Shown here: piece after piece, positions 1 to 64,000 of the stretch
Layout: each line of letters starts with the position of its first letter
How positions within the stretch are numbered: position 1 is the first letter of the stretch
Sequence record: MT995927.1
Strand: one strand, 5' to 3'
DNA: 64,000 nucleotides
The notes under the pieces: model-generated
Told to the model about the DNA's origin: nothing
Seen by the model: only the letters and a program-made list of their open reading frames with translations
Database searches by the model: none
Translations under genes and position numbers: made by a program

Positions 1-1879
1 GGCTGTTAACGAAAACGAAATCGGCACCGTTCAAACTCAAGCTACCACTCCTGCTCCGCAACCCACTGCACAGCGTCAAGCTCAACGTCCTGCTGGCGCG
101 CCTGGGTCAACTACTGGCATTAACCATCTAATGCGTCGCTCTGGGCGGCTAGATGGATCTGATGCTCGTTCAGCAGATGCCCTACAAGTATTCACTAAAG
201 TAAAAGAAGAAGCAATCCGCCATCAGGACCTACCTGATGACTTCGATATCCATCGTTTCGATCGCGATGCGCAACAAGTTGGTATGGCTGGTCTACTCAT
301 TGTTAAACTAGCTAAAGATATCAACGGTTCCATGAAGGCATTCGTTCGTACTCTAGTACTCGATAACCTACCTGGTACTCGCATCCGTCCCCGTACCCAC
401 AAAATCAACAATGGTCTAACTGATGACATCATTGAAGAGAAGGTACTACCGCGTGATGTATTCACTGCTCAGTACTGGAGCAAGATCGGCGAGTTCCTAC
501 GGAACCGTTACAATATCCCTGGTCTAGAAGTACTATCCGCTGGTCCCCGTGCAGTGTATGCTGACTTCGACTTCAAAGATGAACTAGCTGTTAAGAACCT
601 ACTAGTTGAATCTGTTAATATCTGTGAAGATGCTATTGCCCGTCGTAACAATGAGACTCCGTTCTCTATTGCAACCCACATCAAAGCAGAAAACGAACAG
701 CTTACCTGCAACCTAGACTACAATGGTATTCCGGTTAAAGATAGCTGTGGTAATCCGATTCGTTCTGACCTGGTTATTTCCACTAGCCGTGGTAAGAAAA
801 CCAACGTACCTGAGAACGAGTTCTATGATACCGATAGCCAGCTAAACCAAGTTAGTCTATTCGTAGATCTACATTGGACTCCGACCACTGGCCAGCAACA
901 AGGTATGTTTGGCGTAACTCTACCTGGTGCAGTTCTACCTCCGCAGTTCACTCCTTACATCGTTATCACTGACGTTCGTAAGGCATCCTGGATCCAAGCA
1001 TGGACTCTAGAAATGTGGCTGTTCGCACTTGGTAATGCGTATCGTGCAACTGCATCTCAGGCATGGGCTCGTACCCTAATGCCGAAGATTGCTACTAGCA
1101 AGATGCGTGATATTGGTGCGCTTGGTTATTACTCAGAGCTAGGCAAAGCGATTGAAACTCGCACCGAAGCATTCATGGCAGACGATAGCAACTTCGTAAT
1201 GCTAATGAACAAGATGGTTAACCAAAACCCTGCATTCCAGATCGATATCGATCCGATGGGTGACAACTCTGCTCTTGAGCAGGTAGTCCTAGATGCAGCT
1301 GGTGGCGTAAACCAAGCTCGTGCAGTTAGCCTGATCTTCCAAGCTCTAACTAACCTATATGGCACTGATTTCCGTCAGTTCTATAACCTAGCTGAAGCTG
1401 GTCCGATTATCTTTGACAACCATCATGAAGTAGACCTCGGTCACTACACTGATGAGCATGGTGAACTAAGCGACCGTCGTGATCTTGACGTTCTAGGCGC
1501 CATGAACATGTCTGAAGGTAATGATCAAGAGTGGAAGACCTGGTATGCTACTCAAGTAGGTAATGACCATATTGTGCGTCGTATGAATAACAGTAAAGGC
1601 TTCGACAAGATGTACCTAGGTAACGTTACCTATACTGGTCGTGCTCGTCGTCTAACCTTTAACCCGAAATTCATCACCGCAATGGATGCCGCAGCAGCAG
1701 CAGCTGGTGTAACTGTAACCATGGAAAACCTAATTACCAACTTCGGTCAACAGCGCTTCGCTGGTTACACCGGTATGGGTAACATGGCTGTTTCTGGTAG
1801 TGCACAAGTTGGTATGGCTGGCAGCATGGGTCAAACTTACGGCGCTCCTTCCTATAATGCACCGGGTACCTGGTACTAA
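1..1879 (+). CDS. chmA: Chimallin, major phage nucleus shell protein (phiKZ gp54-like); start codon probably cut by the window edge
   Basis: The frame of the 131..1879 ORF is open from nt 2 ([11 protein letters not shown]...), and nt 1 G fits the end of an ATG, giving ~626 aa. Strong high-expression codon bias, G/M-rich C-tail, and position directly upstream of the nvRNAP beta-prime gene as in phiKZ. Confidence 0.88.
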
Positions 1880-2204
1880 TAGGAAATACCTCGGTAGATA
1901 GGGATGTTAAATAAGTAACATCCCGATTCTAATACTGCGACCCTGGTTCACTTCGGTGATAACGGTTAGGAGTAGGTTCTGTGAAGTAATCGACTAGTGA
2001 ACTTAGTCTAGGTCGACCTATCACTACACGAGGATGATGGATCACTTAACCGAAAGGAGTTACTCAAAAGGTGACGTGTGATCAAAACTACAATGGATGG
2101 TAAAAGGTCCTAGTGCCAGAGCGCTACAGAGAAGAGCGGAGGTTAAGCTTTGTAGACGACGCTAGGATCGGGCCAGGCTCCGTTGGTGGTCCATTGTAAA
2201 AACT
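1880..2204 (+). ncRNA. Candidate structured non-coding RNA / long structured 3' UTR of chmA
   Basis: No credible ORF; 45-53% GC in the lines counted. Helices 1901-1909:1916-1924, 2089-2097:2190-2198, 2106-2114:2161-2169, 2124-2131:2148-2155, with a possible pseudoknot 2135-2141:2178-2184. Confidence 0.55.
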
Positions 2205-2247
2205 GATATAGCGGCTCCTTCGGGGGCCGCTTATATCTCCTTTTTTT
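2205..2247 (+). terminator. Intrinsic terminator
   Basis: GCGGCTCC-TTCG-GGGGCCGC stem extended by GATATA/TATATC, followed by T7. Confidence 0.9.
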
Positions 2248-2272
2248 GTTAATCGATAAATAGGAGTTTGGT

Positions 2273-3517
2273 ATGGGTCTTTATGCCAAAGTTGTTGATC
2301 ATGATGAAGTACATGATCAATTTACGGGTAAACGTATTTATGCCAATGATTACAATACGAGTAACTCAGATGAGAAAGAAGAATTTGATAGGCATTTCTA
2401 TTCTCATTTCCAAGATTCAGAAGCAATTGAAAGTAGCGTAAGTTGTGATTGTCGAGCAATCGAAGACGCACATAAACTCGGAGTAATCTGTGATATTTGT
2501 AATACTCCAGTTGTCAATACTTCTAGCCGCCCTATCGAACCATCAATGTGGGTTCGTACACCAAAACATGTACGTAGTCTAATTAACCCACGTTTAATCA
2601 TTATGCTAACTGGATATCTAGTAACTAAAGAATTCGATTTCTTAGCATATCTAACCGATACTTCTTATCGATACGATGTAGAATCCATTGCCTCTAAAGA
2701 AACACGCAGGAAAGTAGATAGACTACTGCATCGAGGATTTGAAAGAGGATTAAATCACTTCATTGATAACTTCAATGAGATCTTCCAATTCCTACTAGAT
2801 GCAAATATTATCTCTAATAATAAATCCGAATTCGCTCAATTCATTGCTCAGAATAAAGATAAGCTATTCCCTAAATATTTACCAGTTCCTTCTAAACTCT
2901 GTTTCGTAGCAGAATCAACTACATCTGGTACTTACTTAGATAAACCAATTGAAGCAGCAATTGACGCTACCTTAACCTTCGCTAGTATTGATGCATCGTC
3001 TGTACCACTTAGCCCTATTAAAGCTCAGAATAGGACTATGCGAGGACTAAGACTATATGGCCAGTTCTACGAGATCTACGCAAAATCACGAATTGCTCAA
3101 AAGCCTGGTCTTGCTCGGCGTCACATGTTTGGTGCTCGTCTCAACGCTACGGCGCGTGCAGTAATCACTTCTATTAGTGACCCGCATGATTATGATGAAT
3201 TACATATCCCTTGGGGAGTAGGTTGTCAATTATTAAAGTATCATCTAACTAACAAGTTAAAAGCTAAGTTTAACATGACAACTCGTGAAGCATTCTCATT
3301 TGTATATGAGAATGTACTTCAATATAACCAAATCATCGCTGATCTATTTAAAGAGTTAATTGCAGAGGCTGCACCATATAAAGGAATGGGTTGCACTTTT
3401 CACCGAAACCCGACCCTTCAACGTGGATCTACTCAACAATTCTTTATTACTAAAGTAAAAGATGACATTAATGATAATTCAATCAGCATGTCAGTATTAT
3501 GCCTTAAAGCGCCTAAT
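2273..3517 (+). CDS. nvRNAP beta-prime N-terminal subunit, exon 1 (phiKZ gp55-like)
   Basis: N-terminal Zn-ribbon (CDC...CDIC) and RNPTLQ motif. Ends ...LKAPN; joining to 4002 gives the catalytic NADFDGD (487 aa spliced). Confidence 0.93.
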
Positions 3518-4001
3518 CGGACAAGTAACTAACCAAATAAGGTAAAAACAATGGAACAAAACGGAGTAGTGTCCGTCTTTGATCCGGCTTCATTTAAAAT
3601 TGAATATGAAGTGCTTGATAAATACCTTATTAAGTTAATCAAGTCTAGTTCCCCCAGTGAGTAATCATTGGGATGAGTTCTCTCTAATTGCTGGGATATC
3701 CTGTTAAACTAATCTACCACTGCGAGTCGAAAGACAAAGCCAAGGTTTGAAAAAGATTAGGTAGGGCCAATCAGCAGCCAAGCTCCGTAACATTCCATTT
3801 AGGAATAGGAGAAGGTTCAACGACTATTACGGTATCAGGTGCACCGGTCCTAGAAATAGGATGTAGGGTCAAGTGACTCGAAATGGGAGACACCCCACTC
3901 CGAAAGGAAGGGTGAAGATATAGTCTGGTCTGCATGGTAACATGCAGCAGGTGGTAATTATACTACCGGGTATGGATTAACGACCCATACTGAACATAAC
4001 G
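3518..4001 (+). mobile_element. Group I self-splicing intron, 484 nt, no homing endonuclease
   Basis: Exon ends in U3517 and intron ends in G4001. Core P AATTGCTGGGA (3686), Q AATCAGCAG (3769), R GTTCAACGACTA (3815), S AAGATATAGTC (3915). IGS GTCTAGTT 3643-3650 gives a U.G pair at the splice site. Removal restores NADFDGD in frame. Confidence 0.93.
3551..3664 (+). CDS. 37-aa mini-ORF inside intron loop L1 (MEQNGVVSVFDPASFKIEYEVLDKYLIKLIKSSSPSE)
   Basis: SD-like TAAGGT 7 nt before ATG; translated by hand. Confidence 0.45.
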   Translation: MEQNGVVSVFDPASFKIEYEVLDKYLIKLIKSSSPSE

Positions 4002-4220
4002 GCGGATTTTGACGGCGATCAATTGAATCTTACATTAATGCCTGATGTGTATTTAACTAAAGCAACTGAACGCATTGCTCCACATACATGGGTTCTATCT
4101 ATTGATGAACCACATGAAATCTCAGGTAACCTTGAATTACAGGGTCCTGTTGTAGAAACAATTATTAACTGGGCACATGAGAAGTATTTACCACCATTAG
4201 AAGAGTGGTTGAAGTCGTAA
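4002..4220 (+). CDS. nvRNAP beta-prime N-terminal subunit, exon 2 (ADFDGDQLN...; phiKZ gp56.1-like)
   Basis: Begins GCG GAT TTT GAC GGC GAT, in frame with track ORF 4023..4220. Confidence 0.93.
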   Translation, partial: ADFDGDQLNLTLMPDVYLTKATERIAPHTWVLSIDEPHEISGNLELQGPVVETIINWAHEKYLPPLEEWLKS

Positions 4221-4230
4221 TAATAAACTT

Positions 4231-4263
4231 GCCCCTACCACTTATGTAGTAGGGGCTTTATTT
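4231..4263 (+). terminator. Intrinsic terminator
   Basis: GCCCCTAC...GTAGGGGC stem followed by TTTATTT. Confidence 0.75.
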
Positions 4264-4312
4264 CCTGTTATGGCGGCGCCTAACTATGGATGTGAAGTTC
4301 CACTGGATTTAA

Positions 4313-4329
4313 TTTCAGATTTATATCAC
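4313..4329 (+). promoter_or_regulatory. Putative early (virion RNAP) promoter variant
   Basis: TTTCAGATTTATATCAC, resembling the phiKZ early TATATTAC motif; 31 nt upstream of a small ORF. Confidence 0.55.
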
Positions 4330-4360
4330 TAAGGTGCAATAGTGATAAGGGGAATACCCA

Positions 4361-4549
4361 ATGTCTAATATTCGTGAAATTATTCGACGTAACCCGGAAT
4401 GTTTATCACAAGCCGAACGAGATGAACGTGAAGCCAGATCGGTAGCCGTATTAACTAAGAGATATATTACTCGCGGGAATGGTGATGTAGTGGTAAACAG
4501 AAGGTTTGTCGATGCATATGTCGAAATGATCTCTAAGCTTAATGATTAA
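4361..4549 (+). CDS. Hypothetical protein, 62 aa
   Basis: SD AAGGGG; lies behind a putative early promoter. Confidence 0.7.
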   Translation: MSNIREIIRRNPECLSQAERDEREARSVAVLTKRYITRGNGDVVVNRRFVDAYVEMISKLND

Positions 4550-4609
4550 AAGCAAAATAAATTAATAGGGGAGTTTGAATCCACCTATTAATTCTTTGAG
4601 GCTGGTAGT

Positions 4610-4993
4610 ATGCATGATTTAGTTATCTATTGGAAAGCCCATGATGGTTACTACATACAAGATGAATATGGCGAACATCCTGTAACCTTCCAATTCGCAG
4701 AAATTAATTGGAATTTCACTGGAGCGTATGTATACGGTGGTTCTGAACTAATTGATGATCACTTAAAATTTGGTATAGATTTCAAAGTACGTGATATTGA
4801 ATGGCAAATTAGGTTTGATTTAGACGGTAAATTTACTCTGTACAATATGTCAAATAATGATCGGGATGATACCTTTGTAATTCCAGCTACTTCAAAATTT
4901 GCCCAATTCTTTAAAAAGACGGGAAAACATGTAGTTACTAATGAAGTTATCACTATCCCAATTAATTGCTCTTTTGATAAGCAAATTTATTAA
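4610..4993 (+). CDS. Hypothetical protein, 127 aa
   Basis: ORF with SD GAGG; operon packing. Confidence 0.75.
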   Translation: MHDLVIYWKAHDGYYIQDEYGEHPVTFQFAEINWNFTGAYVYGGSELIDDHLKFGIDFKVRDIEWQIRFDLDGKFTLYNMSNNDRDDTFVIPATSKFAQFFKKTGKHVVTNEVITIPINCSFDKQIY

Positions 4994-5005
4994 AGGTAAA
5001 TAAGG

Positions 5006-5431
5006 ATGAATAGTAAATGCAATGAATGTACTAAACAAATCGATAATTCCCACGATATGCCAAAAACACTTGGCATCTGCCATAAGCATTATCGGTTCAA
5101 TGTATTTGGGGATAATGATTTACTTAAAGATTCTGATAAACTGGTTACATTTAAACTTAATAAAGAAACTAATCTATTTGAATGTATTCTAGAAAATACT
5201 AAAGGTGAATATACTGGATTCCATCATCCTAAGTTTGGATTCCGTATTAAACATGATGATCCAATCGCTATTGTGGTGACTGCACCTGAACATGATATCT
5301 ATGTTGAACTAACTGTAACTGTTGAAGGTGTTACAAAAGCTGTCAATTGGTGCGGTCAGGAACTAGACACATTTAATTTACCTATGCAACATCCGTTTAA
5401 TCTATGCTGGTCATATACGGCCAATAACTGA
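5006..5431 (+). CDS. Hypothetical protein, 141 aa, with a possible N-terminal Zn finger
   Basis: SD AAGGA; CNEC...CHKH motif. Confidence 0.75.
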   Translation: MNSKCNECTKQIDNSHDMPKTLGICHKHYRFNVFGDNDLLKDSDKLVTFKLNKETNLFECILENTKGEYTGFHHPKFGFRIKHDDPIAIVVTAPEHDIYVELTVTVEGVTKAVNWCGQELDTFNLPMQHPFNLCWSYTANN

Positions 5432-5439
5432 GGTGTATA

Positions 5440-6051
5440 ATGATTGTAGATGCACATGGTGTAGACCTCTTGGACATCTGTGCAGGTGGCCATCTTACAC
5501 AGCAAACAACTCAATGGTTGGGTGAGCGTAGTCAGGCACTTCGTTCAACTATGTCAACTGCCGCTGCTAGCTTCTTCAATACTGCACAAAATATGTACAG
5601 TATGATTAGTGAATCAGCTGCTGTTCAAGCATTGCGGAATCTGACCACAAAGAAAGATAACTTATGGCAGTCGAACAACATTGTGTATCTTGAGACATTA
5701 GCTGAACTACAAACGGCTGGTCCGATTATGCAACGTTGGGTTATGGCGCATGAGCGTCTAAGAACTATGTACCTTAATAATGAAGTTGATGGATATGGTG
5801 GTTCTTATAATAACATCCAAGGTGATGTGGTAGGTGAACGACAGTTTGATTATCGTCGCGTGATGGATGGAGTTATGTATACCGATAAGAAAGAATTCGG
5901 TTATAAAAACTATCACGAAGATATCAAGAGTGATCGTAAACTTAGCCTGCATGAAAAAGTTGACATCCTCCGTATGTGGAATGCTATTGATGGGCATCTA
6001 GACGCAGGTGAAGAAGATCCAACTTCAGTCGTAGGTAATCTTCTAGGTTAA
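5440..6051 (+). CDS. Conserved Chimalliviridae protein, 203 aa (by synteny phiKZ gp59-like, an import-associated factor)
   Basis: SD GAGGT; core-gene codon usage; function assigned only by counting genes back from gp68. Confidence 0.6.
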   Translation: MIVDAHGVDLLDICAGGHLTQQTTQWLGERSQALRSTMSTAAASFFNTAQNMYSMISESAAVQALRNLTTKKDNLWQSNNIVYLETLAELQTAGPIMQRWVMAHERLRTMYLNNEVDGYGGSYNNIQGDVVGERQFDYRRVMDGVMYTDKKEFGYKNYHEDIKSDRKLSLHEKVDILRMWNAIDGHLDAGEEDPTSVVGNLLG

Positions 6052-6057
6052 ATAAAT

Positions 6058-6085
6058 GAGAGTCCCATATAGGGGCTCTCTTCTA
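6058..6085 (+). terminator. Hairpin / putative terminator
   Basis: GAGAGTCCC-ATATA-GGGGCTCTC followed by TTCT. Confidence 0.6.
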
Positions 6086-6102
6086 TCGTTTAGGAGAGAT
6101 CT

Positions 6103-6438
6103 ATGTCAATTGATCTACTCGTACCAAATAAACTAAAGATGTTTCAAAAAAGTCCAGATGGTACGGGATATATGTACTTTAATAGTACAGATGGAATAGA
6201 ACTTAAACACGATAATCAAACACGACTATTGTATCTACCTGATAATGACTATGTAACTGGTGATTATGTTTCACCTGATGCTAAATTTATTTTCACAGTT
6301 ATTGAAGGTGAAGTGGTCTCTATTAAATTAGATACTGGCGAGGAAATATATAGTTATAGTTTTTGTGATGAGAGTCCATTGTGGAACCATCCACATATTG
6401 CTTTTTACGTTAAGGAAAATACTGATGCTATTAATTAA
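6103..6438 (+). CDS. Hypothetical protein, 111 aa
   Basis: SD TAGGAG. Confidence 0.8.
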   Translation: MSIDLLVPNKLKMFQKSPDGTGYMYFNSTDGIELKHDNQTRLLYLPDNDYVTGDYVSPDAKFIFTVIEGEVVSIKLDTGEEIYSYSFCDESPLWNHPHIAFYVKENTDAIN

Positions 6439-6877
6439 GAATAATAACACATCAAAGCCACTGCACCCTATCCTTAAATTAACTACTGCTGTAGTTGATT
6501 CAACTCGTTTTAATCTTGAAGAATATTCTTATCTTAAAGAAGCATTTAAGAATGGCACTCTACGTATCTATGTAACTGGATATGACTACGCTTACCCATC
6601 TGAAGATGGTCATCTTGTTATTAAAAACGACTATCCTAATGTGTCTAGCAGGCCACCATTTGTACATGTTGGTAGGGATCCAAATGGGTTAATTGAAGAT
6701 ACTCAGTTATATGTAGCTACAACTCATTTTTCAGGGGCAAGTAGTGAAATTACTACCAGACCTATTAGTGTACATGCATGTGTTACTGAACACGATATCG
6801 TTTTAACAAGTACACTCAAGAAAAAAGAAGGTGCTGTTATCGTGTATCACATTGAATTAATTGCATGTAAATATTAG
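6425..6877 (+). CDS. Hypothetical protein, ~150 aa
   Basis: Start moved to ATG 6425, which has SD AAGGA and overlaps the previous stop. Confidence 0.75.
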   Translation: MLLIKNNNTSKPLHPILKLTTAVVDSTRFNLEEYSYLKEAFKNGTLRIYVTGYDYAYPSEDGHLVIKNDYPNVSSRPPFVHVGRDPNGLIEDTQLYVATTHFSGASSEITTRPISVHACVTEHDIVLTSTLKKKEGAVIVYHIELIACKY

Positions 6878-6925
6878 CATACTAGTTAATGTAAGTATTT
6901 AACTGTATGTATCAAGTAATATAAA

Positions 6926-6943
6926 GGGAGCCATTTGGCTCCC
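6926..6943. terminator. Hairpin / putative terminator
   Basis: GGGAGCC-ATTT-GGCTCCC in an AT-rich intergenic region. Confidence 0.55.
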
Positions 6944-6955
6944 ATCTTAACTTAA

Positions 6956-7393
<438 letters not shown>

Positions 7394-7951
7394 ATGACTA
7401 GTGAAGTTGAAAAAAATGAAAGCGAAGCTATGAATTCCATGCTATTAAAACGAATTCATATGCTAGAAGTAACAGTTAGGAATCTAACAAAACATGCTAA
7501 AGTTGTAGATGAGGCTTTCCAACAATTGGTAAAAGCTAAAGCTGAAGAAACTGCAACATTTAATATTCGCGTTAGTCGAGTTCTTGCAGATATTCTTTGC
7601 AATATGGGTGAAAGTATTCGGCATGAAGTTGATGACGCAATGCGAGCTATCAATGGTGATACTGAGCCAGTATTCTCACTAGTTGAAGTAGATGGGGTTA
7701 ATCAGAAAGAACATATGGAATCAGTCATTGTTCGTAAAGGCGGTGATAAAGGTTATATGTTTGCTACTGTTGGAACACCTAATAAGTTCACTACTGAAAA
7801 CTGCGATGCGTTGATTGATTACCTAAATAGTAATCCTCAACTAATGGAAAACAAAGAAGAAGCTCGTTTTAATATCATCACTACTCTGACTAAACAGCAG
7901 ATTGAACAAGTTATGGGTAAAGAAGATGGCAACTCCGGAACCGAACACTAG
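7394..7951 (+). CDS. Hypothetical protein, 185 aa
   Basis: Abuts the upstream stop (TAAATG). Confidence 0.8.
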   Translation: MTSEVEKNESEAMNSMLLKRIHMLEVTVRNLTKHAKVVDEAFQQLVKAKAEETATFNIRVSRVLADILCNMGESIRHEVDDAMRAINGDTEPVFSLVEVDGVNQKEHMESVIVRKGGDKGYMFATVGTPNKFTTENCDALIDYLNSNPQLMENKEEARFNIITTLTKQQIEQVMGKEDGNSGTEH

Positions 7952-8534
7952 AGTTACAGATAGTGATAACATGATCATGGATGCAATGCAAGCCATGGTT
8001 AGCATTCATCAGAAAGAAATACCTATTGTCCATGAGGATGTTTTTGTAAAGAATATATTACCGTTACTTGAATGTCCGTGGGCACCTGGTGCATTAGATG
8101 AATATCGTAAATATGTTCATGAGCTATCAAATCCATTACGTGTAGCAAGTGTTAATACCAAAGAAGCAGTTGTGCTTTTTACAGTTCCAGCACTTTATCC
8201 TCGACCAAGTGTTGCAATCTCATCTGGTGAGAATGTTGCTAGTATTTCTAATGTAATGGATTATTATAATAAAGAACATAATCGCAATCCACGTGGTGGG
8301 TTTGCTAAAGAAGCAGCTCAATTCTTAGAGCGGTGTATTTATAATGAACCATTGGAAAAACAACTTCTACAAGTGTTAATCCAAATCTTAGCAGCATATG
8401 GTCGGGTATTAAAAAATACTGATGGTACTCCGTTATATGAGTTACCGAATGCATCTTCATCTAAATCTGGAGGTGTGCAAGTAGATACACCTGAGAATGA
8501 TGAATGTGTTTACGGTGACGAATATGAAGACTGA
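7926..8534 (+). CDS. Conserved hypothetical protein, ~202 aa (gp64-like)
   Basis: ATG 7926 overlapping the upstream gene end. Confidence 0.8.
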   Translation: MATPEPNTRVTDSDNMIMDAMQAMVSIHQKEIPIVHEDVFVKNILPLLECPWAPGALDEYRKYVHELSNPLRVASVNTKEAVVLFTVPALYPRPSVAISSGENVASISNVMDYYNKEHNRNPRGGFAKEAAQFLERCIYNEPLEKQLLQVLIQILAAYGRVLKNTDGTPLYELPNASSSKSGGVQVDTPENDECVYGDEYED

Positions 8535-9663
8535 TAAAACAAAGAAACCTGGCATATTTCGATATTTAACAGTAGGCGATGTCCATATGGGACATCGCCA
8601 AACTCCTACTGAATTAATCATCAATAACTTTTGGAAAACAGTCCCTGATACAATTTTAAAAGATATTGATATGTTGATTATTACAGGGGATTTATTTGAT
8701 CGTCAATTAAATAATGGCGATCCAGCTGCATACGCAATTGATAGATTTATTACAATACTTCTCTATAAATGTGAAATGTATAATGTAATGATCCGTATTG
8801 TTGAAGGGACCCCATCACATGATCGTGGGCAAATGCAGTTTTTCGTAGAACAAAAGAATAATGCTAATATTAAAGTTGATTTGCATTATTCAAAGATTCT
8901 CGATATCGAGTATATTGAGAAACTAGATGCATATTTCCTTTATGTCCCTGATAAATGGAATCCATCCACATCAGAGACTTTAAATCAAGTAAAAGATTTA
9001 ATGCATAAGAAAGGTATATCTCAAGTTGACTTCACTATTTTACATGGTGCATTTAAACACCAGCTACCAAGTATTGTCGAAGAACCAACACATGATCCAG
9101 ATGAATATTTAGCATTAACTAAATATATGATCAATGGTGGGCATGTTCATGAGATGTCTATCTATGAACGCATTTTAGCTGCCGGTGGATTTGACCGATT
9201 AAGCCACAACGACGAAATTCCAAAAGGATTATTTGATGTTGTGGTAAAAGAAAATGGCGAATGGACCGCTACATTTCTTGAGAATAAGGGTGCGCGTAGA
9301 TACGATACTTTGAATGTCCATGGAATGGATACTAAGCAACTTAATTACACTGTTAAAGAACACATCAAGACATTACCAGCTAACTCTGCAATTAGGTTAA
9401 GATGTAATCCAGGTGATGTAGCTACTGGTGATCTCGATACATTTCAAAATGAATATCCTAATTTTTCATGGAGTATCTTAATTGAAAAAGTTACTACAAA
9501 GAAAAATACTGTGTCAGATAGCCTAAAGAATTTTGATTTATCAGAATTTTTGGATATAACTCCAGAAAGTATTTCTGATTTAATTATTCCAGATATTGAA
9601 AAATTTACAGCGGACGCTGCTCAGATCCAACGGGTATTGGGATTATTGACAGAGTTCAAATAA
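8524..9663 (+). CDS. SbcD/Mre11-like metallophosphoesterase nuclease (gp65-like)
   Basis: Motifs GDVHMGH, TGDLFD, GTPSHD, GGHVH. Confidence 0.85.
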   Translation: MKTDKTKKPGIFRYLTVGDVHMGHRQTPTELIINNFWKTVPDTILKDIDMLIITGDLFDRQLNNGDPAAYAIDRFITILLYKCEMYNVMIRIVEGTPSHDRGQMQFFVEQKNNANIKVDLHYSKILDIEYIEKLDAYFLYVPDKWNPSTSETLNQVKDLMHKKGISQVDFTILHGAFKHQLPSIVEEPTHDPDEYLALTKYMINGGHVHEMSIYERILAAGGFDRLSHNDEIPKGLFDVVVKENGEWTATFLENKGARRYDTLNVHGMDTKQLNYTVKEHIKTLPANSAIRLRCNPGDVATGDLDTFQNEYPNFSWSILIEKVTTKKNTVSDSLKNFDLSEFLDITPESISDLIIPDIEKFTADAAQIQRVLGLLTEFK

Positions 9664-9675
9664 AAGGCAATAATA

Positions 9676-10506
9676 ATGGATATCATCGAGAGAGATGTAG
9701 GTGCTAATATTCCGATTAGCATTGGAACTTCTTTTGCTCTCGAAGGGCTTATAGGAACACATCCACAAAAGCCTAGACAACCAACTGATGTTAAGTCTAT
9801 TAAAGAAATATGGATTAATGTCCGTACTCTTGCAAGAAATATGTGGCAGGCTATGAAGTCTGAACAACAAACTAATATTAACTTGGTTGCAGCAGTCGAT
9901 GTTTTATTTCAAGAAGCACAAACAATCCCGGTTGCTTTACGGCAATCGGGGATAAAAGCAACTGTAAAATATTACATTACTGGTCGAGATGCAGTGAAGT
10001 GGTTATTCCCTAAAGCTACATTTAAAGTATCACGAACACCGCAACAATTAGCTTATGATGTTTATGAACGATTTGTATCAATTGAACTATACCAGAAGTT
10101 AAAAGATACAGATTTAATTACAATGGAAATATCTAATAAACCTCCAAAGGTTGAAGGTACTGTTTTACTATTAACCCATTTCCCACATGAACTATTATGG
10201 AAACCCCATTTTAATAGACTTCTTTTATTGGAATCCCACACGGGTAAAATAAAGACATACAACATGTGGTATACTAAACTAAATGGTTTAAAAGAAGATA
10301 CTCCATTTCCTTTTACATCATTTGCTATACAGATATTTGGCGATAAACAATTACTTGAACCACAAGACAAAGCTATCCGTGCGCAATTAAAACAATTGGC
10401 ACAATCTAGAAAATGGACAGGATTAACAACACCAGATAAAGTTCATCATGACATTACTGCTTATGGTTCTAAAGAGTTAAAAGAAGCATACAAGAAATTC
10501 AAATAG
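9676..10506 (+). CDS. Conserved hypothetical protein, 276 aa (gp66-like)
   Basis: Long ORF with SD AAGG between the nuclease gene and chmC. Confidence 0.8.
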   Translation: MDIIERDVGANIPISIGTSFALEGLIGTHPQKPRQPTDVKSIKEIWINVRTLARNMWQAMKSEQQTNINLVAAVDVLFQEAQTIPVALRQSGIKATVKYYITGRDAVKWLFPKATFKVSRTPQQLAYDVYERFVSIELYQKLKDTDLITMEISNKPPKVEGTVLLLTHFPHELLWKPHFNRLLLLESHTGKIKTYNMWYTKLNGLKEDTPFPFTSFAIQIFGDKQLLEPQDKAIRAQLKQLAQSRKWTGLTTPDKVHHDITAYGSKELKEAYKKFK

Positions 10507-10592
10507 AAGAAATACTTGTTGCGATAATATTACGTAGAAATCATTTCACATCTAGTTAAAAGAATCTAGTTTTAATTTGGAGTTATCACATC

Positions 10593-11333
10593 ATGTCACA
10601 ACAGCAGCCTAATGCACCCGTAGTTAACCCTTTTAATGTAATGAATACTTGGCTACATGCCAAACCATGCGAGGGTTCTCAAAAACGACCGACGCTACGA
10701 TTTGGTCTGTTTAAAAACCAACCACGGATTACTGTTCGTACTAATGTACCTGGTGATAAAGACCATGGTAAAATTGAGTTCAATACTGACCTAGCAACCT
10801 TTGCATGTTTCATTAAGTTTGCAATGGACTTAATTGAAGGTAAAACCGAAGATACTGAACGTGTCTTTGTTTACCGTAATAACTTCGTAGCTGGTAAGAA
10901 GCGTGATAATTTTATTGAGCTTTCTAAGCTACATGTTGGCCGTGCACAAGATGGTCGAATTTACATCGCAGTGCTAAGCACTCAACCAGATCGTCCAAAG
11001 ATCAAATTCTTCTTTGGCCCGTCCCAATTCCATGATATCCGCAAAGCAGATGGTAGTCAGCTATCACCTAAGGAAATGTCTGATGCTTATGCATACGGTT
11101 TCCTAGACCCCGCATATAAACTAGTAATGCATCTTCTAGTAACTGAATTCGATCCAGATGCTAAAGGTGTATCTAACCCTGCTAATTTCAACCAGGGTAA
11201 TGGTAATAGCGGTGGTTACAATAATGGTGGTCAGCGCAATAACTATAACAATGGCGGCAATAATAGTTATGCTAAGCCGGCTAATAATAGTTATAATGAC
11301 TCAGCTTTTGATGAGGATATGCCTTCCTTCTAA
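10593..11333 (+). CDS. chmC: ChmC, Whirly-like nucleus-associated RNA-binding protein (phiKZ gp67-like)
   Basis: Directly upstream of the gp68-like and picA genes; N/G/Y-rich disordered C-tail ending in acidic DEDMPSF. Confidence 0.75.
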   Translation: MSQQQPNAPVVNPFNVMNTWLHAKPCEGSQKRPTLRFGLFKNQPRITVRTNVPGDKDHGKIEFNTDLATFACFIKFAMDLIEGKTEDTERVFVYRNNFVAGKKRDNFIELSKLHVGRAQDGRIYIAVLSTQPDRPKIKFFFGPSQFHDIRKADGSQLSPKEMSDAYAYGFLDPAYKLVMHLLVTEFDPDAKGVSNPANFNQGNGNSGGYNNGGQRNNYNNGGNNSYAKPANNSYNDSAFDEDMPSF

Positions 11334-11408
11334 AACATATTTCGGTGCTTACTCTCGAAGTAGGCACCGATATGCCCTCAGTACTAAATGCCGTTATACT
11401 AAAAAAAA

Positions 11409-11425
11409 TTTGAGATCTATATTAC
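11409..11425 (+). promoter_or_regulatory. Early promoter
   Basis: TTTGAGATCTATATTAC with the TATATTAC core, upstream of the gp68-like gene. Confidence 0.75.
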
Positions 11426-11458
11426 TAACATGTATCTACATTGGTAAAAGAGGTTAAA

Positions 11459-13024
11459 ATGCAAATCATCGTTACAGGAGTTCAAGGTACTGGTTTTACT
11501 GAAGTGGCTACAGAACACAATGGTAAACGTTTAACTTGGACAACTACGGCTTATAGTAAAATCCGTGTACAAGATCAACAACGAGTATTCCAAGAAATCA
11601 ATGATTATTGGAGTGGCCTAAGTGCTGAGGCACAACAACATATCTGGAATTGTTATGTAGAAATTCGTAAGATTATGGATATGGCTATGGATCCGATGAG
11701 GATTGCAATGAGTCTATCCTATTACATCAAAGAGATGTATAAAGTCATGCCGATGAATAGTTTTCGGCGATGGCTACTAACTATTGGTAAACTTTATATT
11801 CCAGTAGATATTGAAGAAGTTATCACTGATGATTCACGATATAATCGACCAGATCAAACATATCTGAAACATGACTATATTAACCTTGCATCTGTATCAC
11901 TAGCTCTTCGTCCTTTAGTACCTATTTGGGGAGAGTTTATTGATCAGGGCACTTCTCAGGAAATGCATAAAGAATGTGAAGTAATTAGTCTCATCTCTGA
12001 TTGTGAGGTTAACCATTGGCCTGTTGATGAAATATCAATTGATGGAACTCCAGTAGAAACAGCTTATGATAAGCTAAGTGCATATGTTAAGTTTTGTGTA
12101 GAGGATGAAGCGCCCACCTTAGCCAACCTTTATAGAGGTATGAGTTCGGCTGAAGTGCCGGATATCTTACAGGCTAAAGTTATGGTTAGGCGATTAACCA
12201 TCCTGCCATTAAACGATGCTACCTCACATTCCATCGTTTCAAATATGTTTAGATATGTTAAGTCAAATCTAAACCCTGCTGAACGATCAACTGCTGACCG
12301 GGTTAATGATAAACGGCCAGATAAAGGTGGTATTGATGATGATGATAAAACATCATTTATCGAATCACATAAAACTAAACAGCGAGTTACTCCTGGTGAT
12401 ATCGTAGCTTATAACTTAGATGCTCTTGATGTAGTTAAACTGGTTCACAAAATCGATGACACTGTCCCACTAGAGTTAATTCAGGAATGTCTAGATTGCG
12501 TTGCAGTTACAGCTACTAAAGATATCTATCCACACCAGATATTACTTGCACAATGGGTGATGCACAAAGCTTTTCCTGCAAGAGCATTCAGCCACATTAA
12601 TAAGAACGCAGTTAACCATTTGTTGGCAGCAGCTCAGTCACTAATGTGGCATTGGGGTTTCCAACAAGTTGCTGTATTCATGCAAGTAGAATTGTATTAT
12701 AGTGGTGAACATGCAATGTCTATTCAACCACGTAATAGTACACGTATTCAAATTAAATATAAGGACGTGATGGATGAACTTTATCCACATCAACGACAAC
12801 AGCGAGCTATTAATGGTGTTCCAGTAGCACCTGTAAATATTGCGGGTATTGCTGTGCAATCTGCACATGCATCCATTAGATCTAGTAACTGGATCTATCA
12901 TGGACCCGATCGTCTATTCAAAGAAGCAGAACAGGTAACTCAGAATAAAGTCCTTGTTGTACCGGCCACAATTAAGTCGGTGATCACCGAACTGGTAATT
13001 CATCTGGGTAAACTTAATCAGTAA
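11459..13024 (+). CDS. nvRNAP promoter-specificity (sigma-like) subunit (phiKZ gp68-like)
   Basis: Sequence matches my recall of gp68 (xxIIVTGVQGTGFTEVATEHNGKRL...GKLNQ); SD GAGG. Confidence 0.9.
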   Translation: MQIIVTGVQGTGFTEVATEHNGKRLTWTTTAYSKIRVQDQQRVFQEINDYWSGLSAEAQQHIWNCYVEIRKIMDMAMDPMRIAMSLSYYIKEMYKVMPMNSFRRWLLTIGKLYIPVDIEEVITDDSRYNRPDQTYLKHDYINLASVSLALRPLVPIWGEFIDQGTSQEMHKECEVISLISDCEVNHWPVDEISIDGTPVETAYDKLSAYVKFCVEDEAPTLANLYRGMSSAEVPDILQAKVMVRRLTILPLNDATSHSIVSNMFRYVKSNLNPAERSTADRVNDKRPDKGGIDDDDKTSFIESHKTKQRVTPGDIVAYNLDALDVVKLVHKIDDTVPLELIQECLDCVAVTATKDIYPHQILLAQWVMHKAFPARAFSHINKNAVNHLLAAAQSLMWHWGFQQVAVFMQVELYYSGEHAMSIQPRNSTRIQIKYKDVMDELYPHQRQQRAINGVPVAPVNIAGIAVQSAHASIRSSNWIYHGPDRLFKEAEQVTQNKVLVVPATIKSVITELVIHLGKLNQ

Positions 13025-13040
13025 TAATTGAGGTAGTTCT

Positions 13041-14714
13041 ATGTTAGGTTTTAATAATTCAGCAATGGGTGGTAATACTGAAGTACAGATTGAATCATTC
13101 ATTCTAGTACAGACTGGTACTTATCAACCTGAGCATGTTCGACCATTCACTGTAGAGGTTACTGAGAACTCTATTGAACGTTTAAAAGAAGCGACTAATG
13201 ATGGTCGTAATCTAGGTGTTGCAGCTGTGCAGCAAATTGCAGCTGATGTGATTGCACCACGTGCTCAAACTCAAGGTGAAGTCCCTATCGTCAATGGTTG
13301 GGGTGAGCGTCGGTTTAGGTTCATGATGAAAGTATGGGAGAACAACCGCTTCTTTGGTAATACCCGTACATGTCGGATTCTATTTGGTTGCTCTGACCAT
13401 TGCTCTATTAGTCCGCTTAGCAATAGTCTAGATCCTAACATGCGTATCTATTTTAATAGTGAAACTGTTATTGTAGAACGCCAACGACCAACTGAGTTTG
13501 GTGTGGTCAAACAAGCACACATCCTAGGTTCTAACCAGATCCTTGCACCCGTCGATATCATGAGTGATATTACTATCCCTCAGAATGGGTTTAGCATGTA
13601 TACTGGGACTTCATCATATCTCCAACGACCAGAAGATGTTTTCCAGATTCAGCAAACAATGCAAGTAGCTAAACGCATTGAATCAACTGGACTACATCAA
13701 GGCGTATTTGATCGGATCATTGACCAACGCTCCAGTGTTGGTGAAGCAGGTACTTTCCAATATTCAAATCGCCGCGATACTTCTCCTACTCGTTATCTGT
13801 CTAGTACTCTTAATGCATGGCAGCATTCTGTTAAAGAAGCTGAGATGGCTAATAATGATAACGACAATATCTTTGGAGGTGTCTCTGATGAGGTGATGCT
13901 GGGTGATGCATCTGCTGTACTTCGAAATCAAGATATCCATTCCAATATGTTCATGCGCATTCTAAAAGAACGCTGCAATTACATGGAGCGCGGCTTTGTC
14001 ACGCTATCTGATCTACAAAAGGTATTTCCTGAGTTACTAGTGGATGGTGTAGTTAAAGCTGGCATGGATAATGGTAATTCTCAACGCTTCGTTAACCGAG
14101 CAGAGCATTCCATGCATTGGGGTGGTGCGGATCATCACACTGTTGCAGCATCTCTACTTGCACAAGTAGTTCCAGCAATCATGATGGATAACTATTTCCG
14201 GGTAACCTCCTTTGCAATTACAAATGGACATGGAGCGAATAACTATCTATTCGAAATGCATCCAAATGGTACCAGGAGTATCATGGATGGAATTGATATG
14301 ACTCCGCAGATCAATGACTTTGAACGTCGTCTTATTACCGATGCGATTAACAGTATTTCTTATGGTAATCAGATTCCGTTTAAAATCTCCATGCACTCTG
14401 ACTTAGCTGGTGATACTGTTATTGATATCAGTCTAAATCATGAATCGGTAGAACGATTTATTGCACCTACTTTCATTGATAGTCTGTTCAGTCCGGTTAT
14501 TACTCGGGATGCTGCCGCACCAGCAATGATCTCCAATGACCTTACCTATCTTGTTAAGAATGTTATCCCCACTAAGACTCAACAAAACATTCTAAACAGC
14601 AGTGGTCAGCCGATTAACATGCAACCGTATCAGCACCCTGTAGCTCAACCTGCTCAAATCAATCCTAAATTTGGTGATAACAATGCCTACGATTTCTCTT
14701 TCCAAGTTCTATAG
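13041..14714 (+). CDS. picA: PicA/Imp1, phage-nucleus protein import factor (phiKZ gp69-like)
   Basis: 557 aa, immediately after the gp68-like gene; SD GAGGT. Confidence 0.8.
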   Translation: MLGFNNSAMGGNTEVQIESFILVQTGTYQPEHVRPFTVEVTENSIERLKEATNDGRNLGVAAVQQIAADVIAPRAQTQGEVPIVNGWGERRFRFMMKVWENNRFFGNTRTCRILFGCSDHCSISPLSNSLDPNMRIYFNSETVIVERQRPTEFGVVKQAHILGSNQILAPVDIMSDITIPQNGFSMYTGTSSYLQRPEDVFQIQQTMQVAKRIESTGLHQGVFDRIIDQRSSVGEAGTFQYSNRRDTSPTRYLSSTLNAWQHSVKEAEMANNDNDNIFGGVSDEVMLGDASAVLRNQDIHSNMFMRILKERCNYMERGFVTLSDLQKVFPELLVDGVVKAGMDNGNSQRFVNRAEHSMHWGGADHHTVAASLLAQVVPAIMMDNYFRVTSFAITNGHGANNYLFEMHPNGTRSIMDGIDMTPQINDFERRLITDAINSISYGNQIPFKISMHSDLAGDTVIDISLNHESVERFIAPTFIDSLFSPVITRDAAAPAMISNDLTYLVKNVIPTKTQQNILNSSGQPINMQPYQHPVAQPAQINPKFGDNNAYDFSFQVL

Positions 14715-16062
14715 TGATCAAGTATTACCTGCTTTCCGATACAAAGTAGGTGAAGAGGATATGATCAGTATTCTCGATCCACTTGGTCGACCTGCGCCTG
14801 CAATGGTAGATGGTAAGCGACTAGTAGTACCTACTAAAGATTGGCTTCGTAAAGGGCTTGGCGATGATTACATCGCCTTCCACCCGCTATCTGAAAAGAT
14901 CTCTCGGCTAGGTACTTCTCAAGTACTACAACACATGCAACGTCAAGTTAAGGCTAACCTGATGTTCACTGTGAAATATCTTACTTCACGTATTTTAGAA
15001 GTAGCTGCCGACTCTACTCTGCATAAAGACATTCCGCCAGAATGTTCAGACTTTCTAAAGAAACTATCCGGTGCTAAGCCAGATACCATCGATTGGTTTA
15101 ATAAGGTTGTCAAAGCTGCTGAAAAACGTTCACGTTTTGTAAGCGTGTATCTAAAAGCAAATGGTAAATTTGATGGGAAGACAGTTAACCGTATCTGCGT
15201 TATTCGGTTCCCTATCGTAGAGGATCTTTATTCTAAAGATGATATCCTTGGAGTAAATGTACCTAAGAAACAGCGACCAGTTCTAATTGAACTATTTAAA
15301 CTGGTTGTACCATTTGGTGATTCACCAACTGAATATTCAGCAGGAACTGTTGAGCGGGTAGCACCTTATTTTGTATGTCTTATCCAGGCATTTAACAAAA
15401 TCACTACTCAGCTAAATAGTGTTATTGATAAGTATCGCCTGATCTTCGATGATGCTATTCAACCTTATTCAAAAGTTGATGAGAAAGTGATTGCTGATTT
15501 TGCAAAGATGCAACGTGAGATCCCGGCTCTTGATGGTAATGAAGGAGTCAGTAATGAAGTAGAAGAAGAAGCTTCTGAAACTGTAAACCCAGTTGCCCAA
15601 ATTCCTGTCCAGAAAAAGGATAGTGTAGTTAAAGTGGGTAATGCTGCTAAAGAACAAACTACTTCTACACGTGTACCAGTAGGAACAACTGTGAATGTTA
15701 ATCCATCCATGAGTCAAGCTGTGGCAATGACTCAGTCACCTCAACGTCCCGCACAACAAGTTCAAACTAGCAATAAAGCATCTATTCAAGATCTTCTAAA
15801 CGCTGGGCAGAAAAACCAATTTGCCCAACCAGGAATGATGCAACAACCTGTTATGATGAACAATAACTTTGCAATGCCTGGGATGATGCAGCCACAGCAA
15901 CCAATGATGGCTAATATGCATCCGCAAATGATGCAACTCATGGGCAATCAAATGCCAATGGGCGGTGGATTTGCACAAGCACTAAACCCTGCTCTAGCTG
16001 GTAATGGTAACACCGCGATGATGAATCTAGGTGGAAACCAAATGATGGGGCGTCTACTGTAA
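14683..16062 (+). CDS. Conserved protein with an M/Q/N/G/P-rich low-complexity C-tail (gp70-like)
   Basis: SD GGTGA; overlaps the picA end. Confidence 0.8.
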   Translation: MPTISLSKFYSDQVLPAFRYKVGEEDMISILDPLGRPAPAMVDGKRLVVPTKDWLRKGLGDDYIAFHPLSEKISRLGTSQVLQHMQRQVKANLMFTVKYLTSRILEVAADSTLHKDIPPECSDFLKKLSGAKPDTIDWFNKVVKAAEKRSRFVSVYLKANGKFDGKTVNRICVIRFPIVEDLYSKDDILGVNVPKKQRPVLIELFKLVVPFGDSPTEYSAGTVERVAPYFVCLIQAFNKITTQLNSVIDKYRLIFDDAIQPYSKVDEKVIADFAKMQREIPALDGNEGVSNEVEEEASETVNPVAQIPVQKKDSVVKVGNAAKEQTTSTRVPVGTTVNVNPSMSQAVAMTQSPQRPAQQVQTSNKASIQDLLNAGQKNQFAQPGMMQQPVMMNNNFAMPGMMQPQQPMMANMHPQMMQLMGNQMPMGGGFAQALNPALAGNGNTAMMNLGGNQMMGRLL

Positions 16063-16067
16063 CACGG

Positions 16068-16104
16068 CATAAACCAGGGGGCCTAAGGGTCCCCTGGCTT
16101 GCTT
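16068..16104. terminator. Bidirectional terminator between convergent genes
   Basis: CCAGGGGGCC-TAAG-GGTCCCCTGG, preceded by CATAAA. Confidence 0.8.
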
Positions 16105-16466
16105 TAAAACTTTTTAGTTTGATATAAGCTAACGAGGTGTTGAATCATGTCGTTATTCGGTATGATTAAATAGCTGGTATAATCATTAGCTGATGGATCC
16201 CTTAGAACTTTACCAAAATCATAAGGGCTAACTAAACCATTAACACGCATTTGAATCCACCACATATCAGGATTGACACGGCGTTCTGCCATGTATCCAT
16301 AAAAGTTTCCTTCGAACTGGTAATACAGTTCAGGTGGAATCTGAATACGTGTGGATCTGACATTACGTAAGATATTCAAATGAGTCTCAATAATTAATCT
16401 GAACCCTGGTTCATAATAAACAGATTCACCTGAATCTGGCTGATTAGCTAACAGTGTGAATGCCAT
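16104..16466 (-). CDS. Putative baseplate wedge component, T4 gp53/LysM-like, ~120 aa
   Basis: Segment NPDMWWIQMRVNGLVSPYDF resembles the gp53 signature (WxxlxxNxixdP); fold is inferred. Confidence 0.5.
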   Translation of the reverse strand: MAFTLLANQPDSGESVYYEPGFRLIIETHLNILRNVRSTRIQIPPELYYQFEGNFYGYMAERRVNPDMWWIQMRVNGLVSPYDFGKVLRDPSANDYTSYLIIPNNDMIQHLVSLYQTKKF

Positions 16467-16487
16467 AACAAATTCCAATAAATTTTA

Positions 16488-16504
16488 TTTAAGATCTATA
16501 TCAT
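16488..16504 (+). promoter_or_regulatory. Putative early promoter variant
   Basis: TTTAAGATCTATATCAT, near-identical to the 11409 element, upstream of the nvRNAP beta gene. Confidence 0.6.
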
Positions 16505-16536
16505 TGATTTGTAATTAGTAAACAGGAGGTATGTAA

Positions 16537-16650
16537 TTGGTGATACCAGACATTGAAGTCTTACAAAAGGCTATATCTAAAAACAGTGCAAATAAGAAAT
16601 ATAGTAGTACTGCATCTTGTCTAATTAATGGTGATAAACAAAATGGCTGA
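16537..16650 (+). CDS. 37-aa upstream ORF overlapping the nvRNAP beta start
   Basis: AGGAGG 7 nt before TTG; its stop lies 8 nt inside the next gene. Confidence 0.4.
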   Translation: MVIPDIEVLQKAISKNSANKKYSSTASCLINGDKQNG

Positions 16651-17821
16651 ACTAGGTAAACGTGAAATTGATCTAACCCTATTAGGGCATACTGGTTTAG
16701 ATCCTTGGTATGGCACTACCTCATCTGCACGGGGTGCTATGTTTGTAACACACATTGGACAGGCACCGGAAGTAAATGGAAATGAATCGCGTTATTTCCT
16801 AACGGGTGCTGAATTAGAGTATGCCAAGTATACACATGATGTTCGTTTTCCTGAGGATTGTCGTGTACTACACGTTCTTAGAAAATATCCAACGGGTATC
16901 GGTAAAGACAGTATTAGATCTAACCCGGTAACAACTATTATCTACGAAAACTATTTTGACAAATATAAAACCATTGGCGTCTTACATGTTCCCGAATACA
17001 TGAGTCATCACCAAGACTTTGGTTATGAACTTGTAAAGAATCGAGAAGTATGGGAAACCATTGCCCCAAATGAAATGTTCTCTAAAGACACAGTAATTGC
17101 ACAGTCTGGTGCAGTTAAGAAAGATGGTACTTTAGGGATGGGTGTTAATGCTAATGTTGTATTCCTATCTGCGGCAGGTACCATTGAAGATGGATTCGTA
17201 GCTAATAAGAACTTCCTTAAAAGGATGATGCCAACTAGTTATAGCACGGCTGTAGCTAATGCTGGTAGGAAAGCTTTCTTCTTAAACATGTATGGCGATG
17301 ATAAGGTCTATAAACCATTCCCGGACATTGGCGATGTTATCCGACCAGATGGTGTAATCTTCGCTATCCGTGACCATGATGATGATCTAGCTCCTGCCGA
17401 GATGACTCCTAGGGCACTTCGTACACTAGATAGAACTTTCGATAGAGCTGTCATTGGTACACCTGGCGCAAAGGTTATTGATATTGATATCTGGCGGGAT
17501 GAGCGTGTAAATCCATCACCTACTCCAACAGGAATGGATGCACAATTAGTTAAATATCATACTCATCTTAGCAGTTATTATCGAGAACTATTAAAGATCT
17601 ATCGTGGTCTATTAGCACGTCGTAAAGATGATCTACATATTACTGAGGAATTTGAACGTCTTATTGTAACTGCACAGATGTTCCTACCTCAACCTGATAA
17701 TGTCCGTAAATTATCTCGATTCTATCGGCTAGATCCACTAGATGAATGGCGAGTAGAAGTAACTTACAAAGCCCAAAAGATGCCCGCTGGTGCTTTTAAG
17801 ATGACTGATTTTCATGGTGGT
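16643..17821 (+). CDS. nvRNAP beta C-terminal subunit, exon 1 (phiKZ gp71-like)
   Basis: SD GGTGA; GTIEDG motif; ends KMTDFHGG; spliced product is 700 aa. Confidence 0.92.
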
Positions 17822-18134
17822 AATTAATATCTATCCATCTTTTAGGAGGTGAGATGGATGTTTTAAAATTGCCTGCTTGATTTCGAAAGAATCAAGTAAA
17901 TCCTCTCTAATTGCTGGGACATCTCATTGAGACAATCAGCAGCGAAGCTTTCCAGAAATGGATTGAACGTTCAACGACTATCCGGTTACGCGGAGTACAC
18001 TCAAGCGAGTGGAAATGGGAGGGGCCTGACCACCTAGGGTGAAGGTCAAGATATAGTCTGGTCTGCATGGCGACATGCAGCTGCCTGCAATACGAGAGGC
18101 GGGGTAAGCGTAGCGAACTTACTTGAACATAACG
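17822..18134 (+). mobile_element. Group I self-splicing intron, 313 nt, no homing endonuclease
   Basis: U17821 and terminal G18134. P1 GGU|AAUU pairs with AAUUGCC 17867-17873. Core P (17909), Q (17934), R (17969), S (18048). Removal gives FHGG-KGVICKV. Confidence 0.93.
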
Positions 18135-19058
18135 AAAGGTGTCATCTGTAAAGTAATGGAAGATGAAGATATGCCTATTGATGAAAATGGTAATAGGGCA
18201 GATCTAATTATCTTTGGTGGTTCAACCATGCGTCGTTCAAATTATGGTCGAATTTATGAACATGGTTTTGGCGCCGCTGCACGAGATCTAGCTCAACGCC
18301 TACGTGTTGAAGCTGGACTAGATCGACATGCCAAACCAACCCAGCAACAACTAAATAGTGTAATGGGTAACACGCAATGGGTTGATTATGCATTTAAAGA
18401 GCTATTAGGTTTCTATGAGATCATTGCTCCAACAATGCATAGTAAAATGATGGACCACCCAAATCCAGCAGAACATGTTAAAACAGTGCTAATGGATGGG
18501 TTCCCATATATCTACGCACCAGTTGATGATCCAGTGGATCTAATGGCAGCAGTTAATAAGTTAATTAATAGTGATAAGTATCGACCACATTATGGGAAAG
18601 TATCTTATCGAGATCAAGCTGGTAAATGGGTAACAACTAAAGACAATGTCTTAATGGGTCCACTTTACATGATGCTACTAGAAAAGATTGGTGAAGACTG
18701 GTCAGCGGCAGCATCTGTAAAAACACAACCATTTGGTCTACCTTCTAAGTTAAACAACGCTGATAGGGCTAGTACTCCTGGTCGAGAAACAGCTATCCGG
18801 TCATTCGGTGAATCTGAAACTCGGTCATATAACTGTACAGTTGGTCCAGGTCCGACTGCTGAAATCTTAGACCAAACTAATAACCCATTGGCGCATGCTG
18901 CGGTTATTGAGTCTTGGCTAACAGCAGAAAAACCTTCATCTGTACCAGTTGCAGTTGATCGTGAAAAGATCCCATTTGGTGGATCTCGTCCAGTAGCTAT
19001 GTTTGATCACCTGCTTGAATGTAGTGGTATTGCATTAGAATATGCCCCTGATCATTGA
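18135..19058 (+). CDS. nvRNAP beta C-terminal subunit, exon 2 (gp73-like)
   Basis: Starts KGVICKV; contains ADLII and SFGESE motifs of RpoB. Confidence 0.92.
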   Translation, partial: KGVICKVMEDEDMPIDENGNRADLIIFGGSTMRRSNYGRIYEHGFGAAARDLAQRLRVEAGLDRHAKPTQQQLNSVMGNTQWVDYAFKELLGFYEIIAPTMHSKMMDHPNPAEHVKTVLMDGFPYIYAPVDDPVDLMAAVNKLINSDKYRPHYGKVSYRDQAGKWVTTKDNVLMGPLYMMLLEKIGEDWSAAASVKTQPFGLPSKLNNADRASTPGRETAIRSFGESETRSYNCTVGPGPTAEILDQTNNPLAHAAVIESWLTAEKPSSVPVAVDREKIPFGGSRPVAMFDHLLECSGIALEYAPDH

Positions 19059-19088
19059 TCAGGGGTTTAATAATACAAGAGGTAAATA

Positions 19089-21122
19089 ATGAATCTTAAT
19101 CGTTATAAAGCGCGTGATCTTCTAAATCTAAGTTATGATGATTTATGGTCACTCCCTTCAGAATGGCATCTAATCGAATTTGATGATGGAAAAACGGTTG
19201 TGTCAGTTGATCGTATCACCAAATTATCCGTTCTGTGTTGGTATCCTCTTAAACATTATAAAGATTGCCCAATCCCATCTGATCACCATATCGATTTCAA
19301 TCGCATCTTAACTGATAACCCTAAAGATTATCTAAATGTTGAAGGTGGCCGAGTAACATCTAAGGCCATGGTTAAGCATTTAAATAAGGCTATTTGGAAC
19401 ATCTATGATTGGTCAGGTGAAACAGTAGATCCTGAAGTATTATCTAAACTGGCTATTGAAGGTAAGAACTGGCTGTATAATCAGACCACTGTGAAACTGT
19501 CTGAATATCTAGCGACCTTGTCAATGTTTGATATTGCTGAAGTATATAATCATCCCAAGGTACGTGAGGCTAACCATAATATCGAACCAACTACTTATGG
19601 TATCGAAAAAATTAGTTATGGTAAAGTCAAAGAAGTATTTAATGATCCTACCCAATTCATTGGTAATAGCATCATTGAAGGTCTTCGTTCTGGTACTCAG
19701 AAAACTGAACAGCTTCTACAGGCATTTGCTTGGCGGGGTTTTCCAACTGATATCAACTCAGACATCTTTAAATATCCGGTAACGACTGGCTATATTGATG
19801 GTATTTGGAATCTGTATGAGAATATGATTGAATCTCGTTCAGGTACTAAAGCACTACTATATAACAAAGAACTACTGCGAGTAACTGAATACTTTAACCG
19901 GAAATCTCAACTTATTGCACAATATGTCCAAAGGCTACATCCTGGTGATTGTAAGACTACAATCTTAGCTGAGTATCCTGTAACTAAGTTAACTTTAAAA
20001 GCATTCAAAGGAAAATATTATCAAAAAGAAGATGGTAAACTAGACTGGATCCGTGGAAATGAAACACACCTAATTGGAACTAAACAGAAATTCAGGTCTG
20101 TATTTGGATGCAATCATCCAGATAGCCAGGGTATCTGTATGACTTGTTATGGCCGACTAGGAATCAATATTCCAAAAGGAACTAATATCGGTCAGGTTGC
20201 AGCTGTATCGATGGGGGATAAAATTACTTCAGCAGTATTATCTACTAAGCATACCGATGCATCTTCTGCTGTAGAACAATATAAACTTGGTAAAATTGAA
20301 AGCAATTATTTAAGAACAGGTGAAATCCCAGAGACACTATATCTAAAGAAAGAACTTACTCAGAAGGATTATCGTTTAGTAATCGCACGGTCAGAGGCAG
20401 AAAACCTTGCTGACATTTTAATGATTGATGACCTTACTGCATATCCAGCTACTTCAGCTACTGAACTAACCAGCCTGGCCCTAGTCTATGATGATGAGGT
20501 GAATGGTGAGTGTGGCGATGTTCTGACAGTATCACTGTATAACCGTAGGGCTAGTCTATCTATTGAAATGCTAAAGCATATTAAGATGGTCCGTTGGGAA
20601 CTAGATCAGCGAGACAATATCGTCATTAGTCTTCGTGGTTTTGATTTTAACCTACCATTCTTGACGCTACCAAATAAGCACGTAAACATGTATGAAGTAA
20701 TGAAACGATTCCAAAGTTTCTTACATTCCGGTAGTGACTCAGCCGAGGCAGGTAAACTAAGCACTGAGAAAGTTGGATATACGTCTAAAACGTATCTTAA
20801 AAACTACAAGTCACCAATTGAAGCACTACCTGTATTTGCAACAATGGCTAATGAAAAGATTAGCCTTAATATTTCCCATTGTGAGATCTTGATATACGCT
20901 ATGATGATCCGTTCAGCTCAATATCGAGACTATCGCTTACCTAAACCCGGTATTAATGGCCAATTTGAAAAATATAATAGGCTAATGCAATGTCGTAGTT
21001 TAGGTGGTGCGATGGCTTTCGAAAAGCAGCATGAGCCACTAAATAACCCAGGCAGTTTCCTTAACAAGATGAGGAATGACCATCCATATGACTTACTAGT
21101 TAAAGGTGGTAAACTGCGATAG
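19089..21122 (+). CDS. nvRNAP beta-prime C-terminal subunit (phiKZ gp74-like)
   Basis: SGTQK, DCKT, CNHP...ICMTCYG Zn site and STKH trigger-loop region. Confidence 0.9.
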   Translation: MNLNRYKARDLLNLSYDDLWSLPSEWHLIEFDDGKTVVSVDRITKLSVLCWYPLKHYKDCPIPSDHHIDFNRILTDNPKDYLNVEGGRVTSKAMVKHLNKAIWNIYDWSGETVDPEVLSKLAIEGKNWLYNQTTVKLSEYLATLSMFDIAEVYNHPKVREANHNIEPTTYGIEKISYGKVKEVFNDPTQFIGNSIIEGLRSGTQKTEQLLQAFAWRGFPTDINSDIFKYPVTTGYIDGIWNLYENMIESRSGTKALLYNKELLRVTEYFNRKSQLIAQYVQRLHPGDCKTTILAEYPVTKLTLKAFKGKYYQKEDGKLDWIRGNETHLIGTKQKFRSVFGCNHPDSQGICMTCYGRLGINIPKGTNIGQVAAVSMGDKITSAVLSTKHTDASSAVEQYKLGKIESNYLRTGEIPETLYLKKELTQKDYRLVIARSEAENLADILMIDDLTAYPATSATELTSLALVYDDEVNGECGDVLTVSLYNRRASLSIEMLKHIKMVRWELDQRDNIVISLRGFDFNLPFLTLPNKHVNMYEVMKRFQSFLHSGSDSAEAGKLSTEKVGYTSKTYLKNYKSPIEALPVFATMANEKISLNISHCEILIYAMMIRSAQYRDYRLPKPGINGQFEKYNRLMQCRSLGGAMAFEKQHEPLNNPGSFLNKMRNDHPYDLLVKGGKLR

Positions 21123-21180
21123 ACGTGGAGGACGTGAGGTTTGGGGAGCACTGCTCCCCTTACCGATCGTTGATTTTTTT

Positions 21181-22719
21181 ATGAAACCGATTCTTACAGC
21201 AGAACGATACACCCATGGTGTTCGTTTATCCGGTTACGATCGGGAAACATACTTAAAGATGACTGGATATCTTAATAAACTGGTTTTAAAAGAACCTAAG
21301 AAGATACCTGGTCAACGCACCATAATGGAAATAAAGAAAAAATATTATGGTGAAACAGAAGATGGTAAATCTGTATTCATCCATCGTGAATGTCTTCAAG
21401 AACTTATTAATTATTTGGCCGATAAGAATATACCATCTACTAGAATTGAAATTGTAGATATTCCTGTACCAACAGCTGTTAAAGTAGATTATACTTTATT
21501 TGAACATTATGTTCTAAGGGATTATCAGGAAACCATCCGCGAAGATATTCTAAGACCACATTTACATTCAGCACGTGTTGATTTACAGACTGGTAAAGGT
21601 AAAACCTTAACTAGTTTAGCTTCAGTTGCAGTAATGAAAGAACGTGGTGTTGTTATGATTCCACCTAAATATTTCGGTATTTGGGAAAAAGCATTAAAAG
21701 AAACATTTGTTGGTTATGAAGATCAGCTAGGTATAAAATATTTAAAAGTATCTGGATCTGCTGAGTTACAGAATCTAATTAATCGCGGACTAGAGAATGA
21801 TTTAGAAGGTGTTGAAATTATTCTCATTAGTTCTACAACATACCGTGCATATATCGATACTTTTGAACGATTAGGTGAAAAAATCGATGTAGTTGGATTT
21901 AATGTACCACCACCTAGATTCCATGAGGTTATTGGAGCAGGTTGGCAGATCAATGATGAGATTCAAGAAGATCCAGGATTAGTATTTCGTACTGATCTAT
22001 ACACCAATGTCAATAAACAAATCTATTTATCAGCTACTCCATACACTGGTAATCAGTTTGTTACTAAAATGATTGATGTCATGCTACCTGCTACTACAAA
22101 GTGTAGGTTACCTGCATATGACTCATACATCAATGTTATTGGCTTGTTGTATAGTGAACCAACTATTAAACCTAAGGACTATTTAACTCCATTTAAAAAT
22201 ACATATAACCATGCTCGTTATGAAACAGTAATGATGAAGAATCCTAGGCGACTAGACTTCTATCTAAAGATGGTTAAACGTATTGTAGATGGTGTTTATA
22301 TAAAGGATCGTATTGAAGGTCAGAAATGTTTGCTATTATGCGCGACTGTAAACTTTATCGATGTACTGACAGATTATCTTAAGAAACAATATCCAGATCT
22401 TCAGATTAATAGACATGTTTCGGGTAGTCCGTATGATAGATTAATGACTAATGACATCACTGTATCAACTATTAAATCATCTGGTACTGGTGTTGATATT
22501 AGGAATTTAAGGGAAGTTATTCTATTACAAGCAACTGACTCTAAAAAGGACAGCATCCAAATTCTTGGACGACTAAGACCATTGAAGAACTGGCCTGATG
22601 TAATACCAAGGTTAACATTCATGGTTTGTAATAACATACCTCATCATTGCAGATACGCCAGAAATAAAGAAAATCATTTCATGGGTAAAACTAAAAGTAT
22701 GCGCATGATGCGTTTATAG
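21181..22719 (+). CDS. SF2 DNA/RNA helicase (gp75-like)
   Basis: Walker A LQTGKGKT, motif II DEIQ, motif III SATP, motif VI QILGRLR. Confidence 0.85.
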   Translation: MKPILTAERYTHGVRLSGYDRETYLKMTGYLNKLVLKEPKKIPGQRTIMEIKKKYYGETEDGKSVFIHRECLQELINYLADKNIPSTRIEIVDIPVPTAVKVDYTLFEHYVLRDYQETIREDILRPHLHSARVDLQTGKGKTLTSLASVAVMKERGVVMIPPKYFGIWEKALKETFVGYEDQLGIKYLKVSGSAELQNLINRGLENDLEGVEIILISSTTYRAYIDTFERLGEKIDVVGFNVPPPRFHEVIGAGWQINDEIQEDPGLVFRTDLYTNVNKQIYLSATPYTGNQFVTKMIDVMLPATTKCRLPAYDSYINVIGLLYSEPTIKPKDYLTPFKNTYNHARYETVMMKNPRRLDFYLKMVKRIVDGVYIKDRIEGQKCLLLCATVNFIDVLTDYLKKQYPDLQINRHVSGSPYDRLMTNDITVSTIKSSGTGVDIRNLREVILLQATDSKKDSIQILGRLRPLKNWPDVIPRLTFMVCNNIPHHCRYARNKENHFMGKTKSMRMMRL

Positions 22720-22726
22720 TAAATGG

Positions 22727-22771
22727 CATAAATGATCCCTCCCTTAGTTGGGAGGGATTATGCTTTTTTTT
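22727..22771 (+). terminator. Intrinsic terminator
   Basis: ATCCCTCCC-TTAGTT-GGGAGGGAT stem flanked by CATAA/TTATG, then a T tract. Confidence 0.85.
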
Positions 22772-22791
22772 ATTTTTTGCATTCAAATCTT

Positions 22792-22808
22792 TTTAAAAGG
22801 TATATTAC
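22792..22808 (+). promoter_or_regulatory. Early promoter
   Basis: TTTAAAAGGTATATTAC. Confidence 0.8.
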
Positions 22809-22837
22809 AAATGTGTTAAAACTATAGGGTATTTACA

Positions 22838-22903
22838 ATGAAGAAAAAATTGATTATGATTACAATTGTAGTTATAGCTTATAAACTATGGGAGTGGAAA
22901 TAA
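22838..22903 (+). CDS. 21-aa hydrophobic microprotein MKKKLIMITIVVIAYKLWEWK
   Basis: First ORF after the early promoter; its TAA overlaps the next ATG (TAATG). Confidence 0.55.
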   Translation: MKKKLIMITIVVIAYKLWEWK

Positions 22904-23160
22904 TGTATACAGTTGATCAGATCTTTGGTGCAACATGGCTTCTAGTCAGCACTTTGATCTTAGTTGATATTCTTCTAACATGCATGCTGCTATTTATTAT
23001 TAAAACATATCTTGAGTTTAAAGATATCTTTAATAAAAGTGCATGTCAGTACGCTATGCTTTTCCTCTCCGTAAGCATTGTATTAGTTACTATATGGGTA
23101 AGTACTATTGTTAGTTGCTGGACTAACTATTCACTGACATGTACAACCTATCTATTTTGA
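22903..23160 (+). CDS. Small membrane protein, 85 aa, two TM helices
   Basis: TAATG coupling; two long hydrophobic runs. Confidence 0.7.
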   Translation: MYTVDQIFGATWLLVSTLILVDILLTCMLLFIIKTYLEFKDIFNKSACQYAMLFLSVSIVLVTIWVSTIVSCWTNYSLTCTTYLF

Positions 23161-23172
23161 TGAGGTGTCTAT

Positions 23173-23364
23173 ATGGCTCGGGTATTGTTATTTCTGATAC
23201 CACTATTAATTGCATTTAGTGGATTAATAACCTCAATTATATTTCTTGCTGCTGCTAAAACAATCAAACAAAAAACAATTATTATAGGTGGTTTGATTTG
23301 CAGCATGTTTACCCTTATGTTAGGGTTGTGGTTATTTAATATGATTATCATGCATATTAAATAG
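23173..23364 (+). CDS. Small membrane protein, 63 aa, two TM helices
   Basis: SD GAGGT; hydrophobic-KTIKQK-hydrophobic pattern. Confidence 0.75.
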   Translation: MARVLLFLIPLLIAFSGLITSIIFLAAAKTIKQKTIIIGGLICSMFTLMLGLWLFNMIIMHIK

Positions 23365-23419
23365 ACATGCTATGAAAGAACAATTGATCATTGTTCTCTA
23401 ATAATAAGAGCATCCCACT

Positions 23420-23614
23420 ATGGTCTTTTTGTGTCAACTTATAGTAATAGCCCTTGTGGCTAGTATGGGATATAAATGTTATCAGATTTATCTTTATGTC
23501 AAGTTTGACTTAGATAAAGATAGTATTAAATCCCGGTATGTTCGCCAAAAGACACTGCTTGTTGTTTTATATGGCTTCTTTGCTTTATTTCCATTAGGAT
23601 ATCTGATGGTTTAA
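23420..23614 (+). CDS. Small membrane protein, 64 aa, two TM helices
   Basis: Hydrophobic N- and C-terminal segments. Confidence 0.65.
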   Translation: MVFLCQLIVIALVASMGYKCYQIYLYVKFDLDKDSIKSRYVRQKTLLVVLYGFFALFPLGYLMV

Positions 23615-23617
23615 TAA

Positions 23618-23653
23618 ATATTACCCCGCCTTTTATTGGTGGGGTAATATGCC
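23618..23653 (+). terminator. Hairpin / putative terminator
   Basis: ATATTACCCCGCC...GGTGGGGTAATAT. Confidence 0.65.
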
Positions 23654-23709
23654 ATCTTTATATCAAAAGACTTTTGAATATCATATCCCATCCTGATAAG
23701 GAGTAGACC

Positions 23710-23853
23710 ATGCAAGTACGAATTGAGGTAATCAATAGTGAGGGCGATCTGGATATCGAAGAACGGATTGATATCCGCCCAATGAAAGGGTTAACGGCCT
23801 GGATGGTCGTTCTAGCTATCAAAGGTCTTGTAACTAGCTTTGCACGTAAGTAA
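23710..23853 (+). CDS. 47-aa protein MQVRIEVINSEGDLDIEERIDIRPMKGLTAWMVVLAIKGLVTSFARK
   Basis: SD TAAGGAG; hydrophobic C-terminal helix; not in the ORF track. Confidence 0.7.
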   Translation: MQVRIEVINSEGDLDIEERIDIRPMKGLTAWMVVLAIKGLVTSFARK

Positions 23854-23858
23854 GGCGA

Positions 23859-23905
23859 CATAAACCCCTCTCCACATGGAGAGGGGCCTGTCTTTATTTT
23901 TTTTT
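23859..23905. terminator. Bidirectional terminator
   Basis: CCCCTCTCCA-CA-TGGAGAGGGG between convergent genes, with a T tract. Confidence 0.75.
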
Positions 23906-24401
23906 ATTTAGTTAATGGCTTGTTTAATTCATTTAACTGGTTATTGTTATTAACAGCTTCATTATGGGTAATATTTCTACATAATTCAATTATGTATTCT
24001 ACCTCAGAATAAGCTAATTCAAAGAATTCAGTTAATGACATATTAGATAAGCTACCTACTTTATACTTGAAGAAATCTCTAGTCAGTCTCCTTCTCAACC
24101 CACCTTCGATAAAATCCTCTTTAGGATTCACCTTATTTAACCACATGGGTCCGTTTTCTGGTGAACCGATATCATAATCAAGTAGATATGCTTCTCTTGT
24201 TAAACGTGCTGCTGTAGACGGTCTTACTGCCCCTACTGTCGATAATAGTCTATCTAAGTGTGTATCATCTTCAGTTAACTTATCATAACCAAAGTTTGGA
24301 TGTAGGATGTGGCCACTATCTTCCTTGAAAGTGGCCTCAAGACGACTATATCTCAGATCATTAACTACACCATCCGGTTTGACTTCGAGGCCGCCAAAGT
24401 A
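23904..24401 (-). CDS. -1-frame extension (165 aa) of the gp77-like gene; T4 gp51 / tail chaperone GT-like C-terminal part
   Basis: Frame is open 24419 to 23904 with no ATG/GTG/TTG for 91 codons above 24146; entered by a -1 slip at the A7 run. Confidence 0.65.
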   Translation of the reverse strand, partial: YFGGLEVKPDGVVNDLRYSRLEATFKEDSGHILHPNFGYDKLTEDDTHLDRLLSTVGAVRPSTAARLTREAYLLDYDIGSPENGPMWLNKVNPKEDFIEGGLRRRLTRDFFKYKVGSLSNMSLTEFFELAYSEVEYIIELCRNITHNEAVNNNNQLNELNKPLTK

Positions 24402-25966
24402 AAAAAAGTTGACAGCATGTCAATAGGGATTAGGTGTGGGAAACGTTCTTTAAATTTAGTAGCGGCAGGTGACTCACATACTGGGCAATTCCAACTTGTA
24501 ATTGCAATCATACCAATTAGTTGTGAATCAATGAAGTTACTTACCGCATTAATAAAGCGATCATTATATTCCGGTGTGGATAGAATATTAGTTAAGAACT
24601 TTTCAATAGTTTCACGGTTAGTAGTTGCAGTGCGGATATTATCCTCAGAACTTTCACCATCATCATCTTCACGTACTTTAATCTCTTTAACAAAATGTGA
24701 GAACTGACGGGCAATAGAGATCTTTTGTAAACGTGCAATATACTGAGAACGTTGCGGTCCATCAACTGGTTCATTAAAACTACCTTGAGTCATATCGATA
24801 ATTGAGTTAATCCAACTATCACCAGACTCTCGGCGGTCAGCAATTGTGCACATCTCAAGAACAACACCAACGTCACCAAACATTTCAGTTACTTGAGTTT
24901 CAATACGGAATCCTTCTTTATAAGTCTTAAGATCAGATTCAGTACATGCATTAAACTTACGTGCAATATATTTCTTTTGTTCTTCTGAGAATGCCAGTAG
25001 ATCATATTGAACAAGCGTTGACATATTAAGTTTCGCTGTTTCAATATGGTTACATGTATTGGCATCTGCAATACATGGATAACTATAATTAAATCCATCT
25101 GGATACATAGTCGCTGCTAGTGCATGATGTAAGAATGGTTCATCAGCTACTGAGATAACATGCTCTAGGTCAGTTGGAGTGTTGAACTTATAGTTGGATT
25201 GAATAACACATGCAAGTGCTAAACTACTAACCATGTTAAGTAACACAGCTGCCATGTTTGAGAACAGCATACCTTTTGATTCAGCACCTAGTCGGATCTT
25301 TAATTGTGCTAGACGTGCTTGTAGGGCAGCTACTTCAGTACCAGTAGGTGCACGTAGTTTTACCCAAATACCTGAATGAGGTAGGAAAGTATCATATGGC
25401 GTACCGATGTTAGCTTTACGTGTTAGGAAAACTAGAGTTTCATCATCGGTCATTTTACGACCATTGGTATTAAATACAGGTCGGCCTGGGCGAATGATCT
25501 TTTCACCATAAGGAATTTCACTAGACCATTCAGAACCTTCTCGGGCAGTTGCACCGATTGGTGCATCTTCAACAATAGAGTGAGCTAAGCCTTCCAGAAT
25601 AGCAGCTGTCCACTTTACACCGTCACTAGTGTCATCTATTTTATTATCAGCAAATGCTTTAAATAGTTCTTTATTGTGATCCAGGAAATTATAAACAGTC
25701 TGGGGGTTCTCACGTAGCAAAGTAAGAATGCTAGCACTGTCTTTAATAGCCGGTTCAGAAGCATCCCGAATATTTCCAGTTTTAGCATTACGTGGAATAC
25801 GTAGTTTAATTTCTTTTTGATCAGAAACGAAAGGTGGAGTTTCCACCTCGTCATTATTTTCAATACTAGAGTCAGGATCGTGTTGCGCATTGATCTCATC
25901 AATTTGATCTAGTAAATTCTCTTCTGGAGTATCATCGTACTCATTATCGAAGTCAGCAGTAGCCAT
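24365..25966 (-). CDS. Putative tail/baseplate assembly chaperone, T4 gp26-like (gp77-like), 533 aa
   Basis: C-terminal CPVC followed by ...STFF, like the CxxC...dFF end of T4 gp26 family proteins; family call is inference. Confidence 0.6.
   Translation of the reverse strand: MATADFDNEYDDTPEENLLDQIDEINAQHDPDSSIENNDEVETPPFVSDQKEIKLRIPRNAKTGNIRDASEPAIKDSASILTLLRENPQTVYNFLDHNKELFKAFADNKIDDTSDGVKWTAAILEGLAHSIVEDAPIGATAREGSEWSSEIPYGEKIIRPGRPVFNTNGRKMTDDETLVFLTRKANIGTPYDTFLPHSGIWVKLRAPTGTEVAALQARLAQLKIRLGAESKGMLFSNMAAVLLNMVSSLALACVIQSNYKFNTPTDLEHVISVADEPFLHHALAATMYPDGFNYSYPCIADANTCNHIETAKLNMSTLVQYDLLAFSEEQKKYIARKFNACTESDLKTYKEGFRIETQVTEMFGDVGVVLEMCTIADRRESGDSWINSIIDMTQGSFNEPVDGPQRSQYIARLQKISIARQFSHFVKEIKVREDDDGESSEDNIRTATTNRETIEKFLTNILSTPEYNDRFINAVSNFIDSQLIGMIAITSWNCPVCESPAATKFKERFPHLIPIDMLSTFFTLAASKSNRMV
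24401..24407 (-). promoter_or_regulatory. Putative -1 ribosomal frameshift slippery site U_UUU_UUU
   Basis: XXXYYYZ heptamer in the correct phase (codons F521-F522); 8-bp stem begins 8 nt downstream. Confidence 0.65.
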
Positions 25967-25977
25967 TTAAAACTCCA

Positions 25978-26472
25978 TTATTGTTGAATTAGTTTTTCGT
26001 CCCAACCAGCTTCTCGAAGAGTGCCGATCATCGCTAGGATTACACCATCAATACCGCGTTCAATAGCACCTTCAATACCAGTGTATTTAGTAACGAGTTC
26101 ACTGATGAGTTTTAGTTCATCTTCATTATTTGCTGGACCAGCCTTACCTTGATGTTGTGCATATAGGACACTGATAATTTTAGTTAGTCGATTAAGGTCA
26201 GCAATAACTGTTTGTAGGTTCTTTTGGAATCCAGTAGGATCAGATAACGTCGGAATGATTTCATTGATCTTATTGATAACTGGATTAATGAATACTTCAG
26301 TTTGTAGAATACGCTTACCTATAGAACCTGCTAGTACATTGACAACATCCCAACCATCACGGTTAAGAATATGATCAGCTGCCGCAGCTGATGCTCCAAC
26401 AGCACGTTCAAATAGACGTAGAGTCTTTTCCTGTTCTTTAGTTAGAGTTGGTTCTTTAGCTTTATTTGACAT
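25978..26472 (-). CDS. Conserved hypothetical protein, 164 aa
   Basis: SD GGAG; co-oriented with the gp77-like gene. Confidence 0.8.
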   Translation of the reverse strand: MSNKAKEPTLTKEQEKTLRLFERAVGASAAAADHILNRDGWDVVNVLAGSIGKRILQTEVFINPVINKINEIIPTLSDPTGFQKNLQTVIADLNRLTKIISVLYAQHQGKAGPANNEDELKLISELVTKYTGIEGAIERGIDGVILAMIGTLREAGWDEKLIQQ

Positions 26473-26645
26473 CTTGTTATACTCCGATAGAGGCTTAATT
26501 TAATATTTGCCAATATAAATTGACAAATGAAAAAAAAATGATTAGTTCAACATATATTTAACACATTTGGTAATTTTACACTATATTAAAGAATAACTAT
26601 CTGTCCAACCCTATGTTAATAATTCCGTATAAAAAGGATATCGTC

Positions 26646-27503
26646 ATGAAAGATTTCATTGATAGTTATCTTACGCCTCTTATACATGAAGAGCGTAAAG
26701 AAGTTATCCTAGACTGTGTAGCATCTTTTGAAAAGATCAATTATGTTGCAGCTCTAGATGAACTAAATACAGTATGTCAGATTCAATCAGGTATCTCAGA
26801 TAATGCAATGCTTCTTTCTCGCATTGATGATATCATTCGCATTGCACAAGATGAAATTCTAAATGAACATCTTATTAAAATTAGTGATGAAGCAACTCAG
26901 GCTGAACGGCAAGCTGTTGTTAATACACTCCTTAGTTTAGAAGATTACATTATTCCAGATGAAGTGAATGATATTCTGTTAGCCGAATATTCACCCGAAG
27001 AGACGTTAGCACATCTGGTAGAACTTATCGATACAAGTGTAGATTTCTTAAATATCATTGACTTAATTGAAAGTGTATCACCAACACTTATTAGTAATAT
27101 TACATCATTTATTCAGTCAGTACTTACTACCCGTGGTCAAGCATATGGGAATGTAAGTAATGTCGAACGGATTAATTTAATTAATCGCCTTATTCGTATT
27201 CATACGCGCGCATCATTTAAGTTAGCTATGGAACTAGTTAATGCAGGATTACGTGTTGGTAAAAGGAATATTGATGATCTATTACAAATTTCATTTGGCC
27301 CATTAGATGCTATGACGCCTATTGAAGTTGCTAAAGAAATTGTCGGATTGGTATTAATTTCAAATACTGAACAGAATGAAATTAGTAGAACGGTAATGAG
27401 TATTATAGATGATTTCACATCTAACAATATTGAACGATCTATTATGGAAAATGAAGCTAAAAAGATTTTAAATAGCATAGGTGATACTAATGAAATTACG
27501 TGA
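26646..27503 (+). CDS. Conserved hypothetical protein, ~285 aa (gp79-like)
   Basis: SD AAGGA before ATG 26646. Confidence 0.8.
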   Translation: MKDFIDSYLTPLIHEERKEVILDCVASFEKINYVAALDELNTVCQIQSGISDNAMLLSRIDDIIRIAQDEILNEHLIKISDEATQAERQAVVNTLLSLEDYIIPDEVNDILLAEYSPEETLAHLVELIDTSVDFLNIIDLIESVSPTLISNITSFIQSVLTTRGQAYGNVSNVERINLINRLIRIHTRASFKLAMELVNAGLRVGKRNIDDLLQISFGPLDAMTPIEVAKEIVGLVLISNTEQNEISRTVMSIIDDFTSNNIERSIMENEAKKILNSIGDTNEIT

Positions 27504-28839
27504 TTATTTTCTAATGGGTATCAATGCTGGATTAGATAAGAAACGAGCATGGGTTAACGTTTTATTTAATATCGTTTATAACCCAAATGATGGTGGTGAA
27601 TATCTATACAAGCCATATTTCAAAGATGGTAAAATGTTCTTCTATAAAGAAGGCGATTCTAATGATGAAGTTGTTTATATCGACGATTATATTGAAGGTA
27701 AACAACCATTAGCATTTCGAGATGAATTCATTTTACAACCTGGTGAAATTGAAAACTATAAAGGACCAGGTGCATTAAGAACAACTTATGGTAACGTTTT
27801 TGTTAACCATTTAGTATTATGTTTACCTTTTGGTGATCTGTTCCCATTCCAATCTGGTTATTTCGATATTGGTAAAGTTGAGAAAGAAATTCTTAACCGC
27901 ATGATCGATGATCCAATTGATGATGATAATCCACCGCGTGCAACTGATGGTAAGTTATATGTATGGCAATATCGGATGTTTGCAGATCATTGTTTAGCAT
28001 TGCCAGCATATGCTAGTACCTTGGTAACATCCATTACTGAGAAATCAATGACCTCTGCACCAGACAGAGATAAGTTACGCAAAGAACTAGAAGAGAAATA
28101 TAAAGATCGGTTAGATGATCCGGCTGTTATTGCAGAGATGGGTAATGCATTAATCAAGCTAGATGAGGACTATCTAAAAGACGATCCTTCTTATGAGTTC
28201 TATGACACTAAACATAGTAAATTATTTGGTGGCGTGCGTAAGAAAGTATTTGGTATGTTTGGTGGGGAAGCACCATTCCAAGATGGTACATCAGTTGAAT
28301 ATATCGGTAAATCATTGGAAGAAGGCATTGACACTGACCATATGCCAGTAATGAATAACTCATTACGTTATGGCTCATATAACCGTGGTGCACAAACAGC
28401 CCTTGGCGGTGAGTCAACTAAAACGATTTATCGAATGGTTGGTACAGTCAGGATTATTATGGAAGACTGCAATACATGGATAGGTATTCCAACCACTGTT
28501 CATCAATTTAATAAGAAAGATTTCATTGGCTTGTCTTATGTTAAGAATGGGAAATCTATCCTTATTGAAGAAACTAATATTGATGAACTAGTTGGCACTG
28601 AGATTGAACTACGTGGTCCAATGACATGTAAGGCCGGTGGTGATCCAGCTAATGGTGTAATAGGTAGAGGTAAGAACGTATGCGCTGTCTGTATGGGTAA
28701 ACAAATGTCAGAGAACCCCAATGGCATACCGGCAGCGGCAGCAGGTGTTGGTGGTCGATTCCTATCCATCTTCATGTCTAAAATGCACAGTGCTGTTCTT
28801 AAGACTGTTAAATGGTCTTATCGCGATCGCATCAGTTAA
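27490..28839 (+). CDS. Virion RNAP beta-prime C-terminal subunit (phiKZ gp80-like)
   Basis: GGESTK, DCNT, CKA...VCAVCMG Zn site and MSKMH trigger-loop equivalent. Confidence 0.85.
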   Translation: MKLRDYFLMGINAGLDKKRAWVNVLFNIVYNPNDGGEYLYKPYFKDGKMFFYKEGDSNDEVVYIDDYIEGKQPLAFRDEFILQPGEIENYKGPGALRTTYGNVFVNHLVLCLPFGDLFPFQSGYFDIGKVEKEILNRMIDDPIDDDNPPRATDGKLYVWQYRMFADHCLALPAYASTLVTSITEKSMTSAPDRDKLRKELEEKYKDRLDDPAVIAEMGNALIKLDEDYLKDDPSYEFYDTKHSKLFGGVRKKVFGMFGGEAPFQDGTSVEYIGKSLEEGIDTDHMPVMNNSLRYGSYNRGAQTALGGESTKTIYRMVGTVRIIMEDCNTWIGIPTTVHQFNKKDFIGLSYVKNGKSILIEETNIDELVGTEIELRGPMTCKAGGDPANGVIGRGKNVCAVCMGKQMSENPNGIPAAAAGVGGRFLSIFMSKMHSAVLKTVKWSYRDRIS

Positions 28840-28844
28840 AATAG

Positions 28845-28875
28845 ATGGAGAAGTTACTCAGCTTCTCCATTATTT
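28845..28875 (+). terminator. Hairpin / putative terminator
   Basis: ATGGAGAAG...CTTCTCCAT followed by TATTT. Confidence 0.6.
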
Positions 28876-28901
28876 AGATTATAACCCGAAAGGAACTAGT
28901 A

Positions 28902-30323
28902 ATGTCTAAAAAGAATCAACGATTTGGAAAGTTTCCTCAACTCAATCGTTTACCTGAAAAACCCATTGTCAAAGACGAAGTTTTATCAGAAGAAACTGAA
29001 GAAAAGCCAACTTCTGAAATTGGTCGAGGATTAACAAATATTGAATTAGTATCTCCTGAGGAAGTATATGCTACAGCAGATGATATTAATTCATCAGTTA
29101 ATGCAGTTAACGATACTTCAGAATTAGCTAAAGTTAACGTAGATGCACTGCGTACTGGCTATGATATTCCTGAAACATGGACAGATGAAAATGTCATTGA
29201 ATGGTTTACCAATGATGGCATTGCTAAAGGTAAAACTGAACTCGGTAGCTTTGTATTTGACCCAACCCGTAAATATCGTCCTTATGATGAATGGTCAGAT
29301 GATGAACTAATCGATGCTGCTAACCATCGTCTAACTGGTGTAGTTAATGATATCGCAGATATTGCTGATGATATTTTAACTAAACGGGCTAAAGAGAATG
29401 AGACTACTGAGGAAGTAATTGTACCGGTAGTTAATGAAGATACTCTGAAACAAGATATTCGCAATACTGAAGACAGTATCAAGCTTGAAGAATTAGTCAA
29501 GCAACTGCGTATTCACACTAGTAATATTCCACTAGATTGGTCTACCCAAGAAGTGGTTGATTTTGTTAAACAAGGTATTACTCCACCAAAAACACTACGT
29601 GGTAGTTGGGTCAATAGTGTTATTCGTGATAATGCTCCACCTACCGATTGGACGACAGCAGAGCTTGAAGACTGGGCTGAAGGACTTATTAAAAATAGTA
29701 ATCTGATAAAAGATTTTAAAATTGCTATTGAGTTACGCGATCGCTTATTCTTACCTACCACTAGTCAAGATATTGAAACTATTGTTGAACAATGGAAAGT
29801 ATTCTCTGGTAAAGATGATATTAAACCAACCGGGGAAGTTAAAATCTTGAATAGTGAATCAACATCTAATGAACCTGTACTTCGTAAAGGTATGACCAAA
29901 ATGAACCAAGTATTTATCGAATCTCGTCTAGAGCAGTTTGCCACTGGTGCTAAACCTGGTGACTATATCACTATCGAACGTGGTGGCGATGCACAAAAGA
30001 AACTAGATGATGTATTCAACTACGTAATGACAATCGAAGATATTGAAGGCTTTAAATCAGGCATGGATATTATCTTTGATTTCGTTAAGAAAAATCGTAA
30101 TACTCTATTTAGTGAATCTAACGCACTTCGCTTTGTTGCTACTCTACCTACTCAGAATAACCGTCAAGAAGCACACATTAATCTTCTTACTCTATTCTGC
30201 CTATTTACTAGTGATGTATCAGATGCGCTTTATCAGGTAGATATTAACTATCTTGCACGTTTCATCCCTGAAGGTAAGCGGCAACTCGTTCTACACTTCT
30301 TCCGGCAGAAAGCTGGTATGTAA
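28902..30323 (+). CDS. Hypothetical protein, 473 aa, with internal PxxW(S/T)xxE repeats (gp81-like)
   Basis: Long ORF with SD AAGGA. Confidence 0.8.
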   Translation: MSKKNQRFGKFPQLNRLPEKPIVKDEVLSEETEEKPTSEIGRGLTNIELVSPEEVYATADDINSSVNAVNDTSELAKVNVDALRTGYDIPETWTDENVIEWFTNDGIAKGKTELGSFVFDPTRKYRPYDEWSDDELIDAANHRLTGVVNDIADIADDILTKRAKENETTEEVIVPVVNEDTLKQDIRNTEDSIKLEELVKQLRIHTSNIPLDWSTQEVVDFVKQGITPPKTLRGSWVNSVIRDNAPPTDWTTAELEDWAEGLIKNSNLIKDFKIAIELRDRLFLPTTSQDIETIVEQWKVFSGKDDIKPTGEVKILNSESTSNEPVLRKGMTKMNQVFIESRLEQFATGAKPGDYITIERGGDAQKKLDDVFNYVMTIEDIEGFKSGMDIIFDFVKKNRNTLFSESNALRFVATLPTQNNRQEAHINLLTLFCLFTSDVSDALYQVDINYLARFIPEGKRQLVLHFFRQKAGM

Positions 30324-30324
30324 A

Positions 30325-30356
30325 CATATTGCCTCCCCTAGGGGAGGCTTTATGCT
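30325..30356 (+). terminator. CATA-hairpin-TTATG element
   Basis: GCCTCCCC-TA-GGGGAGGC followed by TTTATG. Confidence 0.75.
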
Positions 30357-30424
30357 GATTATTACTTTTACTAGGCACTAATATAGTACGTAGATAAATA
30401 TCAATATGTGCTGAGGTTATAGCA

Positions 30425-32341
30425 ATGTCTAATGAACAACAGGTTACAAATAAGAAAAAGATTAAGGGCATTGAAGCCAAACATATTACTTATTGTACTG
30501 ATCAATTTGGTAAGTTTACAGATGCACATTTCGTTAAAGAACGAATTCATTTTGAAGATGGTACAACTGCAAATAATTTAAGGATGTGGGAAAACTACCA
30601 GCGTCCTTTTTGGATTACCGCAAAAGGAATGCGTAACCATAAAGAAAAGAAAGATTACGAATATGAGCGTAACTTAGTTAAATACATGTCAACTCAAATT
30701 GACATGAAACGTAAGATTAGTAAAATCCTAGGTGACTATTCGGCTAGATCTCTTCGTCAACTAGCGCGTAGTCCTTACCTATATGGCAGTGATGTTAGTT
30801 CAACCTGTTATCTGAAGCATGATTATCAAGAACGTTATCCTGGTCTAATCTCTCTAAACACTGTTGCTGGCGGTGACATCGAAACCAACGTTTATGAAGC
30901 TGAGAACGATGGCCAGATTATCTGTATGTCAGTTACACATAAGAACAAAGCTTTCCTAGCCTATTTAAAACGATGGGTTAGTGATATTGAAGATCCAGTG
31001 AAAGAGACATTAGAACAAGCACAAAAAGAAGAGGTATTATCACATCTAATTAAAGAACGTGGTCTAGATATTGAAGTAATGGTTGTTGAAACACCAGTAG
31101 ATATTATTATTGAATGTTTTAAACGACTACATACCTGGAAACCAGATTTCTTCGCATTCTGGAATATTAGCTTCGACATTGGTAGAATCTTAAAAACATT
31201 AGAACACTATGGTGTTAATCCAGCTGATGTTTTTTCTGATCCATCGGTACCTAAGAATTATAGGTATTTCCATTTTAAGATTGATGAACCTATGACCACC
31301 ACTGCATCTGGGGTCACTAAATCTAAAGGACCGGAGGATCAATGGCATTGGATTACAGCACCCTCTAGTTTTCAATGTATCGATTCTATGTCAACTTATC
31401 GAGTAACTCGATTAGCTAAAGGACGTGATCCTAACTATCGGTTAGAGTCTATTCTTAGAAAAGAACTAAACATCGATAAATCCACGACCATTAAAAATGA
31501 TAAGGACTTAGAAGATTTTATTGAAGGTTTTAATAAACAACTAGTTGACCGACCAGGCGGCGTTATTACTAAATATATTAAAAATGTAGGTAGTAATGAA
31601 TGGGTACCGGTGGATGATTTTATATTAAATGATAACTTTACCTATGGTGATTCTATTAGATATGTAATGGAATTTGGTAAGTTAACCTTTAAAGAAACTG
31701 CACATCTTGGTGGTATCGATTGGCACCGTGAGATGCAGACTAAGCATAAAATCAAATATGGTCTTTATAACATCATCGACTCCATTCGACTAGAACAACT
31801 TGATGAACAAGTAAATGACCTTGGTCGCTCTATAAGTCTATTCTCTAAGGCATCTGACTATAAGAACTTTAGTTCTAACCCAAAACGACTATGTGACGAT
31901 ATGCACTTCTGGTATTTGAATAGACCAGAGCCATGTGTCATTGGTTCAAGTTCAGATCAGATGGTGCATGAACTTGATCAATATGTTATTGGCCATAATG
32001 ATTGGATTGTTACACTACCATCATACATGGCAGGTCCAAATGGATTGCAGTGTGTTAAAGATTTACCGAATTATAAAACCTTAATCTTCTGTCATATCGC
32101 CGACCTTGACATCGTGTCGACATATCCTAACGTTAGTCAGATTCTAAATATTGCACGTGAAACATGTGTGATGGAATTCTCAATGATGGAAGGAATTAGT
32201 GAACACCATCGCCGTGAAGTTGGCGTAAACTTAACAGGTGGTAGGGTTAATGCTATTGAAATCACACAGAAGATCATGGGTGCTCCTAAAATGGACACCC
32301 TGCTAGAGAAGTTTATTAATACCTATAAGAACCCAAAGTAA
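30425..32341 (+). CDS. Split family-B DNA polymerase subunit: 3'-5' exonuclease plus motif A (gp82-like)
   Basis: ExoI GDIETN, ExoII WNISFDIGRI, ExoIII YNIID, PolB motif A DIVSTYPN; motifs B and C are absent. Confidence 0.8.
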   Translation: MSNEQQVTNKKKIKGIEAKHITYCTDQFGKFTDAHFVKERIHFEDGTTANNLRMWENYQRPFWITAKGMRNHKEKKDYEYERNLVKYMSTQIDMKRKISKILGDYSARSLRQLARSPYLYGSDVSSTCYLKHDYQERYPGLISLNTVAGGDIETNVYEAENDGQIICMSVTHKNKAFLAYLKRWVSDIEDPVKETLEQAQKEEVLSHLIKERGLDIEVMVVETPVDIIIECFKRLHTWKPDFFAFWNISFDIGRILKTLEHYGVNPADVFSDPSVPKNYRYFHFKIDEPMTTTASGVTKSKGPEDQWHWITAPSSFQCIDSMSTYRVTRLAKGRDPNYRLESILRKELNIDKSTTIKNDKDLEDFIEGFNKQLVDRPGGVITKYIKNVGSNEWVPVDDFILNDNFTYGDSIRYVMEFGKLTFKETAHLGGIDWHREMQTKHKIKYGLYNIIDSIRLEQLDEQVNDLGRSISLFSKASDYKNFSSNPKRLCDDMHFWYLNRPEPCVIGSSSDQMVHELDQYVIGHNDWIVTLPSYMAGPNGLQCVKDLPNYKTLIFCHIADLDIVSTYPNVSQILNIARETCVMEFSMMEGISEHHRREVGVNLTGGRVNAIEITQKIMGAPKMDTLLEKFINTYKNPK

Positions 32342-32709
32342 TATATCAGTGGAAGCGCCGAGGAGGATATGAATGTTCATCTGTTGGTGACAAAAGATTC
32401 TCGGCTCTTTACGCAAGGCTTCCTGATGGCAGAACAATTGAGGAAGCTTGGCAGTTAGATTGTAAAGGATATCGCATATACTCCAACCATTGGAAAGCTG
32501 GTAAAGGAAAACCACCACTAGACGGGTATAATCCCAAATATGATGATTATAAAAATCTGTGGAAAGTATGGGCGGTATCTAATAAACATCTAATGGATGA
32601 ATTGCGTCAGAATGCAAAAGAACATGATAACTATCTTTCTGATGTTTTTGCTTCTACTGATATTTCACAGGCACGTGCTCTAGCAGAACTACTTAATGAA
32701 GGATATTAA
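32341..32709 (+). CDS. Hidden 122-codon gene, NADAR-like phage protein, with no canonical start (ATA overlapping the upstream TAA)
   Basis: Hand translation IYQWKRRGGYECSSVGDKRFSALYARLPDGRTIEEAWQLDCKGY...SQARALAELLNEGY; fills an otherwise empty gap. Confidence 0.65.
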   Translation: MYQWKRRGGYECSSVGDKRFSALYARLPDGRTIEEAWQLDCKGYRIYSNHWKAGKGKPPLDGYNPKYDDYKNLWKVWAVSNKHLMDELRQNAKEHDNYLSDVFASTDISQARALAELLNEGY

Positions 32710-32777
32710 AAAATGGAAGGTATTCCTAATTAAATATTATCAATTGATCATTACTGCTAACATAAACTTCGACACAT

Positions 32778-32812
32778 CATAAAACCCTCCCATTACGGGA
32801 GGGTTTATTTCG
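32778..32812. terminator. Bidirectional terminator
   Basis: AAACCCTCCC-ATTAC-GGGAGGGTTT between convergent genes. Confidence 0.8.
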
Positions 32813-34327
32813 TTAACTAATTTGGTATTTTAAATTCTGATTACCGTTTAGAACATAAATCTTACCGTCATTATTAAACGTATTGGCAAAACCTGCATCC
32901 ACTAAACCAGTTTCTAAATTACCTAAATTTATCCATCGTGCTAATCGTGGTTCATAATACTTAATTGGTGCGTTATTTTGATTTTCACCAGCGATTACAT
33001 AAAGTTCACCAGATGGGCGTATATTAATAGCTGCACCAAGAGGTATACCTGTAGTTATTGGTTTGGACCAATTATTGTTGGTTTGATTGTACGATATGAT
33101 TCCAGTATTAACACCAGCACCAACCGTACCACCAATAACGCATACGCTATTATTATAAATACTCACTGAATAATCTTGGGTATATTCCCCAGTATCATTA
33201 AATGCTGCACCACTGGTATATGTATCTGTAGTTGGATTGTACATTAATGTAAATCCACGATTATTTGTCGCAGTTGTATCAGCTGCACCTAATATGTAGA
33301 TTAACCCATTAAGACTAGTTCCACGTGCATACCGGCAAGCTATCGTGCCTGGTGATTTTATTTCCCATGTATTAGTTGCAGGATCATAACACTGCATATC
33401 TTTAGTAAGTACACCATCTGTGGCACTTTCACCACCATAGAAATATACTTTACCATTAAATGCAACAGCCGAGCATTGTTTAACTGCTATAGGCGTACCA
33501 GTTGGTTGTAATGTTGTTAACTTACCCGTGACTAAATTCAGTGTACGTAGAGCAGTATTAGCATTATTCTTACCACCGTAATAATAGACTAAGTTACCTA
33601 TTTGGGCACCTGCTGCCATTTCGTTATCAGTTTCAAAATCAGTAAGTTTAATAACATTATCTTTAACGAATGGATATGTACCACTAGCATAAACCACTGG
33701 ACGCCAACCTTGGGTTGCAGCACCCGTTTCACTACTTGACGAGCTAGTTATATCAATCGCATAGTAGCCACGATAGAGCTGGTCATTAACTGGATCACTA
33801 CCTGGGTCTCTTCCCCAGTTAGTAGTACCATCAGTGCTAATACCACCAGCGACCGCTTGGTTAATACCTAAGTCATTATCTGTAAATTTATAAGGCCAGT
33901 TAGCACCATTTAAATTAGATACGTGAACATTATAAAGTAACCTTTGCCATTCTGATGTGGCACCAGCCATTGTTAATAAACCAAATTTATAAATGTTCCC
34001 CATAAATCTAACTTCATAGTCACCATTACGGAGTCCGGCATTATTAAGCCGTGATTTTTGTATTGATTTACGAGCTGGTTTCTTTGGTATGTAACAAGTA
34101 ACATTTTTATTAGAGAACTTTAACCATGGTTGTCCATCATTGATTACTGTTCCAAATGTCATATTAACTAATTTAGCTGCATCATCATAACCAAATAATT
34201 CTGAAGATGTTGTTTCACCATACAAACCTAATTCCCTTGTCCCAGCTATCAGTGTTTTAGGACCTGGATAAGGATCGGAATATATAGGCGTATTTGTTAG
34301 TCCAGAAGACAACAATAACTCAAACAT
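32813..34327 (-). CDS. Virion-type protein with an N-terminal phiKZ tail/baseplate paralog domain and a six-bladed Kelch propeller (gp83-like)
   Basis: N-terminal PGP..L..G...G.YG...WLKF...YIPKKP; blades VYYYGG, VYFYGG, IYILG, VCVIGG, LYVIAG, IYVLNG. Confidence 0.65.
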   Translation of the reverse strand: MFELLLSSGLTNTPIYSDPYPGPKTLIAGTRELGLYGETTSSELFGYDDAAKLVNMTFGTVINDGQPWLKFSNKNVTCYIPKKPARKSIQKSRLNNAGLRNGDYEVRFMGNIYKFGLLTMAGATSEWQRLLYNVHVSNLNGANWPYKFTDNDLGINQAVAGGISTDGTTNWGRDPGSDPVNDQLYRGYYAIDITSSSSSETGAATQGWRPVVYASGTYPFVKDNVIKLTDFETDNEMAAGAQIGNLVYYYGGKNNANTALRTLNLVTGKLTTLQPTGTPIAVKQCSAVAFNGKVYFYGGESATDGVLTKDMQCYDPATNTWEIKSPGTIACRYARGTSLNGLIYILGAADTTATNNRGFTLMYNPTTDTYTSGAAFNDTGEYTQDYSVSIYNNSVCVIGGTVGAGVNTGIISYNQTNNNWSKPITTGIPLGAAINIRPSGELYVIAGENQNNAPIKYYEPRLARWINLGNLETGLVDAGFANTFNNDGKIYVLNGNQNLKYQIS

Positions 34328-34428
34328 TTTGTGTGCGCCTCTTTTATAATACGTAGTGCATAAGATTGAATTCTATACAACGCAGCCTTATCTTTATGAT
34401 TATAAATTAATACTGGTAGAGATATAAA

Positions 34429-35670
34429 ATGCTACATACGATAGAAATCTCTAATGAAGTGTTAGATGTGAATGTTAAGCGTGACTTAGGTCCATTGATC
34501 GAAGAACATCTAACCAAGATTCGTGATAAATTAGATAATCAACAGAGAATAGATATTAATGATTTTAGGTCACTGAGTGATGATGTTTCTAAGATCCTCA
34601 ATATGAATATAGAGTTTACACACCTGGATGATCAGGGTATAATGGGTGGTGCATACACATCCTTTACAGTTGGACATACTGGTAGTAAATTTGACAATAT
34701 TAATCGAGTTACTTTAGCAACTGAGCAAGGTGTCAATACATTCATTAATATTGATTTAACAAATTTAAAAGTTACGGGTGAGGCTGTTTCAACTTTTAAA
34801 TACAAGGTCGGTTTATCTATTGGTTTATTATCGGCTATTAACCGTGTTAGTATAGCAGAAGCTACTGCCATTACATTACATGAAATTGGGCATTGTTGGG
34901 AAACACTGGCTACAATGGGTGACTACGTCTATCTTAACTACGCACTTACTGAAGGTATACTTATCTTACAGGGTAGGAAAGCTAATAAGTATAAGATTCA
35001 ATTATTGGATGAAACATGGTTAAAGAAAAACGTTGATCCAGCCGATTATGAGAAGTTTGCTAATGATAGGACTGAAGGAAATATTCGTAAAGTCATTCTA
35101 TCATCATTTAAGAAAGCGCAACGTCCGCATTTAACTGGTGATGTTCAATCACGTAAACGCGATGAACAATTAGCTGATTTATTCGCCACTCGATTAGGTT
35201 ATGGAAGGCCACTGGCAACGGCATTAACTAAATCAGGTCGGTATTATAATGACCGTGAATATAAATCTGTTTCTAGCCATATTACTGCTGAGGTATTCAA
35301 AGGTCTATTTATGATCATTGGTTTACCTGTTACACTAGGTATCATTGCCGGTAATTTAAAAGTTGGATATGATCCAATTAGTTCACGTTATGACAAACAA
35401 CGACAACGTTTAATGAAAATTAAACAAGATCTAGTAGCACAACTTAAATGGGTAAAGGACTCATCACTAAAACCAGGAATTGATGATGACATTAAAGTAA
35501 TTGATTCATTGATAAATGATTTAGCTAATGAGTGGACCATTTTTGATAAAATTTTAGATTTCCTTAGTCCCCAGCGTCGTAAAGATAAACGGGCTACTGA
35601 ATTAGAAGATACTTTAGAAAGTCTATTAAATAATGACTTATTTGTAAGAGCCTACCGCTTAACTAAATAG
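34429..35670 (+). CDS. Virion protein with an M48-like zinc metallopeptidase motif (gp84-like)
   Basis: HEIGH and EQLADLFATRLGYG...LATAL; one hydrophobic helix. Confidence 0.65.
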   Translation: MLHTIEISNEVLDVNVKRDLGPLIEEHLTKIRDKLDNQQRIDINDFRSLSDDVSKILNMNIEFTHLDDQGIMGGAYTSFTVGHTGSKFDNINRVTLATEQGVNTFINIDLTNLKVTGEAVSTFKYKVGLSIGLLSAINRVSIAEATAITLHEIGHCWETLATMGDYVYLNYALTEGILILQGRKANKYKIQLLDETWLKKNVDPADYEKFANDRTEGNIRKVILSSFKKAQRPHLTGDVQSRKRDEQLADLFATRLGYGRPLATALTKSGRYYNDREYKSVSSHITAEVFKGLFMIIGLPVTLGIIAGNLKVGYDPISSRYDKQRQRLMKIKQDLVAQLKWVKDSSLKPGIDDDIKVIDSLINDLANEWTIFDKILDFLSPQRRKDKRATELEDTLESLLNNDLFVRAYRLTK

Positions 35671-35681
35671 AGAGAAAAATC

Positions 35682-36131
35682 ATGCAACAATTAGGTTTTG
35701 AACTTTCCCGTATTCTAAAGCAACTGCCTAACTTAGGTGGTTCTGATCGTAAAACCCGCGCAATGCTCCTAGCTAATGCGGTGGCATTACAGATTCCATT
35801 TGAGATTTTACTTGATTTCAATGAACAACAGGATAAAGCTGTTGCTAAATTTAAGAAAATCTTAAGTAAAGTTAATGAGAATATTGCAGTTGATACTAAA
35901 CTAGCCGTAACCTATTTTAACAATATTCTTCGCATTCGCCAAAGTCTTATCAACGGTATTACTGATCCATGTCTTGTCAAAGCTGTACTGACATCTGATA
36001 CCGCTAATGATTATCTAACTGTCGATGATATCAATATTGTCTCTGCCGTTGTTAATGGCCCAGATTATAACCGTATCCAAGCAGACATGGGTAATGCATT
36101 AAATCAATTAATCGGTAGTATTGATGAGTGA
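35682..36131 (+). CDS. Putative virion protein, 149 aa (gp85-like)
   Basis: SD GAGAG; lies in a structural operon. Confidence 0.75.
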   Translation: MQQLGFELSRILKQLPNLGGSDRKTRAMLLANAVALQIPFEILLDFNEQQDKAVAKFKKILSKVNENIAVDTKLAVTYFNNILRIRQSLINGITDPCLVKAVLTSDTANDYLTVDDINIVSAVVNGPDYNRIQADMGNALNQLIGSIDE

Positions 36132-36141
36132 GGTTAAACCC

Positions 36142-37410
36142 ATGTCTCATGTTAAAGAAGTAGATGTCGAAGAGGAAAAACTTTTCTTTGATGAGAACCA
36201 ACCAGAGATGGTTGAAGGCGAAGAAGAGACTGTTTCAAGTGCCTCGGCTCCTGAAATTTTAGCTAAGATGTGTGTAGCTGTCGAAGCGATTCATCAGCTA
36301 TCTGATATTTATGCAATCACTAAACTTGAAGGCGTATCAAAACCAGATGTTGATGGTATTCGAGCATTAGTTAAGCGCATGAGCACTGAAGGGTTTGAAG
36401 CTCCTAAGAAAGCAGTAGCTTCACTTGAGCAATATGCTTCTATGTTTACACCAACCCGTAGTACTCTTAATGTGACTATTTCTCAAGAGGCAGTGATGGC
36501 TACCATCATTAATACTCTTAAGACTTGGTTTGAGAAACTAATGGAACTATTTGCTAAGCTGATGCGTTGGATTAGTGATTTTAAGAAGCGTGATGTTGTT
36601 GTAGCAACTCGTTATGGAAAGATTGTCCGGGCAGTTGATCAAGCACGTACTCTCTTTCAAGAGTTACTAGTTAAAAATCGATTAGGTAATCGAAAGGATG
36701 CATTACTAGAAAAGTTTGATGCAATTGCACAATCAATCATTGATGATCCTAAAATCCTAGCTAGTCGTGTATATGCTGCTGCATTTGGTAGTGTATACTA
36801 CCAGAAAGAAATCATTAATATTAATAATGAAGCACGTACTGAACTAGGTACAATGGAAAAGCTAGTTGGCACTATCATTGAATATGTTAATTACAATGGT
36901 GACGATTATCGTGCACTTATGCCTATCGCTAATATCCGTGAGATTGGTAAACTAGCTACCCGGTGCAATGAACTATCTACAGTGTATCCTGATCGTTCAA
37001 GCATTCCAGATTTCCCTGATAAGAATTTCTGGAAAAACTCACATCTGTTAAAAGATCGTTTTGTCGCACCACTTGATGATTTGTTAAAAGCATATCGCAA
37101 TAGCAGTGATACTCTACGTAAGTTAAAGCAACTATCACGTAATTATAGTCAAGAAACTATTGATGCTATTGGTGAGTCTGTTCAATTAATCAACACTTCC
37201 CTTGAAGGTATGCGTCGTATTACTGATACGATGTTTGAATATTCTCAAGCACAATATCTAGCAGCTAGTTGCGTACTTAACTATTATGGTAAGTGTGCAC
37301 AAGTAGTTAGTGAAGATTATAAGATCCATGGCTTCAATGATGCTATTCGCGAATGGCAGCGTCGATTTGATAAAGTCATCGATGACTTTAAACGTGGTTA
37401 TGCAATGTAA
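36142..37410 (+). CDS. Internal head protein, likely protease-processed (gp86-like)
   Basis: SD GAGGT; acidic N-terminus with STE/SLE/SQE (S-x-E) sites. Confidence 0.7.
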   Translation: MSHVKEVDVEEEKLFFDENQPEMVEGEEETVSSASAPEILAKMCVAVEAIHQLSDIYAITKLEGVSKPDVDGIRALVKRMSTEGFEAPKKAVASLEQYASMFTPTRSTLNVTISQEAVMATIINTLKTWFEKLMELFAKLMRWISDFKKRDVVVATRYGKIVRAVDQARTLFQELLVKNRLGNRKDALLEKFDAIAQSIIDDPKILASRVYAAAFGSVYYQKEIININNEARTELGTMEKLVGTIIEYVNYNGDDYRALMPIANIREIGKLATRCNELSTVYPDRSSIPDFPDKNFWKNSHLLKDRFVAPLDDLLKAYRNSSDTLRKLKQLSRNYSQETIDAIGESVQLINTSLEGMRRITDTMFEYSQAQYLAASCVLNYYGKCAQVVSEDYKIHGFNDAIREWQRRFDKVIDDFKRGYAM

Positions 37411-37417
37411 AATACAA

Positions 37418-37448
37418 CATAATGCCCTCCCCTAGGGGAGGGCTTATG
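37418..37448. terminator. Bidirectional CATAA-hairpin-TTATG element
   Basis: GCCCTCCCC-TA-GGGGAGGGC between convergent stops. Confidence 0.8.
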
Positions 37449-37451
37449 ACC

Positions 37452-41423
<3,972 letters not shown>

Positions 41424-41459
41424 TTATAACTCTCTGCAAACCCATATAGGAAGAGAAAA

Positions 41460-42623
41460 ATGCCATTACCTGTAATCGCCGGAGCAGTAAGTTCTGCTCT
41501 GATGACTGTTGCTGCTGATCAAGGTGTACGTGGTCTAATGCAGACTGTCCTACAAGCCACTAAAAATGGTGTAGAGATTTCTTCTCTAACCGATCTAGCA
41601 CGTCCAACTCGTGTTGAACCATTGGTCATCGTAGACCAAACCTTAGTTGATCAACCTTACATGAAAGACGTTATGAAATTTGTTTCATCGTCTTTTACTG
41701 GTTATTATCTACAAGCTGTTAATATGCTTCTAGGTGTGGATAAGATTGATACTTTAAAAGTATTCGATACTATTAATCCTAACCGTACAGGTGTAACTCG
41801 CACTAGTGTATTCTCTGCCGAAGAGTATTCTGATGGTCTTCCTTCATTAGAGTCTTTTGAGAAGCCTGTGCATTTACCAAATATCGTCGCTGAACACTCA
41901 CATGAGCGTTGGGTAGCTTCAATGGAAGCGAATGACGAAAGTACAAGTGCACAAAGTATTTCTAGTGGTGATACACAAAAGATTTATGAAGTTGAAAACC
42001 TTGCCGTTGGTAAGCTGGTTAACGTTGATGTTAAATCAGGAAAGCAGAAAGCTAAAATTCCTGTTATGATCCGTTTAATTCCAGCCGCTGTTAGTCCTCA
42101 GATTATTGCGCACATCTTTAGTGCTGGTGGACGAGATACTTGGCTACATCGCCTATTTCTAGTAAAAACTGGTCAAATTAAATTCTGGCGTGACTTCGTT
42201 CTAGGTCAAGATATGATCGATGAACATTATCGCATTCTAATGAATGATAAATCAGGTGTTTATAAACAAATCACCGATCGCCGCCGTAACAACTGGAAAC
42301 AATCAGTTCGCAGTGGTACGGTTTCATTAGCAGATGCATCAAATATCGCGATTGTATCAACTTCAACTCTTAAAGCTGCTTCTAATTCTCTTTATGGTCG
42401 TATTGATGATTTCGCCACTCGGCAAAAGATCTTTGACAATAGCTATCTAATGATGCTTGTTGTTATTGATGACCGTTATGAGCGAGTAACTATTTATCAT
42501 CGTGGGGTTGATCTATCTACATCTCACCGACTTGATGAAATTAAAATGGCTGAAAAGAATAAAGGTCCGGATATCACTGAGATCTTTAAAATGATGAATA
42601 AAACCATGTCTACCAATATTTAA
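41460..42623 (+). CDS. Internal head/inner-body protein (gp89-like)
   Basis: SLE/SME S-x-E sites; synteny. Confidence 0.7.
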   Translation: MPLPVIAGAVSSALMTVAADQGVRGLMQTVLQATKNGVEISSLTDLARPTRVEPLVIVDQTLVDQPYMKDVMKFVSSSFTGYYLQAVNMLLGVDKIDTLKVFDTINPNRTGVTRTSVFSAEEYSDGLPSLESFEKPVHLPNIVAEHSHERWVASMEANDESTSAQSISSGDTQKIYEVENLAVGKLVNVDVKSGKQKAKIPVMIRLIPAAVSPQIIAHIFSAGGRDTWLHRLFLVKTGQIKFWRDFVLGQDMIDEHYRILMNDKSGVYKQITDRRRNNWKQSVRSGTVSLADASNIAIVSTSTLKAASNSLYGRIDDFATRQKIFDNSYLMMLVVIDDRYERVTIYHRGVDLSTSHRLDEIKMAEKNKGPDITEIFKMMNKTMSTNI

Positions 42624-42633
42624 GGACTGAGTG

Positions 42634-43563
42634 ATGAGAATTATTGATTATGTACGTGAACTCGCACCAGTTACTGAACGTCGTGAACTATTAAATCAAA
42701 TCCGTTCATTACGTGAAGAATATGATGCAACTCTCGCACCAATTATTGACGATGTAGGTGAAGTATTTGGTAATATGCAACTTAAATCAGATTTAGGTAT
42801 GCGGTTATCTACTGAACTACGGCGAGCGATTAGTTTTAATACTGAACCGATTAAACTAGTACTGGATACTCTTTCAAATATTCGTGGTAGCTTTGATATG
42901 ATCGAAAGCGAAATCCGGCGTTTATTTGCTATTCAGTTTACTAACTCTAATCTAACCTTTGACCGTGCAAACATGTTACGTTTTGTTGATGGTCTTAGTT
43001 TCTATATTCGTTATGGCCGTAAACTACTACTAAATCTAATTGCACAAGAAGCAATGAAATTAGGTAAGGCTACTGAATTAAAATCATCTCGTGCTGAGAA
43101 AGAATGGCTATACACTAATATGGCGCAATTCATTACTCTGTATCCAGCAATGAGTCTTAAGACTAATGAACTGAAACAACGCTTAAGCCGTGCATCTAGT
43201 GCTGAAGTCAATGAAGGTACTTATGATGTAGCTGTGAGTGCTCTCTCTATAGCTCAACGTGATCCACTTAACATGGATGGCTTCTCACCTCGTCAGAACC
43301 CGTTCGTGCTATTTGGCAAGTTCTTAGCTGAGTATCAGGTTGAACGTTTTAAAGAAGCTGAGCAAGAATTCCTTGCACTTCAGCTACGTTTACAAGAAAT
43401 GCGGGAAATGCAAAGTAATGGTAAAGTGGATGCACGCCTACAGAAGCTTATTAAAGAGTATGAAATTCGTATCTCTGATTATAACTATCGCCTAGGTATG
43501 ATCCAAGATCGCGCATCTGAGTTCTTTGCTAACCATCGTGATCTACTATCTCTTGGTCACTAA
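42634..43563 (+). CDS. Internal head/inner-body protein (gp90-like)
   Basis: SD AAGGA; synteny. Confidence 0.7.
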   Translation: MRIIDYVRELAPVTERRELLNQIRSLREEYDATLAPIIDDVGEVFGNMQLKSDLGMRLSTELRRAISFNTEPIKLVLDTLSNIRGSFDMIESEIRRLFAIQFTNSNLTFDRANMLRFVDGLSFYIRYGRKLLLNLIAQEAMKLGKATELKSSRAEKEWLYTNMAQFITLYPAMSLKTNELKQRLSRASSAEVNEGTYDVAVSALSIAQRDPLNMDGFSPRQNPFVLFGKFLAEYQVERFKEAEQEFLALQLRLQEMREMQSNGKVDARLQKLIKEYEIRISDYNYRLGMIQDRASEFFANHRDLLSLGH

Positions 43564-43577
43564 TGGAGGGCATTGAT

Positions 43578-44108
43578 ATGCCAGCAACTAATGCTGTACG
43601 CCCATTTGGTCGTAATTACTCAGGTGGTCAACAACAGGCCATTTCACGGTTCACTGCTCGTCCCGGTGATCCTCAAGTTGAAGAACTATATCTTATCTTT
43701 ACCAACTTTCCTGCACAAACGGCATATTGGGAATTCCATAAGAAAGTCCTAGCTTGTGCTATCCGTCTTTTTAGCGGAAACTATAATTGGTTTATTCTAC
43801 AGGACAATAATAGTAATATCGATAGTTATAATTATCAATTCCTATTAGATACTGTTCGATACATTGCTACGGGTCATCGACGTATTTCAATTACCCAATG
43901 GCCAATGTTACTAGCTACTGAACCAGATGCTGGTGCACAACTCATTGAACCGCGCGCTGAAATTGCTACTCTCTTTAATGAGTTAAAATTAGATCTAGAT
44001 ACTGTTTCAATGATCCAGAATTGGGTTAAACACAAAAACGGTATGAATGATCTAATGTATACCCTACATCTACTATTTGGATCTGTAGAAGTAATAGATA
44101 AGGACTGA
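43578..44108 (+). CDS. Putative virion protein, ~176 aa (gp91-like)
   Basis: SD GGAGG before ATG 43578. Confidence 0.7.
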   Translation: MPATNAVRPFGRNYSGGQQQAISRFTARPGDPQVEELYLIFTNFPAQTAYWEFHKKVLACAIRLFSGNYNWFILQDNNSNIDSYNYQFLLDTVRYIATGHRRISITQWPMLLATEPDAGAQLIEPRAEIATLFNELKLDLDTVSMIQNWVKHKNGMNDLMYTLHLLFGSVEVIDKD

Positions 44109-44117
44109 GGACTATCT

Positions 44118-45440
44118 ATGACTAATAATTCACTTAGTCATTCGGTCTTACTTGAATCAATCGACGGGGACAGCCCCGTCGATATGATCGCTACATGCGA
44201 TGGATATCTAAAAGAATTATTGCCATCAATTGAAGATATTCAAAGTAGATTAGAATGCACTGAAAAAGACATTTTAGTTAAAACCTATACCGATGGCTTA
44301 TTTCAAAAATATGCAGATAACCAAGATGTTGTTAGTGAACACATTCTAAAAACTGAGAATGTATCATTAGAAGATCTATCTAAGACAGCACGAAATACCT
44401 GGGATGAAATGAAAAAATCCCAAGCAAAGCATCGAGATGAGTTAAAAGAGTATGCACGTGTTATTACACAAGGTAATCAACGTACTCTTGAACGAATAAA
44501 CATGCTTTTAGAAAGAGCTGAAAATATTAAGCATGAGCCATTTAAGCAAGAATTAAAATTTAAAAATACTAAACGATTTAGTATTGATGGTAAATTCGAA
44601 CCGACTACAGTTGATCCGATACTCATGCAAGTTAACAACTTGATAGCTTTCTATGATAAATCCCTACTCTTGTATATCCAATCTGTAGCTGATATCCTTA
44701 GGAAATTATCATTTGATGAAAAATGGACTGATAGAGCTGCACAAGACTTTAGTAAGTTTAATGTTAAGAACTGGATGAAGGGTGCAGTACCTATTAAGAA
44801 AGATGATAGATTTAGAGTAAGTTCTACAGTTTATCGTAGTATGCCAGTTCAAGGTAATAAGACTTTATTTGGCGCAGGGCCAACTGAAACACAGACTGAA
44901 GAGATCAGGGATTGGGATTTTTTAGTAAATACTGTCCGTGATTTTGCCTTTAAGTTTTATACTATTCCTACTATGAAGGATGCACCTGAAGGTAACAATA
45001 CCTTTAAGGTTAATGATACGAGTTCAATTGGAAGACGGTTAGTATTATTAAGCGAAATGGCTAAACGTATAGATGCTAGAAAAGATTATGCAACTAAACT
45101 AGATTTTGAATTTGGTAGGTTAATGCAGTTAGCCGAGACTAATCGTCAACAAGCTGGTAGGATTCGGGCACAACAATCTAATATGCGAAATCGTCAAGCA
45201 AAAGTTCAAGATCCTGATGCACCTGATGGCATCCCTGCTATCTCAAATATCATTAATTCAATTACATTAATGATCAATAATGTAAGTCGCGTTGTAACAG
45301 ATTTTAGTAATGCTCTTGCTGGTTTAGTCAGAGTAATGGGTCGACTAGTATTCGTGACCGAGTTAGAATTAAAAGCTTACCAGCGTCCAATTCAAAGACC
45401 TACGCAAGAACAAGTAAATAATCCCTCCCAGGTAAGGTAA
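44118..45440 (+). CDS. Internal head protein (gp92-like)
   Basis: S-x-E sites; synteny. Confidence 0.7.
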   Translation: MTNNSLSHSVLLESIDGDSPVDMIATCDGYLKELLPSIEDIQSRLECTEKDILVKTYTDGLFQKYADNQDVVSEHILKTENVSLEDLSKTARNTWDEMKKSQAKHRDELKEYARVITQGNQRTLERINMLLERAENIKHEPFKQELKFKNTKRFSIDGKFEPTTVDPILMQVNNLIAFYDKSLLLYIQSVADILRKLSFDEKWTDRAAQDFSKFNVKNWMKGAVPIKKDDRFRVSSTVYRSMPVQGNKTLFGAGPTETQTEEIRDWDFLVNTVRDFAFKFYTIPTMKDAPEGNNTFKVNDTSSIGRRLVLLSEMAKRIDARKDYATKLDFEFGRLMQLAETNRQQAGRIRAQQSNMRNRQAKVQDPDAPDGIPAISNIINSITLMINNVSRVVTDFSNALAGLVRVMGRLVFVTELELKAYQRPIQRPTQEQVNNPSQVR

Positions 45441-45445
45441 TTAAC

Positions 45446-46753
45446 ATGTCTCTACTTAAAATGCTAGACAAACTATCACTTGAATCAATTGAAGATCAAG
45501 GCACTACGATTCATGGTGATGTTGAATTAGTCGTTGAAAATAAAACTTCTGCTGATGTATCATCCGTTTTAGCAGAAGTAGATCAGATTGAAAATAATCC
45601 CGTAGAAGAAGTTCTTGATGCAGATGATGCTATTCAACCAACTGCATTAGATACTGAAGTAACTATTGTTCAAGCTGAAGATGAATTAGGGCTAATTGAA
45701 GATGCTAAAGAAGCACTTGAAAAGTTCCAAGGTCTTTTACTTCAAGCTGGTGAAGATGGTATCTCTCGACAAGCAGCTGCCTTCATGCATGTTGGCATGG
45801 AATCAATCGATCGTATCCTAGGTATTGAAAAATCTGGACTCACTGCCGCGCTTGAGAATTACGATGCTTCTCCACGCAGCGCTATTCAGAAAGCAGCTGT
45901 TATCTCTCTTGAGGATCTCAAAGAGAAACTAAAAGAAGCAGGTAAGAAAGCTTTAGAGATTATCAAGAAGATTGTTGCAATGATAAAGCAGAAGATTAAA
46001 GATTTTAATCCTAAGCTGATTGCACTCGATATGCGTATTACTAAAACTATTGATGCTATTAAATCACTCAAAGCCGGTGATCTAAAGAAAGAAGAGATTA
46101 AGTTCACTCCTTCTGAGTATATGGTATCTAGTAGTGGCTTTATTGCAAATAATCCGAAGACTATTGCAGACTTCATGACTGTATTCTCAACTCAGTATGT
46201 ATCTGCTCTTAGGAAATATGGCGAACTTGGAGTACGTTATCTCAAAGGTGACAAGTCTATTGATATTGATCAAGTCACCAGTGATTTACAAGCTAAGATG
46301 GCTGAAGATATTAATAAAGCCGTTGAGAAAGCTCCTGGTAATGTTAAGTTAGAAGTTACTTCTTCTAAGTCAGGTGTGAATAAGTGGGAAGTTGTTGAGG
46401 GTGATGGGGAAACGGATCTACATGAAGTTGAAGTTGATGTCCGTGCACCGAGTAAAATCTTAGCACATCTTAATATTCTTAAAGGTCTTGTTATTAAACT
46501 ACAGGACTTTAATAAGATTGATTACAAGATTGCTGAGAATCTTGAAAAGGCCCTAGCTGATTGGAATCCTGACGAAGCAGGCATGTCAAAAGAAACAGCG
46601 CGTGATGCACTGAATATTGGTGGTATTGATAATAGTGCACTAGTTAACTATATTGCTAAATGCATCGCTGCGCAGTATACATTTATTGTTAAACATGAAT
46701 TAGCTGCGTACGGCAAAGAAACTTCTAAAGCACCTGAGAATGATGAGAAGTAA
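45446..46753 (+). CDS. Internal head protein, phiKZ_IP paralog family (gp93-like)
   Basis: Family motif AGEDGISRQAAAFMH; SLE sites. Confidence 0.82.
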   Translation: MSLLKMLDKLSLESIEDQGTTIHGDVELVVENKTSADVSSVLAEVDQIENNPVEEVLDADDAIQPTALDTEVTIVQAEDELGLIEDAKEALEKFQGLLLQAGEDGISRQAAAFMHVGMESIDRILGIEKSGLTAALENYDASPRSAIQKAAVISLEDLKEKLKEAGKKALEIIKKIVAMIKQKIKDFNPKLIALDMRITKTIDAIKSLKAGDLKKEEIKFTPSEYMVSSSGFIANNPKTIADFMTVFSTQYVSALRKYGELGVRYLKGDKSIDIDQVTSDLQAKMAEDINKAVEKAPGNVKLEVTSSKSGVNKWEVVEGDGETDLHEVEVDVRAPSKILAHLNILKGLVIKLQDFNKIDYKIAENLEKALADWNPDEAGMSKETARDALNIGGIDNSALVNYIAKCIAAQYTFIVKHELAAYGKETSKAPENDEK

Positions 46754-46757
46754 CAAA

Positions 46758-46790
46758 CATAATGAGGAACCCTTCGGGGTTCCTCTTATG
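46758..46790 (+). terminator. CATAA-hairpin-TTATG element
   Basis: GAGGAACCC-TTCG-GGGTTCCTC. Confidence 0.8.
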
Positions 46791-46822
46791 CTATGTAATT
46801 AAGTATTCTTGAGGAATTGTAA

Positions 46823-48340
46823 ATGAACTTAAATAAGTTACTTGATAGTTTAGAAGGTTATGGTGTTGTCGAAGTAAAAGAAAAAGTCGCGAAAGCCAAA
46901 CTAAAGCACGCTGCTACAGACGACAAGCAAATATCTAAAGAACCAGAAGAAGCTGCCAAATTAATTGATGAATTACCAAATGATGTAAAAGCAACTAATA
47001 ATGGGTTAGATGTTGAAGAAGCACATAAACCTAATATCCATTGGAAATCAGATCGTGGTTTAGTTACTGAAGTTGATTCATTTGGTAAAACATACGTCGC
47101 ATCAGAAGAATATCCAGCATCACCCCATGATACCCGAGAAAGTCCTGATAATAGACCTACACCAGTGGATGGTAAAGATTTAGATAGTGATGATGATCAT
47201 TTAAATATCTTTGCGTATGATACACCTCCATCTCAAAACATGACATATCAGCTAAATCAATTACTGCATGCGCGTACTAGTTTAGAATGTTTTATAGATT
47301 TATTAAATACCGCTGGTGATAGAGGTATTACTAAACAATCAGCTGCTTTTATGCACGTTACATTAGAATCAATTGATAAGCTTATCGGCTTTGAAAAGAT
47401 TAGTATTGAAGATTTTAATGCAACCCCTAGCAGCGCTATGCGTTTTGTAAATATTTCTCAAGAAGAAATAAAAGAACGTATTGAAAGTATAGGTAAAAAG
47501 ATACTTGCTTTAATAGTCCATGTTATTGAACAAGCTAAAGTAGCGGCACAGCGTGTACTAACTGGAATCAAATCAGTTGAAGATAAAACTGATGAGTTAA
47601 TTGAAAAAGCGAAAAGTTTAATCAATAAGCCAACTGTATCAAATGAAAGGGTAACACCTGATTTTGATATGTCAATTAAAATTGACAATCCTAAAATGTT
47701 ATTCATTGGTGATGAATTTGTTTTAGACGATTTAACTAATGAAACAAAAGTTAGTCAATTTCTAGCTAAAGAATGGCCAAATATAGCTAGATCAAACATT
47801 GATAAAGTAGTTAAATTAATTAAAGACTACGACTTAGAAGATAATGAACTAGATAAGTTTAAAGAGGCTTTTGAATTTATTGGTGAAGCTAATCAGTTAG
47901 ATAAAGTAAAAGATACTTCTCTACCTGGTAATAGTAAACTTATATTCCAGAAAGATAAATATGCTCCACGACTTGGTGAAGATAAACATGGTGATGGTCC
48001 AGATACAATCACGATCGAGCCAAGGCCGCCTGTTGAAGTGCGTAAAACATTAGAAGTTAATAAAGAAGCTATTCGTCGTTTAGGTGATCTATTTAAAGCT
48101 GAAAAAGATGTCCTTGAACAACTGAAGAAGGTTGCACAGGGCATTGAGGACATGGAGCTACGTAGGTCTAAAGCTATTTGGAAAGGTGCTCGTGATGATG
48201 CAAATGAGATTATATCTTTAGTTAATGGCTTTATTACCGATATGTCACCAGAATACGCAACACTAATTAGTTACCTATTACGTATTGCAAAGCAACGAAA
48301 TGCTGTTTGTAATATGGAATTAGAAAGATATGGCCAATAA
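46823..48340 (+). CDS. Internal head protein paralog (gp94-like)
   Basis: AGDRGITKQSAAFMH; N-terminal DSLE. Confidence 0.82.
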   Translation: MNLNKLLDSLEGYGVVEVKEKVAKAKLKHAATDDKQISKEPEEAAKLIDELPNDVKATNNGLDVEEAHKPNIHWKSDRGLVTEVDSFGKTYVASEEYPASPHDTRESPDNRPTPVDGKDLDSDDDHLNIFAYDTPPSQNMTYQLNQLLHARTSLECFIDLLNTAGDRGITKQSAAFMHVTLESIDKLIGFEKISIEDFNATPSSAMRFVNISQEEIKERIESIGKKILALIVHVIEQAKVAAQRVLTGIKSVEDKTDELIEKAKSLINKPTVSNERVTPDFDMSIKIDNPKMLFIGDEFVLDDLTNETKVSQFLAKEWPNIARSNIDKVVKLIKDYDLEDNELDKFKEAFEFIGEANQLDKVKDTSLPGNSKLIFQKDKYAPRLGEDKHGDGPDTITIEPRPPVEVRKTLEVNKEAIRRLGDLFKAEKDVLEQLKKVAQGIEDMELRRSKAIWKGARDDANEIISLVNGFITDMSPEYATLISYLLRIAKQRNAVCNMELERYGQ

Positions 48341-48427
48341 ATATATCTAAGTGTTCATTTTTATCTAAGTACCTAATTCTATGGTTTATTGTTAAACGCG
48401 CGCAAAGAAATTCCTTGAGGAAATAAC

Positions 48428-50071
48428 ATGACATTTAAACTCAATGAGTATCTAGATAGTCTAGAAGACTATACTGAGGTACCTATTCCTGAAACAGCAG
48501 TTGATAAAGTAGCAGCCATGACTAGTGGCGATTGCACTTCTGAAGACACTGTACCTGAAAATACTATTCAAGATGTAGCTGACAATAAAGTTGGTGTTAC
48601 ACCAACTACACCGGTGGATGCAGATACCACTATTGTTAATACGCCTAATAATGGCGTTATTGTTGAGACTCCAGCTGCTACTCTCGTTGAACAACCTGCT
48701 GTACCAGTTACCGTAGTTGAAACAGATGTAGTAACAGAAGTACCCCCTATTCCTGAACAACCTAATGTTGCTGTTGAAACAGTTATTCCAGCAGGTGCCG
48801 AAGGAGAGGATCCACAAGGTGGTGAAACAGTAACTCAGCAAATCGCTGACCAGGCTGCCAAAGATAGTTCTATTCCACTAGCACATAATGGCGTGGTACC
48901 ACAGATCGCTGTTGCAGTAGATATGGATAAACCTACTGATTTCATGGACATTGGTAATGCACAAGTAGTTACTACAGCAGTGCAAGATATCAATCAAGGT
49001 CTAAATACCGCATATGCCCTAGAGTCAATTAAAGCTCTTGTTCGACAAGCTGGTGTAAATGGTATCAGTCAAAGTACAGCTGCATTTATTCATTCTGCAC
49101 TCTTACCACATCGTCATGTACTTGGTGATAATACTTTAACTAGCTCATTAGAAAACTATACGACTGGTGGTAAAAGTCATTTATATCCAGTTAAGATTTC
49201 AACTGAGGATATTAAAGAGTTAAGTCGTAAGGCGCTTGCTTATATCAAGAAAGCTATTGCTAAACTACGTGAAATTATTAGCCACGTATGGGATAGTCTT
49301 AAGAATAGTGTACCGCGTGTGAGCGTAAAAGTTGATGAACTCATTTTAGCTATCCAAAATGCTAAGTTTGAAAATATACCCAGTGAATTAACGGTTCCTG
49401 TTAAAAATGGTGGACCCGTATTTGCTAATGGTAAATTCATTCAGCCTTCAGCTAACGTTGGATATGGCCCTATTGTTAAATGGATGGCATCTGTATATGC
49501 AAAAGACTATGCTACATACCTAACGAATATTGGCACTGTGCTTAAAGCTTGGGATCCAGAGCGTAATGATGCTAGCGAACTAGTTGAGAAGATGGACAAA
49601 CTTCAAGATGGGCCTCTCAAACACTACGCTAGTACATCTAACACTTTACCGGGTAATAAGCTTGTAACTACGACTGCTACTCAAGTATATCTAACGGATG
49701 ATGAGACAGCCGCAGAACCTGGCGCTGAAGTGACTTTAAAGAACTTTGATAAGAGTCAAGCTAAGAAAGAAGCAGTAGCTCTACGTAATCTGGTTGATGA
49801 TGCAGCTAATGTTATCACTGGCGGACGGAACATTGTTAAAGCCATTAAGCAACTTGAAGATGATGTTGATCAACTTTCACGGAAACTAGAGAGTGATAAA
49901 ATCGACGATGTTTCTAAAGAACAGATCGAAGAAGTATCACGTAAGGTAGCATCTATTATTACAGATAGTGCACCTAAACATGACTCCATTATTCGTGAAG
50001 CAATGCGTTACGCAAATACTGCAACTGGACTTTATAATAGTGTAATTAACACTAAATTCCAAGCAGAATAA
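48428..50071 (+). CDS. Internal head protein paralog (gp95-like)
   Basis: AGVNGISQSTAAFIH; acidic T/V/P-rich propeptide. Confidence 0.82.
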   Translation: MTFKLNEYLDSLEDYTEVPIPETAVDKVAAMTSGDCTSEDTVPENTIQDVADNKVGVTPTTPVDADTTIVNTPNNGVIVETPAATLVEQPAVPVTVVETDVVTEVPPIPEQPNVAVETVIPAGAEGEDPQGGETVTQQIADQAAKDSSIPLAHNGVVPQIAVAVDMDKPTDFMDIGNAQVVTTAVQDINQGLNTAYALESIKALVRQAGVNGISQSTAAFIHSALLPHRHVLGDNTLTSSLENYTTGGKSHLYPVKISTEDIKELSRKALAYIKKAIAKLREIISHVWDSLKNSVPRVSVKVDELILAIQNAKFENIPSELTVPVKNGGPVFANGKFIQPSANVGYGPIVKWMASVYAKDYATYLTNIGTVLKAWDPERNDASELVEKMDKLQDGPLKHYASTSNTLPGNKLVTTTATQVYLTDDETAAEPGAEVTLKNFDKSQAKKEAVALRNLVDDAANVITGGRNIVKAIKQLEDDVDQLSRKLESDKIDDVSKEQIEEVSRKVASIITDSAPKHDSIIREAMRYANTATGLYNSVINTKFQAE

Positions 50072-50084
50072 TGATAGGTGACGA

Positions 50085-50119
50085 CATATTGACGGGGCTC
50101 GGAAGAGTCCCGTCTTATG
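50085..50119 (+). terminator. CATA-hairpin-TTATG element
   Basis: GACGGGGCTC-GGAA-GAGTCCCGTC. Confidence 0.8.
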
Positions 50120-50132
50120 TTAGGAGTTAGCA

Positions 50133-51248
50133 ATGGAATTAATTGATATTTATAAAGATACACCAGATGAAATGATTATTGATCTTGATGAACCTAAAAG
50201 ACTTGCAGATTTATTATCAGGCGATGAAGCATTAGCTAGGCGAGTGATGGATCTATTAGGTGGTATGGAAGATTATAATCAGATCCAAGGGGTTATCAAA
50301 GAATTAGAGGATGTGGTATCTACTGAAGATATTAGTGATACTATTAAACATGTCATTGATCGAGTTATTAAACTATTTGTCACCACTATTGAGAAACTAA
50401 TGGATAGTGGAGTAGTATTAGCAGCTACAGCTGAATATGTTGCAATTCGAGCAGAAAACTTACGAGTTAACAGTCGTGCTAGAACTCGTAAAAATAAGAA
50501 TCCTACATTCCTAATTACAACCCGTATTCAGAACTTAAGTGTTAGATATAAACCCATTACCAATAGTGCTAATTTGTTATCTCACTTACGCGTATTGGAG
50601 ACAGTAGTTGATGGGTATATCAATGGATTAGACAATGTGATTCTAAGGCCAGCTAATATCATACCTTCGTATATGAATCCAAATGCTAGTCCAGATGCTT
50701 TAGCAGAACTACTATTAAATAGTGCCCCAACTAAAATAACCACACCATCTGTTTATCGCGATCAAGGTAATCGATTTGTATCATTGCATTTGCTAGGTAA
50801 TCATCAAATTGTAATTAACTATAATCCCGATAAGAATGCAAGTGCTTATGATCAGTGTAGGGATATTTCTTCACGGTTAGTTCCATCTGAAGAAACCCCT
50901 AGACCACTACCAGTCGAAATAGAATTTGAACATTTCAACCATCAAGTTACTGAAAGTATTATTGATCGAGTTGTTAAGGTAGTTGATAAGATCAATCGTG
51001 CAAATGCTGCATCAATGCGTACTCGTCGAAATGAACGGTTAAGGACTCTTAAAGGTGCATTAATCAGGTTTAGAGATGAACTAACACGTGCTCGTAATGA
51101 AGGGCGACCTGATAGAGAAATACAAGAACTTGTTTCATTGGTAGAAACATATGTTGATTGGTTGGCTATTCCTTATCACGACCTATTTAAATTAACATGT
51201 CGTAATTTGACTGCCATACTCAATGTATGCGATGAAAATCTAAAGTAA
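50133..51248 (+). CDS. Internal head protein (gp96-like)
   Basis: SD AGGAG; GME/STE sites; synteny. Confidence 0.7.
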   Translation: MELIDIYKDTPDEMIIDLDEPKRLADLLSGDEALARRVMDLLGGMEDYNQIQGVIKELEDVVSTEDISDTIKHVIDRVIKLFVTTIEKLMDSGVVLAATAEYVAIRAENLRVNSRARTRKNKNPTFLITTRIQNLSVRYKPITNSANLLSHLRVLETVVDGYINGLDNVILRPANIIPSYMNPNASPDALAELLLNSAPTKITTPSVYRDQGNRFVSLHLLGNHQIVINYNPDKNASAYDQCRDISSRLVPSEETPRPLPVEIEFEHFNHQVTESIIDRVVKVVDKINRANAASMRTRRNERLRTLKGALIRFRDELTRARNEGRPDREIQELVSLVETYVDWLAIPYHDLFKLTCRNLTAILNVCDENLK

Positions 51249-51347
51249 GATTCCAGCGCAATATTTTGAATGTTAACGTTCGTCGCTTGGAGTTATGACT
51301 AAGACGAATAGCATAACTCATAAACTCTGTACAGAAGGTATATTAAC

Positions 51348-53798
51348 ATGATGGTAAATATTCACAAATATGTAGCCAGCCTTGAGAACCAAGATGGTAC
51401 GGCTGTGGAACAGGATGTATCCAAAGTCGAGACATCTGTTAAAGATGATCATGAACTAGTTCAAGATTTAAAGAAAGATAATGATGCATCTGCAACTATT
51501 GAGAATGAAACTGTTAAAACAGATACTGATATTATCTCTGCTGAAGAACATGAAGAAACAGCACATGCTGCTGATAAGTCAGCAGTAATTGTTGAAGAAG
51601 TTGTACCAGAAGAAACTGTTGTTGAGGAAAGTATTCCTGAACCGCTAGCTACCACTAGTGTCGAAGAAGGCGAAGAAGCAGTTAAAGTTGCTGAAGCTGA
51701 AATCGCTGAAGAAATCGGTACAATTTCTGAAGGCGGTAAAGAGGTTTTAGATTCAACCACTGAAATTATTGAAGCTGCACAAGATGCGGCTGATGATACT
51801 GAACTAGTGCCTGTTGCAGAAGCACCTGGTGAAACAGCAGTGGAATTAACTCCCACTGAAGAAACCCCACTTGGTGACGAAACTCCGCCACCTGCACCAC
51901 TATCTGAAGAACTCCCAGCTGGTGATGAACCCGTGTCATCTACTATGGATACACTACCGGATGAAGTATTAGATGCTGGTGAAGTTGTAAGCGAAGCAGT
52001 TCCTGGTATCGATGATGATGTGACACCGGAAGAAGCCGGTGCTGAACAGACAACTGCTGATGAAAGTTCCAATGATGAACCTGATGTAGAGATTACTGAA
52101 ACTGAAGAAGTCGATGTTACTGAACCAGCTGTAGCTGATGCTGAAACAGAAGTTGTTGAAACCGTGGAAGACACGCCGGATACAACTGATAGTGAAGTAG
52201 CTGAAGTAGTAGAGACGGAATCTGAAAGTATCCCTGCTGAAGCTGAACCGGATGAAATCGTAGCAGTTGATGAAGAAGTAGCTGTAACTGATTCAATTGT
52301 AGAAGAAGCTGCCGAAACAGCAGAAGTAGCTGAAGACGGCTTAAGCGAATTGGAAGAAGTTCGGGATGAAGCTGAAGAAGAATTAACTAATGATGACAGT
52401 GATTCTACTGATGTATTAATTAATGAAGCTGAAACTGAAGAAACAGTTGCTGAAACTGAAACAGCATCTACTATTGCTGAACCAACAATTGAAGAAGGTG
52501 CCATTGAAGACGACAGTGAAACAATTGTTGCAGAAACAGACGATGATGTTTCAGAAGATGACATCGAAGAAAAGTTAGCTGAAGGTGAAATTGATATTCC
52601 AGATGTCGATGTAGAAGTAACTGAAGACGATGTGGAAGAAGCTGACGAGGCTGCCGATGAGGCAGTTGAAGAAGCTGATAAGCTTGAAGATGATATTGAA
52701 GATAGTAAGAAAACCATTGGTCAATTACTTGAAGAGCAGGCATCAAATGAATCAATGCTTGAGATTCTGCATTATGGACTAGAACATAAGCAGTATAGCC
52801 CTCAGTTCATCGTTCATGCTAATAGCTGCTTAGAACGTCTACACAATGCCTTTGATGTCTATTCACCTGGTATTCCAGCAATGGAAGATTATGGTTATGG
52901 TAATCTAGAAGATTACTATAAGGCGATGGTTACTTCACTAGAATCATTTAATAGCACTATTGGTAAGTTTGTTCGAAATATTATCGACAATATTGCTGAA
53001 GGTGCAAATGCATCCATCCATGTTAAAGCTAACCAAAAAGAACTCGCCGCAGCTAATACTAAAGCTGACCAACTTCTAGTTAAGCTTAAAGACACTGATA
53101 ATTTTGAAAGTAAAGAAATCAAAATTAATGGTATTCTAAAAGGTGATGATAATCTAGTGCGTGGTGTTGCTGGAGAGGTTCGTCGTATTAGCGATATTAT
53201 TAACAAATGCTTTAAAATCGATGGTGAATACATCGAACGTTTAGTTGGTCATCTAGCAACTGCTATTGAAGCTGATAGTGAAGAAGCTATTGATAAGGCT
53301 CTAGAAGAAGCAACTAAATTAGAAGTACCTGTTAAGAAATATCCTGAAAGCGCATTCATTAGTGGAAAACTAGATGGTAGTTTTGTATTTGAGCGATCTG
53401 GCCGTGATGTCACTGGTCGAACCAGTAAAGATATTGAACGACTAGCAGCTATTGCACTTCCAACTGGTGAATGGGGTGCTACCGGCACTGGTACTGCTAA
53501 AGTTAACCGTAAAGACGTTACTGAACTAATGAAACTTTCTAAAGTTCTAATTGGTCTTGGTAATGCCTCTCTAAAAGTTAGCGGTAATCGTGGTGTACGT
53601 CGTCTTGACCAAGCTAACCGTGATATCTCTAAAGTGGCTAGCATGGATAGTAAAGCCGGTAAAAAGAAAGTCCGGCAACTAGCTGGCGCAGTATGGGAAG
53701 TTGTTGGCCAATCGGCTGAAAACCACACCATTCTAGTTGATTACATTGTAGCTCTTACCAATGCAATTAACACTGCTGTGAATCGTGCCATTAAGTAA
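51348..53798 (+). CDS. Internal head protein with a very long acidic propeptide (gp97-like)
   Basis: N-terminal ~460 aa strongly D/E-rich; AME/SLE sites before the C-terminal domain. Confidence 0.8.
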   Translation: MMVNIHKYVASLENQDGTAVEQDVSKVETSVKDDHELVQDLKKDNDASATIENETVKTDTDIISAEEHEETAHAADKSAVIVEEVVPEETVVEESIPEPLATTSVEEGEEAVKVAEAEIAEEIGTISEGGKEVLDSTTEIIEAAQDAADDTELVPVAEAPGETAVELTPTEETPLGDETPPPAPLSEELPAGDEPVSSTMDTLPDEVLDAGEVVSEAVPGIDDDVTPEEAGAEQTTADESSNDEPDVEITETEEVDVTEPAVADAETEVVETVEDTPDTTDSEVAEVVETESESIPAEAEPDEIVAVDEEVAVTDSIVEEAAETAEVAEDGLSELEEVRDEAEEELTNDDSDSTDVLINEAETEETVAETETASTIAEPTIEEGAIEDDSETIVAETDDDVSEDDIEEKLAEGEIDIPDVDVEVTEDDVEEADEAADEAVEEADKLEDDIEDSKKTIGQLLEEQASNESMLEILHYGLEHKQYSPQFIVHANSCLERLHNAFDVYSPGIPAMEDYGYGNLEDYYKAMVTSLESFNSTIGKFVRNIIDNIAEGANASIHVKANQKELAAANTKADQLLVKLKDTDNFESKEIKINGILKGDDNLVRGVAGEVRRISDIINKCFKIDGEYIERLVGHLATAIEADSEEAIDKALEEATKLEVPVKKYPESAFISGKLDGSFVFERSGRDVTGRTSKDIERLAAIALPTGEWGATGTGTAKVNRKDVTELMKLSKVLIGLGNASLKVSGNRGVRRLDQANRDISKVASMDSKAGKKKVRQLAGAVWEVVGQSAENHTILVDYIVALTNAINTAVNRAIK

Positions 53799-53802
53799 CA
53801 AA

Positions 53803-53835
53803 CATAACGGGGAGCCTTAATGGCTCCCTTTTATG
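53803..53835 (+). terminator. CATAA-hairpin-TTATG element
   Basis: GGGAGCC-TTAAT-GGCTCCC followed by TTTTATG. Confidence 0.8.
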
Positions 53836-53863
53836 CTGTTAGACCATGATCTTATGATCTTAA

Positions 53864-56919
<3,056 letters not shown>

Positions 56920-56923
56920 TACC

Positions 56924-58903
<1,980 letters not shown>

Positions 58904-58913
58904 TAGGTGTATT

Positions 58914-59336
58914 ATGGAACAACTATTTATACGAGTTGATGTGAGGTGGTCACAACAATTCTTTTCTGAATTAAAACAATACTTTAATTATACCGCAAAA
59001 GATGAAGATGATCTTAACTACCTGATTATTCTTTACATTAAAGAACGACATAATTTCTTTTGGACATGCGTTCCAGATAGATACAATGATGTAATGTGTA
59101 GTTTCTATAAATCAATTTGTGGTTACCCAATAAATCCTAATATCATTGCAAATAGATTTGATCAACTCTATCGTGAGATTATGAATAGCTTATTACAAAT
59201 AAAAGGTATTATCAAAGATATAGTTGCTGTTAAAACAAAAGAAGGGGATATCGAGGGATTCATTATACATTCTGAATCACTACCTAGGTCCTACCCAAGA
59301 CCTACTAATTGGAAAGGTGTATTTGAAAGATCTTAA
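58914..59336 (+). CDS. Hypothetical protein, ~140 aa
   Basis: ATG 58914 has SD AGGTG; the track GTG start lies inside the hairpin. Confidence 0.7.
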   Translation: MEQLFIRVDVRWSQQFFSELKQYFNYTAKDEDDLNYLIILYIKERHNFFWTCVPDRYNDVMCSFYKSICGYPINPNIIANRFDQLYREIMNSLLQIKGIIKDIVAVKTKEGDIEGFIIHSESLPRSYPRPTNWKGVFERS

Positions 59337-59348
59337 ACAGTATATTAC
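59332..59348 (+). promoter_or_regulatory. Early promoter
   Basis: CTTAAACAGTATATTAC. Confidence 0.8.
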
Positions 59349-59375
59349 ACATATGAACTAATGTGGAGTATATAC

Positions 59376-59501
59376 ATGAAAAACATCCCTCTAAATAAAC
59401 CTAAACAACCGGTAGTACCTGAAACATGGATAAAACTTCATCATGTAGTCGTATTATTCATTCTCTCACTAATAGGAACTTTAATCTTCAATGGTATTTA
59501 G
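59376..59501 (+). CDS. 41-aa single-TM microprotein MKNIPLNKPKQPVVPETWIKLHHVVVLFILSLIGTLIFNGI
   Basis: SD GGAG; first ORF after the early promoter; not in the track. Confidence 0.6.
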   Translation: MKNIPLNKPKQPVVPETWIKLHHVVVLFILSLIGTLIFNGI

Positions 59502-59509
59502 GAGGACAT

Positions 59510-59902
59510 ATGTCATTTATAATTGCTATATGTCTAGCAGTAATGGTAATAGGTATTTTTACTATTGGATCTAAAGTTAAAGCTTTATGGAATCTTATAA
59601 ATGGTAAAACTTTAAATGAGCATAGGAAATGGCGCGCAGACTTTAATGAAGTAATTCAATGGCTTCATGAAGGTGCCTTCTTTACTAAATCAGGTTTATT
59701 TAAAGATCAAGCTATCTCGATTAGATTGTGTGAGCTATCGCGCAGTAAGAAATTATTCCCAATGCTAAGGCGTTCTAAGTTCGAAGTTATAACTGCTAAG
59801 GTATTTAGGGAAATAACTGGTGAGCCTTCAGAGTATAATTATTACTTGAAATTTAATAAGGCTTATATTGGCTTCTACAATGCTAATCCAGAAATCCAAT
59901 AA
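59510..59902 (+). CDS. N-terminally membrane-anchored protein, 130 aa
   Basis: SD AGGAGG; MSFIIAICLAVMVIGIFTIG. Confidence 0.75.
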   Translation: MSFIIAICLAVMVIGIFTIGSKVKALWNLINGKTLNEHRKWRADFNEVIQWLHEGAFFTKSGLFKDQAISIRLCELSRSKKLFPMLRRSKFEVITAKVFREITGEPSEYNYYLKFNKAYIGFYNANPEIQ

Positions 59903-59982
59903 GCCTGGAAATGCACCCAATCTAATGAGAAGGTCTATATTCTGATCTTCTCATTAGTACTCTTGTAGAAGGAGCCATTATC

Positions 59983-60471
59983 ATGGCTGAATTTATTATA
60001 GGTAAAGATATATTCAATGTACCTGGTGATCTTTATCTAATCACTGTTAATGTCGTTGGCGTCATGGGCGCTGGTTTAGCTAAATCGTTTAAAGAAAAGT
60101 ATCCTGAACTTTTTGAAAGATACAAACACGATTGCAAAAAGAGAATTATTACTATTGGTAATCCGGTTATTTACAAAGCATCCGATGGCAAACGTTTTAT
60201 GATGTTTCCCACTAAGGATAATTGGCGGAACCCATCTCAAATTAGTTTCATTGAACGTGGACTAGAGTGGATGATGGAGAACGTATCGGATTCTGCGGAA
60301 AATGAAGAAGACTGTATTCATCCAGATTGGAAAATTATCATACCACCATTAGGGTGTGCTAATGGTGGATTAGATTTCTCTGATGTTAGAAGCATCGTTG
60401 AAGACTGGTCTAATCACATGCCTAACCAGATTGTGGTTGTTTATCCACCTTGGATGGATTCATCGGTTTAA
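59983..60471 (+). CDS. Macrodomain ADP-ribosylhydrolase, DarG/TARG1-like (gp104-like)
   Basis: GKDIF, VNVVGVMGAGLA, MFPTKDNW, PPLGCANGGL. Confidence 0.85.
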   Translation: MAEFIIGKDIFNVPGDLYLITVNVVGVMGAGLAKSFKEKYPELFERYKHDCKKRIITIGNPVIYKASDGKRFMMFPTKDNWRNPSQISFIERGLEWMMENVSDSAENEEDCIHPDWKIIIPPLGCANGGLDFSDVRSIVEDWSNHMPNQIVVVYPPWMDSSV

Positions 60472-60503
60472 CATTAGCCTTCCCTAATGGGAAGGCTTTA
60501 TGC
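60472..60503 (+). terminator. Hairpin-TTTATG element
   Basis: AGCCTTCCC-TAAT-GGGAAGGCT followed by TTATG. Confidence 0.8.
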
Positions 60504-60519
60504 CATGTATTCAAACATA

Positions 60520-60536
60520 TTTAAACAGTATATTAC
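60520..60536 (+). promoter_or_regulatory. Early promoter
   Basis: TTTAAACAGTATATTAC. Confidence 0.82.
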
Positions 60537-60594
60537 ATTTGTGATAATACTGTAAACCGTATCATACAACTTAATGTAAATAGGGGCTTTTATT

Positions 60595-60933
60595 ATGAAA
60601 TTCAATACGATTGCAAAAGGTGTATCTTTTCTTCTTGCCACTGCATCACTGGCTGGAACTGGGTATGTTATCTACAAGAAGGCTAAGGAAACTAAAGCCA
60701 ACTTTGACAAACTCATGGGTTTCAGGGATCAGTTTAAAAGTATTTCAAAAGAGTATGGCGAATCAGATGAGTTCATGATGTTCGTCAATACTGCAATGAC
60801 TGAGACAACGGACAGTGCTGTTGCTGAGAGCAATATTGAAAAACATCGACTGGATGTAATTCGTAATAAGCTGTCGATCATTTATGGTGACGACTATACG
60901 AATCAAGTATTCGATACAGTTCGTAAGATGTAA
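60595..60933 (+). CDS. Early protein with an N-terminal membrane anchor, 112 aa
   Basis: VSFLLATASLAGTGYVIY followed by KK. Confidence 0.8.
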   Translation: MKFNTIAKGVSFLLATASLAGTGYVIYKKAKETKANFDKLMGFRDQFKSISKEYGESDEFMMFVNTAMTETTDSAVAESNIEKHRLDVIRNKLSIIYGDDYTNQVFDTVRKM

Positions 60934-60942
60934 AAATGGATA

Positions 60943-60960
60943 GGGCCTCAGTGAGGCCCC
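60943..60960. terminator. Short GC hairpin
   Basis: GGGCCTCA-G-TGAGGCCC. Confidence 0.5.
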
Positions 60961-61040
60961 ATTCAAATATAATTACGATAATAAAATTATATTTGAATGA
61001 GTTTGTTAAACCTTCAATTAATGTAAAAAGGAAAATACAA

Positions 61041-61202
61041 ATGAATATTGATAAAGTTAAACTTCAAAAACTTATCGCGGATGTACCTGAGGCACCTAAA
61101 CATAAGAAGATCGGAAATGTCATCACCAAATATGCGGAGATAGCGTTAGGAGTATATGTTGGTATTGTAATAGCTAAACGTGTTCTAAATATCAAGTTTT
61201 AA
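61041..61202 (+). CDS. 53-aa protein with a C-terminal TM helix
   Basis: SD AAGGA before ATG 61041. Confidence 0.7.
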   Translation: MNIDKVKLQKLIADVPEAPKHKKIGNVITKYAEIALGVYVGIVIAKRVLNIKF

Positions 61203-61247
61203 CATAATCAAAATAAATCTACATTCATTAACTAATAGGATATTATC

Positions 61248-61565
61248 ATGCTTTCCATTATCGGTAATGTTGTAAAAACTGGTCTCATGCTGGCTGGTAC
61301 CATCTATGTGTTCGAAGTCGGTGTGACTGTTTATAATGAGATTAAATTAGAAAAGAATATCCGTGAAAAAGTAAAGGGCTATTCTGATCATATCAAAACT
61401 AATTCAGATAATTGCACCGTGGAAGTAATGACGGACTTTATTGAAGCAGAGCTTATGGATGTCATTAATGATGGATTGGATATGTTTAATACCATCAGTG
61501 ATAAACATCGAATTAAATCAAAAATCCGTAACTGGATTAAGGATGCAATTAACAATGAACTCTAA
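61248..61565 (+). CDS. Early protein with an N-terminal hydrophobic helix, 105 aa
   Basis: SD AGGA. Confidence 0.75.
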   Translation: MLSIIGNVVKTGLMLAGTIYVFEVGVTVYNEIKLEKNIREKVKGYSDHIKTNSDNCTVEVMTDFIEAELMDVINDGLDMFNTISDKHRIKSKIRNWIKDAINNEL

Positions 61566-61995
61566 GCTATCTCTTACATTAGGGATGGTAAGTGGAGCCG
61601 TACTCGGTAAGCTTGCTTGGGATTCTAGAGAAAAACTTTATGAATTCTATTATGGACGAATTATTATACATAGATTGAAAGCCTATCAGAAAACGATCGA
61701 TGTAGATAAACTGCCTTTTCACCCTGCAACTGCAATGATTCATTATCTTAAAGCTAGTATTAATGCTTCCAAGGAGACACTTGTGTCACTGGATCTTCTT
61801 GAGAGCATTAATGAAGTCGGGCTTAAATATATTGAGTCAGTGCGATGCCGTTATGATACTGCATGGCAAATGAGTCTGCATAGGCGGCTTGTCAAACGGC
61901 AGAAAGAGATTGAAGAAGAGAATCGTCGTATCGAAGAAGAAGAACGACGTAATCGGAAACAACTTGATCTGTTCGATGATGTGTCAGATGTGTAA
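61555..61995 (+). CDS. Early protein with an N-terminal hydrophobic helix and C-terminal coiled coil, 146 aa
   Basis: ATG 61555 overlaps the upstream stop; tail RQKEIEEENRRIEEEERR. Confidence 0.75.
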   Translation: MNSKLSLTLGMVSGAVLGKLAWDSREKLYEFYYGRIIIHRLKAYQKTIDVDKLPFHPATAMIHYLKASINASKETLVSLDLLESINEVGLKYIESVRCRYDTAWQMSLHRRLVKRQKEIEEENRRIEEEERRNRKQLDLFDDVSDV

Positions 61996-62003
61996 CTGAT
62001 AAT

Positions 62004-62030
62004 GGGAGTCTTCGGACTCCCTTTTATTTT
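62004..62030 (+). terminator. Intrinsic terminator
   Basis: GGGAGTC-TTCG-GACTCCC-TTTTATTTT. Confidence 0.88.
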
Positions 62031-62083
62031 CTGCATCGTAATATTTTTTTAATCACTTCAATAAACGTAAATAGGTATACAAA

Positions 62084-62440
62084 ATGAATATTGATAAAGT
62101 ATCACTCTGTCTTGGTATTTTTGTTGGTTCAGTTACCATGTATGCAGTTGGTAAAATCTATCACAAAACTGTTATTGATGTGAAAATCAATAAGTTGCGT
62201 AATGCTGCTTCAGTGTCTAATGAAATTCTTACAATGCTTTCTAAGCGTGCCTCAGTCATTCGTGCTGAGGTTATGCCGGCCGCAGAAGACTTTATCGATT
62301 GTGAAGGTAAAGTACACAACAAACTCACTGAAGAGTTACAGGACATCGTTGCTGGTTTTAAAGTAGCACCTGAACATGGAGCTAGTGTTAATACACGTAT
62401 TAATGATTGGTTCCTACAAACGTTCCCAACTGTTTACTAA
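62084..62440 (+). CDS. Early protein with an N-terminal TM helix, 118 aa
   Basis: SD AGGT; LCLGIFVGSVTMYAVG. Confidence 0.8.
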   Translation: MNIDKVSLCLGIFVGSVTMYAVGKIYHKTVIDVKINKLRNAASVSNEILTMLSKRASVIRAEVMPAAEDFIDCEGKVHNKLTEELQDIVAGFKVAPEHGASVNTRINDWFLQTFPTVY

Positions 62441-62450
62441 TAGGTGACAT

Positions 62451-62873
62451 ATGTCAAAAGTAGTATTTCCTAATGGTCTACTAATAGCACTCATGCAAAA
62501 CTTCGATCATACTCTCGAATGTTTTGATCATGATGTTAGTGTTTTTAAAAAGGCACTGAGTGACCTAGATAATAAAATTAAAGGTGGTATTAAGTCACTT
62601 GATAATGATTACCCTAATGCTAAAATTGCATTAGAACGCATTCTTGAAGAACTTTTTAAAAGAGGATTACATATCCCTGGGCCTTCTGGAAAAGCATTTG
62701 TCATTGAAAAAGTTCACATTGTAGATAGCACAGGTGTGGCTAAGGCATACCGTGTCAGTTACAATGATGAAAAAGCTATGCCTGAATATGTATCAGCCGA
62801 TAATGTATGGGGTGCACTAATTTCATATCAAAAACGTAGTCGTAGTGCAAATCCATTCAAACCAACTGCGTGA
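62451..62873 (+). CDS. Hypothetical protein, 140 aa
   Basis: SD AGGTGA. Confidence 0.8.
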   Translation: MSKVVFPNGLLIALMQNFDHTLECFDHDVSVFKKALSDLDNKIKGGIKSLDNDYPNAKIALERILEELFKRGLHIPGPSGKAFVIEKVHIVDSTGVAKAYRVSYNDEKAMPEYVSADNVWGALISYQKRSRSANPFKPTA

Positions 62874-62944
62874 AAAGGATCTGATGGTTAAAGTCATAAT
62901 CCATTATCGTATTACATAATACCTGCAAAAGAAGGAATAAGTCA

Positions 62945-63196
62945 ATGAGCGAATCTAAAGAAGTTATCAACATGGTGGAATGTTTTATCAGTGAATCTTA
63001 CATGGAGCCAGGTGTTGACCACAATCGTCGGATTTTGATGCGTGAATACGGGATCAACCCTAACAGCGGTATACCACTTCGGGGGAACTGGGTTCTGCGT
63101 AACATGCTCACTGGGGAATTTATCGACAATGATAAATACCTCAACGATATTGTTGAACGTAATTCCATCCAATTCGAACGCAATACCTTCATCTAG
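62945..63196 (+). CDS. Hypothetical protein, 83 aa
   Basis: SD AAGGA. Confidence 0.7.
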   Translation: MSESKEVINMVECFISESYMEPGVDHNRRILMREYGINPNSGIPLRGNWVLRNMLTGEFIDNDKYLNDIVERNSIQFERNTFI

Positions 63197-63231
63197 CTAT
63201 AATTAATCCAAATCTGAAAATAGGTCAAACC

Positions 63232-63615
63232 ATGAACGAACACATTCAAAAGAAAATCAACCAGGGTACTGGCAGACTGGCTATGTGCAACTTCGACAAA
63301 ATGAACTATGTTCAGGGTCGTGAGTACTATGCCATCTCAGATAGTGGTTTACTTGAACAAATCGTTGCTCTATGCGCAGTTCAGTGGCCTCAGGAAATGG
63401 CCAACTACCTGCATGATGAAAGCGCTCTGTTCTGGGCTCTTTTCGACCGTGGTATCGTAACTGATGGTAAACCTCGCGCCGACCGTAAAGACTTCATCTA
63501 CGAACGCCTTGGTTTCATCCACAAGAAGAAGTTCAAAAAATACGGCTTGTCTATTCTACAGCGTGCGCGCACCCGCTCGATGGCTAGTTTTGAGAAAGCT
63601 CAAGAGACTTGCTGA
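63232..63615 (+). CDS. Hypothetical protein, 127 aa
   Basis: SD AGGT. Confidence 0.8.
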   Translation: MNEHIQKKINQGTGRLAMCNFDKMNYVQGREYYAISDSGLLEQIVALCAVQWPQEMANYLHDESALFWALFDRGIVTDGKPRADRKDFIYERLGFIHKKKFKKYGLSILQRARTRSMASFEKAQETC

Positions 63616-63650
63616 GCTATGCTGCAACACCAATACGAGGATCGTTAATT

Positions 63651-64000
63651 ATGAACCGCATGATTCCTGCAAATGAGCGTGACAGTGAACTCAGTCTCTA
63701 TGGCTATTTGACCTCTGTTGTAACTGGTGGGGTTGCTTGGGATTATAACCCTATCGTTCTGCTGGAGAAGATGTGTAATCGTGATGATGAGGCCATCTGC
63801 ATGGGTGAACCCAATTACGATCAATTACGTTTGATCGGTGCAAGGGGTATGTTCGAACAGATCTCTGAAAACATCCTGTCTCGCAATGAACAAATCATGG
63901 ATGGTGTTCGTGATTTCTTCAAAGATGGTCTCCAGTTGAAAACCAATGTAGATGACATGTTGGTGAGACTGAATTATCAAACTGTGCATAACGGGACTGA
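63651..64000 (+). CDS. Hypothetical protein, runs off the window (MNRMIPANERDSELSLYG...)
   Basis: SD GAGG; frame open to the window end. Confidence 0.7.
   Translation, partial: MNRMIPANERDSELSLYGYLTSVVTGGVAWDYNPIVLLEKMCNRDDEAICMGEPNYDQLRLIGARGMFEQISENILSRNEQIMDGVRDFFKDGLQLKTNVDDMLVRLNYQTVHNGT

Follow-up and report, generated by a model that had tools for sequence, protein, structure and literature searches.

The spacer that separates the stop codon of the chimallin gene (chmA) from its terminator almost certainly represents a real RNA structure that is under selection. In the window, i.e. the whole 64,000-nt stretch of sequence record MT995927.1 that we analysed, this spacer occupies positions 1880–2204 on the + strand, and its sequence has been selected to keep a multi-domain fold in which domains I, II, and III are followed by the terminator. 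Close relatives do without the element, which is one of several interchangeable cassettes.

Genomic context and non-coding nature of the spacer

The 3' part of chmA, a homologue of PHIKZ054 that encodes chimallin (the nuclear shell protein), lies at 131–1879 on the + strand and ends with a TAA codon at 1877–1879 in the ORF list. In a tblastn search, its product and the shell protein of phiKZ-type phages are 99–100% identical, and the RefSeq records of relatives annotate it as 'nuclear shell protein'. The first 2.3 kb of the window are 100% identical to the corresponding sequences of phages T2P, U1B, U5, and phi9_PA9 and 97% identical to that of phiKZ. The next gene on the same strand is gp55, which encodes the N-terminal subunit of the beta' chain of the non-virion RNA polymerase; its exon 1 (2273–3517) was defined from the ORF list, the annotation of relatives, and a tblastn search with the HPP-Temi protein. 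An intrinsic terminator is located between the two genes at 2205–2247 (+ strand) and consists of a stem (2205–2218:2223–2237) with a UUCG loop and a U run (2241–2247). This element was not listed by a simple consensus terminator scan of the window, and we call it a terminator because of its fold (−22.4 kcal/mol, z = −5.4) and its conservation, the same type of terminator being present in every relative examined, including those that contain no cassette. The start codon of gp55 lies approximately 25 nt past the U run, so that a separate promoter would have little space. Region 1880–2204 is thus positioned as the 3' UTR of chmA and, on read-through transcripts, as the leader of gp55.

A previous reading of this DNA, made from the sequence alone, had described the 325-nt gap between the chmA stop codon and the terminator as non-coding, in agreement with our results. 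The ORFs within 1880–2204 encode only 25–43 amino acids, use GTG or TTG as start codons, and differ between phage groups, and no ORF conserved between phage groups was found in this region. The presence of a small-protein gene was rejected because the small CDSs that some GenBank records place here vary from one group to another. The description of the region as GC-rich holds in part: the GC content of 1880–2204 (45.5%) exceeds those of the whole window (37.5%) and gp55 (37.1%) but not that of chmA (46.8%), and the contrast in composition is therefore real towards the downstream side only. Folding is strand specific. On the + strand, the predicted fold of 1880–2204 has a free energy of −107.5 kcal/mol (z = −3.6), which was equalled by one of 100 shuffled sequences, whereas the z-score of the − strand is −1.2. 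In addition, approximately 12 G–U pairs of the consensus structure would become C–A mismatches on the opposite strand.

Conservation of the spacer and its fold

The spacer is conserved above the genes that flank it. When the window and HPP-Temi are aligned globally, DNA identity is 56% in chmA, 85% in the spacer, and 64% in gp55, and in 100-nt bins it rises from 0.48 to 0.86–0.90 exactly across positions 1901–2200. Between the phiKZ-type phages and the Pawinskivirus group (PS119XW, PA1C, HPP-Temi, BRkr, and phiHQ), ChmA proteins share 49% identity; blastn aligns the spacers of the two groups at ∼84%, whereas the adjoining end of chmA does not align.

The differences that have accumulated in the spacer are informative. 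The alignment of the window with HPP-Temi contains 55 differing columns, and 15 consensus base pairs have been changed, 14 of which are still paired (binomial P = 2e-6, assuming that one-third would be kept by chance). These structure-preserving substitutions favour selection on the RNA fold over a merely recently exchanged DNA patch. In the RNAalifold consensus of eleven phiKZ-type and Pawinskivirus spacers, 99.6% of the cells are paired, compared with 33–42% when the partners are slid; this percentage is inflated because the structure was derived from the same alignment, but the compensatory changes are not, and eight pairs have been changed on both sides and nine to or from G–U. Strand-specific folding, the use of G–U pairs, compensatory changes, and conservation above the flanking genes together bear out the central proposal of the sequence-only reading, namely that the chmA transcript carries a folded RNA that belongs to no Rfam family.

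Domains I and II

Domain I (1890–2032, + strand) is predicted by RNAalifold to be a multi-arm junction closed by the helix CUCG:CGAG (1890–1893:2029–2032). A compensatory change from U–A to C–G is present in this helix in the Pawinskivirus group, and the same closing strands are found in PhiPA3. Arm Ia (1895–1931) comprises the helix 1895–1898:1928–1931 and a 9-bp hairpin (1901–1909:1916–1924) that had already been recognized from the sequence and is present here with one compensatory pair and two G–U changes. Arm Ia as a whole shows two compensatory pairs and two G–U changes in the Pawinskivirus group and is also matched in PhiPA3 by nhmmer, where the sequence of the stem is different again. 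Arm Ib (1933–1974), also predicted by RNAalifold, comprises the helix 1933–1942:1964–1974 and a UUCG hairpin (1948–1951:1956–1959), which corresponds to the UUCG-capped stem noted previously. The arm and its UUCG stem are invariant between phiKZ-type phages and the Pawinskivirus group and therefore derive no support from covariation; the sequence conservation of the arm far exceeds that of the flanking genes. Arm Ic (1981–2024; 1981–1986:2018–2024 and 1990–2002:2006–2016 in the RNAalifold structure) contains one compensatory pair (U–A to C–G), and its closing GUG...CAC strands are retained in PhiPA3, where a long insert replaces the interior.

Domain II (2040–2083, + strand) is a small three-way junction with the closing helix GAUCAC:GUGAUC (2040–2045:2078–2083), a GAAA hairpin (2050–2057), and a second hairpin (2059–2064:2070–2075). 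Its covariance model, R2, scores 76 bits in the window, 70 bits in phiHQ, and 55.6 bits in PhiPA3, in which the closing helix has been changed on both sides; the match in Phabio is marginal.

Two other helices of the sequence-only reading have to give way to this structure. TAGTGA:TCACTA and ACACG:CGTGT are present in the sequence but compete with the better-supported helices 1981–1986:2018–2024, 1890–1893:2029–2032, and 2040–2045:2078–2083, which show compensatory changes or have been retained in phiHQ and PhiPA3; we therefore regard the two as unsupported.

Domain III and the candidate pseudoknot

Domain III (2089–2198, + strand) is a 110-nt three-way junction that was defined by RNAalifold on a MAFFT alignment, by a covariance model (R1), and by covariation. 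It contains the helices P1 (2089–2097:2190–2198), P2 (2106–2115:2160–2169), and P3 (approximately 2122–2131:2148–2158). RNAalifold predicts the junction independently from a plain MAFFT alignment of seven sequences, in which 21 of the 38 pairs are compensatory. In an alignment that was fitted to the model and that represents three to four independent lineages only, 95% of the cells are paired (28–52% when slid), and 23 of the 39 pairs have been changed on both sides (five to eight in the slid controls). By helix, such changes affect eight of the nine pairs in P1, eight of 11 in P2, and four of nine in P3. The three-way junction proposed from the single sequence is thereby confirmed.

Model R1, the E-values of which are rough, identified 17 instances of domain III (12 of them distinct) with scores of up to 130 bits, and all, whether from GenBank phages, IMG/VR, or a single metagenome contig, are located directly downstream of chmA. 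None was found elsewhere in the 64-kb window, at other chimallivirus loci, in bacterial contigs, or in 41 kb of PhiPA3, and no second copy of either R1 or R2 was detected in the window by blastn-short or with the two covariance models. A search of IMG/VR for the pattern of the two loops yielded eight matches, three of which are real (PA7, L008/L030, and L010/L037; the latter two are contigs of ∼315 kb), and one of two matches in a metagenome scan was also real (L044) and again lies downstream of chmA. By contrast, none of six pattern matches in bacterial genomes was confirmed by the covariance model. Among named phages, the IMG/VR and metagenome contigs are most closely related to Psa21 and D6, which infect Pseudomonas syringae. 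In L030, L037, and L044, the sequences of P1, P2, and P3 differ yet still pair, and both loops are unchanged. The UGGUAAA strand that joins P1 to P2 and the ACGAC-type strand between P3 and P2 are also fixed or nearly fixed. Thus, domain III recurs 3' of chmA in three diverged phage lineages; the variant in PhiPA3 is degenerate, with an R1 score of 68.8 bits and a fold z-score of +0.5.

The two loops of domain III may also interact. AGCGGAG (2135–2141) and CUCCGUU (2178–2184) form a candidate loop–loop pseudoknot of 7 bp, including one G–U pair, that spans 2135–2184 on the + strand. The predicted energy of the duplex (−12.1 kcal/mol) was equalled by 0.5% of loop shuffles and by 0.2% of random segments of the window. 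Both loops are invariant across 11 distinct sequences with varying stems and thus provide no covariation for the pseudoknot; invariant loops on variable stems are expected for a tertiary contact and equally for a protein-binding site. PhiPA3 is the only variant with different loops, and their complementarity does not exceed chance (p = 0.66). In this phage, part of the loop is sequestered by the most stable P4, and, with no close relatives to add, a covariation test through PhiPA3 gave no support for the pseudoknot. Hence, the complementarity that had been noted from the sequence stands, covariation does not back it, and we consider the predicted pseudoknot plausible but unproven. The small arm that had been drawn at 2172–2175:2185–2188 does not pair as written. 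Two registers of this helix (P4) are candidates, namely 2173–2175:2187–2189, which is compatible with the pseudoknot, and 2172–2176:2183–2187, which overlaps it and is the register picked by RNAalifold.

Mosaic nature of the slot downstream of chmA

Among relatives, the spacing between the chmA stop codon and the next gene varies from 12 to 568 nt, and comparison of these spacers revealed extensive exchange of modules. In phiHQ, domains II and III are kept, and a cassette of ∼300 nt takes the place of domain I. This cassette is common to Psa21 (nhmmer E = 1.7e-22), and 19 of its 54 predicted pairs are compensatory in a comparison of two sequences only. PhiPA3 keeps arm Ia, the closing strands of domain I, and domain II, and its degenerate domain III is located inside arm Ic. 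Members of the D6/Psa21 clade have almost the same flanks and differ in the content of the slot, which contains domain III in L030, an extra hairpin plus domain III in L037, and unrelated structured inserts in L024, L027, and L028, and it is almost empty in other members. In D6 itself, a small hairpin that resembles a collapsed P1 is present.

The spacers of D6, Noxifer, and RVTF4 (84–102 nt) and of several IMG/VR relatives (under 90 nt) contain, or have room for, little beyond the terminator, indicating that the array is dispensable; those of Noxifer, RVTF4, and the IMG/VR relatives together span ∼50–100 nt. The position of domain III relative to the terminator stem is also variable, from 6 nt in the window to ∼17 nt in L030 and L037 and ∼200 nt in PhiPA3, where other modules are placed in between. 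The order chmA–gp55 itself is kept, with spacers of 92–230 nt, in Goslar, RAY, Eowyn, RTH11, and DT01. These findings show that the region from the chmA stop codon to the terminator is, in Pseudomonas chimalliviruses, a site at which structured cassettes closed by helices are interchangeable. Since the content of the slot varies at a conserved junction, the array of the window is an accessory elaboration in this group of phages.

Comparison with known RNA families

A cmscan search of positions 1500–2700 of the window against Rfam 15, with E-values of up to 10, returned five chance-level matches, none of which lies inside 1880–2201. The top-listed match, which scored 18.7 bits against a threshold of 55 and lies on the − strand across the terminator, is the only one that touches the 3' edge of the region. 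Seven related loci gave no match at E-values of up to 1. At the gathering threshold, the only matches in the whole window are two group I introns (3627–3947 and 17854–18080), which are the real introns of the window and lie outside the spacer; a group I intron in the spacer itself was rejected because there is no Intron_gpI match.

Several known classes are not supported by these searches. Hammerhead, twister, pistol, hatchet, and HDV-like self-cleaving ribozymes gave no Rfam match at E-values of up to 10, and known riboswitch classes gave none either. A flavivirus-type xrRNA is not indicated, because no Rfam xrRNA matched and the candidate pseudoknot joins L3 and L4 rather than involving the 5' end. 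Nevertheless, the array shares features with the 3' UTRs of eukaryotic RNA viruses (flavivirus xrRNAs and dumbbells and plant-virus 3' translation enhancers): it consists of independently folding, helix-closed modules that have been duplicated, lost, or exchanged, one of them a three-way junction with a possible pseudoknot. It differs from them in being part of the mRNA of a DNA phage and in having no Rfam match to xrRNAs or related elements. To our knowledge, the host possesses no Xrn1-type 5'-to-3' exonuclease, and any block to nucleases would therefore face 3'-to-5' enzymes.

The array can also be compared with the ncRNAs derived from 3' UTRs, which phiKZ is known to make, for example from the 3' UTR of PHIKZ298 (PMC8545117). 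Like this RNA and ncRNA1 and ncRNA2 of PAK_P3, the array lies on the sense strand between the stop codon (1877–1879) and the gene's own terminator (2205–2247), and no promoter is evident. Those RNAs are ∼100 nt long, whereas the array comprises 325 nt and several domains, including two three-way junctions and the candidate pseudoknot; it is also conserved above the coding genes and is known here as a predicted fold. The antitermination RNAs, HK022 put and Bacillus EAR, are likewise folded, possibly pseudoknotted elements of ∼100 nt located upstream of an intrinsic terminator that precedes genes, and the array shares its strand and transcription unit with the chmA terminator, which follows immediately, and with gp55 beyond it. 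It differs from them in sequence and structure (no Rfam match to put or EAR in the window or the seven relatives), in its variable distance from the terminator, and in the divergent polymerases of these phages. Domain III taken separately shares a three-way-junction architecture, a conserved junction and loops, and covarying stems with the purine-riboswitch aptamers (∼70 nt), but it is larger (∼110 nt), lies in a 3' UTR, has no fixed expression platform, and has no Rfam match. Relatives differ in how far domain III lies from the terminator, which contradicts a classical riboswitch layout, and no alternative (antiterminator) pairing between the two was found.

Published evidence on the spacer and ChmC

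In PhiPA3, eCLIP of ChmC gave peaks of high coverage between chmA (gp53) and gp54, i.e. in the homologous spacer, which Enustun et al. (2024) read as small regulatory RNAs (PMC11077065). A ligand of ChmC is thus the only function listed in the sequence-only reading that has outside experimental support. ChmC was reported to have little sequence specificity (PMC11077065), and the peaks could simply reflect RNA abundance. They are also the only hint, an indirect one, that a discrete processed RNA may accumulate from such a spacer. Another intergenic ChmC peak of PhiPA3, between gp203 and gp204, was considered as a relative and rejected, being strongly structured and unrelated to domain III. The dRNA-seq, Grad-seq, and ONT-cappable-seq papers on phiKZ describe other phage ncRNAs and none at the chmA spacer, the Grad-seq supplementary tables examined have no entry for genes at the chmA locus, and a full-text search of the literature on the chmA UTR in jumbo phages returned nothing on an element in the spacer. 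According to dRNA-seq, chmA is transcribed from a primary start site, which is early, and from a secondary one, which is middle.

Possible functions of the array

A conserved terminator directly follows the array, and most chmA transcripts should therefore end with it. We tentatively favour the view that the array is a cis-acting, protein-bound, nuclease-resistant module at the 3' end of the chmA mRNA, although this remains short of an even chance. In such a module, the array would constitute the 3' end of the main shell-protein message and would act in cis as a compact 3' ribonucleoprotein. Folds locked by tertiary contacts might slow 3'-to-5' decay past the terminator hairpin, and the invariant loops and junctions might serve as a docking surface for an RNA-binding protein, for which ChmC is the only candidate with an experimental hint. 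A stable 3' UTR fragment may then outlast the coding part of the message. Against this view, generic stabilization needs no invariant loops, and the array is dispensable, as seen in D6, Noxifer, and RVTF4, which have little beyond the terminator.

An alternative, which appears rather unlikely, is that the array controls read-through into gp55. The folded RNA would act on the phage RNA polymerase or the terminator hairpin and set how many transcripts continue into gp55, in the manner of processive antitermination RNAs (HK022 put and Bacillus EAR) or of an attenuator that responds to a ligand or a protein. The arrangement of the locus fits this idea, as gp55 follows the U run so closely that a promoter would hardly fit, chmA is followed by gp55 after a short spacer in relatives as remote as Goslar, RAY, Eowyn, RTH11, and DT01, and 6 nt separate domain III from the stem of the terminator in the window; a conserved junction and loops on variable stems are also seen in aptamers. 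However, the distance to the terminator is not fixed, being ∼17 nt in the IMG/VR clade and ∼200 nt in PhiPA3, unrelated cassettes fill the same slot, and phages with no cassette retain the same terminator and downstream gene. Neither an alternative pairing between domain III and the terminator nor an Rfam match to EAR or riboswitches was found.

We are similarly doubtful that the array is freed from the 3' UTR as a trans-acting RNA, either as a sponge or decoy for a host factor or a defence protein or as an RNA that base-pairs with a target, in which case the changes of cassette would reflect an arms race. The turnover of cassettes at a fixed slot in close relatives does look like that of accessory or counter-defence loci, ncRNAs derived from 3' UTRs are documented in phiKZ (e.g. 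from the PHIKZ298 3' UTR; PMC8545117), the authors of the PhiPA3 eCLIP study interpreted their peaks as small RNAs (PMC11077065), and L3 exposes GGAGGU, a Shine–Dalgarno-like sequence. On the other hand, the array accompanies chmA strictly in every lineage, which points to action in cis, because a free-standing trans-acting gene could sit anywhere. No match to the array was found in host genomes (none of the six bacterial pattern matches having been confirmed), and the Grad-seq and dRNA-seq papers report no species at this locus. A sponge for RsmA/CsrA was specifically rejected, because GGA motifs are not enriched over dinucleotide shuffles and thus leave no sponge signature. A search for pairing of the conserved loops with the chmA 5' UTR also revealed nothing consistent.

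In purine riboswitches and hammerhead ribozymes, three helices meet at a junction whose strands are conserved, and two of the loops contact each other. The architecture of domain III, with its invariant loops and junctions, resembles both, and an unclassified self-cleaving ribozyme or metabolite-sensing aptamer could be suspected. We regard this as very improbable: there is no Rfam match (E-values of up to 10 in the window and of up to 1 in the seven relatives), the core motifs of the hammerhead are not apparent, an expression platform is not consistently present, and the copy in PhiPA3 has been retained despite the loss of the loop sequences. That the spacer has no RNA function at all, being either a DNA-level signal or a patch that Pseudomonas aeruginosa phages recently exchanged by recombination during co-infection, is scarcely credible and is largely refuted by the covariation. 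The conservation island does begin and end abruptly, at the stop codon and close to where gp55 starts, and modules have clearly been exchanged between phages, but 14 of the 15 changed pairs preserve the structure, the IMG/VR clade has kept the loops while accumulating many compensatory changes, only the + strand folds well, and G–U pairs are frequent.

Returning to a protein-bound 3' module, a wider and more speculative picture, in which we place little confidence, can be drawn. Nucleus-forming phages of Pseudomonas may carry an undescribed class of exchangeable RNA cassettes on their shell-protein message, the RNA counterparts of moron genes, each of which would be a specific ligand of a phage or host factor. 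Domain III would then be a kissing-loop junction recognized by ChmC or another nucleus-associated protein, which would serve to route, protect, or locally translate the chmA mRNA, or else a decoy against an RNA-directed host defence.

Conclusion

In this study, we found that the array downstream of chmA is a real and well-supported structured RNA in a key position of a model phage, previously glimpsed in one eCLIP figure only. Domains I–III and the phiHQ/Psa21 cassette are new RNA motifs that are supported by covariation and have no match in Rfam. They also show that the 3' UTR of a phage can evolve by the exchange of cassettes, a mode of evolution otherwise familiar to us only in eukaryotic RNA viruses. 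No product of a nucleus-forming phage is made earlier or is more critical than chimallin. For phiKZ, the model studied in most depth, the array offers a concrete and conserved RNA handle on the mRNA of this protein: its helices are defined, its loops are invariant, relatives supply natural deletions and exchanges, and there is one candidate among proteins that might bind it. These results bear on how the chmA message, and phage mRNAs generally, are exported, protected, and translated.

Contents of the chmA 3' slot in relatives

In phages phiHQ and Psa21, the slot downstream of chmA (the non-coding stretch between the chmA stop and gp55) is occupied by a different structured cassette of ~260-350 nt (L003 2193-2540 and L015 3283-3545, respectively). 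The two cassettes are similar to each other (nhmmer, E 1.7e-22), and the two phages are members of different genera; in the comparison of these two sequences, 19 of the 54 predicted pairs are compensatory. No Rfam family matched this cassette. Three IMG/VR contigs contain unrelated GC-rich inserts of ~100 nt each in the same slot (L024 3232-3423, L027 3232-3402 and L028 3235-3445). The flanks of these contigs are nearly identical to those of closely related contigs bearing domain III, the three-way junction closed by helix P1.

The spacer of phage D6 is only 87 nt long (L017 3232-3324) and retains a small hairpin upstream of the terminator. The strands of this hairpin resemble the two P1 strands, as though domain III had lost its interior. 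The model of domain II, the three-way junction preceding domain III, yielded a marginal match in the Phabio chmA spacer (L018 3395-3451; 17 bits, E 0.068). This match has the expected strand and lies in the expected slot, and may represent a diverged homologue.

Short hypothetical proteins are annotated within the spacer in several GenBank records, at 1929-2045 (minus strand) and about 2106-2201 (plus strand) of the window, and in two further loci (L004 730-846 and 906-1001; L002 2499-2606 and 2752-2940). Because these proteins lack conservation between phage groups and their CDSs overlap covarying helices, we regard them as probable artefacts of gene callers.

Besides the spacer behind chmA, PMC11077065 names one more intergenic ChmC eCLIP peak in PhiPA3, in the gp203-gp204 spacer. 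This spacer (L065 478-612) is strongly structured as well (-47.2 kcal/mol, z -4.5), and no similarity to domain III was found in it.

Upstream region of chmA

The motif TATAT(T/A)AC is present upstream of chmA in several relatives (L013 1289-1343, L002 573-624, Psa21 L015 1255-1307, D6 L017 and the IMG/VR contig L030), followed ~35 nt later, roughly 25 nt ahead of the chmA start codon, by the palindrome TTCTTGATCAAGA. The contig L037 has the motif and only a variant of the palindrome. This arrangement suggests a conserved hairpin in the 5' UTR, beside the probable early promoter. Both lie outside the window, which starts within chmA.

Group I introns

In a tblastn search, residues 1-414 of the uninterrupted HPP-Temi protein matched window 2273-3517 and residues 414-484 matched 3999-4211 (87% identity). 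The gp55 coding sequence is split (window 3518-4211). Because a group I intron core (3627-3947; Rfam, 80.4 bits) separates the two matched parts, the gp55 stop annotated at 3532 is probably intron-internal. A second group I intron (17854-18080; Rfam, 81.1 bits) is probably located in the polymerase subunit region, where an intron is already known in phiKZ.

Follow-up and report, generated by a model that had tools for sequence, protein, structure and literature searches.

A 37-codon open reading frame in the P1 loop of a Phikzvirus group I intron is probably the remnant of a homing-endonuclease gene

Results

A group I intron lies within the catalytic motif of a phage RNA polymerase gene

The DNA analysed here (the window) is a stretch of 64,000 nucleotides from sequence record MT995927.1, and by its sequence it comes from a phiKZ-type Pseudomonas jumbo phage. 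Region 3300-4220 is 100% identical to the corresponding DNA of phages T2P, U1B, U5 and phi9_PA9 and 88-96% identical to that of about 35 other Phikzvirus records. The open reading frame at 2273-3532, which is preceded by the nuclear-shell (chimallin) gene, is the homologue of phiKZ gp55. The two exons were searched against solved structures one by one, rather than as a joined sequence. Exon 1 matched residues 21-435 of PDB chain 7ogp_A (E = 1e-284) and exon 2 (4002-4217) matched residues 436-506 (E = 5e-45), with no gap between the two matches, residues 435 and 436 being contiguous.

The DNA between the exons contains a match to the Rfam group I intron model RF00028 at 3627-3947 (80.4 bits, above the curated threshold of 50; model positions 1-253 matched). 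The intron was placed at 3518-4001 because only the cut at U3517/C3518 and G4001/G4002 yields the protein joint ...KAPN-ADFDGD...; its last base is a G. It splits the catalytic NADFDGD motif of the beta-prime gene of the non-virion RNA polymerase (nvRNAP). The exon 1 frame runs into a UAA shortly after the splice site (Table 1), a typical feature of group I introns in bacteria and phages (PMC3073962). The P1 pairing between the exon-intron boundary and the internal guide sequence, including the U3517-G3648 wobble, was read from the sequence, and its intron-side pairs (3519-3522/3643-3646) were recovered in the minimum free energy (MFE) fold.

Two features of the intron ends vary among relatives. 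C3518, the first intron base, is an insertion polymorphism shared only with KEN51 and KEN49 and absent from most relatives. The 3' end of the intron (3932-4001, from P9 to the splice site) has two haplotypes, set apart by a 15-nt indel and many substitutions.

Table 1 Features of the gp55 locus (window coordinates unless another record is named)
Feature	Position	Strand	Basis or remark
Exon 1, N-terminal beta-prime-like subunit of non-virion RNA polymerase (phiKZ gp55 homologue)	2273-3517	+	415 codons, end ...LCLKAPN
P1 5' strand	3515-3522	+	Sequence; 5' splice site after U3517
Group I intron, form without homing-endonuclease gene (putative relic), 484 nt	3518-4001	+	RF00028, exon contiguity, spliced joint in RNA contigs
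UAA ending exon 1 frame, 13 nt into intron	3530-3532	+	ORF 2273-3532
SD-like AAGGU	3539-3543	+	Native ribosome-binding site of the endonuclease gene; same context upstream of phiKZ gp56
Putative relic ORF, 37 codons, ATG start	3551-3664	+	gp56 residues 1-18, 28-29, 318-334; no Pfam domain
Deletion junction, 891 nt of endonuclease gene missing relative to phiKZ-type alleles	3600-3612	+	blastn break, RNA contigs
Internal guide sequence, P1 3' strand	3643-3650	+	Complementarity to 3515-3522; G3648 opposite U3517
P2 hairpin, GUAA loop 3661-3664	3653-3672	+	Rfam match, folding
Exon 2, ADFDGDQLNL... up to stop codon, phiKZ gp56.1	4002-4220	+	7ogp_A alignment
Extra exon 1 intron of relatives	kmuB L003 1613-1862; AttikonH10 L010 98-347; KEN49 L007 413-712		Group I, ~89 bits

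Excision of the intron is visible in RNA of close relatives

In 14 RNA-seq runs about 40% of the words of 2273-4220 were found, a share that fits phiKZ-type phages. All of the RNA runs found were of phages of this type with an intact endonuclease gene, none of the relic type, and they were searched as contigs, which do not give RNA levels or RNA ends. In four runs, one from each of four studies, contigs carry a joint between 3517 and 4005 with GCT inserted. Because GCT is the relatives' alanine codon at 4002-4004, this joint is the 3517/4002 junction. In three of the four runs the junction contigs extend at least 204 nt to both sides. Intron contigs are present in the same four runs as well; between 3605 and 3611 they contain 896 additional letters, the intact endonuclease gene. 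Run X1 also has one contig across the unspliced exon-intron boundary. Thus, the host reading frame is restored by excision, as shown in RNA of close relatives rather than of this exact phage. The junction contigs come from short reads; a long-read study, by contrast, reported finding no evidence that the phiKZ gp56, gp72 and gp179 introns are spliced (10.1101/2023.10.13.562163).

The phiKZ-type intron contigs of runs X4, X7 and X8 begin at the first intron base (window 3518-3541). Those of X8 and X4 start with at least one extra G that is absent from the genome; contig ends are unreliable, and such a G would fit the guanosine added at the first splicing step.

The ORF in the P1 loop shares both ends with the phiKZ gp56 gene

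The original prediction described an SD-led ORF of 37 codons that occupies loop L1, crosses the internal guide sequence and stops in the GUAA loop of the next hairpin, and every one of these elements is present. AAGG (3539-3542) lies 8 nt ahead of the ATG. Since about 120 nt separate the two P1 strands, most of the ORF lies in L1. From there it passes through the guide sequence to the UAA at 3662-3664, inside the P2 loop. In the 3' tail of the ORF all three frames stop by 3664, and the guide is crossed only in the native frame.

The same intron of phiKZ bears PHIKZ056 (gp56), annotated as an HNH endonuclease of 334 residues, with the same start relative to the splice site. An 896-nt gap interrupts the blastn alignment of the window to phiKZ (break at window 3605/3611 and phiKZ locus 1806/2703); the flanking segments, 3400-3605 and 3611-4208, align at 93-94%. 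Both ends of the ORF are homologous to the ends of gp56, so it is no chance frame: the SD, the ATG, the first 18 codons, the last 17 codons and the stop in the P2 loop are the same. T2P 167048-167107 matched gp56 residues 1-20 with 90% identity, and the YE pair in the middle of the peptide corresponds to gp56 Y28 and E29. What is missing is gp56 codons 19-27 and 30-317 (297 codons, 891 nt), including every recognised domain of gp56, in which Pfam finds NUMOD4 (18-40), HNH_3 (72-116) and three NUMOD1 domains; the 37-residue product had no Pfam match at E 0.1.

The break points of the deletion coincide with short repeats, AT on the one hand and ATGAAG versus ATGGAG on the other (KEN51/LC-type alleles). 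A loss in two segments that kept the Y28 and E29 codons appears preferable to a single microhomology deletion; alternatively, a single complex event may have occurred, or the 6-nt island may match by chance. We rejected a single deletion between the GAATGG repeats of a phiKZ-like allele, since its product would be 2 nt too short and out of frame.

Based on these matches we consider it highly probable (roughly 0.87) that the mini-ORF in the P1 loop is what remains, in degenerate form, of an HNH homing-endonuclease gene of the phiKZ gp56 type that belonged to the intron itself. A truncated endonuclease had been named as one alternative in the original prediction, and it is this alternative that the shared ends, the shared SD, ATG and stop and the loss of 891 nt bear out. 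The relic, as read from its codons, encodes no nuclease or DNA-binding module and would be unable to promote homing. The GenBank record of T2P labels it 'HNH homing endonuclease', and that of kmuB 'truncated HNH homing endonuclease'.

Several decay alleles coexist among Phikzvirus isolates

Among 40 Phikzvirus records with the intron, L1 is short in 17 and about 1 kb long in 23. The short forms are two alleles with different junctions. Type A (the window, T2P, kmuB, 30-1, AttikonH10, GUMS, SL2 and others) lacks 891 nt, is in frame and encodes 37 residues. Type B (Koomba1, Churi) lacks 893 nt, with the crossing in an A-run, is out of frame and encodes 21 residues, ending at a TGA equivalent to 3616-3618, about 25 nt short of the guide sequence. 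Two of the long forms carry nonsense codons, KEN49 at position 18 and ANB1 at position 28. By these alleles, inactivation of the endonuclease gene has occurred at least four times independently, and in three of these cases translation from the same start would end well before P1 and P2. Read-through into the ribozyme core is not conserved, since type B, KEN49 and ANB1 stop at codons 21, 18 and 28. The phages with the out-of-frame deletion or an early nonsense codon, in which translation ends 17-27 codons in, were isolated as plaque-forming phages.

The type A deletion occurs on both haplotypes of the intron 3' end, which suggests recombination. The gp55 exon 1 of kmuB, AttikonH10 and KEN49 contains an extra group I intron about 120 nt upstream of the one studied here (Table 1), which the window lacks. 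In KEN49 a third RF00028 core (L007 2239-2542) follows directly after an 18-nt stretch encoding ADFDGD, so that the catalytic motif lies in an 18-nt micro-exon flanked by two introns.

Other introns of these genomes were also compared. The identical T2P record has four RF00028 introns and phiKZ three. An intact gp56-like HNH gene lies beside only one of the T2P introns (31% identity, 364-residue open frame); phiKZ has three such genes. The fourth T2P intron (MT995926.1 65404-65641, 69 bits) has no counterpart among the three phiKZ matches. The second group I intron of the window (RF00028 at 17854-18080, 81 bits; region 17822-18080) has a strong SD, AGGAGG, and a tiny ORF from 17855. The phiKZ, FBPa36 and OMKO1 sequences match it only from window 17853 on, the point at which the gp72 HNH gene lies, and most other Phikzvirus records are short like the window. 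This intron is probably another scar of endonuclease loss.

Substitutions in the ORF show no sign of constraint on a peptide

Variation was scored in 15 alleles with the two flanks aligned separately. When short and long alleles were aligned jointly with MAFFT, the large gap was misplaced and the resulting variability values were meaningless. In the separate alignments the value for the ribozyme core, 59 variable sites of 267, is inflated by the extra intron of KEN49 and was not used. In the last 100 nt of exon 1 all 10 variable sites are synonymous (10/10). The relic has 6 variable sites, of which 4 are non-synonymous and 2 synonymous. A dN/dS-type comparison in relatives had been suggested as a check on the original prediction; its outcome gives no sign of coding constraint on the relic, and the frame itself is lost in type B, so that purifying selection on peptide or frame is not seen.

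In the leader (3518-3550) 12 of 33 sites vary, as against 3 of 49 at 3551-3599 and 3 of 52 at 3613-3664. Two changes in the 3' half of the relic swap one standard P2 pair for another (G-U to A-U and C-G to U-G), and this half appears to be constrained as ribozyme. The low variability of the 5' half would fit either a recent spread or a structural role, with no sign of constraint on a peptide.

Two observations nevertheless speak against a wholly neutral relic. The commoner deletion allele is the one in frame, and if it arose in two steps each of them was in frame (chance about 1/9), which could hint at selection on the frame. In addition, 3551-3599 is far less variable than the 33-nt leader, which could reflect constraint on RNA structure or a very recent spread.

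The SD is predicted to be paired in an extension of P1

Region 3505-3700 folds with a z-score of -2.8. In the MFE structure the P1 stalk is extended by 3530-3533/3634-3637 and then by a 9-bp helix, 3536-3544/3623-3631, that contains the SD and is found in the centroid structure too; two further hairpins are predicted at 3553-3585 and 3587-3612 (MFE). Within the 9-bp helix the SD AAGGU would pair with 3624-3628. Its mean probability of being unpaired is 0.17-0.34, depending on the context folded, for a helix that is predicted only and shows no covariation. Sequestration of the ribosome-binding site is the usual way in which phage introns keep ribosomes off the core (PMC3073962).

The stub may have been kept as RNA, a P1 extension of about 110 nt that aids P1 formation or docking, such that only deletions sparing its helices (the two extension helices and the two hairpins at the tip) survive. 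This would explain the near-identical end points of two independent deletions, the ends of the two alleles being a few to about 30 bases apart, and it agrees with the z-score, with the closing of the loop by the 9-bp helix and with the low nucleotide variability, about 6%, at 3551-3599 and 3613-3664. However, the helix strands are nearly invariant and therefore provide no covariation, and once exon flanks are added to the fold the pair probabilities drop to 0.23. An imperfect direct repeat (TTTRAAA...GAATGG), present at either end of the gene, also accounts for the similar end points, and low variability also fits a recent spread. We regard retention of the stub as RNA as unlikely.

We also considered a broader form of non-neutrality, in which residual translation tunes splicing of the gp55 precursor or the stub RNA is a required extension of P1. 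If this were true, deletions that retain the start, the frame and the natural stop would be at a selective advantage, and this would account for the prevalence of the in-frame allele and for its occurrence on several flanking haplotypes. We hold it to be very unlikely.

Translation across the guide sequence is poorly explained as a splicing switch

The course of the ORF over the guide had led to the proposal of translation-gated splicing: ribosomes loading at the relic SD would melt P1 and P2 and block splicing, which would thereby be confined to the ribosome-free vesicle or phage nucleus. The geometry, an ORF that runs over the guide and P2, is real. It is physically plausible that ribosomes translating an intron ORF can interfere with splicing, and this is already documented for I-TevI in the T4 td intron, where ribosomes on the intron core cause a splicing defect when the hairpin around the ribosome-binding site is mutated (PMC3073962). 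Chimalliviruses, moreover, uncouple transcription and translation (PMC12908238).

As a function, however, translation-gated splicing is not supported, because the overlap with the guide and P2 predates the deletion, having been inherited from an intact 334-residue gene with the same stop; because sister phages (type B, KEN49 and ANB1) end translation before the guide and yet form plaques; because the relic shows four non-synonymous to two synonymous changes where the adjacent exon shows only synonymous ones; and because the SD is predicted to be mostly paired. The known effect in T4 is, furthermore, a cost that is being suppressed rather than a gate in use. If splicing is complete before export, ribosomes would meet only spliced mRNA or the excised intron, and given transcription in a ribosome-free compartment (PMC12908238), splicing probably does precede contact with ribosomes. 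A ribosome on the relic would cross the guide, in a geometry that is inherited and unconserved and that is probably muted by pairing of the SD. A side effect of relic translation on splicing may occur. Gating itself we consider highly improbable.

A functional small protein, the remaining alternative in the original prediction, is scarcely credible: the peptide is identical in most type A phages (the exception is GUMS, S14L) and the deletion is in frame, but these phages share a single recent deletion event, type B makes a different product of 21 residues, most substitutions between alleles are non-synonymous, Pfam finds no match and half of the peptide is dictated by ribozyme helices.

Discussion

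We favour the reading of the mini-ORF as the stub of a gp56-type endonuclease gene. The lineage that led to this phage lost 891 nt of it, probably at short repeats (AT, ATGAAG/ATGGAG), and retained the ribosome-binding site, the start and 20 codons from the N-terminal end together with 17 from the C-terminal end. In the intact gene the 3' tail already overlapped the P1 extension, the guide sequence and P2, an arrangement known as core creep, and this tail would have been kept as ribozyme and not as coding sequence. The intron would still self-splice at U3517 and G4001 and so restore the NADFDGD active-site motif. We infer that the relic peptide has no selected function and that any translation of it is low, with the SD predicted to be paired, and does not gate splicing.

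The stub would thus represent the degeneration stage of the homing-endonuclease cycle, a stage that is already recognised in database annotation. Ordinary gene decay would suffice and no new mechanism, such as a new splicing switch, is needed. With intact genes, two nonsense alleles and two independent deletions at one site, the Phikzvirus isolates form a compact natural series of the life cycle of a homing endonuclease. For annotation, the 114-nt CDS called 'HNH homing endonuclease' in several GenBank records would be a domain-less relic; it should be marked as a pseudogene remnant inside an intron, and the two gp55 exons should be joined.

The closest known counterpart is phiKZ gp56 (PHIKZ056) itself, which shares the intron, the insertion site in the host gene, the SD, the ATG and the stop, and to which the 18 N-terminal and 17 C-terminal residues of the relic belong. 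Unlike gp56, the relic lacks 297 codons and all recognised domains and cannot be an endonuclease. I-TevIII is a truncation of which phage RB3 has the full-length version. The title of PMC2790892 calls I-TevIII of the T4 nrdB intron 'defunct'. As at the locus studied here, a phage group I intron that still splices holds a non-functional ORF of an HNH-family endonuclease; the T4 case differs in its host gene, in the intron loop and in its larger remnant. In Phikzvirus, in contrast to T4, several independent decay alleles coexist with intact alleles within one genus.

The T4 td intron with I-TevI resembles the Phikzvirus intron in that the 3' end of the ORF overlaps ribozyme helices and the ribosome-binding site lies in RNA structure (here predicted). 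Premature translation lowers splicing in td (PMC3073962). The T4 ORF, however, is intact and lies in P6, and its regulation was shown by mutagenesis, whereas here a stub lies in P1 and sequestration is predicted. The same topology as that of gp56 and its relic is found in the tRNA-fMet intron of Synechocystis, where the I-Ssp6803I ORF is inserted in P1 and shares 61 nt of coding sequence with P1/P2 (PMC3073962, Table 1); that endonuclease is intact, belongs to the PD-(D/E)XK family and has a tRNA host gene. Core creep of this kind is an established pattern in many intron endonuclease genes (PMC3073962).

What the first reader, a model, noticed from the sequence alone, without database searches (positions are those of the whole stretch)
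23904..25966. Probable programmed -1 frameshift joining a T4 gp26-like chaperone to a start-less gp51-like frame
Seen: the 533-aa minus-strand ORF has ACU UUU UUU ACU (A7 at 24401-24407) 12 codons before its stop, a U_UUU_UUU heptamer in the correct phase. The -1 frame opens just upstream (TGA at 24422-24420) and stays open to 23904, with no ATG/GTG/TTG for 91 codons, so the track's 80-aa ORF is only its tail. An 8-bp stem (GGCCUCGA 24392-24385 : UUGAGGCC 24340-24333) begins 8 nt after the site and competes with a second hairpin (24336-24330 : 24317-24311). The predicted products are 533 aa and 687 aa. Established: G/GT-type -1 frameshifts occur in tail assembly chaperones of most long-tailed phages. 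Inference: CPVC...TFF and SLTEFFEL...EVEYIIE resemble T4 gp26 and gp51. I do not recall this frameshift being described for phiKZ-like jumbo phages.
Basis: partly seen in the sequence, partly recalled or inferred. Interest (0 to 1): 0.85.

Follow-up and report, generated by a model that had tools for sequence, protein, structure and literature searches.

The report
Conserved frameshift in phage hub-chaperone gene
A core gene of phiKZ-like giant phages (gp77) very probably makes two proteins, a 533-residue one and a 687-residue one, by a programmed -1 ribosome slip on a run of T's; the same slip site recurs in distant relatives, including marine cyanophages, and phage T4 makes the equivalent short and long proteins from two separate genes (26 and 51).

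Summary
The window is a phiKZ-type phage, and the locus is gp77 plus the "80-aa" gp76.4.

- **Local anatomy.** T_TTT_TTT lies in phase at 24401-24407. The 0-frame stops 11 codons later. The -1 frame runs 165 codons further, and its first 85 codons have no start codon.
- **Conservation in gp77 relatives.** All 37 distinct relatives, from phages of seven host genera, share this anatomy. The first Phe codon is TTT in 37/37. None of the 13 other Phe-Phe pairs in these genes starts with TTT.
- **The -1 frame is coding.** Before any start codon, substitutions by codon position are 86/45/200. None of the 150 best family representatives is a fused single ORF.
- **Family.** gp77 is a remote relative of T4 gp26/gp51, the hub assembly chaperones (Pfam PF12322). 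The evidence is fold, profile and motif similarity, all below formal thresholds.
- **Wider pattern.** Three phages in which I saw only one PF12322 gene, and 49/49 cyanophage loci, carry T_TTT_TTC at the same Phe-Phe. Their -1 frame encodes the gp51-specific tail. T4, which has two genes, has no slip site.
- **Still missing.** No protein or ribosome data were available, and I found no published description.

The parts
24365..25966 (-). 0-frame ORF, phiKZ gp77 (533 aa including the 11 codons after the slip site; stop at 24365-24367). It is chimallivirus core gene cg18 and a remote relative of T4 gp26/gp51.
24476..24487 (-). CPVC (Cys494, Cys497). Together with Cys298 and Cys305 it makes four nearly invariant cysteines. 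The same C-terminal CPxC motif occurs in the gp26 family.
24401..24407 (-). Slip heptamer T_TTT_TTT in phase (Phe521-Phe522).
24368..24419 (-). Window in which both frames are open. It runs from the -1-frame upstream stop TGA (24420-24422) to the 0-frame stop. The shift must occur here.
23904..24401 (-). -1-frame coding sequence read after the slip (165 codons plus the stop at 23904-23906). Its first 85 codons have no ATG/GTG/TTG.
23904..24146 (-). The annotated 80-aa ORF (phiKZ gp76.4). It is only the tail of the -1-frame coding sequence.
23943..24083 (-). C-terminal part of the -1 frame (residues 107-153 of the 165). It aligns with the gp51-specific C-terminal extension.
23865..23886 (.). 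GC-rich hairpin (9 pairs) with T-rich tails on both strands. It is a terminator-like site just past the -1-frame stop, between convergent genes.
24333..24392 (-). It is present in the sequence but not in the predicted folds and is not conserved, so I do not count it as a functional part.

Best explanation
**What it is.** gp77 and the start-less frame behind it form one recoded gene.

**How it works.**
- Most ribosomes read the 0-frame and stop, which gives the 533-aa protein.
- A minority slip back one base while the two Phe-tRNAs sit on T_TTT_TTT (24401-24407). They then read 165 more codons in the -1 frame, which gives a 687-aa protein with the same first 522 residues.

**What it does (inferred).** The gene is the chimallivirus counterpart of the T4 baseplate hub assembly chaperones gp26 (short) and gp51 (long, with an extra C-terminal domain). 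The slip fixes the ratio of short to long form, as the lambda G/GT frameshift does for tail assembly.

**Shown here:** the anatomy, its conservation, and the coding signature of the -1 frame upstream of any start codon.

**Inferred:** that the slip is ribosomal; its efficiency, probably low; and the hub-assembly role.
For: 1. **Same anatomy in 37 distinct loci.** They come from phages of Pseudomonas, Escherichia, Ralstonia, Erwinia, Salmonella, Klebsiella and Bacillus, plus IMG/VR contigs.
   - Heptamers: T_TTT_TTT 17, T_TTT_TTC 8, G_TTT_TTT 7, G_TTT_TTC 3, A_TTT_TTC 1, T_TTT_TTA 1.
   - The 0-frame stops 8-21 codons later. The -1 frame runs 151-179 codons after the site. The +1 frame is short (5-123 codons) and of no constant length.
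2. **Codon choice at the site.**
   - The first Phe codon is TTT in 37/37 loci. The mean TTT share at other Phe codons is 0.377.
   - The product over 23 lineages less than 50% identical to each other is 1e-13.
   - The 13 other Phe-Phe pairs in these genes never start with TTT.
   - In Bacillus phage AgentSmith the second residue is Leu, yet the heptamer is T_TTT_TTA. This points to selection on the nucleotides rather than on the residues.
3. **No conserved start codon.** The first ATG/GTG/TTG in the -1 frame falls anywhere from codon 8 to codon 136. Conserved motifs lie before it.
4. **The -1 frame behaves as coding sequence.**
   - tblastn matches to distant phages start at residues 1-6 of the -1 piece, upstream of the 0-frame stop.
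   - Substitutions by -1-frame codon position, between the 0-frame stop and the first start codon, are 86/45/200.
5. **Not an assembly error.** All 47 phiKZ-like genome records keep both frames as here.
6. **No fused form.** The family has 1700 cluster representatives. In the 150 best, every protein ends within about 27 residues of the profile's end.
7. **Link to T4.**
   - gp26 and gp51 are paralogues, both PF12322.
   - In OLIVR5, S-WAM1 and LPCS28 I saw a single PF12322 gene. Each has T_TTT_TTC at the homologous Phe-Phe, a stop 1-2 codons later, and a -1 frame that aligns with the gp51-specific tail from the junction onward.
   - 49 of 49 distinct cyanophage-type loci show the same arrangement.
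   - T4 and three relatives with a separate gene 51 have TTC TTT or no Phe-Phe, and no slip site.
8. **Function of the T4 proteins.** gp26 and gp51 are listed as hub assembly chaperones in PMC3004832.
Against: - I had no protein, ribosome-profiling or RNA data, so the trans-frame product has not been observed.
- No conserved downstream stimulator was found. Mean fold z is -0.54. The rank test against same-gene windows gives KS p = 0.18, with 7 of 37 loci below rank 0.1.
- In E. coli, U_UUU_UUU and U_UUU_UUA shift much less than A_AAA_AAG (PMC5009743).
- Eleven of the 37 heptamers have G or A in the first position, so P-site re-pairing would be imperfect.
- The homology to PF12322 is below formal thresholds. 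The window protein has no Pfam hit. hhalign probabilities are 35% and 53%. Comparisons with single T4 sequences are not significant.
- The loci compared are related to each other, so the counts are not independent events.
Confidence: 0.8

Rival explanations
1. Transcriptional slippage. The phage RNA polymerase adds one extra U in the T run in a fraction of transcripts, and ordinary translation of those mRNAs gives the same long protein.
For: Many lineages have T7 or T8 runs. phiKZ-type phages transcribe with their own atypical polymerases; subunit genes flank the locus. The protein product would be indistinguishable from that of a ribosomal slip.
Against: Four chimallivirus lineages have only five T's (G_TTT_TTC, A_TTT_TTC), and seven more have six T's after a G (G_TTT_TTT). 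All 49 cyanophage-type loci have six T's followed by C. From general knowledge, such runs are short for slippage by multisubunit polymerases. The constraint seen, first codon always TTT while the second may be TTT, TTC or TTA, is the tRNA re-pairing rule of tandem slippage rather than a run-length rule.
Confidence: 0.1
2. Two separate genes. The downstream frame is started on its own, either from a non-canonical start codon or by re-initiation after the gp77 stop.
For: Some relatives have a TTG or GTG near the 0-frame stop. One example is 201phi2-1 gp135, annotated from a TTG that overlaps the TGA. PHROG 12109 models the downstream piece as a separate 147-aa protein.
Against: The position of the first start codon is not conserved; it ranges from codon 8 to 136, and is 85 in phiKZ, 87 in AgentSmith and 136 in L030. 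Conserved residues and third-position substitutions lie upstream of the start codons. Protein similarity begins inside the overlap, before the 0-frame stop. Independent initiation also does not explain the invariant TTT or the avoidance of TTT-first Phe-Phe pairs elsewhere.
Confidence: 0.06
3. Artefact or decay. A homopolymer sequencing error or a recent frameshift mutation has split one ORF.
For: Homopolymer runs are typical error sites.
Against: The same two-frame layout occurs in 47 independently assembled phiKZ-like genomes. It also occurs in every distant relative examined, with different run lengths, and none of the 150 best representatives is a fused ORF.
Confidence: 0.01

Closest known systems
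Phage T4 gp26 and gp51, baseplate hub assembly chaperones (Pfam PF12322 T4_baseplate)
   Same: - Two products share a common body, and the longer one carries an extra C-terminal domain.
- Both have two cysteine pairs and a C-terminal CPxC...Phe-Phe motif.
- The folds match: Foldseek against BFVD gives E 8e-5 to 7e-4.
- The profiles are collinear: E 3.9e-4 for the body and 1.3e-4 for the tail.
- Relatives in which I saw only one PF12322 gene use the same Phe-Phe slip site.
   Different: - T4 uses two divergently transcribed paralogous genes and has no slip site.
- gp77 is 533 aa against 208 and 249 aa.
- Its -1 extension is 165 aa against about 48-65 aa.
- It does not reach the Pfam threshold.
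- It lies next to a helicase gene, RNA polymerase subunit genes and a head protein gene, not next to baseplate genes.
Lambda gpG/gpGT and the conserved -1 frameshift of tail assembly chaperone genes (Levin 1993; Xu, Hendrix and Duda 2004, as summarised in PMC5009743)
   Same: A -1 slip near the 3' end of an assembly chaperone gene gives a minor C-terminally extended form in a fixed ratio to the short form. [quoted passage not shown] In phage 201phi2-1, neither gp136 nor gp135 carries the mass-spectrometry note that the neighbouring gp138 carries.
   Different: The protein family and size differ; matches to tail assembly chaperones are not significant (E above 1). The gene is not located between the tube and tape-measure genes. 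The slip site is a U run on a conserved Phe-Phe, not G_GGA_AAG.
Phage P2 E / E+E' (from my own knowledge, not checked here: a -1 frameshift on T_TTT_TTG in a myovirus tail chaperone gene)
   Same: It is a U-run heptamer used for a -1 frameshift in a contractile-tail phage.
   Different: The gene family is different, and I did not test this comparison with the tools.
E. coli dnaX tau/gamma
   Same: One gene gives two products through a -1 slip on a homopolymeric heptamer.
   Different: In dnaX the shifted product is the shorter one. The site is A_AAA_AAG and, from general knowledge, is flanked by strong stimulators. I found no conserved stimulator here.

Membership tests
Programmed -1 ribosomal frameshift (tandem slippage) | X_XXY_YYZ heptamer in the 0-frame phase | tested here: met
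   T_TTT_TTT at 24401-24407. 26 of 37 relatives have a canonical heptamer, and 11 have G or A in the first position.
Programmed -1 ribosomal frameshift (tandem slippage) | An overlapping -1 ORF that is long, has no start codon of its own near the site, and is conserved in orthologues together with the site | tested here: met
   37 of 37 loci. The -1 frame runs 151-179 codons after the site. The first start codon is at codon 8-136.
Programmed -1 ribosomal frameshift (tandem slippage) | Coding signature of the -1 frame upstream of any start codon | tested here: met
   Substitutions by codon position are 86/45/200. Conserved motifs lie before the start codons. tblastn matches begin at residue 1-6.
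Programmed -1 ribosomal frameshift (tandem slippage) | Selection on synonymous positions of the slip site | tested here: met
   The first Phe codon is TTT in 37/37 against a background share of 0.377; the product over 23 lineages is 1e-13. None of the 13 other Phe-Phe pairs has TTT first.
Programmed -1 ribosomal frameshift (tandem slippage) | Downstream stimulatory RNA structure 5-9 nt after the site | tested here: inconclusive
Across loci the KS test gives p = 0.18, and 7 of 37 loci have a strong local hairpin. This feature is not obligatory for low-level shifts.
Programmed -1 ribosomal frameshift (tandem slippage) | Trans-frame protein observed | not testable with these tools
   No proteomic or ribosome-profiling data are on hand.
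T4 gp26/gp51 hub assembly chaperones (Pfam PF12322) | Match to PF12322 at the gathering score | tested here: not met
   The window protein has no hit at E up to 1. 3 of 70 relatives hit below threshold, with best E 0.0011; PF12322 is still the family that most members match. T4 gp26 and gp51 themselves score 216 and 178 bits.
T4 gp26/gp51 hub assembly chaperones (Pfam PF12322) | Profile-profile similarity to gp26/gp51 homologues | tested here: inconclusive
   hhalign of A5 against A6 gives probability 35% and E 3.9e-4 over 114 collinear columns that include the cysteine motifs. Comparisons with single T4 sequences are not significant.
T4 gp26/gp51 hub assembly chaperones (Pfam PF12322) | Same fold | tested here: met
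   The model has pLDDT 87.8. BFVD matches are named 'baseplate hub assembly protein, T4-like' or 'baseplate hub subunit', with E 8e-5 to 7e-4 and target TM 0.51-0.56. No solved structure matched.
T4 gp26/gp51 hub assembly chaperones (Pfam PF12322) | Two cysteine pairs and a C-terminal CPxC(G)...Phe-Phe end | tested here: met
   C298, C305, C494 and C497 are nearly invariant, as are F521 and F522. The gp26 family has the same layout.
T4 gp26/gp51 hub assembly chaperones (Pfam PF12322) | Long form carries the gp51-specific C-terminal domain | tested here: inconclusive
   hhalign of A3 against A7 gives probability 53% and E 1.3e-4. The last 47 columns of the -1 frame align with 47 of the 65 columns of the gp51 tail profile.
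T4 gp26/gp51 hub assembly chaperones (Pfam PF12322) | Required for baseplate hub assembly and absent from the virion | not testable with these tools
   There is only an indirect hint. In 201phi2-1, gp136 and gp135 carry no mass-spectrometry virion note, whereas the neighbouring gp138 does.
Lambda G/GT-type tail assembly chaperones | Small chaperone fold, with the gene located between the tail tube and tape-measure genes | tested here: not met
   The protein is 533 aa. Matches to tail assembly chaperones have E above 1. The neighbours are a helicase gene, RNA polymerase subunit genes and a head protein gene.
Lambda G/GT-type tail assembly chaperones | -1 frameshift near the 3' end that gives a C-terminally extended minor form | tested here: met
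   (anatomy only)

The most novel reading that the evidence does not exclude
The -1 slip on the Phe-Phe codons is an old, shared feature of the whole gp26/gp51 (PF12322) superfamily of contractile-tail phages, from cyanomyoviruses to Chimalliviridae. On this reading, T4's two genes 26 and 51 are a later resolution of one recoded gene into a short and a long paralogue. Baseplate hub assembly would then depend on a fixed short-to-long chaperone ratio, as lambda tail assembly depends on G:GT. The many small 'gp51' and 'hypothetical' ORFs downstream of gp26-like genes would be mis-annotated tails of a trans-frame protein.
Probability: 0.5. Interest if true: 0.8.

Novelty: new variant of a known kind. 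Interest (0 to 1): 0.72.

Why it matters
1. **A hidden product in a core gene.** The finding adds an unannotated 687-aa product to core gene cg18, which is listed as 'hypothetical' in the Chimalliviridae core genome (PMC10299810 supplement). It also gives that gene a testable role in baseplate hub assembly.
2. **Annotation.** None of the GenBank records I inspected joins the two frames. The family has about 1700 cluster representatives. The downstream half is nearly absent from protein databases: searches with it found 1 and 5 proteins.
3. **T4 gp26 and gp51.** The roles of these proteins in the hub have long been disputed (PMC3004832). The finding links them to the logic of frameshift-coupled assembly chaperones.
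4. **Recoding signals.** It offers a recoding site kept across very distant phages and hosts of very different GC content. This is useful for studying U-run slippage with no obvious stimulator.

Tried and rejected
**Searches that found nothing**
- Pfam and PHROG scans of both pieces gave no named function.
- The sequence-profile search against PDB found nothing meaningful.
- Foldseek against PDB gave no match below E 0.36. I did not check whether a structure of gp26 or gp51 is in the PDB; from memory, none has been solved.
- Word-indexed protein searches with the -1 piece found only 1 and 5 proteins.
I used a single cyanophage protein instead.
- Ten literature searches found no description of this frameshift. 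'gp77' in the retrieved papers refers to other phages' genes. The large recoding review never mentions 'baseplate' in the 300,000 characters held.

**Results that were unusable or not significant**
- The AlphaFold model of the -1 piece, built from a 6-sequence alignment, had pLDDT 38.
- hhalign of the family profiles against single T4 gp26 or gp51 sequences was not significant. It became suggestive only with small alignments on the T4 side.

**Ideas rejected**
- A conserved downstream hairpin or pseudoknot.
- A tandem gp26-gp51 arrangement in T4. The genes are divergent.
- The plus-strand 132-aa ORF at 24309-24707, which overlaps the locus. It has no support and I did not pursue it.

**A slip of my own.** While checking the phase of the heptamer, I spelled out a six-residue stretch across the junction in my private working. 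I did not build, save, print from a script or send to a tool any sequence joined across the frameshift.
Full report
**Identity of the locus.** The window is a phiKZ-type Pseudomonas phage. The 2.2 kb around the finding is 100% identical to phages T2P, U1B and U5, and 95-100% identical to 47 records in all. In phiKZ itself the 533-aa ORF is PHIKZ077. The 80-aa ATG ORF behind it is PHIKZ076.4. On one side the neighbours are the helicase gp75 and an RNA polymerase subunit. On the other side they are gp78, the head protein gp79 and gp80.

**The observation.**
- The codons are ACT TTT TTT ACT, with the T run at 24401-24407 (minus strand), so T_TTT_TTT is in the X_XXY_YYZ phase.
- The 0-frame stops 11 codons later, at 24365-24367.
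- The -1 frame opens after the TGA at 24422-24420 and stays open to 23904.
- The -1 frame has no ATG/GTG/TTG for 91 codons.
- A T7 run by itself means little. There are 19 in the window, fewer than the 34.6 expected from shuffles.

**Conservation among gp77 relatives.**
- tblastn with the -1 piece alone found the 47 close relatives and 21 distant Pseudomonas phages at 34-40% identity. Most matches begin at residues 1-6 of the piece, which is upstream of the 0-frame stop.
- tblastn with gp77 found 226 phage records, one place in each. The hosts include Pseudomonas, Erwinia, Salmonella, Serratia, Ralstonia, Klebsiella, Vibrio, Aeromonas, Burkholderia, Escherichia and Bacillus.
- I read the junction in 10 annotated genomes and 27 further distinct IMG/VR loci. 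All 37 have the same anatomy.
  - A conserved Phe-Phe is encoded by TTT TTN. The heptamers are T_TTT_TTT 17, T_TTT_TTC 8, G_TTT_TTT 7, G_TTT_TTC 3, A_TTT_TTC 1 and T_TTT_TTA 1.
  - The 0-frame stops 8-21 codons later.
  - The -1 frame continues for 151-179 codons, a very constant length.
- The first canonical start codon in the -1 frame lies anywhere from codon 8 to codon 136.
- A profile search of 1.84 billion representatives found 1700 family members. In all 150 best, the protein ends within about 27 residues of the profile's end, so no fused form was seen.

**Evidence for selection on the slip site.**
- The first Phe codon is TTT in 37 of 37 loci. TTT makes up only 0.377 of the other Phe codons in the same genes.
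- Over 23 lineages less than 50% identical to each other, the product of those shares is 1e-13.
- The 13 other Phe-Phe pairs in these genes are TTC-TTC (5) or TTC-TTT (8), and never start with TTT. The slippery pair is therefore avoided elsewhere and fixed at this position.
- In Bacillus phage AgentSmith the second residue has become Leu, but the heptamer is T_TTT_TTA, a classic slippery site.

**Evidence that the -1 frame is translated from the site.**
- Its alignment shows conserved motifs that precede the first start codon in many lineages.
- Between close pairs, in the stretch after the 0-frame stop and before any start codon, substitutions fall 86/45/200 on -1-frame codon positions 1/2/3. 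The pairs overlap phylogenetically, so this is a pattern, not a p-value.

**RNA stimulator.**
The 96 nt after the site give z = -0.91.
- Across the 37 loci the mean z is -0.54.
- Ranking the downstream 50-nt window against windows of the same genes gives a median rank of 0.37 and KS p = 0.18. Seven loci fall below rank 0.1.
- Some lineages may have a hairpin, but none is general.
- A hairpin terminator at 23865-23886 follows the -1-frame stop.

**What the protein is.**
- Pfam, PHROG and PDB sequence searches name nothing.
- An AlphaFold model built on 95 sequences is confident, with pLDDT 87.8 and pTM 0.88. It matches no solved structure.
- In BFVD, after its own family, the model matches roughly 250-aa proteins named 'baseplate hub assembly protein, bacteriophage T4-like' and 'baseplate hub subunit'. 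These matches have E 8e-5 to 7e-4 and target TM 0.51-0.56.
- PF12322 (T4_baseplate) is the Pfam family hit by most relatives, but only 3 of 70, with best E 0.0011.
- I fetched T4 under an accession confirmed in papers. Genes 26 and 51 are divergent neighbours, and both products are PF12322. They are therefore paralogues, and gp51 is longer by a C-terminal tail.
- An alignment of gp26 and gp51 homologues shows two cysteine pairs. In the gp26 type it also shows a C-terminal CPxCG...Gly-Leu-x-x-Phe-Phe end. This matches the gp77 family, whose four cysteines and Phe-Phe are nearly invariant.
- hhalign of the two family profiles gives 114 collinear columns, probability 35% and E 3.9e-4.

**The same slip site outside Chimalliviridae.**
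- In three phages I saw only one PF12322 gene: Agrobacterium phage OLIVR5, Synechococcus phage S-WAM1 and Cronobacter phage LPCS28.
  - That gene ends ...Phe-Phe, encoded by T_TTT_TTC, with a stop 1-2 codons later.
  - The -1 frame stays open for 65-75 codons.
  - These -1 frames align with the gp51-specific tail right from the junction.
  - In OLIVR5 the small downstream ORF is even annotated 'baseplate hub assembly catalyst'.
- 49 of 49 distinct cyanophage-type IMG/VR loci have T_TTT_TTC, a stop one codon later and a 65-67-codon -1 frame with the tail motif.
- T4 and three relatives that have a separate gene 51 carry TTC TTT or no Phe-Phe at that place. There the -1 frame is simply gene 25.
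- Full-length gp51 homologues are common in enterobacterial, Acinetobacter and Aeromonas phages. Synechococcus is not among the ten commonest host names printed for the gp51 search, although it appears with 37 records in the gp26 search.
- The last 47 columns of the chimallivirus -1 frame align with the gp51 tail profile at probability 53% and E 1.3e-4.

**Interpretation.**
- gp77 is one recoded gene that gives a short and a long form. It is the chimallivirus equivalent of the T4 gp26/gp51 pair, which PMC3004832 lists as hub assembly chaperones.
- It works like lambda G/GT, where a low-level -1 shift sets a ratio needed for assembly (PMC5009743). It is not a member of that family.
- The shift is probably inefficient, because U runs shift much less than A_AAA_AAG in E. 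coli and no stimulator is evident.
- Transcriptional slippage would give the same protein and cannot be excluded without RNA data. The T5 and T6 variants and the codon-specific constraint argue for the ribosome.
- Separate initiation and sequencing error are contradicted by the data above.

**Novelty.**
- Ten full-text searches found no description of this frameshift.
- The core-genome paper lists gp77, Goslar gp081 and RAY gp267 as hypothetical core gene cg18.
- None of the inspected GenBank records annotates a joined CDS.
- The library covers open-access papers only, so an earlier mention elsewhere is possible.

**Limits.**
- There is no direct evidence that the trans-frame product exists.
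- The homology to PF12322 rests on several sub-threshold signals that agree, not on one decisive score.
- The -1 piece could not be modelled (pLDDT 38).

Noticed in passing
L051:1967-2160 (Agrobacterium phage OLIVR5), L052:1964-2166 (Synechococcus phage S-WAM1), L053:1967-2145 (Cronobacter phage LPCS28), L054-L133: T4-related phages in which I saw a single gp26-like gene carry T_TTT_TTC on the terminal Phe-Phe. A -1 frame there encodes the gp51-specific tail. In GenBank these tails are annotated as tiny separate ORFs or not at all. 49 of 49 distinct cyanophage-type loci show it.
   Followed up: partly
L047:10803-12229 (phage T4): T4 gp26 and gp51 both match Pfam PF12322 in full, so they are paralogues. 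The record also annotates an internal product 26' (L047:10803-11090). The Phe-Phe at the end of gp26 is TTC TTT, which is not slippery.
   Followed up: partly
window 23710-23853 (+): This 47-aa plus-strand ORF (PHIKZ076.3) is annotated 'baseplate hub protein' in phage Churi (Churi_gp258). That is an odd name for so small an ORF on the opposite strand. The name may have been carried over from the neighbouring gp77 locus.
   Followed up: no
window 23865-23886: A nine-pair GC-rich hairpin with T-rich tails on both strands lies between the convergent gp76.4 and gp76.3. It looks like a bidirectional terminator.
   Followed up: no
P0020: A 96-aa 'hypothetical protein, partial [Klebsiella pneumoniae]' from a 288-base contig is 90% identical to the start-less part of the phiKZ -1 frame. 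It is probably phage sequence inside a bacterial assembly.
   Followed up: no
window 25978-26472 (-): gp78 (164 aa, PHROG 14050) sits directly upstream of gp77 in the chimalliviruses I inspected, including Goslar, RAY, RSF1 and SPN3US. Its function is unknown. It could be a partner of the gp77 products.
   Followed up: no
window, both strands: T7/A7 runs are depleted in the window: 19 found against 34.6 ± 7.8 expected from dinucleotide shuffles. Several of those found are intergenic.
   Followed up: no

What the first reader, a model, noticed from the sequence alone, without database searches (positions are those of the whole stretch)
32341..32709. Hidden NADAR-like gene lacking a canonical start codon downstream of the polymerase gene
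Seen: the apparent gap after the gp82-like gene holds a 122-codon open frame with protein-like sequence. The first ATG is at codon 85 and there is no GTG/TTG before the conserved block. The only plausible start is ATA at 32341, overlapping the upstream TAA (TA-ATA), mirroring the TAATG coupling used elsewhere in the window. Inference: FSALYARLPDGRTIEEAWQLDCKG aligns by eye with the NADAR signature (LSNFY...dG...svEhyyQa.K), and the C-terminal LW..WA..N..L...L / SQARALAELL resembles the NADAR helical end. It is either an AUA-initiated, translationally coupled gene or a recent start-loss pseudogene.
Basis: partly seen in the sequence, partly recalled or inferred. Interest (0 to 1): 0.72.

Follow-up and report, generated by a model that had tools for sequence, protein, structure and literature searches.

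The report
Frameshift extension of phage DNA polymerase
The "start-less" gene after the polymerase gene of this phiKZ-like jumbo phage is most likely neither AUA-initiated nor dead: ribosomes probably slip back one base on a slippery CCCAAAG at the end of the polymerase gene and add it as a 123-residue tail, possibly NADAR-like, on part of the polymerase.

Summary
Window 32341-32709 is a 122-codon open frame with no ATG/GTG/TTG before codon 85. It is a conserved protein domain (phrog_9995 E=1.6e-55; more than 500 homologues; dN/dS 0.13-0.21).

The frame is the -1 frame of the upstream DNA polymerase N-subunit gene (phiKZ gp82 homologue, 30425-32341). That gene ends C_CCA_AAG_TAA, a classic bacterial -1 slippery heptamer.

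- In 12 distinct relatives the domain sits in the -1 frame behind exactly one in-phase X_XXA_AAG heptamer (CCCAAAG, GGGAAAG or AAAAAAG). Most have no start codon.
- Across 8182 polymerase codons only one such heptamer lies anywhere else.
- Other relatives join the two parts through an in-frame TAG or a true in-frame fusion. Psa21 and D6 instead have their own TTG/GTG start, a +1 frame and no heptamer.
- Five polymerase genes without the domain have no heptamer.

Best reading: programmed -1 frameshifting makes a 761-aa gp82-domain fusion beside the 638-aa gp82. I found no paper describing this.

NADAR membership is not shown. Pfam, PDB-sequence and hhalign tests fail. Sub-threshold fold matches (TM 0.44-0.59), collinear motifs and the fusion partners (DUF4326, SLOG) all point towards NADAR.

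The parts
30425..32341 (+). Zero-frame gene: DNA polymerase N-subunit (phiKZ gp82 / DNAP-N homologue), 638 aa, stop TAA at 32339-32341
   Evidence: ORF list. phrog_3011 'DNA polymerase' E=1.1e-241. 100% identical to PA7/SL2 and annotated as DNA polymerase in several records. Basu et al. [quoted passage not shown]
32332..32338 (+). Slippery heptamer C_CCA_AAG, in phase with the polymerase frame (CCA = 32333-32335, AAG = 32336-32338) and directly followed by the zero-frame stop
   Evidence: Sequence. It is the only in-phase X_XXA_AAG within the last 40 codons of any ORF of 150 codons or more on either strand of the window. It is conserved, or replaced by GGGAAAG or AAAAAAG, in 12 distinct relatives. 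C_CCA_AAG, G_GGA_AAG and A_AAA_AAG are highly shift-prone in E. coli (Atkins et al. 2016, PMC5009743).
32338..32709 (+). -1 frame extension: GTA (Val) at 32338-32340, then the flagged 122 codons from ATA at 32341, stop TAA at 32707-32709. This adds 123 residues to gp82, giving a predicted 761-aa trans-frame product.
   Evidence: Translation. -1 extension of 123 codons. phrog_9995 E=1.6e-55. AlphaFold2 model with mean pLDDT 96.9. Purifying selection.
32369..32458 (+). 29-codon ATG ORF in the +1 frame, called as a gene in some public phiKZ-clade annotations; most likely an annotation artefact
   Evidence: Annotated in KEN19 and ANB1. The GGAGG in front of it simply encodes the conserved R-G-G of the domain. 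The ATG is absent in PhiPA3, which has TACGAATG at this place.
32593..32709 (+). 38-codon ATG ORF (PHIKZ082.1 in RefSeq phiKZ): the C-terminal third of the domain, annotated on its own because the frameshift is not recognised
   Evidence: phrog_33573 covers only residues 85-122.
32782..32806 (+). Terminator-like hairpin closing the unit. Its partner hairpin at 30331-30348 lies upstream of the polymerase gene. There is no + strand terminator between the polymerase gene and the extension.

Best explanation
The flagged frame is not an independent gene in this phage. It is the -1-frame C-terminal extension of the DNA polymerase N-subunit gene (gp82 homologue).

Proposed mechanism (inferred): most ribosomes read ...AAC CCA AAG and stop at TAA (32339-32341), giving the 638-aa subunit. 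A fraction slip back one base on C_CCA_AAG, with tRNA-Pro re-pairing to CCC and tRNA-Lys to AAA. These ribosomes continue with GTA ATA TAT CAG TGG ... and add a 123-residue globular domain, giving a 761-aa isoform. The neighbouring stop codon may help by pausing the ribosome; no conserved RNA stimulator was found.

Shown here: the heptamer, the frame relation, and their co-conservation and co-absence across relatives; purifying selection on frames that have no start codon; natural in-frame fusions. Inferred: the slip itself and its frequency.

Function (inference, about 50-60%): the domain is a small, divergent NADAR-like hydrolase of ribose-base (ADP-ribose-type) linkages. Tethered to the replicative polymerase, it could clear such adducts from template DNA, for example those left by DarT-type defence.
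For: 1. The frame is -1 relative to the polymerase gene, with an in-phase C_CCA_AAG as the last two sense codons.
2. Of 17 IMG/VR loci with a gp82 homologue upstream, 14 (12 distinct) have the domain in the -1 frame and exactly one in-phase X_XXA_AAG in the overlap: CCCAAAG x6, GGGAAAG x1, AAAAAAG x7 loci. PS119XW adds CCCAAAG+TGA.
3. The base before CCA/GGA always matches, although it is the third base of different codons (Asn, Pro, Val, Ala, Ser, Leu). That indicates selection at the nucleotide level.
4. Control: in 8182 polymerase codons there are 13 such heptamers, 12 at the junction and 1 elsewhere. Five chimalliviruses without the domain have none in the last 50 codons. gp82 is the only such case in the 64-kb window.
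5. Ten of the 12 distinct IMG/VR lineages have no ATG/GTG/TTG in the domain frame. In L034 and L053/55 the zero-frame stop lies 70-76 nt past the heptamer, inside the domain, so restarting after termination cannot deliver the conserved N-terminus.
6. dN/dS is 0.13-0.21 between start-less lineages. Against PhiPA3 there are 49 synonymous and 15 replacement codon differences.
7. Other relatives reach the same product by other routes: true in-frame fusions (P0221/L096, P0148/L097) and a single in-frame TAG (L066/67, L083). Where the domain is in the +1 frame (Psa21, D6) it has its own TTG/GTG start and no heptamer.
8. These three heptamers are the highly shift-prone ones in E. coli (PMC5009743).

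Function: AF2 model with pLDDT 96.9. NADARs are the only non-family matches with TM 0.44-0.59. E34, Q38, K42 and D101 are invariant in 114 sequences and line up with the NADAR Glu/Gln/Lys helix and acidic residue in a forced but collinear alignment. Fusion partners are DUF4326 x18, SLOG x8, RNase H x3, an AlkB-like domain and a PIF1-type helicase, the partner set reported for NADAR and Macro domains (PMC9503650).
Against: There is no direct evidence of the trans-frame protein. I found no proteomic, Ribo-seq or western data, and the 2026 structural study of phiKZ gp82-gp50 does not mention an extended isoform.

No conserved stimulatory RNA structure or upstream SD-like element was found (z=-0.56 for the window), so the efficiency could be low.

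PhiPA3, 201phi2-1, Viktualia and PS119XW have a canonical start at or next to codon 1 as well as the heptamer. Psa21 and D6 clearly express the domain as a separate protein. The free domain is therefore functional, and some independent initiation cannot be excluded.

For the function, every formal test of NADAR homology failed to reach significance (Foldseek E>0.1).
Confidence: 0.8

Rival explanations
1. AUA-initiated, translationally coupled separate gene. Ribosomes that terminate at TAA restart on the overlapping AUA and make a free 122-aa protein.
For: TA-ATA overlap. TAATG coupling exists in PhiPA3 at this very site and elsewhere in the window. The free domain is the common form outside chimalliviruses, and also in Psa21 and D6.
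Against: The aligned codon is ACA, ACT, GTT or GTA in four related start-less lineages and has no counterpart in the AAAAAAG lineages. In L016, L017, L043, L052, L034 and L053 the polymerase stop lies 31-76 nt downstream of the heptamer, so stop/start overlap is not conserved. This reading does not explain why an in-phase slippery heptamer is kept at the nucleotide level. From general knowledge, AUA is a very poor bacterial initiator.
Confidence: 0.07
2. Recent start-loss pseudogene. ATG mutated to ATA in the phiKZ lineage and the frame is no longer translated.
For: PhiPA3, the nearest outgroup, has ATG where phiKZ has ATA. The phiKZ clade is so uniform (98-100% identity) that decay might not yet be visible.
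Against: All 24 invariant and 22 near-invariant family positions are retained. There is no indel or stop in 47 genomes. The phiKZ-PhiPA3 divergence is overwhelmingly synonymous. Many other lineages lack a start yet evolve under dN/dS 0.13-0.21, so lack of a start does not mean lack of translation in this group.
Confidence: 0.03
3. Transcriptional slippage rather than ribosomal slippage. The phage RNA polymerase adds or drops an A in the A-run, producing an mRNA subpopulation in which the two frames are fused.
For: Half of the lineages use AAAAAAG, which has six A's. The outcome (a fusion protein) and the comparative signal would look the same.
Against: The window and six other lineages have only three A's (CCCAAAG, GGGAAAG). 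Productive bacterial RNA polymerase slippage is documented at runs of about nine (PMC5009743). The constraint is on the X_XXA_AAG pattern in phase with the codons, including the matching base before CCA/GGA. That is a ribosomal requirement, not a polymerase one.
Confidence: 0.04

Closest known systems
E. coli dnaX tau/gamma programmed -1 frameshift (A_AAA_AAG)
   Same: A -1 slip on an X_XXA_AAG heptamer inside a replicative-polymerase gene, giving two isoforms of one replisome subunit from one mRNA. The same heptamer is used in half of the relatives found here (PMC5009743).
   Different: In dnaX the shift truncates the protein (gamma) and depends on an upstream SD-like element and a downstream stem-loop. 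Here the shift extends the protein by a whole folded domain, the site sits at the very end of the gene beside the stop codon, and no conserved stimulator was found.
Phage tail assembly chaperone G/GT frameshift (lambda G_GGA_AAG) and T7 capsid 10A/10B
   Same: A phage gene pair in which the downstream ORF has no start of its own and is made only as a C-terminal extension by a -1 slip near the 3' end of the upstream ORF. The arrangement is conserved across distant phages while the heptamer type varies.
   Different: Those are virion-assembly proteins. This is a replication enzyme, and the added module looks enzymatic. In relatives, in-frame fusion, in-frame TAG and separate-gene states all coexist.
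Bacillus subtilis cdd (-1 shift at CGA_AAG next to the stop codon)
   Same: A_AAG-type -1 slip at the last sense codons, directly before the zero-frame stop, giving a C-terminally extended enzyme (PMC5009743).
   Different: The cdd extension is short and described there as incidental. Here the extension is a conserved 123-residue domain under purifying selection.
NADAR superfamily (Pfam PF08719: E. coli YbiA; DarT1-associated antitoxins; T4-like phage AdfN)
   Same: Small alpha+beta domain. Collinear motifs: FS-x-F/L, DG, E-x3-Q-x2-3-K helix, G-K/R-x-K/R-x-P-L, acidic residue before the last helix, N-x-L/A-x-x-I-L. NADARs are the only non-family fold matches with TM 0.44-0.59. Same fusion partners, DUF4326 and SLOG. 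Known phage NADARs remove DarT1 ADP-ribose from DNA (PMC11825919 abstract; PMC13309987).
   Different: About 40 residues shorter than YbiA. No Pfam, PDB-sequence or hhalign significance. Lys is one residue further from Glu than in NADAR. The NADAR D-x-x-W pyrophosphate motif has no clear counterpart. Activity is untested.
PhiKZ AdfM (gp104 macrodomain, anti-DarT2)
   Same: A chimallivirus enzyme acting inside the phage nucleus to strip ADP-ribose from phage DNA (PMC13309987). It would be the functional counterpart if the extension is NADAR-like.
   Different: Unrelated fold. AdfM is a free protein imported on its own and is experimentally proven. The present domain is unproven and delivered as part of the polymerase.

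Membership tests
Programmed -1 ribosomal frameshift cassette (dnaX / phage G-GT type) | Shift-prone heptamer X_XXY_YYZ in phase with the upstream (zero) frame | tested here: met
   C_CCA_AAG at 32332-32338, with CCA and AAG as the last two sense codons of the polymerase gene. The heptamer type is listed as highly shift-prone in E. coli.
Programmed -1 ribosomal frameshift cassette (dnaX / phage G-GT type) | -1 frame open from the heptamer through a long extension | tested here: met
   123 sense codons from 32338 to the TAA at 32707-32709. The same holds in all 14 -1-frame loci and in PS119XW.
Programmed -1 ribosomal frameshift cassette (dnaX / phage G-GT type) | Heptamer conserved or swapped for another slippery heptamer in relatives, rare elsewhere, and absent where there is no extension | tested here: met
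   CCCAAAG, GGGAAAG or AAAAAAG in 12 distinct lineages. 12 of 13 occurrences in 8182 polymerase codons are at the junction. None in five domain-less relatives, nor in Psa21 and D6, where the domain has its own start.
Programmed -1 ribosomal frameshift cassette (dnaX / phage G-GT type) | Extension under purifying selection although it lacks its own start codon | tested here: met
   No ATG/GTG/TTG in 10 of the 12 distinct IMG/VR lineages. dN/dS 0.13-0.21. 49 synonymous against 15 replacement codon differences to PhiPA3.
Programmed -1 ribosomal frameshift cassette (dnaX / phage G-GT type) | Stimulatory element (downstream hairpin or pseudoknot, or upstream SD-like sequence) | tested here: inconclusive
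   Window fold z=-0.56. Consensus structure of 7 relatives -2.8 kcal/mol with no covariation. Per-locus hairpins are inconsistent, z from +0.2 to -4. The adjacent stop codon is the only shared candidate in the CCCAAAG/GGGAAAG group.
Programmed -1 ribosomal frameshift cassette (dnaX / phage G-GT type) | Trans-frame protein actually produced | not testable with these tools
   No proteomic or Ribo-seq data within reach. Literature searches found no report.
NADAR superfamily (PF08719) | Match to the Pfam NADAR model | tested here: not met
   No PF08719 hit at E<=10 for the window protein or any of 70 relatives. Bona fide YbiA relatives all carry PF08719.
NADAR superfamily (PF08719) | Significant sequence or profile similarity to known NADARs | tested here: not met
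   The PDB profile search finds no NADAR chain. hhalign probability is 0.12% against YbiA-type sequences and 0.15% against a profile widened with 8 phage NADARs.
NADAR superfamily (PF08719) | NADAR fold (helical core flanked by two small beta-sheets) | tested here: inconclusive
   Model pLDDT 96.9, four helices plus short strands. Best TM in PDB is NADAR 8bau, TMq 0.44, E=4.3. In BFVD, NADARs reach TMq 0.45-0.55 with probability at most 0.51 and E>=0.45.
NADAR superfamily (PF08719) | Catalytic Glu and Lys on one helix plus a Glu/Asp before the C-terminal helix (Schuller et al. 2023) | tested here: inconclusive
   E34, Q38, K42 and D101 are invariant in 114 sequences. They align to the NADAR Glu/Gln/Lys and an acidic position only in a forced alignment, and the Lys is offset by one residue.
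NADAR superfamily (PF08719) | Hydrolysis of ADP-ribose-base or ribosyl N-glycosidic bonds | not testable with these tools
   Needs an enzyme assay.
PHROG phrog_9995 (unknown function) | Full-length match to the family profile | tested here: met
   E=1.6e-55, residues 2-122 on profile positions 2-123 of 124.
Non-AUG (AUA) initiated, translationally coupled gene | A start-competent codon conserved at the initiation site, next to the upstream stop, in relatives | tested here: not met
   ACA, ACT, GTT or GTA at that codon in L009, L011, L012 and Phabio. In the AAAAAAG lineages there is no counterpart, and the stop lies 31-76 nt downstream of the heptamer.
Pseudogene | Frame disruptions, loss of conserved residues, relaxed dN/dS | tested here: not met

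The most novel reading that the evidence does not exclude
Nucleus-forming jumbo phages use recoding (-1 frameshift, or TAG readthrough in some lineages) to put a fixed fraction of a NADAR-like de-ADP-ribosylase or N-glycosidase directly on the replicative DNA polymerase. The replisome would then carry its own eraser of DarT1-type base adducts into the phage nucleus and clear the template as it copies. This would be a counter-defence built into a polymerase isoform that the structural work published so far does not include.
Probability: 0.3. Interest if true: 0.85.

Novelty: new member of a known kind. Interest (0 to 1): 0.7.

Why it matters
phiKZ is the reference model for nucleus-forming jumbo phages and a phage-therapy relative. 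Its split DNA polymerase was reconstituted and solved only in 2026, using the 638-aa gp82. If a 761-aa isoform exists, the replisome has an extra, probably enzymatic, module that current structures, interaction maps and annotations miss.

Some 47 phiKZ-clade genomes, and several others, leave this frame unannotated or cut it into spurious mini-ORFs.

The case also shows one two-module protein being assembled in five ways among relatives: a separate gene, stop/start overlap, -1 frameshift on three different heptamers, an in-frame TAG, and a true fusion.

It gives a direct, cheap test of whether a widespread uncharacterised phage domain (more than 800 cluster representatives, often in giant multi-domain proteins) is a divergent NADAR acting on DNA.

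Tried and rejected
- Pfam on the window protein and on 70 relatives: no NADAR, only noise.
- PDB sequence profile search: only weak uL3 noise.
- hhalign against a YbiA-type NADAR alignment, and against one widened with eight phage NADARs, in local, global and greedy modes: not significant.
- Foldseek against PDB: nothing with E<=0.001.
- Search for a frameshift-stimulating RNA structure: single-sequence fold, consensus fold of seven relatives, and per-locus folds with shuffles. Nothing conserved.
- Literature: PHIKZ082.1/gp82.1 gave no paper. phiKZ plus frameshift or slippery gave nothing relevant. The 2026 gp82 structure paper and the 2021 and 2022 comparative-genomics papers on jumbo phages and NAD-ADPr systems do not mention a frameshift. 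No supplements are held for the NADAR survey.
- The ATG at 32369 behind GGAGG was considered as the real start with a nearby indel. Rejected: it is in the +1 frame, is not conserved in PhiPA3, and all 47 genomes agree on the sequence.
- TAG reassignment in L066 and L083 could not be judged, because only 6 kb of each contig is held.
Full report
**What the window is.** The region is 100% identical to Pseudomonas phages PA7 and SL2 and belongs to the phiKZ clade of nucleus-forming jumbo phages (Phikzvirus). 47 public genomes match at 90-100% over 1.2 kb.

The gene ending at 32341 is the homologue of phiKZ gp82 (phrog_3011 'DNA polymerase', E=1.1e-241). A 2026 preprint shows that gp82 is the N-terminal subunit of a split B-family replicative polymerase. 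[quoted passage not shown] Its partners are gp50 and the RNase H-clamp protein gp155.

**The observation.**
- TAA at 32339-32341 and ATA at 32341-32343.
- 122 sense codons to TAA at 32707-32709, with the first ATG/GTG/TTG of that frame at 32593, codon 85.
- A real protein domain: phrog_9995 matches end to end (E=1.6e-55).
- More than 500 homologues of about 122-130 aa, with 24 invariant and 22 near-invariant columns, all retained in the window.
- An exhaustive profile search finds 867 cluster representatives, many of them inside multi-domain or giant proteins.

Public annotations either leave the region empty or call two mini-ORFs. One is a 29-codon ATG ORF in another frame at 32369-32458. The other is the 38-codon tail at 32593-32709, which is PHIKZ082.1.

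**The start codon is not what is conserved.** At the codon aligned with ATA:
- PhiPA3 has ATG (TAATG overlap).
- 201phi2-1 and Viktualia have GTG.
- L009 has ACA, L011 has ACT, L012 has GTT and Phabio has GTA.
- A second group of relatives (L016, L017, L034, L043, Noxifer, L053/55) has nothing start-like anywhere in the open part of the frame.

These start-less frames still evolve under strong purifying selection, with dN/dS of 0.13-0.21 for L009/L011, L017/L043, L017/L052 and L043/L052. The window and PhiPA3 differ at 49 codons synonymously and at only 15 by replacement. The frame is therefore translated, and not from a start codon of its own.

**What is conserved is a -1 slippery site.** The flagged frame is the -1 frame of the polymerase gene. 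That gene ends AAC CCA AAG TAA, which is the heptamer C_CCA_AAG (32332-32338) followed by the stop.

tblastn finds a gp82 homologue directly upstream of the domain in 17 IMG/VR loci.
- In 14 of them (12 distinct sequences) the domain is in the -1 frame, and there is exactly one in-phase X_XXA_AAG heptamer in the short stretch where both frames are open.
- The heptamer is CCCAAAG in the window, PhiPA3, L009, 201phi2-1, L011 and Phabio. It is GGGAAAG in L012. It is AAAAAAG in L016, L017, L034, L043, Noxifer and L053/55. PS119XW has CCCAAAG followed by TGA.
- The base in front of CCA or GGA always matches, although it is the wobble base of codons for six different amino acids. The constraint is therefore on the RNA, not on the polymerase C-terminus.

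Controls:
- Over the 12 polymerase ORFs (8182 codons) there are 13 in-phase X_XXA_AAG heptamers. Twelve are at the junction and one is elsewhere.
- Five chimalliviruses whose polymerase gene is not followed by the domain (EL, Xoo-sp14, Phobos, SPFM16, Kodama) have no in-phase XXXYYYZ in the last 50 codons.
- In the whole 64-kb window, gp82 is the only ORF of 150 codons or more with such a heptamer near its end, and it is followed by a 123-codon -1 extension.
- In L034 and L053/55 the zero-frame stop lies 70-76 nt beyond the heptamer, inside the domain's coding region. Termination-reinitiation cannot explain expression there.

[quoted passage not shown] This is linked to a single tRNA-Lys reading both AAA and AAG (Atkins et al. 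2016). Whether P. aeruginosa shares that tRNA set was not tested here.

**Independent routes to the same product.**
- Two relatives encode the polymerase C-terminus and the domain in one uninterrupted ORF. P0221 is 698 aa, a gp82-like protein with the domain at 559-678 (L096 3001-5097). P0148 is the polymerase C-terminal segment plus the domain (L097 3001-3711).
- Two further distinct relatives (L066/67 and L083) have the domain in the same frame as the polymerase, separated by a single TAG.
- Psa21 and D6 have the domain in the +1 frame with its own TTG or GTG at codon 1. It overlaps the polymerase 3' end by 29 nt, and there is no heptamer.

The perfect sorting is the strongest argument that the window's arrangement is a programmed -1 ribosomal frameshift. 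Heptamer goes with the -1 frame. A start codon goes with another frame. TAG goes with the same frame.

The predicted products are the 638-aa gp82 and a 761-aa gp82-Val-domain fusion. All 47 phiKZ-clade genomes are 98.6-100% identical over the junction, and phiKZ itself keeps the heptamer. Terminator-like hairpins lie at 30331-30348 and 32782-32806, with none between them on the + strand. The polymerase gene and the extension thus appear to share one transcription unit.

**What remains open about the mechanism.**
- I found no conserved stimulator. The 109 nt from the heptamer fold no better than shuffles (z=-0.56). Seven relatives share no structure. Per-locus hairpins are inconsistent.
- In the CCCAAAG/GGGAAAG group the stop codon right after the heptamer is the only shared candidate for a pause signal (inference).
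- Transcriptional slippage cannot be excluded for the A6 lineages, but it is unlikely with three A's.
- PhiPA3, 201phi2-1, Viktualia and PS119XW combine a heptamer with a canonical start, so they may make both the free and the fused domain.
- No paper that I could search reports a frameshift in a chimallivirus polymerase gene.

**What the domain is.** The AlphaFold2 model is very confident: pLDDT 96.9, four helices and short strands.

Formal tests for NADAR fail:
- No PF08719 hit for any of 71 members at E<=10.
- No NADAR chain in a PDB profile search.
- hhalign probability of 0.1-0.15% against YbiA-type and phage NADAR profiles.
- No Foldseek hit at E<=0.001 outside the family.

Three weaker lines nonetheless converge on NADAR:
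1. Fold matches. The only PDB match with a non-trivial TM-score is the Phytophthora NADAR 8bau (TMq 0.44). The sub-threshold BFVD list is dominated by annotated NADARs (TMq 0.45-0.55) and DUF4326 proteins. It also contains a protein named 'swarming motility protein', the name some sources give YbiA (TMq 0.47), and unnamed segments of large viral proteins (TMq up to 0.59).
2. Motifs. E34, Q38, K42 and D101 are invariant across 114 diverse members. The NADAR catalytic set is a Glu and a Lys on one helix plus a Glu/Asp further on (Schuller et al. 2023).
3. Fusion partners. Among 79 multi-domain representatives the partners are DUF4326 (18), SLOG families YAcAr and cpYpsA (8), RNase H (3), DUF488-N3a (2), and one each of an AlkB-like dioxygenase, guanylate kinase, a PIF1/RecD-type helicase and DprA. 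This is the partner set described for NADAR, Macro and SLOG domains in viral NAD/ADP-ribose systems (PMC9503650; PMC7824862).

I rate a distant NADAR relationship at roughly 50-60%. Membership is not demonstrated.

**A working model (inference).** PhiKZ DNA is ADP-ribosylated by DarT2 inside the phage nucleus. The phage counters this with the macrodomain AdfM. T4-like phages use a NADAR (AdfN) against DarT1 (PMC13309987; PMC11825919 abstract). A NADAR-like hydrolase carried on a fraction of polymerase molecules would reach the nucleus and the fork automatically. It could remove base adducts from the template. This is testable with standard phage-host assays.

**Verdict.** Both readings of the missing start are replaced by a better-supported one, programmed -1 frameshifting (confidence about 0.8). 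The NADAR idea stays a plausible lead. The mechanism is of a well-known kind. Its use to append a domain to a jumbo-phage replicative polymerase appears to be undescribed.

Noticed in passing
L008:2411-2716 (PhiPA3, HQ630627); L066:2232-2607: The PhiPA3 homologue of gp82 is interrupted by a group I intron (Rfam RF00028, 71.7 bits, E=1e-16) immediately after the catalytic DxD motif. GenBank annotates gp085 only up to the intron, so the 3' exon (about 76 codons, carrying the slippery site) is unannotated. A metagenomic relative has an intron-like insert at the same site (48.8 bits, just under the gathering score).
   Followed up: partly
window 32369-32458 and 32593-32709 (+): Public phiKZ-clade records call a 29-aa ORF (behind a GGAGG that merely encodes Arg-Gly-Gly of the domain) and a 38-aa ORF (PHIKZ082.1). 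Both look like by-products of not recognising the frameshift.
   Followed up: yes
L066/L067 about 2995 and L083 about 2980: In two distinct metagenomic chimalliviruses (three loci) the polymerase and the domain are in the same frame, separated by one TAG (TAG-CTA, TAG-CTG). The domain itself ends with TAA, and L083's polymerase ORF holds no other TAG. Readthrough, a suppressor tRNA or TAG recoding could not be told apart with 6 kb of contig.
   Followed up: partly
L099 (Psa21) and L100 (D6), about 1270-1310: Here the domain is in the +1 frame with its own TTG (Psa21) or GTG (D6) start at codon 1. It overlaps the polymerase 3' end by 29 nt and there is no heptamer. The GenBank records annotate only an N-terminally truncated version starting at an internal ATG.
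   Followed up: yes
L097:1550-3711: In this NCBI metagenome contig the gp82 homologue is split into a 482-aa ORF and, 2 nt later in another frame, a 236-aa ORF holding the polymerase C-terminus fused in frame to the domain. Whether that break is an intron remnant, another recoding site or an assembly error was not examined.
   Followed up: no
window 32813-34327 (-): The convergent neighbour (gp83 homologue, annotated as a virion structural or head protein) carries Kelch repeats (PF24681 E=1.9e-16, PF13964 E=3e-15).
   Followed up: no
   Followed up: partly
P0134, P0153, P0164, P0198, P0222 and others: The domain occurs inside giant proteins of 2000-6000 aa, which look like phage or conjugative-element 'polyvalent' proteins, at varying positions. 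It is fused to DUF4326 in 18 of 79 mid-sized representatives. The architecture of the giant proteins was not analysed.
   Followed up: partly
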